Assembly: GCA_003697105.1 (NCBI GenBank)
Contig: RFFQ01000013.1
Coordinates: forward strand, 61,902-81,901
Direction of reading: 5' to 3'
Length of the DNA stretch: 20,000 nt
Source: Gemmatimonadota bacterium
Lineage (GTDB): Bacteria > 4572-55 > J002
Part shown: positions 1-20,000 of the stretch, piece after piece
Layout: the number at the start of each line of letters is the position of its first letter
Numbering within the stretch: position 1 is the stretch's first letter
Notes under the pieces: generated by a model
What the model was told of the DNA's origin: nothing
The model's input: the letters and a program-made list of their open reading frames with translations, nothing else
Databases searched by the model: none
Position numbers and translations under genes: made by a program

Positions 1-848
1 TCCACCAACCCACCCCCGTACCAGATAATCAGAGCAATCGCCAGCGAATTGATAATTTCCACCAGCGGAAAAAAGACCGCATAATAAAAGATAGAATCCA
101 AATGAGCTTGTAGATTTTCCCGGTTGCGAACCTCAAAATCCTGCCGGTTTTGGTCTTCGCGGTTATACAATTGGACGATCTTCATCCCGGTAATCGTCTC
201 TTGCAAAAAAGTATTAATCTTAGCAATGGCGATCCGGCTACGACGGTACACCTCCCGGACATTGGTCTTAAACCAGAGGGTTGCCCAAACCAACAGCGGT
301 AATGCGGAAAAAGTCACCAGTGCCAACTTCCAATTGAACGCTAGTAAAATCCCGATAATGCCGACCAGCTTGAAAATATCGCCAAACATGCTGACCAGTC
401 CGGCAGAAAAAAGCTCCCGCAAGGCTTCCACATCTGAGGTGACCCGCGTCATTAAGCGCCCCACCGGATTGCGATCAAAAAATTTGAGCGACATGCTTTG
501 AATATGGGAAAAAATTTGCATCCGCAGATCATACATGATCTTTTGCCCTAACAACCGGGTAATATAGGTCTGGGCATACGTGAAAACAAACTCACCGACT
601 AAGACCCCAGCAAAAATCAAGATCAGCCGGTTGAATCCCTCCAAGACGCCGGGCGCAATATGATTATCAATTGCCAACTTAATGATATACGGGCGTAATA
701 GCGCAAAAATAGCCGTCGCCGCCAAAAACAGCAGCGCAATAACGACCATCCCCATGTACGGTTTGACATACGCCAGCATTCGCTTCATTAAACGGCTATC
801 ATACGCCTTACCCATTACTTCTTCTTCACGGAAATCTTTTTGACTCAA
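1..848 (-). CDS. ABC exporter, fused permease/ATP-binding protein (MsbA/MdlB-like); N-terminal transmembrane part only, runs off the window start
   Basis: Not in the ORF track because it is open at the edge. Manual translation from TTG at 848 (GGAGG just upstream) gives MSQKDFREEEVMGKAYDSRLMKRMLAYVKPY..., hydrophobic helices, and the ABC_membrane-type segments FFDRNPVGRLMTRVTSDVEALRELFSAGL and LQETITGMKIVQLYNRE. Confidence 0.9.
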   Translation of the reverse strand, partial: MSQKDFREEEVMGKAYDSRLMKRMLAYVKPYMGMVVIALLFLAATAIFALLRPYIIKLAIDNHIAPGVLEGFNRLILIFAGVLVGEFVFTYAQTYITRLLGQKIMYDLRMQIFSHIQSMSLKFFDRNPVGRLMTRVTSDVEALRELFSAGLVSMFGDIFKLVGIIGILLAFNWKLALVTFSALPLLVWATLWFKTNVREVYRRSRIAIAKINTFLQETITGMKIVQLYNREDQNRQDFEVRNRENLQAHLDSIFYYAVFFPLVEIINSLAIALIIWYGGGLV

Positions 849-938
849 CAGTACCTCCAGCCGTACATCCGAATTAAAAATCCATACGATTTATGAGCAA
901 CATACATCAAAATGAATCCAGAAGCAACGAAAAAGCCG

Positions 939-1799
939 TTAGCACACCTGCTGGAAACATTCAACAATCTGCGGCAATACCTCACTACTCGGAGCGTGGA
1001 GAAAAAAGCCCTTAGGAGTTGCCAGTGCCAAACGGCTAAACACATTGGGTTCGATGTTCACATCGATAATGATCCCCCCGCGGTGATAAACCCGTTGCAC
1101 TACCTGATTCGGTAGATTCGTCGCCCCGGAGGTACCTACCACAAGAAGTAAATCCGTTTTAGTTGCTACCTGTAGGGAGCTTTCAAAGTGATAAAATTCT
1201 TCATTATAGTATTCATCAAACCAAAGGATATGAGGCCGTGTCATTGCACCACACCGGGGACACGTGAGCAACGCCCACTGCTCACTGGTCAAATCGCCAT
1301 TTCGTGGGATACCCGGCACAGCATCCGGGATGGGATATAATGCCGACGAGCATTCGTCCGCACAACGCATAAATTCGATGTCGCCATGAATGGGGTACGT
1401 CCGGTCTAGGCTATTCCCTGCCCGTAGGTGCAAGCCATCTACATTTTGGGTAATCAGTAAAAAGCGATTTTGAAAAAGGCGTTCCATTTGCACCAATGCC
1501 AGATGCCCGGCATTCGGCTCGGCTTGCCGGCAAACCCCTCGCCGGAACAGATACCACTTCCACACCTCACGGGGTTGCCGGGAAAACATCCGGTAAGTGG
1601 CGATTTCATGAGGTTGGTAATTTTTGGAACCAATCTGCCAGTAACCCTCTTTGCCGCGAAATGTCGGGATTCCACTTTCAGCAGAAATCCCAGCGCCGGT
1701 CAATACCGTGATCTGTCCAGCGGATTGGTAAAATTCAGTTAAAGTATCCATCTGTTTTGGGTCGAGCATTGTCTCATAATCCTTTTTTAGATGTGCCAT
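939..1799 (-). CDS. cobB: NAD-dependent protein deacylase, Sir2/sirtuin family
   Basis: GAGISAESGIPTFRG, TQNVDGLH, catalytic HG, Zn cysteines CADEC...CPRC, VGTSG and the terminal DVN motif. The start may be a downstream Met (MLDPKQ). Confidence 0.93.
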   Translation of the reverse strand: MAHLKKDYETMLDPKQMDTLTEFYQSAGQITVLTGAGISAESGIPTFRGKEGYWQIGSKNYQPHEIATYRMFSRQPREVWKWYLFRRGVCRQAEPNAGHLALVQMERLFQNRFLLITQNVDGLHLRAGNSLDRTYPIHGDIEFMRCADECSSALYPIPDAVPGIPRNGDLTSEQWALLTCPRCGAMTRPHILWFDEYYNEEFYHFESSLQVATKTDLLLVVGTSGATNLPNQVVQRVYHRGGIIIDVNIEPNVFSRLALATPKGFFLHAPSSEVLPQIVECFQQVC

Positions 1800-2165
1800 T
1801 TTCCAGTTTCAATCTGCCGTTTTCAAGCAGATTTGTTGATAATTTTGGGGATAATGTAAAAATTATGTAAACTAAATTATTAAACGTTATGATTTACCCG
1901 CAAAAAAACGTGCGCTACGGCTGGAGTCGTTGCTCCAAAGCACCGTCCGCATCGCCGGCGTTTCACAATTGACCCCTCCCCCAACTCAGCGGATAGCCAC
2001 TAATTTGAGCCTCCCCGCCCCTATCTGTTTTTTTTCGGGGTTTATGAATAATTCGGGGTTTAAATTCGCAATTCCCCACTTTCAACTTGTCTCTTTCCAG
2101 TACGTTTACCGGTGCTTTTGCAGATAGTCATAAAATTATGTAAATATGGTTATGAGACCGCCCGG

Positions 2166-2951
2166 CTAGCCCGTAAAAAAGTGCTCTAGCACCTGAAGAA
2201 AACGCGCCCGTTGTTGTAGATGAGGCATGTGCCCGCAATCGGGAAGTTCCAAAACCCGCGCATGACGAACAGATGCCGCAATAGCGTGCAGTTGTGCCAA
2301 AGTACCGTACTCATCATGGGTTCCCTGCACGGCAAAAACCGGGCATTCAATTTGTGCAAGCCGATCCACAATGGACCACGTGTCAAACTCAGTGGATAAC
2401 CAACAATCTGACCATCCGGTAAACAACGAATCCGTCTTATCACCATGATATTTTAGGAGCTTATCCCGGAGCGACGCGGTTCGGTAAGCGTCCCGTAACA
2501 CAGCTATCCCCTGCCGGGTTTCGGTCTCCACAAACACATGTGCCGCAACGGTCATCACCTTGACCGGTATATCGGGAAATTCAGCGGCAAAAATTAGGGC
2601 AATCGTACCCCCATCACTGTGTCCCAACAACCAAACCAAATCCAGTTGGAACTGCGCCAGAAGTTCAGGCAAAATGGAGGTCGCCTCCTCCTGCAGGAAG
2701 TGCGGATCATGAGAAGCAGGACGCGGATCAGACAGCCCATGCCCCAAGCGGTCATACACCAATACATTTGTGGAGAGACGATGCGCTAGTACTTCCGGCA
2801 AGTCGCGCCACTGGCGCACCGAGCCCAATCCATCATGAAGCATAACGAACGGTGGGCGCGTGTGATCCGAATCGACCTGAATCCATCGCGTAAAAATACG
2901 ACCCGCCTTCGTAGTTATCATCTGGTCTGAACATCGAGGCATCACCGGCAT
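2166..2951 (-). CDS. Alpha/beta-fold hydrolase
   Basis: LHDGLGS oxyanion segment, YDRLGHGLS, nucleophile elbow GHSDGG, QGTHDEYG acid and C-terminal GHMPH histidine. Confidence 0.9.
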   Translation of the reverse strand: MPVMPRCSDQMITTKAGRIFTRWIQVDSDHTRPPFVMLHDGLGSVRQWRDLPEVLAHRLSTNVLVYDRLGHGLSDPRPASHDPHFLQEEATSILPELLAQFQLDLVWLLGHSDGGTIALIFAAEFPDIPVKVMTVAAHVFVETETRQGIAVLRDAYRTASLRDKLLKYHGDKTDSLFTGWSDCWLSTEFDTWSIVDRLAQIECPVFAVQGTHDEYGTLAQLHAIAASVRHARVLELPDCGHMPHLQQRARFLQVLEHFFTG

Positions 2952-2957
2952 TCCCCA

Positions 2958-3428
2958 TCAATTGACATAAATTCGGGCAGAACTGACCCCGTGACAACTG
3001 TTACATGCCCCCACCGAGACCGGTTGTTGCTTGAATTGCGTACCGGTAGGGCTATACACTATCGCATATACTCCTGCTCCCAGATCAATGGGTTCTGTGG
3101 TATAAAAATTCCCTTTGCGATCGACTTCCAGGGTGAGAAGCCGTTCACCCGATCCATTGACACCGCTCATCAAATCAACGGTGGTTTGGGGGTAAGGTGT
3201 GGTTAGGTCGAGTTGGTAAACGCTCCCGGACACGGTAAACACATAACCGCCAGAGCCACCGCCAGCGTGACATTCGGCACAATTTTCACCGGTTCGATGA
3301 CTCTCTGACGAAGTGTGGTCACTGCGCAAATAGCCATCGCCAGTATCACCACTATCATCATCACAAGCGACACATATCAAAAAACAAAAAACACACATTA
3401 TCCGATGAAACCATTTCTGTTTAGACAT
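2958..3428 (-). CDS. Putative di-heme c-type cytochrome lipoprotein of unknown function
   Basis: Basic N-terminus plus hydrophobic stretch ending in lipobox-like ICVAC followed by acidic DDD; two CxxCH motifs (CAECH, CNSCH). ATG at 3428 preferred over the track's 3434 start. Confidence 0.75.
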   Translation of the reverse strand: MSKQKWFHRIMCVFCFLICVACDDDSGDTGDGYLRSDHTSSESHRTGENCAECHAGGGSGGYVFTVSGSVYQLDLTTPYPQTTVDLMSGVNGSGERLLTLEVDRKGNFYTTEPIDLGAGVYAIVYSPTGTQFKQQPVSVGACNSCHGVSSARIYVN

Positions 3429-3514
3429 AAACAACCTTCTGCTAGAGTATTCGTCTTGTTGCTCTGCATAGGAGCACTCCGGTTTGTTTTAGATCGTTGC
3501 CTTACATATAAACT

Positions 3515-3553
3515 GATAACCTTCTACAGGAGCAAACCGTGTAGAAGGTTATC
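3515..3553 (-). terminator. Stem-loop downstream of hmgA (terminator-like or mRNA-stabilising hairpin)
   Basis: Perfect 14-bp inverted repeat GATAACCTTCTACA (3515-3528) / TGTAGAAGGTTATC (3540-3553), 26 bp after the hmgA stop; only a weak U-rich tail on the minus strand. Confidence 0.6.
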
Positions 3554-3579
3554 GTCATCCGTACAACATCGATATTCAG

Positions 3580-4749
3580 CTATTCCATCCAGCTCAATGG
3601 ATATTTCGGGTCATCCACTTCATCCGCATCTTTGGCGACATTGAGCGGCCGGAAGGTGTCAAACATCACGGCGTATTCTAAGGTCTCTTTAGCACCGATA
3701 GACCCTTCATATTTACCCGGTTGCGGGCTATGGGGCAACCCTGCCGGATGCAGGGTAATCGATTGGTCTGAAACACCTTTACGGCTCATGAAGTCGCCTT
3801 CCACATAAAAGAGAACTTCATCACTATCCACATTGCTATGGGCATACGGCGCTGGGATTGAGAGTTCATGATAGTCAAACAGACGCGGGCAGAAGGAGCA
3901 GATCACAAAGCCCGGCGCGGTGAACGTCTGGTGCACCGGCGGCGGCATGTGAACTTTACCGGTAATGGGCATAAAATCTTTGATATTAAAGATGTAGGGG
4001 TAGTAGTAACCATCCCAACCGACTAGATCAAAGGGATGGTGTCCCATAATGAATTCCTGAATGCCGCGATGTTGGGAGGTTGTCATTTTGACTTTGATTG
4101 TAAATTCACCGAGTTCATCCTTGGGTTCGACAAATTCAGGGGTACGAAAGTCACGTTCGCAGAAAGGCGCGTGTTCTAGCAACTGCCCATGTTTGTTCCG
4201 GTAGCGTTGGGGGGTTTCAATATGCCCGTAGGATTCAATCACCAGCAGGCGATTATCACTGGTATCAAATGTCATTTTGTACGTCACCCCGCCGGGGATG
4301 ATGATATAATCCCCGTAACCGAAGCGCATATTGCCGAACATGCTCTCAAACAGGCCTTCCCCTTTTTGGATGAAGATCAATTCATCGGCGTGGGCATTCC
4401 GGTAGAAAAAATCCACCGATTTCTCTTGGGGGGCGCAGGTGTATAGCACCGCATCGTTATTATACAGCAGTGCCCGGCGTCCCGAGACAAAGTCTCCTTG
4501 GGGTGGAAATTTCGCCGTTTCTAGGTGGCGGTGGCGGTGTCGTTTATCCGCGGAAGGCTCGATAAAAAGCTCCTGAAAATCCGGTACACGCACCACCCGG
4601 GTAGGAATATGGATATGATAAGTGTTGGAATAGACATCCGAAAAGCCCTCGCGGCTGACATGTTCCTCATAATACAAATGACCGGATTCACTCCGGTGCT
4701 GAATGTGTCGCTTAGGGGGAATACTACCCCGCTGTTGGTAAAATGGCAT
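3580..4749 (-). CDS. hmgA: Homogentisate 1,2-dioxygenase
   Basis: FYRNAHADELIFI, HPFDLVGWDG, VHMPPPVH, PYAHSNVDSDEVLFY, TLHPAGLPHSPQPG, AVMFDTFRPL motifs; adjacent to hppD. Likely start is ATG 4749 (MPFYQQRG) with AGAGGAG upstream, not 4830. Confidence 0.95.
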   Translation of the reverse strand: MPFYQQRGSIPPKRHIQHRSESGHLYYEEHVSREGFSDVYSNTYHIHIPTRVVRVPDFQELFIEPSADKRHRHRHLETAKFPPQGDFVSGRRALLYNNDAVLYTCAPQEKSVDFFYRNAHADELIFIQKGEGLFESMFGNMRFGYGDYIIIPGGVTYKMTFDTSDNRLLVIESYGHIETPQRYRNKHGQLLEHAPFCERDFRTPEFVEPKDELGEFTIKVKMTTSQHRGIQEFIMGHHPFDLVGWDGYYYPYIFNIKDFMPITGKVHMPPPVHQTFTAPGFVICSFCPRLFDYHELSIPAPYAHSNVDSDEVLFYVEGDFMSRKGVSDQSITLHPAGLPHSPQPGKYEGSIGAKETLEYAVMFDTFRPLNVAKDADEVDDPKYPLSWME

Positions 4750-4851
4750 GCCGAAATCTCCTCTATTTTCAGTGAAGAAGGCATAATGAGCCTGCCGTAT
4801 CGGACGGACATTGCCCATTATGCATTCCAAATTATAGATTGATCTTACATC

Positions 4852-5946
4852 TTACAGGTTGCCGCGTCTGGCTTGCGCCCGTTCAATGGATTCAAATAGC
4901 GCTTTGAAATTCCCTTTACCAAACCCTTTGGCACCTTTCCGCTGGATAATTTCATAGAAGAGTGTCGGGCGGTCTTGCACCGGCATGGTAAAGATTTGCA
5001 ACATATAGCCAAACTCATCTTTATCGACCAGAATGCCTAATTGCCCTAAATCGTCGATATTTTCTTCAACTTCAGGGACACGCTTTGGTAACTCATCATA
5101 GTATTCCGCCGGAACATCCAAAAAGACCACCCCGTTATCCCGTAGCTGGGTCACCGTCTGGACAATATCATTGGTATCAAAGGCAATATGTTGGACGCCG
5201 GGACCCGAGTAATATTCCACAAATTCTTGAATTTGGGACTTCTTCAAACCCACTGCCGGGCGATTGATCGGCATTTTGATCCGCTGGTTATCATTGGTCA
5301 CCACGATGGAGCGCAGAGCAGAGTATTCGGTGGAAATATCTTTATCATCGACGGTCCAAAAGCGAGTGAACCCAAACACCCGCTCATACCATTCCGCAAT
5401 TTTAGTCATTTGATTTTCCGGCTGGTTCCCCACAAAGTGATCAATGAAATTCAACCCAACCGGTTTGGTTTGAACGCGGGTTTCAAAGGGGATAAAACCG
5501 GGTAGAAACAATCCCTTATAATTATCCCGTTGCACAAAGGTATGAATTGTATCGCCATAGGTATGGATACTTGCCAGTTTCACTTCACCATCATCATCGG
5601 AGATGACAAAGGGTTCACGAACGGATGTTGCGCCTTGTTCGGTCGTGTACTTCCATGCCGCTTCGGCATCGTCAACCCAAAACGCGACATCTTTAACGCC
5701 ATCACCGTGTAATCGCAAGTGTTCGTTTAAGTCCGAGCTTGCCAGATAGGGCGTGGTCAACACCAGACGAATTTTATTTTGAACTAACACATAAGATGCT
5801 TTTTCACGGTCGCCGGTTTCTAAGCCTTGATAGGCAACCGGATCAAAACCGAACTGCGTTTGATAGTAATGCGCCGCTTGCTTGGCGTTACCGACAATCA
5901 ATTGTACGTAGTCGGTACCCATGATGGTAAAAGGGACGTTACTCAT
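4852..5946 (-). CDS. hppD: 4-hydroxyphenylpyruvate dioxygenase
   Basis: IDHFVGN, GPGVQHIAF, MLQIFT, FYEIIQRKGAKGFGKGNFKALFESIER signature; GAGGAGG RBS upstream of ATG 5946. Confidence 0.97.
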   Translation of the reverse strand: MSNVPFTIMGTDYVQLIVGNAKQAAHYYQTQFGFDPVAYQGLETGDREKASYVLVQNKIRLVLTTPYLASSDLNEHLRLHGDGVKDVAFWVDDAEAAWKYTTEQGATSVREPFVISDDDGEVKLASIHTYGDTIHTFVQRDNYKGLFLPGFIPFETRVQTKPVGLNFIDHFVGNQPENQMTKIAEWYERVFGFTRFWTVDDKDISTEYSALRSIVVTNDNQRIKMPINRPAVGLKKSQIQEFVEYYSGPGVQHIAFDTNDIVQTVTQLRDNGVVFLDVPAEYYDELPKRVPEVEENIDDLGQLGILVDKDEFGYMLQIFTMPVQDRPTLFYEIIQRKGAKGFGKGNFKALFESIERAQARRGNL

Positions 5947-6171
5947 GAAAAATCCTCCTCTTAATAGAGTTTAGGGATAAAATTAGTAAAGGGTAGGTAT
6001 TACCGCCATTCCGCCACTGGCACCGCAAAACAGGCACCCTAACGGTCAAAATCGGCTGTAAAATCAATCGACGTGAGACAAATCTGAATACGTGATCAGG
6101 GAAGAGACGTTTTAGATGTGATGTATAAAATAGAACGTTTTAGCGATAAAATCAATAGCTATTCAAGTGAA

Positions 6172-6336
6172 TTAGCGGGACGGGCGGGTTTCAAAATAGA
6201 CCAACACCCCGCCCAATCCGGCAGAAATAAAGATCAATATGGGGATGTTAGCTTCCATACCCATCATCAATGCCCCTGCATATAAAATCGCGAAAAACGC
6301 TCCGCTTTTGATTAAAAATAGCCAGATGCGGATCAG
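6172..6336 (-). CDS. Putative 54-aa two-helix membrane protein (non-canonical CTG start)
   Basis: LIRIWLFLIKSGAFFAILYAGALMMGMEANIPILIFISAGLGGVLVYFETRPSR; two hydrophobic segments; AAAGGAGG (6350-6343) 6 nt before a CTG that overlaps the helicase TGA (CTGA). Confidence 0.5.
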   Translation of the reverse strand: MIRIWLFLIKSGAFFAILYAGALMMGMEANIPILIFISAGLGGVLVYFETRPSR

Positions 6337-8606
6337 GTGGCACCTCCTTTCATTCGATGATATTGTTCTAGTGCCTGAAAAGGTACGGCTACCCCGTTTT
6401 GGGTCGCGGCACTGAGCGATAAAAACCGCTTTGCGCGGGTGATGCCTACATAAAGCAGACGCAAACGCTCGGCGATGATTTCCAAATGCGAATAGTCGGT
6501 TGGAGAATACTCCTGTTGGTCGAGTTCCCCACATAAACTCAGCAGATTCGATTTTGCTTCCGCATTGGGGTCTCCATTCAGGAATGGATAGTCACCCATA
6601 AAATAATCACTTAATTGGGTGGGAAGCCAGCCCTGATCCAACCCGACTAGATAGACCAAATCCCATTCTAACCCTTTGGCACGGTGCATGGTGGTTAAAG
6701 TGATGATCCCCGGTTTGGGTTCAAAGCCGTAGTCTTCGTCGGTTAAGCCGGTAAATTTTGTTTGGGTTTTACCTGAAATCATCGAATCCAGTTCGTGGGC
6801 GAGTTCCGGTAAGCGCCATTGGCGGTTTTGGTCTGCCCACAGGCGCACATATGTTGCGACCTTCTGTGCCGTCGCCAGTTTGGCATGAATCGCATCATCC
6901 GGTTCATCTATCGCGAGAAAGATGTCCTGCGCAATCGTCATGATCAGTTGATCGACCGGTAACTGCGTTGCGGCGAGCCATCGTCGCAATTCCGCCGCAA
7001 GGGTCGTTGCTATGACGTAAAACGAGGCAGGAAACTGGTCGCCTTGAGGCAGTACCGTCGTGGGGTCATCTTCCTCCGTGGGAAAGATCAGCTTTTCGGG
7101 GCGGAAACAACTCCGTAAAAACGAAGCAAATTTTTTGGGGTCGTCGGACTGTAATGCCGGTTGGAAGCGGTGGAGCACCTCATAAACCGCCGCCAGATGG
7201 TCTCCTTTGAGGGGTTCACCCAAAAAGACCAGAATTTTTGCCAACGTTTCCGCCACTTCACGCGATTGATCGGTGATTTGGAGCAATTCCTCATATTTCG
7301 CCCCTACCAATTTCAATTTTTCCGCCATCTGATAGCCGAGATAATTTGTTGGGACTAAAATTGCCAGGGTCATGTTGCGCCGGCTGGTAATCTCCTTGGC
7401 GCGGCGAGCAATATGGGTGAGTTCTTCATCCCGATCATAATACTCGGTAAAGCGGATATTGTTGGCGGCGTCTGGCGGGTTTTGTTGGGGGTCATCCGGT
7501 TGGGTGGGCTGAATCATCAAGCCGTTGAAGGTATTTTCGCGGATAAATTCCAAGGGATGGTCTGTCATTGTCCACCGGACTAATTGATTTGCCAGATCGA
7601 TAATCCGGGGGGCACAGCGCCCGGACTCTGGCAGTTCCACGGTGGGATGATTCATCGCAAATGCTTGCAAGTACTTCGGATCCGCAGCAGTAAACGTGCT
7701 CATAATGGACTGGTTGGTGTCACCAACCCGTACCCAATTGCCGTTTTTTCCCACCAACAGGCTCAACAGGGTCTCCTGCAGTGGGATGCTATCTTGAGCT
7801 TCATCTTCTAGGACGAATTTCCAACGCTGGCGCAAGCGTCGCCGGATGTCCGGGTATGTCTCCAGCATATCAACCGCTTTCCAGACCAGATCATCAAAAT
7901 CCAGCGCACCAATCGTTTGCACCTGCTGTTGGAAAAGGGAGTACAAGTCACTGCCTATTTTTAGAAAAAGATTACTAGCGGTGGGATGGCGTTCGATGAG
8001 GTTTGCCACAACGACCGGGGTCAAGCGCAAATTTTTAGCCGTTGTGATCACGGTGCGCCCAATCTCGTAGATAATATCCGGCAGTTTCTGGCGGATTTTA
8101 TCGCCTTCGGACCCTTCCGGCAAGAGTTCCTCCCACAGGCGAAAATGCTGCGGATACCAAATATTGACCGCCTTATGGAGCAAATTACGGCTGGAACGTT
8201 GGTCGAGAACACTAAAACCGGTCTCCAACCCCACTAACCCCGGGCTGGACTTGATGATTAGATTTGAAAGGCTATGGAGGGTGCGGACATCAAACCCAGA
8301 CGGCGGCAACCCGTATTCTTCCGCTAAATGGTGGCGAATACGGTTGCGGACGTTGTTCACGGCGGCATTTTGGTAGGTTACTACCAATACCTGACTCTCC
8401 TCAAAAGGGACGATTTCGGGCGGTACGGCACCCGGAGGGGATGGGACTATCGCATCGTTTTCATGCAAGCCGGTGGTGATAATCTTGGCGGCAAGCGCGG
8501 CAATCGTCGCCGTTTTACCACTACCGGGCACGGCAAGTACTGCCATATAACCGCCTTCGTATTGAAGAATTTTTTTTTGGGCATCCCGGGGGATAAATGT
8601 AGCCAT
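6333..8606 (-). CDS. ATP-dependent DNA helicase, UvrD/Rep (SF1A) family
   Basis: Walker A AVPGSGKT, VRTLHSL, LDFDDL, Walker B LEDEAQD, VGDTNQSI, TLTTMHRAKGLEWDLV, ERLRLLYVGITRAK. Confidence 0.92.
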   Translation of the reverse strand: MATFIPRDAQKKILQYEGGYMAVLAVPGSGKTATIAALAAKIITTGLHENDAIVPSPPGAVPPEIVPFEESQVLVVTYQNAAVNNVRNRIRHHLAEEYGLPPSGFDVRTLHSLSNLIIKSSPGLVGLETGFSVLDQRSSRNLLHKAVNIWYPQHFRLWEELLPEGSEGDKIRQKLPDIIYEIGRTVITTAKNLRLTPVVVANLIERHPTASNLFLKIGSDLYSLFQQQVQTIGALDFDDLVWKAVDMLETYPDIRRRLRQRWKFVLEDEAQDSIPLQETLLSLLVGKNGNWVRVGDTNQSIMSTFTAADPKYLQAFAMNHPTVELPESGRCAPRIIDLANQLVRWTMTDHPLEFIRENTFNGLMIQPTQPDDPQQNPPDAANNIRFTEYYDRDEELTHIARRAKEITSRRNMTLAILVPTNYLGYQMAEKLKLVGAKYEELLQITDQSREVAETLAKILVFLGEPLKGDHLAAVYEVLHRFQPALQSDDPKKFASFLRSCFRPEKLIFPTEEDDPTTVLPQGDQFPASFYVIATTLAAELRRWLAATQLPVDQLIMTIAQDIFLAIDEPDDAIHAKLATAQKVATYVRLWADQNRQWRLPELAHELDSMISGKTQTKFTGLTDEDYGFEPKPGIITLTTMHRAKGLEWDLVYLVGLDQGWLPTQLSDYFMGDYPFLNGDPNAEAKSNLLSLCGELDQQEYSPTDYSHLEIIAERLRLLYVGITRAKRFLSLSAATQNGVAVPFQALEQYHRMKGGAT

Positions 8607-8615
8607 TCGGAAACC

Positions 8616-9542
8616 CTATTCCTTCACAATTTCAATATCAAAATACGCCCGGTCAGCCGAGCCAAAGACCCCCACTCCACCGTGAATACCGCCATTTCTC
8701 TCTGGGTCATCACGGTAAAGGTAATTATAGTAATTCTCATCAATACTCATAATGTTGACATCGTAGGTGCCATAAAATACAACCATATCACGATAAAACC
8801 CGACGTCGTAAATCCCATTTTCATCAGGAATAATGCCCTGTAAGCGGAAATACGCCGAAATGTGGCGCGGTTCCCCATTGACACCGCCATACTCATCAAA
8901 ACTATTCACATCGGGGTTGTCATTTATAAACGGATCGATATAGGCGGCATCCTCCCATGCTTCTCGGCAGAATACATCCACCAACATGAGCTGTGATGGT
9001 TCTTCGCAGGTGATCCAGATGGGATACGCCTCCATCATTTCAGTATAAGTCATTACTTCCGGGCGAACTTTGGGGGCATGTACGACCTCAATGGGGTGCG
9101 GCGTAGTCGTTGTAGCAGTGAGAACATGGTCTTCAGTTTCCACTCGCAGATGGTACGTCGTCAAGGCGTCGATAGTGATATTGGGATTAGCATAAAATCC
9201 ACCCAGTGAGATCGTTTGGTAGGTAGTGGGGTCGGTATCGATAAGCCGTTCAATATCCCGGTACAGGTGGTAGAGGGTATCGATTTGGGTCGAACCGTCA
9301 ACTTGGAGAGTCACGAGGGCATTCTCAATAGCGGTCTCGTGGATGTCATACGGTTCCAAAATCGGCAAAGTGCGGCTAATGAAAATCGCGTTTGCCGCAC
9401 TAATGGGCTGATCAACATACAAATAGCCATGGATGGCAATTTGTTCAACATAGCTATCTGATTGCAACCCATCATCGGCATCACACCCCCACAGCAACAG
9501 CCATGCAAATCCCATCAATAAACAGATCATACATTTTTGCAT
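8616..9542 (-). CDS. Outer-membrane lipoprotein, DUF4249-like partner of the TonB-dependent receptor
   Basis: Lipobox LLWGC; N-terminal IHGYLYVDQP...ISRT...IENALVTL; C-terminal SIDENYYNY...GGIHGGVGVFGS pattern typical of DUF4249; directly downstream of a TonB receptor gene. Confidence 0.7.
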   Translation of the reverse strand: MQKCMICLLMGFAWLLLWGCDADDGLQSDSYVEQIAIHGYLYVDQPISAANAIFISRTLPILEPYDIHETAIENALVTLQVDGSTQIDTLYHLYRDIERLIDTDPTTYQTISLGGFYANPNITIDALTTYHLRVETEDHVLTATTTTPHPIEVVHAPKVRPEVMTYTEMMEAYPIWITCEEPSQLMLVDVFCREAWEDAAYIDPFINDNPDVNSFDEYGGVNGEPRHISAYFRLQGIIPDENGIYDVGFYRDMVVFYGTYDVNIMSIDENYYNYLYRDDPERNGGIHGGVGVFGSADRAYFDIEIVKE

Positions 9543-9556
9543 GGAAGCATCTCCTC

Positions 9557-11770
9557 TTAAAAATTGATATTGATACCTAAGGTGGGCAGGCGGGGTAGCA
9601 TAGTTACATCGTCGTAGGTGGTTTCTTCGGTGCTGGTATCATACTGCCGGATATAGATATTTTCATGGTTGTAAATGTTAATAAGTTGGAGATATGGTTC
9701 GATACTCCACGTGGTGAAGTGCTTTGTCCAAAATAGTCCGATATCTAGGCGCTGGTAATCCGGCAAGCGGTGGCGGTTCTTTTCGCCGGGATAGGCGAGG
9801 TCAATAATACGTCCGGTACCGTCCATAATGGGACCGCGCCCACTCGATAAAGTGGTTGGTTGCCCAGAGCCATATTTGAAATTGATATTGATGCGCCAAC
9901 CCTTGCCAAGTTGATAATCCTGCATCAGCACCACGTGATGCCGCCGGTCATATTGGGGAGGGTACGCCTTGCCCTGATTATAATCATCAAATTGGCGAAT
10001 CGTTTTGCCCCAGGCATAACCGATCCAGCCCTCAAAACCTTGCCAGCGGTTCCGCAAATAGAAGTCAATACCGTAAGCGTTCCCTTCGCCGGTACGGAAG
10101 GCATCACCGAGTTCCGTATTATCGTTATCGATGGCGGAGCGTCCAAATTCATCACTAAATTCGACTAAGCGGGCATAGGGTTTATAGTAGGCTTCAATTT
10201 CCAGATCAAAATCGGCATAGGGACCGATCTTCACCCCGCAAATATAGTGGTCAGCAAAACCGGGTTTAAGGGTTTCATCCACCGGAAACCACGCATCTGC
10301 CGCCCCGCCGATCTCTTCTTCCGAAACCAGATTCAAAAATTGCCAGTAACGCCCATACGTAAGGTGGGTGGCAAGTTTATCTGTCCAGCGATATTCAGCC
10401 GAAATCCGGGGCGAAACGGTTAGATAATTACCCTCCGAATAATCGGACAAGCGCACGCCCGGTTGCAACCGTAACACGGGAGAAACTTGCCAGTTATCTT
10501 GAATATACGCGGCATGGTAAGTGCCCTCATAGCTAAATTTGATCTGATCATCGCTGGCGGCACGCAGAAATACAAAGTCCAACATCTTTGTCTCAAACCC
10601 AAAATCCAACACGTGCGCCGGCGATGGAGTATAGGACAAGTTGCCCTTAACGGACAGGTCATCAATTTTGTTGTAGGCTTTAAATTCGATGTTGGTCAAG
10701 CCAATAATATTGTCGGATTTAAACCGGCTACCTCCGAGAACAAAGTGAGAAAACAGACGGCTATTAAAGAGGTGCGTCCATTGGACACAACCATTTTGGT
10801 TCCCCCAATCAAGGGTCAGGTCAAGGGTTTCTTCATCCCATCTCAACCGGTCGTTACCCCCGTAATAGCTAAAACTCACCCGGTCTGTCGGGGAAATATC
10901 ATAGTTGAGACGCACATGCGCATCATAAAATTTATAGGGGAGATTCAAATTCAGGGCTTTAGCCAATTGCTCAATGTAGGTGTGCCGCCCAGAGACCATC
11001 CACGAGCCTTTTGCCCAGGGACCATCCATTGTCAAACTCGAACTGATCACACTCAAGCGGGTAACCCCTTGAAACTCTTTGCGGTTTCCTTCACGGTTAT
11101 AAACATTTAACAACGAAGAGAGCCGCCCACCATAGCGTGCCGGAAAGCCTCCCTTTTGTAATTCAACAGATTTGACGGCATCCACATTGAACGTACTAAA
11201 AAAGCCAAAAAGGTGGTTGGGATTGTACACATCAATGTCATCCAGTAAGATCAAATTCTGGTCAGCACTCCCCCCACGGACATACAATCCGGCGGAGAAA
11301 TCAGAGAGTGTGGCGACGCCGGGAAGGGCTTGTACGGCGCGAAAGAGGTCTGCCTCCACCACCTGTGTTACATTTTTCAGGTCGATGCGGCGCAGAGAAA
11401 TTTTACTGGGTGTAACCTCGTATGCCTCTTTATCGGCTTCCACCTCGACCGCCTCCATCGCAATCGCTTTCGGGGTCAGTTCCACGGACTCCACGCGATC
11501 TGCCGTATCCGGTAAGCTCACGATCATTGTATGAGGCAGATAACCGATATAACTCCAGACCAGCTCATACTCCCCAGCCGGGATACCGGTAATCACGTAG
11601 TACCCTTTTTCGTTGGTGATAGTGCCAAAACGGGTCTCTTTGAGGAACACATTTGCCCCATACAGACTTTCACCGTTGGTGGCATCCCGCACAAACCCGC
11701 TCACCGTTGCTCCAACCGTGACCGATACCGTCACCAGTATCCATACCCCCATCATCATCAACGTTCGCAT
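9557..11770 (-). CDS. TonB-dependent receptor with N-terminal carboxypeptidase-regulatory-like domain
   Basis: Signal peptide; VSGFVRDATNGESLYGANV...GTITNEKGYY domain; plug LPGV...GLYVRGGSADQNLILLD...KGGFPARYGGRLSS; C-terminal beta-strand ending in Phe (LGININF); GGAGG RBS. Confidence 0.93.
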   Translation of the reverse strand: MRTLMMMGVWILVTVSVTVGATVSGFVRDATNGESLYGANVFLKETRFGTITNEKGYYVITGIPAGEYELVWSYIGYLPHTMIVSLPDTADRVESVELTPKAIAMEAVEVEADKEAYEVTPSKISLRRIDLKNVTQVVEADLFRAVQALPGVATLSDFSAGLYVRGGSADQNLILLDDIDVYNPNHLFGFFSTFNVDAVKSVELQKGGFPARYGGRLSSLLNVYNREGNRKEFQGVTRLSVISSSLTMDGPWAKGSWMVSGRHTYIEQLAKALNLNLPYKFYDAHVRLNYDISPTDRVSFSYYGGNDRLRWDEETLDLTLDWGNQNGCVQWTHLFNSRLFSHFVLGGSRFKSDNIIGLTNIEFKAYNKIDDLSVKGNLSYTPSPAHVLDFGFETKMLDFVFLRAASDDQIKFSYEGTYHAAYIQDNWQVSPVLRLQPGVRLSDYSEGNYLTVSPRISAEYRWTDKLATHLTYGRYWQFLNLVSEEEIGGAADAWFPVDETLKPGFADHYICGVKIGPYADFDLEIEAYYKPYARLVEFSDEFGRSAIDNDNTELGDAFRTGEGNAYGIDFYLRNRWQGFEGWIGYAWGKTIRQFDDYNQGKAYPPQYDRRHHVVLMQDYQLGKGWRININFKYGSGQPTTLSSGRGPIMDGTGRIIDLAYPGEKNRHRLPDYQRLDIGLFWTKHFTTWSIEPYLQLINIYNHENIYIRQYDTSTEETTYDDVTMLPRLPTLGININF

Positions 11771-11870
11771 ACTTCCTCCATGTTCGGGATCAACATAATT
11801 CGGGAATAGTCGCCAATGTAATCCCTTCTACCCAAATTCGCAAGAACCGTCTTTTTCATAGAGTCTAACC

Positions 11871-11899
11871 TTGACAAAATTCTTCACAATACTTACTTT
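11871..11899 (+). promoter_or_regulatory. Sigma70-type promoter pointing into the intergenic hairpin
   Basis: TTGACA (11871-11876), 17-nt spacer, TACTTT (11894-11899, TAnnnT); no plus-strand CDS follows. Confidence 0.65.
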
Positions 11900-11905
11900 T
11901 TCAGT

Positions 11906-11980
11906 TAGAGGCAGATGGTTTGTTTTTTGGTTTAAGTTCCCTTACCCCCTCACTTAAATTGAAAAGCACGTCTGCCTCTA
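11906..11980 (+). ncRNA. Candidate small RNA: 29-bp hairpin with C-rich loop
   Basis: 11906-11917 pairs with 11969-11980 (12 bp) and 11921-11937 pairs with 11952-11968 (17 bp), with a 3-nt bulge; 5 G-U pairs that work only on the plus strand; loop UCCCUUACCCCCUC; begins about 7 nt after the -10 box. Confidence 0.65.
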
Positions 11981-12022
11981 TTTCTACACCGTGACTCCCA
12001 CCTTTCATACGATTTCCCTATG

Positions 12023-12044
12023 AAAAAACCCCCGTTGCGGGGGC
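12023..12044 (-). terminator. Rho-independent terminator of dxs
   Basis: Minus strand GCCCCCG-CAA-CGGGGG followed by TTTTTT, 44 bp after the dxs stop. Confidence 0.8.
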
Positions 12045-12088
12045 ATTTCAGCAGAATGCATTCCCGAATAAAAACAACTTGCACCGGT

Positions 12089-13975
12089 TTATGCCATCAT
12101 TCCGGTAGGTTTAAGCCGGTTCTGCAACTTTTGATCGACAAATTCGGCGATTTTCTCCGGCGATAAACCCAAATCGTGTAATAGTTCCTGACGGGTGCCG
12201 TGCTCAATATACCGGTCTGGCAGACCCAACTGGTAAAGTACAGCGGTTTGGATTTGCAAGTCGGTCATATGCTGGGCAACGGCGCTACCGAAGCCACCGA
12301 TTAATGATCCTTCTTCCAGCGTCACAATGACCTGATGATGGGTCAAAATCCGATCCAGCATACCAATATCCATGGGCTTCACAAACCGGCAGTTGACAAC
12401 GCCCACCTGGTATCCATTTTGGGCGAGTTTTTCGGCGGCTTCTTCGGCGCGCCAGACCATTGAGCCCACCGCCAACAACACGGCATCATCTCCGGAACGG
12501 AGTTCCTCCCAAGAGCCGACCGCGATTTTTTTTGGCGGGTTATCGGGGTGATACGCAATGGCGGACTCTTTGGGATAGCGCACCGCGAACGGTTTTCCTT
12601 CCTGCAAGCCAGTCCAGATCAGATCGCGCAATTCGTCGCCATCTTTGGGTGCGGAAATAATCATGTTGGGGATACAATTAAAATAGGAGAGGTCGTAACA
12701 CCCATGATGGGTGGGACCATCTTCGCCCGCTAAACCACCCCGATCCATCGCAAAGATCACTGGCAACTTTTGTAAAGCTACATCGTGAATAGCATGATCG
12801 TAAGCCCGTTGCAAAAAGGTCGAATAGATGGCGGCAACGGGTTTGAGTCCCCCGGCGGCTAAACCGGCGGCAAAGGTAACACCGTGCCCTTCGGCAATTC
12901 CCACGTCAAAAAATTGATCGGGTAGTTCTTCTCGAAATTTAACCAGACCGGTACCCTCGGTCATTGCGGCGGTAATCACTGCGATTTGGGGGTCGGCTTT
13001 GGCAAATCGGAGCATAATATCGGCAAAGACATTACTGTAACGCGGCACATCCGCACCTGCCTTTTTCGGGGCAGAGGGTTTGACCGCATGATATTTTACC
13101 GGATCATCTTCGGCCGGCTTCAAGCCGCGTCCTTTGCGGGTAAGGACATGTAACAAGATGGGTCCGTGCATGTTGTCGCGGATATTTTGCAGGATTTCCA
13201 CCAGATCAACCACATCATGCCCGTCAATGGGTCCGATATAGCGGAAACCGAGTTCTTCAAACATCACGCCGGGAGAGATCAGATTTTTCAGGCTTTCTTC
13301 CAAATTGCTCATCCAGGATTGTACCTTACTTTTCGAGACCAACCCGCCCACTTTCCATAAATCTTCGCGTAAACGATTATAAAGCGGATTGGTCACAATG
13401 TGGGATAGCGTTTTGGAGATCGCGCCCACATTCGGGGAAATTGACATCCCATTATCATTCAGAATCACCAGAAAGTTACGGTGCTTATGCCCGGCATTGT
13501 TGAGTGCCTCGTATGCCAAGCCACCCGTCATTGCGCCATCCCCAATAATGGAAACCACATGATGGTGTTGTCCTAATATATCCCGCGCCACAGCGAATCC
13601 CAAACCCGCTGAAATTGAGGTGCTCGCATGACCGGCACCAAACACATCGTATTCACTCTCCGAGCGTTTCAAAAAACCACTGATACCGCCATAGCGGCGG
13701 ATGGTTTTCAAGGCATCGCGCCGTCCGGTCAGGATTTTATGAACATACCCTTGATGCCCCACATCCCATACCAGTTTATCCTCTGGCGGGTTATAGACAT
13801 AGTTCAGCGCGACGGTGAGTTCGGTAACCCCCAAACTGGAGGCAAAATGACCGCCGATTTGCGGTACCACCTCAATAATGTAATTCCGCGCTTCTTGACA
13901 CAATTGGACTAACTCTTTAGAACTCAGGGTCTTCAAATCGGCAGGTGAATCGATCCGGTTGAGAATTTCATACAT
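12089..13975 (-). CDS. dxs: 1-deoxy-D-xylulose-5-phosphate synthase
   Basis: GGHFASSLG, WDVGHQGYVHKILTGRR, GAGHASTSISAG, TPP motif GDGAMTGGLAYEALNNAG...LNDN, DVGIAEGH, YSTFLQRAYD, DGPTHHG. Confidence 0.98.
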   Translation of the reverse strand: MYEILNRIDSPADLKTLSSKELVQLCQEARNYIIEVVPQIGGHFASSLGVTELTVALNYVYNPPEDKLVWDVGHQGYVHKILTGRRDALKTIRRYGGISGFLKRSESEYDVFGAGHASTSISAGLGFAVARDILGQHHHVVSIIGDGAMTGGLAYEALNNAGHKHRNFLVILNDNGMSISPNVGAISKTLSHIVTNPLYNRLREDLWKVGGLVSKSKVQSWMSNLEESLKNLISPGVMFEELGFRYIGPIDGHDVVDLVEILQNIRDNMHGPILLHVLTRKGRGLKPAEDDPVKYHAVKPSAPKKAGADVPRYSNVFADIMLRFAKADPQIAVITAAMTEGTGLVKFREELPDQFFDVGIAEGHGVTFAAGLAAGGLKPVAAIYSTFLQRAYDHAIHDVALQKLPVIFAMDRGGLAGEDGPTHHGCYDLSYFNCIPNMIISAPKDGDELRDLIWTGLQEGKPFAVRYPKESAIAYHPDNPPKKIAVGSWEELRSGDDAVLLAVGSMVWRAEEAAEKLAQNGYQVGVVNCRFVKPMDIGMLDRILTHHQVIVTLEEGSLIGGFGSAVAQHMTDLQIQTAVLYQLGLPDRYIEHGTRQELLHDLGLSPEKIAEFVDQKLQNRLKPTGMMA

Positions 13976-14050
13976 GGGTTTCCCCTCCTACTCCGGTTTT
14001 GATGATGTAAATACGATATAAAACGCTTAAAACGCTCATACTATCGACGG

Positions 14051-14081
14051 AAAAAGGAGTGCTTTACCTTACCGCACTCCT
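14051..14081 (-). terminator. Rho-independent terminator of the S41 protease gene
   Basis: Minus strand AGGAGTGC...GCACTCCT stem followed by TTTT, immediately after the stop at 14088. Confidence 0.7.
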
Positions 14082-14087
14082 CAGATG

Positions 14088-15674
14088 TTAATTGGATGGT
14101 ACGGGTGTATAATCGCCGGTAAGCCGCCGGGCGTACTGCGCTTGATCATGCAATAGGGCAAGTGCTTCCGCGATCTGCCGGTCATGTTTTAATACTTCCC
14201 GATAGCGCGCATCCGACCCCCATAATTTGGCGACAATCTCGCGCCGAATGGAAAAAATAATATCATCTTTATTTTCATTGAGCTTCACTTCATTCAGCAA
14301 AACACCTTCTTTTTGTGCGAGTTGCTGAAACGCTTTTAGCATGGCATCCGTGACCATAAAATCAGGATCAGAAATCTCGTGTTGGGCCGTATAAGTCACG
14401 GCAAATTTAAACGGTATCGCTTTAATTTCGATCTCGCGCATAACCGGCGAGAGGCTATCCGGTTTGACTGTTATATCCGGCACAATTCCACCACCACCGA
14501 TGACTTTCCGTTTATTGATTTTCGTCGTGTATTCTCCGATACCTTGGTCGACGATATTGTGCGTTTTCATGGCTTCACCGGCTTCGGGGAAGAACTCCCG
14601 CGTATAATCGTTATCCGCTTTATGAATGCACCGCCCACTGGGTGTATAATAGCGAGCTATCGTGATTTTAAGCGCACCCCCATCGCTCAGCTCAATCACA
14701 TTTTGCACAGACCCTTTACCGAAGCTCGTTGTCCCGAGGATAATACCGCGATCCCAATCTTGAATCGCCCCCGCGACAATCTCCGAAGCACTCGCACTCC
14801 CCCCATTGATCAAGATGACCAACGGAAATTCTGGATGAGTTGCGCTCCGCTTGGCAATCCATTGGCGCCGGGAATCCGGTATGCGTCCCCGGGTAGAGAC
14901 CACTTCTTTACCGGCACCAATAAATTTTTCCACCACCCGCACGGCTTGATCGAGTAAGCCCCCAGGATTACCGCGCAAATCCAGCAATAATAACTCCATT
15001 CCTTGCTTTTCCAATTTTTCCAGCGCGGTTTCCAACTCCCGGCTGGTACTCTGTGAAAACTGAGCCACTTTTATATATCCGACACGATCATCCAGCATCG
15101 CGGCATAGGGTACACTTTTGATCTCGATCACCGCCCGGGTAAGACGAAACTCAATGGGCTCATCAAACCCCTCTCGTTCCACAGTCATCACCACGATAGT
15201 GCCCGGGTCGCCTCGCAAGCGGTCAACACATTCATCAATGGTCAGGTCTTGGGTAGGTTCGCCATCAATCGCCACAATACGGTCCCCGGCTTGGATGCCC
15301 GCTTTGAACGCCGGTGTGCCTTCGATGGGGGAAATTGCCGTTAAAACGTTATCCCGAATATCAACAGAAAGCCCAATCCCGCCATATTTGCCGCGCGTAT
15401 CCATTATCAATTCCGTATGAGATCGCAAATCCATAAATTGAGTGTAAGGATCGAGCCGGTAGAGCATCTCATCAATTGCGCTCCGTATCAGGACTTCGCT
15501 ACTTTGGGGCTGAACATATTTTTTCTCGATCAATGCCAGCGTTTTGCTGAATTTCCGCATGTTTTCTTTGTAGCCATCAGCATCCTGACCAGCACGAGTT
15601 GTTTTACCCGTGGCAAGCAGACCCAAGAGAATTACCACTCCCAGCAACAAACCAGTAAACCCTCGTAATTTCAT
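14088..15674 (-). CDS. ctpA: Carboxy-terminal processing protease, peptidase S41A with PDZ domain
   Basis: Signal/anchor helix; LDPYT, PDZ GGIG...PAFKAGIQAGDRI; DLRGNPGGLL, SASASEIVAGAIQD, TSFGKGSVQ, TIARYYTPSGRCI. Confidence 0.95.
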   Translation of the reverse strand: MKLRGFTGLLLGVVILLGLLATGKTTRAGQDADGYKENMRKFSKTLALIEKKYVQPQSSEVLIRSAIDEMLYRLDPYTQFMDLRSHTELIMDTRGKYGGIGLSVDIRDNVLTAISPIEGTPAFKAGIQAGDRIVAIDGEPTQDLTIDECVDRLRGDPGTIVVMTVEREGFDEPIEFRLTRAVIEIKSVPYAAMLDDRVGYIKVAQFSQSTSRELETALEKLEKQGMELLLLDLRGNPGGLLDQAVRVVEKFIGAGKEVVSTRGRIPDSRRQWIAKRSATHPEFPLVILINGGSASASEIVAGAIQDWDRGIILGTTSFGKGSVQNVIELSDGGALKITIARYYTPSGRCIHKADNDYTREFFPEAGEAMKTHNIVDQGIGEYTTKINKRKVIGGGGIVPDITVKPDSLSPVMREIEIKAIPFKFAVTYTAQHEISDPDFMVTDAMLKAFQQLAQKEGVLLNEVKLNENKDDIIFSIRREIVAKLWGSDARYREVLKHDRQIAEALALLHDQAQYARRLTGDYTPVPSN

Positions 15675-15757
15675 ATAAAAGCCCTCAGTCTAGTGATAAA
15701 AATGATAAAAAAGTTCGAAAAGGTTAAAAATTAGGCGATTTGCGTTTTAGTTATGTT

Positions 15758-15832
15758 TTATCCCCGAACCGGTGAGAATTTCCATATCTCCTCCTTTCGC
15801 GGCACAAGAAGATTTGGGATAATAGTCATCAT
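15758..15832. repeat. Degenerate direct repeat, copy 1 (left boundary of the accessory island)
   Basis: TTATCCCCGAACCGGTGAGAATTTCCATATC...ACAAGAAGATTTGGGATAATAGTCATCAT; by manual alignment 67 of 75 positions match 16849-16927, plus one 4-nt indel. Confidence 0.9.
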
Positions 15833-16809
15833 CATATCTCCTGTGTTACGCGTATCTGTGGGGGGAAATTTTGCTTTAGCTGGTCACTAAGGGTGTTCCT
15901 TTCCCAAAAAACACCACCGGCATACCCTTGTATCGTTTGATCGGTTTCAGCGAGTTCTAATCTTTTCTGTGCCCAACAGCAATACTCTTTATTCAATTCA
16001 ACTCCAGAAAATCTTCTGTTTAATTTTTTAGCAACCACACAGGTTGTGCCACTCCCTAAAAACGGGTCAAAAATGAAATCGCCCTCCTTACTACTTGCCA
16101 GTACCAATTTGGCGATGAGCTTTTCTGGCTTCTGCGTTGGATGATCTGTATTCTCAGGCATTGACCAAAAAGGTACAGATATATCCGTCCATATATTTGA
16201 CGGATGTGTCAGCCGGTAATTTCCACTATCGCTTTCTATCCAATCCTTCGGTTTTCCATCCTGTGTTCGGTATGGCGCAATGACTCGTCGTTTTAGTTTT
16301 ACAGCATCTACATTAAAATAATACTCTTTTGAGAGAGTACAAAACCAAATATCCTCAGTATTATTCTTCCAGTTACGTTTAGCACCTCGACCCTTTTCTC
16401 GTTCCCAAGTAATTCTATTTTGAATGATAAATAACTCGTTTAGTATGGGCGCAACAATAAGCGATGTTTTCCAATCCGAGCAAACATAAATAGTTGCCTC
16501 CGGTTTCAAAATATGACGAATGGAATACACCATATTCCTAAACCAGTGTTGATATTCAGCGTGCTCCTGCTCCTTAAACAAATGACCATTATAGTTTTTT
16601 GAAAGGTTATATGGTGGATCCAGGATAAGCAGATCCACAAAGTTATCAGGAAGATTATGAGCAACCTCAAATAAATCATTATTTATAATACGCCCTTCAA
16701 TATCGGCAACATTGACGCGATTGTGTACCCTCAATAACATCTGGGAAAATGTAGCTAGTTCTTCGACAGTGCACGTAAGCGTTCTATTTCTCGGCGCCCT
16801 TCGTTTCAA
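15832..16809 (-). CDS. Site-specific DNA methyltransferase, N6-adenine/N4-cytosine, beta class
   Basis: Catalytic DPPY precedes HPTQKP and the SAM-binding DPFLGSGTT (beta order). Likely start TTG 16809 (LKRRAPRNRTL) 5 nt after GGAGGAGG. Visibly AT-richer than its neighbours. Confidence 0.93.
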   Translation of the reverse strand: MKRRAPRNRTLTCTVEELATFSQMLLRVHNRVNVADIEGRIINNDLFEVAHNLPDNFVDLLILDPPYNLSKNYNGHLFKEQEHAEYQHWFRNMVYSIRHILKPEATIYVCSDWKTSLIVAPILNELFIIQNRITWEREKGRGAKRNWKNNTEDIWFCTLSKEYYFNVDAVKLKRRVIAPYRTQDGKPKDWIESDSGNYRLTHPSNIWTDISVPFWSMPENTDHPTQKPEKLIAKLVLASSKEGDFIFDPFLGSGTTCVVAKKLNRRFSGVELNKEYCCWAQKRLELAETDQTIQGYAGGVFWERNTLSDQLKQNFPPQIRVTQEI

Positions 16810-16848
16810 TGCAACCTCCTCCCCCAATTTATGGGTGCGATTCGGGTG

Positions 16849-16927
16849 TTATCCCCGAACCGGTGATAATTTCCATATCATCTCCCTTCACGGCTGGAAC
16901 AAGAATATTCGGGATAATATTCATCAT
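16849..16927. repeat. Degenerate direct repeat, copy 2
   Basis: TTATCCCCGAACCGGTGATAATTTCCATATC...ACAAGAATATTCGGGATAATATTCATCAT; same orientation as 15758-15832. Confidence 0.9.
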
Positions 16928-16950
16928 TTTAATGTCCTGTATGAATGGCT

Positions 16951-16996
16951 GCGGAACGGCAAAGCTCACCTGCCGCAATGGGGCGCCTTGTTGCAT
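16951..16996 (-). mobile_element. Degenerate (internally deleted) integron attC-like site
   Basis: Minus strand ATGCAAC-AAGGCGC-CCCATTGCGGCAGGTGAGC-TTTGCC-GTTCCGC, starting 3 nt after the hsdM stop: AAC...GTT core ends and an L'-spacer-R'-like right half, but no left arm to pair with GCAGGTGAGC. Confidence 0.55.
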
Positions 16997-16999
16997 GAT

Positions 17000-18646
17000 T
17001 CACGGTTTATTTTCGGCGGGAAGTAGCGGCAAGCCCAATTCCCTGAGATAGGCGTTATGCCGTGATCGCGCCGCCTCTATTTGGCGTGTCAGCTCTGTAA
17101 TCTCGGTATGCACACTCCCCAAGTCGATCTCCGGTTCCGGCTTTGCCGTACTCACATAGCGCGAGATGTTGAGGTTGAAGTCGTTTTCCTCAATCTCCTC
17201 CATGATCACCCGGCGAGAGGCGAAAATATTACCGTTCTCCAGCTCCTCCCTGACCTCGCGGCGATGCTGATAGGTGTCCACGATTTTTTCAATATGCTCC
17301 GGCAACAGCACATTTTGCCGCTTGCTCGGGGCATAAAGCTCGGCGGCATTGATGAACAGCACGTCATCGGTGCGCTTGCACTTTTTCAGCACCAGAATAC
17401 AGACCGGAATGCCGGTGGAATAGAAGAGCTTGGCCGGCAGGCCAATAACGGTGTCGATGTTGCCGTCTTTGAGCAACTTGGTGCGGATCTTCTTCTCCGC
17501 ACCGCCACGGAACAGCACCCCGTGGGGCAGGATGATGGCCATGGTGCCGTCCTTGGCCAAAAAGTGGAAGCCATGCAGCAAAAAGGCAAAGTCCGCGGCG
17601 GACTTGGGGGCGAGCCCATAGTTCTTGAAGCGGAAATCCTTTGCCAGTTCCTCACCCGGTTTCCAGCGGTAGCTGAAGGGTGGATTGGCGACCACGGCAT
17701 CGAACTCGATCTTCTTGGCCGGGTTTTGCTCGCGCAGGATGTCCCAGTCGTTTACCAGGCTGTCGCCGTGGTGGATTTCGAACTCAGTGTCGCGCACGCC
17801 GTGCAGCAGCATGTTCATGCGCGCCAAGTTGTAGGTGGTGATGTTCTTCTCCTGCCCATAGAGCTTGCCAATGCCGTGCTTGCCCATGTGCCGCCGCACG
17901 TTTAGCAGCAGCGAGCCCGAGCCGCAGGCAAAGTCATAAACGCGATTGAGTTTTTCCCGCTTGCCGGCAGCCGGGTCCTGGCAGTCCAGGATCACGATGC
18001 CGGAGAGGATGCTGGAGATCTGCTGCGGGGTGTAGAACTCGCCCGCCTTCTTGCCGCTACCGGCCGCGAACTGGCCAATCAGGTACTCGTAGGCGTCGCC
18101 CAGCAGATCGCGGCCGCTGGGGAACTCCGCTAGCCCCTCGGCGATCTTCTGGATGATGGTGCAGAGCCGCGCGTTGCGCTGGGTGTAGTTCTTGCCGAGC
18201 TTATCGGAGTCGAGGTTGATCTCGGAGAACAACCCCCGGAAGCTGCTGGCAAAAGACTCGTTTTCGATGAACTTGAAGCCCTTTTGCAGCGTGTGCAGCA
18301 GCTCGTCGTTCTGGGTGCGCGCCTGCTCTGCGATGCTGCTCCAGAGATATTCCGGCTTGATGATGTAGTGCACTCTGCGGCGCATCATCGTCTCGAATTC
18401 CTCAATGTCCTCCGGGTTCTGCTCGTACCACACCGCCAGCGGCGAACGGCGGTCATCCTCTGGCAGTTCAGGCCAGTCGGCGCCCAGCTCGCTCTTCGCG
18501 GCATCCTCGTAGTTGTCCGACAGGTAACGCAAGAACAGGAACGAGAGCATATAGTCGCGAAAATCGTCGGCGTTCATCGCGCCGCGCAATTCGTCGGCGA
18601 TGGCCCAGAGGGTTTTGCCCAGTTGTGTTTGATCTTGTTGGGTCAT
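17000..18646 (-). CDS. hsdM: Type I restriction-modification system methyltransferase subunit
   Basis: LWAIADELRGAM, LGDAYEYLIGQFAAGSGKKAGEFYTP, DFACGSGSLL, NPPF, ILPHGVLFRGG, FNLNISRYV. Confidence 0.97.
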   Translation of the reverse strand: MTQQDQTQLGKTLWAIADELRGAMNADDFRDYMLSFLFLRYLSDNYEDAAKSELGADWPELPEDDRRSPLAVWYEQNPEDIEEFETMMRRRVHYIIKPEYLWSSIAEQARTQNDELLHTLQKGFKFIENESFASSFRGLFSEINLDSDKLGKNYTQRNARLCTIIQKIAEGLAEFPSGRDLLGDAYEYLIGQFAAGSGKKAGEFYTPQQISSILSGIVILDCQDPAAGKREKLNRVYDFACGSGSLLLNVRRHMGKHGIGKLYGQEKNITTYNLARMNMLLHGVRDTEFEIHHGDSLVNDWDILREQNPAKKIEFDAVVANPPFSYRWKPGEELAKDFRFKNYGLAPKSAADFAFLLHGFHFLAKDGTMAIILPHGVLFRGGAEKKIRTKLLKDGNIDTVIGLPAKLFYSTGIPVCILVLKKCKRTDDVLFINAAELYAPSKRQNVLLPEHIEKIVDTYQHRREVREELENGNIFASRRVIMEEIEENDFNLNISRYVSTAKPEPEIDLGSVHTEITELTRQIEAARSRHNAYLRELGLPLLPAENKP

Positions 18647-19647
18647 GGGGTCTCCTTCTGGTTTTGTGCGAGCCGCCGGCCTGCCGGCGTCACGCGATAT
18701 TGCTGGGTCGGGCTGCGGGGGCGATCCGGCTGGATCATCTCTACCAGCCCCGCAGCCATCGCCGGCTTCAGATAATGCTGGCGGAAATGCTTGGCATCCT
18801 TCAATCCCAACGCCTGCATCAGAGCCTCGCGCCCCATCGGTTTATCGAGCACAGCCAGCAGGCGCACTACTTGGGGGGTTACTTCCGGGGTTACTTGGGG
18901 GGTATTAACCTGGCAGGCCGCTAGAATGTGCTCCAGCATGAACTGGATGAATGGGGCGCTATCAGTCTGTTCCGTGCTCTCGGCAATGGCCTGATAGTAG
19001 TCCGCCTGATGGGCATGGACCAGACTCTCTACCGGTAGATCGGCCAGCACGGGCCGCCAGCGGCTCAGGATCAGGGTCTGCCACAAGCGGCCCAGGCGGC
19101 CATTGCCGTCAGCAAAAGGGTGAATAAACTCAAACTCATAATGAAACACCGCACCGGCGATCAGCGGGTGTTCCTCGCAGGTCGCCAGCCAGTCCAGCAG
19201 ATCGGCCATCAGCTCCGGCACCCGCTTCGCAGGGGGCGCCATGTGGATGACCTGCTCGCCCTGCATCACACCCACGCCGCCCGAACGGTAGCGACCCGCC
19301 TCCTCCAGCAGCCCGGCCATCAGGATGCCGTGCGCTTCCAGCAGATCGGCCTCGCGCTCGGGCCGCCAGTGGTCCAGCCGCTCATAGGCAGACAGGGCAT
19401 TGCGTACCTCCTGAATCTCGCGCGGGGGCGCAATCACCAACTTGCCCTCCACAATGGCGGTGATCTGTTCCTCGCTGAGGGTGTTGCCCTCGATGGCCAG
19501 CGAACCCTGAATAGTCCGGATGCGATTAGCGCGGCGCAGACGCAGCCTGTCCTCACTTGCTAGCGTTAACTGGCCCACACGCTCGGCAATCTCCGCCACC
19601 AGAGAAACGATGCCCGGGGTGAGCGTGTAAGGCGGTCGGGTAGCCAT
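18643..19647 (-). CDS. Fic-domain protein (class II-like) with C-terminal helix-turn-helix
   Basis: Canonical HPFADGNGRLGR; N-terminal inhibitory-type motif SLAIEGN; TPQVTPEVTPQV linker; HFRQHYLKPA...PDRPRSPTQQY C-terminal domain; ATGA overlap with hsdM. Confidence 0.92.
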   Translation of the reverse strand: MATRPPYTLTPGIVSLVAEIAERVGQLTLASEDRLRLRRANRIRTIQGSLAIEGNTLSEEQITAIVEGKLVIAPPREIQEVRNALSAYERLDHWRPEREADLLEAHGILMAGLLEEAGRYRSGGVGVMQGEQVIHMAPPAKRVPELMADLLDWLATCEEHPLIAGAVFHYEFEFIHPFADGNGRLGRLWQTLILSRWRPVLADLPVESLVHAHQADYYQAIAESTEQTDSAPFIQFMLEHILAACQVNTPQVTPEVTPQVVRLLAVLDKPMGREALMQALGLKDAKHFRQHYLKPAMAAGLVEMIQPDRPRSPTQQYRVTPAGRRLAQNQKETP

Positions 19648-19671
19648 TCCTTAGCCTGTATCCGTAAGATG

Positions 19672-19839
19672 GAAATGGTGAATTGTGAATTGTGAATTAT
19701 GAATTGTGAATTGTAAATGGTGAATTGTGAATTATGAATTGTGAATTATGAATTGTGAATTGTGAATTGTGAATTATGAATTGTAAATGGTGAATTGTGA
19801 ATTATGAATTGTAAATGGTGAATTATGAATTATGAATTG
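19672..19839. repeat. Heptamer tandem array (TGAATTG / TGAATTA / TAAATGG)
   Basis: 23 in-register 7-mers from 19679 to 19839 (13 TGAATTG, 7 TGAATTA, 3 TAAATGG) plus a degenerate GAAATGG at 19672. Confidence 0.97.
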
Positions 19840-19868
19840 TCCGTTTCTTTTCGCTCATCATTTATCTC

Positions 19869-20000
19869 TCACAACTCATCATTCGGAAAAAGCTGCTGCA
19901 TCAGCCCGCGCTTGTGGGTTTTGAGCGCCTCGATCTTCTCGCCCTGCGCCCGGATCAGCTCGTCGAGCGAGGAGAGGCAATCGGCGATTTTTTGTTGTTC
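19869..20000 (-). CDS. hsdS: Type I R-M specificity subunit, C-terminal end (partial)
   Basis: Manual translation EQQKIADCLSSLDELIRAQGEKIEALKTHKRGLMQQLFPNDEL*, the conserved HsdS C-terminal helical region; near hsdM. Confidence 0.9.
   Translation of the reverse strand, partial: EQQKIADCLSSLDELIRAQGEKIEALKTHKRGLMQQLFPNDEL

Follow-up and report, generated by a model that had tools for sequence, protein, structure and literature searches.

The intergenic region downstream of dxs

The window, a stretch of 20,000 nucleotides, forms the end of contig C186 in the genome of an uncultured hot-spring bacterium (4.18 Mb, 199 contigs, 96.85% complete). The stretch is present in two of the three DNA runs, all from one hot-spring metagenome study. 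The candidate RNA sits in a 318-nt gap (11771–12088) between the stop of dxs and the start of a gene for a TonB-dependent receptor. Both genes are on the minus strand; the candidate would be convergent with the first and divergent from the second. The features of the region are as follows.

9557–11770, minus strand: TonB-dependent receptor (CarbopepD_reg, Plug and barrel, from Pfam), divergent from the candidate RNA
11815–11843, minus strand: candidate promoter of the receptor gene, TTGCGA-17-TACATT
11871–11876, plus strand: −35 hexamer TTGACA, with C before it and AAAAT after it
11894–11899, plus strand: −10 hexamer TACTTT, with a 17-nt spacer from the −35 hexamer
11906–11980, plus strand: 75-nt bulged hairpin beginning at the predicted +1 (base-by-base reading and RNAfold)
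11981–12002, plus strand: C-rich, G-poor linker UUUCUACACCGUGACUCCCACC (sequence and minimum free energy, MFE, fold)
12003–12025, plus strand: small 7-bp hairpin UUUCAUA/UAUGAAA with the loop CGAUUUCCC
12044–12028, minus strand: intrinsic terminator of dxs, a G+C-rich hairpin (terminator scan; 7 pairs, 6 of them G-C, then UUUUUU)
12089–13975, minus strand: dxs, 1-deoxy-D-xylulose-5-phosphate synthase (Pfam DXP_synthase_N, E 4e-117), convergent with the candidate RNA

The receptor gene has GGAGGA 6 nt upstream of its ATG and is followed by a DUF4249 gene. Its candidate promoter, proposed from the match to consensus alone, stands back to back with the plus-strand promoter words. The initial annotation had called the candidate the only plus-strand unit in the window. 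This is fair, because every ORF of at least 100 amino acids with an assigned Pfam family in the window lies on the minus strand. Downstream of the plus-strand promoter words, no credible plus-strand ORF was found, and a Pfam scan of the window ORFs showed no mobile or plasmid genes near the hairpin.

Structure and strand bias of the hairpin

From the predicted start, the plus strand forms one long hairpin with a single bulge. In the lower stem, 11906–11917 pairs with 11969–11980 (12 pairs, including one U·G), and in the upper stem, 11921–11937 pairs with 11952–11968 (17 pairs, including four G·U). The bulge is GUU (11918–11920), and the 14-nt loop (11938–11951), UCCCUUACCCCCUC, has C at 9 of its 14 positions. 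The hairpin contains 24 Watson–Crick pairs and five G·U pairs, all of them G·U on the plus strand, and no other mismatches. RNAfold reproduces the hand-read hairpin exactly. The geometry given in the initial annotation (12 bp, 3-nt bulge, 17 bp and loop) was confirmed in this way, as was its statement that the five non-Watson–Crick positions are all plus-strand G-U.

Folded as the plus strand, 11900–12050 reaches an MFE of −49.2 kcal/mol (z = −5.8), a stability that no dinucleotide shuffle out of 200 attained. The minus-strand fold of the whole 318-nt gap gives z = −1.4. For the hairpin alone at 37 °C, the plus strand (−32.1 kcal/mol) is about 9 kcal/mol more stable than the minus strand (−22.9 kcal/mol); at 70 °C, the values are −10.3 and −5.1 kcal/mol, respectively. 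In silico, the plus form lasts to 70–80 °C and the minus form retains the outer stem alone. The outer 10–11 pairs also form when the minus-strand RNA is folded.

The frequency of one-sided wobbles was estimated from all inverted repeats in the genome with a 9-bp seed, taking the first non-Watson–Crick position beside a run of at least 9 pairs. This position is a non-wobble mismatch in 2096 cases, a plus-strand wobble in 569 and a minus-strand wobble in 567. Wobbles are confined to one strand in 5 of the 39 genome helices that have at least four wobble-type positions. Given these genome-wide frequencies of wobble versus non-wobble mismatches, five plus-strand wobbles out of five are unlikely; by our estimate, they would arise by chance with a probability of about 0.176^5 under the random-flank null, or of 1 in 16 under a null restricted to transitions. 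A palindrome decaying as DNA should gain non-wobble and minus-strand wobble mismatches, in contrast to the five of five plus-strand G·U pairs seen here. The folds and the wobble null agree in favouring the plus strand, and the hairpin is best read as a plus-strand RNA structure.

Promoter words and conservation

The start is predicted near 11906, the −10 hexamer ending 6 nt ahead of the first paired base. A generic promoter scan did not list the TTGACA-17-TACTTT site at 11871–11899, because TACTTT agrees with TATAAT at only three of six positions; a census of the organism's own promoter words was therefore made. Upstream of the tRNA and tmRNA genes, cTTGACA, a spacer of 17–18 nt and TAnnnT are recurrent, with TACTTT as the −10 word in two, and the 6S RNA gene is likewise preceded by TTGACA. 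Intergenic DNA was taken as the approximately 10% of the genome outside crude ORF calls (2,989 ORFs, 90.3% coverage). The exact pattern TTGACA-N17-TAnnnT occurs at 298 genome sites, 65 located in coding DNA and 233 intergenic, as compared to 4–17 intergenic sites (about 11 on average) at each of 12 control spacings. With a spacer of 16, there are 47 sites (19 intergenic), and with a spacer of 18, there are 79 (52 intergenic). The majority of the 233 intergenic sites (209) face a same-strand ORF at a median distance of 57 nt. A tRNA or tmRNA gene follows another 14; four face a contig end, and the remaining six, termed orphans, face the end of a convergent gene. TACTTT is the −10 word in 8 of the 223 gene- or tRNA-linked sites. 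The genome clearly uses TTGACA-N17-TAnnnT housekeeping (sigma-70-type) promoters, and the core of such a promoter (TTGACA, 17-nt spacer, TAnnnT) is present at 11871–11899. Among the predicted transcripts of these sites, the first 85 nt of the candidate rank third of 232 for stability (−32.7 kcal/mol; mean −14.3, sd 6.0); four tRNA transcripts, two further orphan units and ordinary gene-linked sites are among the others at the top of the list. Judging by how often chance sites occur in intergenic DNA, we estimate that a perfect −35 hexamer with optimal spacing, ending just before a given helix, would occur by chance with a probability of roughly 1e-4 to 1e-3.

The surroundings of the hexamers argue the other way. 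A position weight matrix was built on those positions of the 223 gene- or tRNA-linked sites that the pattern leaves free. With the whole flanks, the site scores −6.4 bits, at the 0.4th percentile of the 223, and is outscored by 89% of the 65 sites in coding DNA. With the upstream flanks only, which omits the transcribed side constrained by the hairpin, it scores −2.54 bits, at the 6th percentile (mean 3.26, sd 3.39), and 3 of 18 chance-type orphan sites at control spacings score as high. The flank context expected in this genome, an A/T-rich tract upstream of the −35 hexamer and T-rich bases and G before the −10 hexamer, is missing at the site, and a flank position that is 94% A/T in the gene- or tRNA-linked sites is occupied by C. 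There are six orphans at spacer 17, as compared to a total of 18 over the 12 control spacings (1.5 each). Four of the six score 3.5–6.9, two of these having short ORFs downstream, and the hairpin site and the orphan on C140 score low; two low-scoring orphans are about what chance would give. Judged by its motif only, 11871–11899 would have roughly even odds of being a promoter, and its position raises them. The proposal of an own promoter near 11906 thus stands as regards the hexamers, the spacing and the genome-typical class, and is weakened by flanks at the 6th percentile and by the roughly 1.5 of six orphans that chance would supply.

The census is also a cheap route to more small-RNA candidates in this genome, with 233 intergenic sites, six of them without a downstream gene. 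The orphan on C49 shows a clean hairpin, a CU-rich linker and a terminator. Ranking of 110-nt windows by raw MFE was useless, because G+C-rich coding DNA dominates.

The initial annotation did not recognise the element as a named Rfam family, and the Rfam scan it suggested bears this out: the window has no match at the gathering score, and a search of 11700–12200 at E values up to 10 returned matches at chance level only (asR3, RNAI, SurC, MIR2646 and others), far below the cut-offs. The RsaE/RoxS model (RF01820) has no match in the whole genome at E values up to 1. The 6C model (RF01066) matches nothing at the locus and only one site in the genome (on C56), at 24.9 bits against a cut-off of 47.

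Homologues were sought in 40 relatives, two of the same class and 38 of the same domain only. BLAST of the gap against these genomes gave chance matches only (16–34 nt, best E 0.012). A covariance model built on the hairpin (R1) matches only itself in G000 and the two same-class genomes (G001 and G002). The closest receptor orthologue (51% identity, in G002) has an upstream gap of 110 nt that lies behind a different gene and lacks the hairpin, and the two same-class genomes are without a true dxs, their best matches having 25–29% identity over part of the protein. The initial annotation proposed looking for homologues in dxs-adjacent gaps; R1 found none in 80 metagenomic dxs loci (460,515 bases), the best of whose Dxs proteins are 47–60% identical. 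In the genome-contig collection, the outer-stem pattern has no match and an 18-mer of the loop has six, in unrelated taxa and with agreement to R1 in the loop only; the one longer R1 match (10.2 bits, E 0.12) is on the opposite strand. A 22-mer of the loop has no match in viral contigs, and no match to the element was found in the plasmids and phages searched. That no conservation could be found is mostly due to a lineage without close relatives. The contigs of the two runs differ at seven single bases over 4.5 kb, with one difference at 12081 and none in 11871–12050; as they are from the same strain and identical across the element, they carry no covariation signal.

Several other identities were considered and rejected. 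SRP RNA and 6S RNA are encoded elsewhere in the genome (C54 and C165, respectively). Integron attC sites have the R″/R′ boxes RYYYAAC ... GTTRRRY, a central spacer that stays unpaired and some extrahelical bases, and they lie at cassette boundaries. By reading, the element has GTTAGAG at its 5′ side but ends in CCTCTATT at its 3′ side, with no matching AAC, and has one one-sided 3-nt bulge only; dxs and the receptor are unlike cassette cargo, and there is no integrase among the 13 window ORFs scanned against Pfam. Iron regulation was dismissed too: at most 11 of 19 positions agree with the classical Fur box, a level that 43% of 2,076 intergenic windows reach. By BLAST and by the covariance model, the hairpin has a single copy in the genome, rather than the multiple copies of a MITE or REP element.

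The alternative that survives best is a DNA-level palindrome preceded by promoter words that arose by chance, with no RNA function. It could be a local inverted duplication or a solitary MITE-like relic, the latter with a 10–12-bp terminal inverted repeat and TA flanks on both sides; we consider it unlikely in either form. The helix is indeed flanked TA...TA, the flanks of the promoter words score like those of chance sites, and the element is conserved nowhere that was searched. The absence of a second copy from the genome, and of any copy from the 40 relatives, the plasmids, the phages and the viral contigs, speaks against a mobile origin, and the one-sided wobbles are not those expected of a decaying palindrome. 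It would also be improbable by chance for an intact TTGACA to stand at the optimal 17-nt spacing in a site that stops 6 nt short of the helix.

The 3′ end, a proposed mode of action and known C-rich-loop RNAs

No canonical plus-strand intrinsic terminator was called in 11000–13000. The long hairpin is followed on the plus strand by UAUUUCU, not by a U-tract directly behind a G+C-rich stem. These first bases of the linker might serve as a weak U-tract; the linker, rich in C and poor in G, might just as well be a Rho-entry-like stretch. The small hairpin at 12003–12025, already pointed out in the initial annotation, appears in the MFE structure and is gone from it at 70 °C. The hairpin of the dxs terminator (12028–12044) is present in the plus-strand fold too, with only CAUUUC after 12044. 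The RNA may end at about 80 nt or at about 140 nt, with 12028–12044 as a possible weak 3′ end for the latter. The initial annotation had suggested an RNA of about 75 or 140 nt converging on the dxs terminator.

In a 147-nt RNA, 23 C and 3 G are among the 55 positions unpaired in the MFE structure. For the C-over-G skew, 14% of 9,749 intergenic windows do as well. The UCCC words pointed out in the initial annotation are present (TCCC at 11938, 11996 and 12015; the 14-nt loop holds CCC and CCCCC, with further CCC at 11997 and 12016), but they are not enriched, since 80 of 500 dinucleotide shuffles carry at least three. The CCC is fully unpaired in the MFE structure for only one of the three TCCC words.

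A plus-strand RNA could also act in cis. RNA-OUT of IS10 and CopA of R1 are RNAs of about 70–90 nt with one long bulged stem and their own promoter starting at the stem base, and both overlap their target gene on the opposite strand. An RNA of this type, or a longer one with a protective 5′ hairpin, might act on dxs read-through RNA or on the 3′ end of dxs and not in trans. The anatomy fits (a single long stem, a bulge, G·U pairs and a sizeable loop), the unit is convergent with dxs and overlaps its terminator, and with no strong plus-strand terminator, transcription may continue into dxs antisense; the trans-target scan described below was uninformative. We regard this reading as improbable. 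The dxs terminator looks strong, and therefore little read-through RNA is expected, and there are no minus-strand promoter words upstream of the hairpin. The likeness to RNA-OUT and CopA is a tentative one, and the candidate differs from them in showing no sign of a minus-strand transcript that overlaps it and in having no mobile or plasmid genes in its vicinity. Least probable, in our view, is an element of the minus strand or of double-stranded DNA (a barrier or insulator behind the dxs terminator, a part of the receptor leader or an operator of the receptor promoter): its location, with the dxs terminator on one side and the candidate receptor promoters on the other, the outer 10–11 pairs of the minus-strand RNA and minus-strand loops that read GGGA, which resembles CsrA sites, would suit it, but the minus-strand fold is no better than shuffles and loses the upper stem, no U-tract follows the hairpin on that strand, no CsrA gene was found in the 96.85% complete genome, the Fur-box match is no better than that of many intergenic windows and the receptor orthologue in G002 is without the element.

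Our preferred reading is that the element is a plausible lineage-specific, Hfq-independent plus-strand small RNA gene, to which we assign about an even chance. The narrower prediction that a discrete plus-strand RNA is made fares slightly better. Transcription by RNA polymerase carrying the housekeeping sigma factor would begin near 11906 from TTGACA-17-TACTTT. The first 75 nt would fold to the long bulged hairpin, protecting the 5′ end and displaying the 14-nt C-rich loop, and the 3′ end would fall either in the U-rich stretch past the hairpin or on the back of the dxs terminator. The exposed loop might then base-pair, without a chaperone, with G-rich sequences such as GAGGG-type ribosome-binding sites, and the C-rich linker and the second loop may join in the pairing. 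A trans-acting regulator of this kind, seeded by its loop, is the mechanism that we favour over others, but the proposal is tentative and, taken overall, rather unlikely.

The suggestion that the loop is a Shine–Dalgarno-pairing seed found no statistical support. The loop is without CCUCC; its complements are GAGGGGG and AAGGGA, not GGAGG. In the regions of 2,921 gene starts, it has 35 predicted duplexes of −18 kcal/mol or lower, as compared to 18–66 for eight shuffled loops. The best duplex (−24.7 kcal/mol) is with a G-rich site before a gene on C185; the best duplexes of the eight shuffled loops are −22.6 to −26.6 kcal/mol. Predicted targets are neither more numerous nor stronger than those of shuffled loops, and the target prediction was rejected as uninformative.

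Neither an Hfq gene nor a CsrA gene was found in the 96.85% complete genome, which fits a C-rich-loop RNA acting independently of chaperones, as described for 6C (PMC6486639) and RoxS (PMC4409812). The bolder possibility is that the element founds a new chaperone-independent family in a lineage with very few sequenced relatives, in which a thermostable 75-nt hairpin, made from a housekeeping-type promoter, silences, via its loop, mRNAs with G-rich ribosome-binding sites, and that, as one of the few orphan units combining promoter and structure (with those on C49, C6 and C140), it belongs to an undescribed riboregulatory layer; this we think unlikely. The weight of the case is modest, as candidate small RNAs lacking expression or conservation data are common. 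If real, the RNA would count among the earliest regulatory RNAs put forward in a poorly sampled, deeply branching hot-spring lineage.

Among known RNAs, RsaE/RoxS of Bacillota (RF01820) and the related RNAs with C-rich regions in Staphylococcus and Bacillus (FsrA and CsfG) would be similar to the candidate as small RNAs with their own promoters and with runs of C in predicted unpaired regions. The C-rich regions of RoxS/RsaE and related RNAs pair with G-rich Shine–Dalgarno sequences and so block initiation (PMC4409812). The candidate, from another lineage, has one long 29-bp hairpin and not the RoxS fold, and does not match the model; its C-rich words are not enriched over shuffles, and its target pairing is hypothetical. 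The 6C RNA (RF01066) of Actinobacteria shares the C-rich hairpin loop (9 of 14 positions in the candidate) and binds G-rich unpaired mRNA sites without a chaperone via its C-rich loops (PMC6486639). In 6C, two such loops sit on short stems, and conservation is high; the candidate, by contrast, is an orphan with no model match at the locus. The cuckoo RNAs (CcsR/RSs0680) of Alphaproteobacteria share the idea of a C-rich, anti-Shine–Dalgarno-like loop. In these RNAs, the C/U-rich motif CCUCCUCCC is found in each loop of two to four adjacent hairpins of 24–50 nt each, with stems that vary freely (PMC4615179). The candidate lacks this motif, its loop being UCCCUUACCCCCUC, and has one 75-nt and one 23-nt hairpin. 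As a candidate small RNA with a C-rich loop, it is of an ordinary kind and, if real, would found its own family; the C-rich-loop seeds of Bacillota, Actinobacteria and Alphaproteobacteria would then recur in an organism without Hfq or CsrA.

Orphan promoter units elsewhere in the genome

Three further sites in the Gemmatimonadota genome carry the housekeeping-type promoter TTGACA-N17-TAnnnT with no gene downstream:

Contig C49, 24107-24250, + strand: orphan unit L114
Contig C6, 37579-37607, - strand: orphan site
Contig C140, 17027-17055, - strand: orphan site

None of the three has a match in Rfam; the highest score among them, 26 bits for STnc390 on C140, falls short of the cut-off of 50. The promoter of the C49 unit has a strong context (6.2 bits), the 5' end forms a hairpin, the UUUCUCCUUUC stretch is single-stranded and a clear terminator is followed by U7. 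These features make the C49 unit a stronger candidate for a small RNA than the 75-nt bulged hairpin beside dxs (window 11906-11980, + strand).

The dxs-side hairpin and its surroundings

The 5' arm of the dxs-side hairpin contains a mini-ORF of six codons (ATG GTT TGT TTT TTG GTT TAA; window 11915-11935, + strand), with GAGG located 3 nt upstream of the ATG; it is probably a chance occurrence. The assembly of the hot-spring metagenome run X2 breaks at window 11980-11983, a point that coincides exactly with the hairpin's 3' end, with one contig ending at 11983 and the next beginning at 11980. Most likely the assembler introduced this break as an artefact where it met an inverted repeat.

A recognisable dxs is present in neither of the two same-class genomes, G001 and G002, where the only matches are transketolase-like (25-29% identity). 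It may therefore be that these organisms use a different pathway to isoprenoid precursors, or that the gene is missing from their assemblies. The genes found elsewhere in the window, at 15832-19647 and 939-1799 (both - strand), include those for an N6/N4 DNA methylase, an HsdM-type methylase, a Fic/DOC protein and, farther away, a SIR2-family protein; together, they have the appearance of a neighbourhood devoted to restriction-modification or defence.

Palindromic repeats

TTAGGGA-like heptamers occur in long palindromic arrays on C95 (~6965) and C150 (~14498). A REP-type perfect palindrome (GGTAGAGACGTTGCA...TGCAACGTCTCTACC) is present in multiple copies on several contigs, among them C185 (~10997), C131 (~17290) and C24 (~41751). 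The covariance model built from the dxs-side hairpin gave no link to this palindrome; the likeness between the two lies in the first bases of the REP-type palindrome, which are similar to the outer stem of the hairpin.
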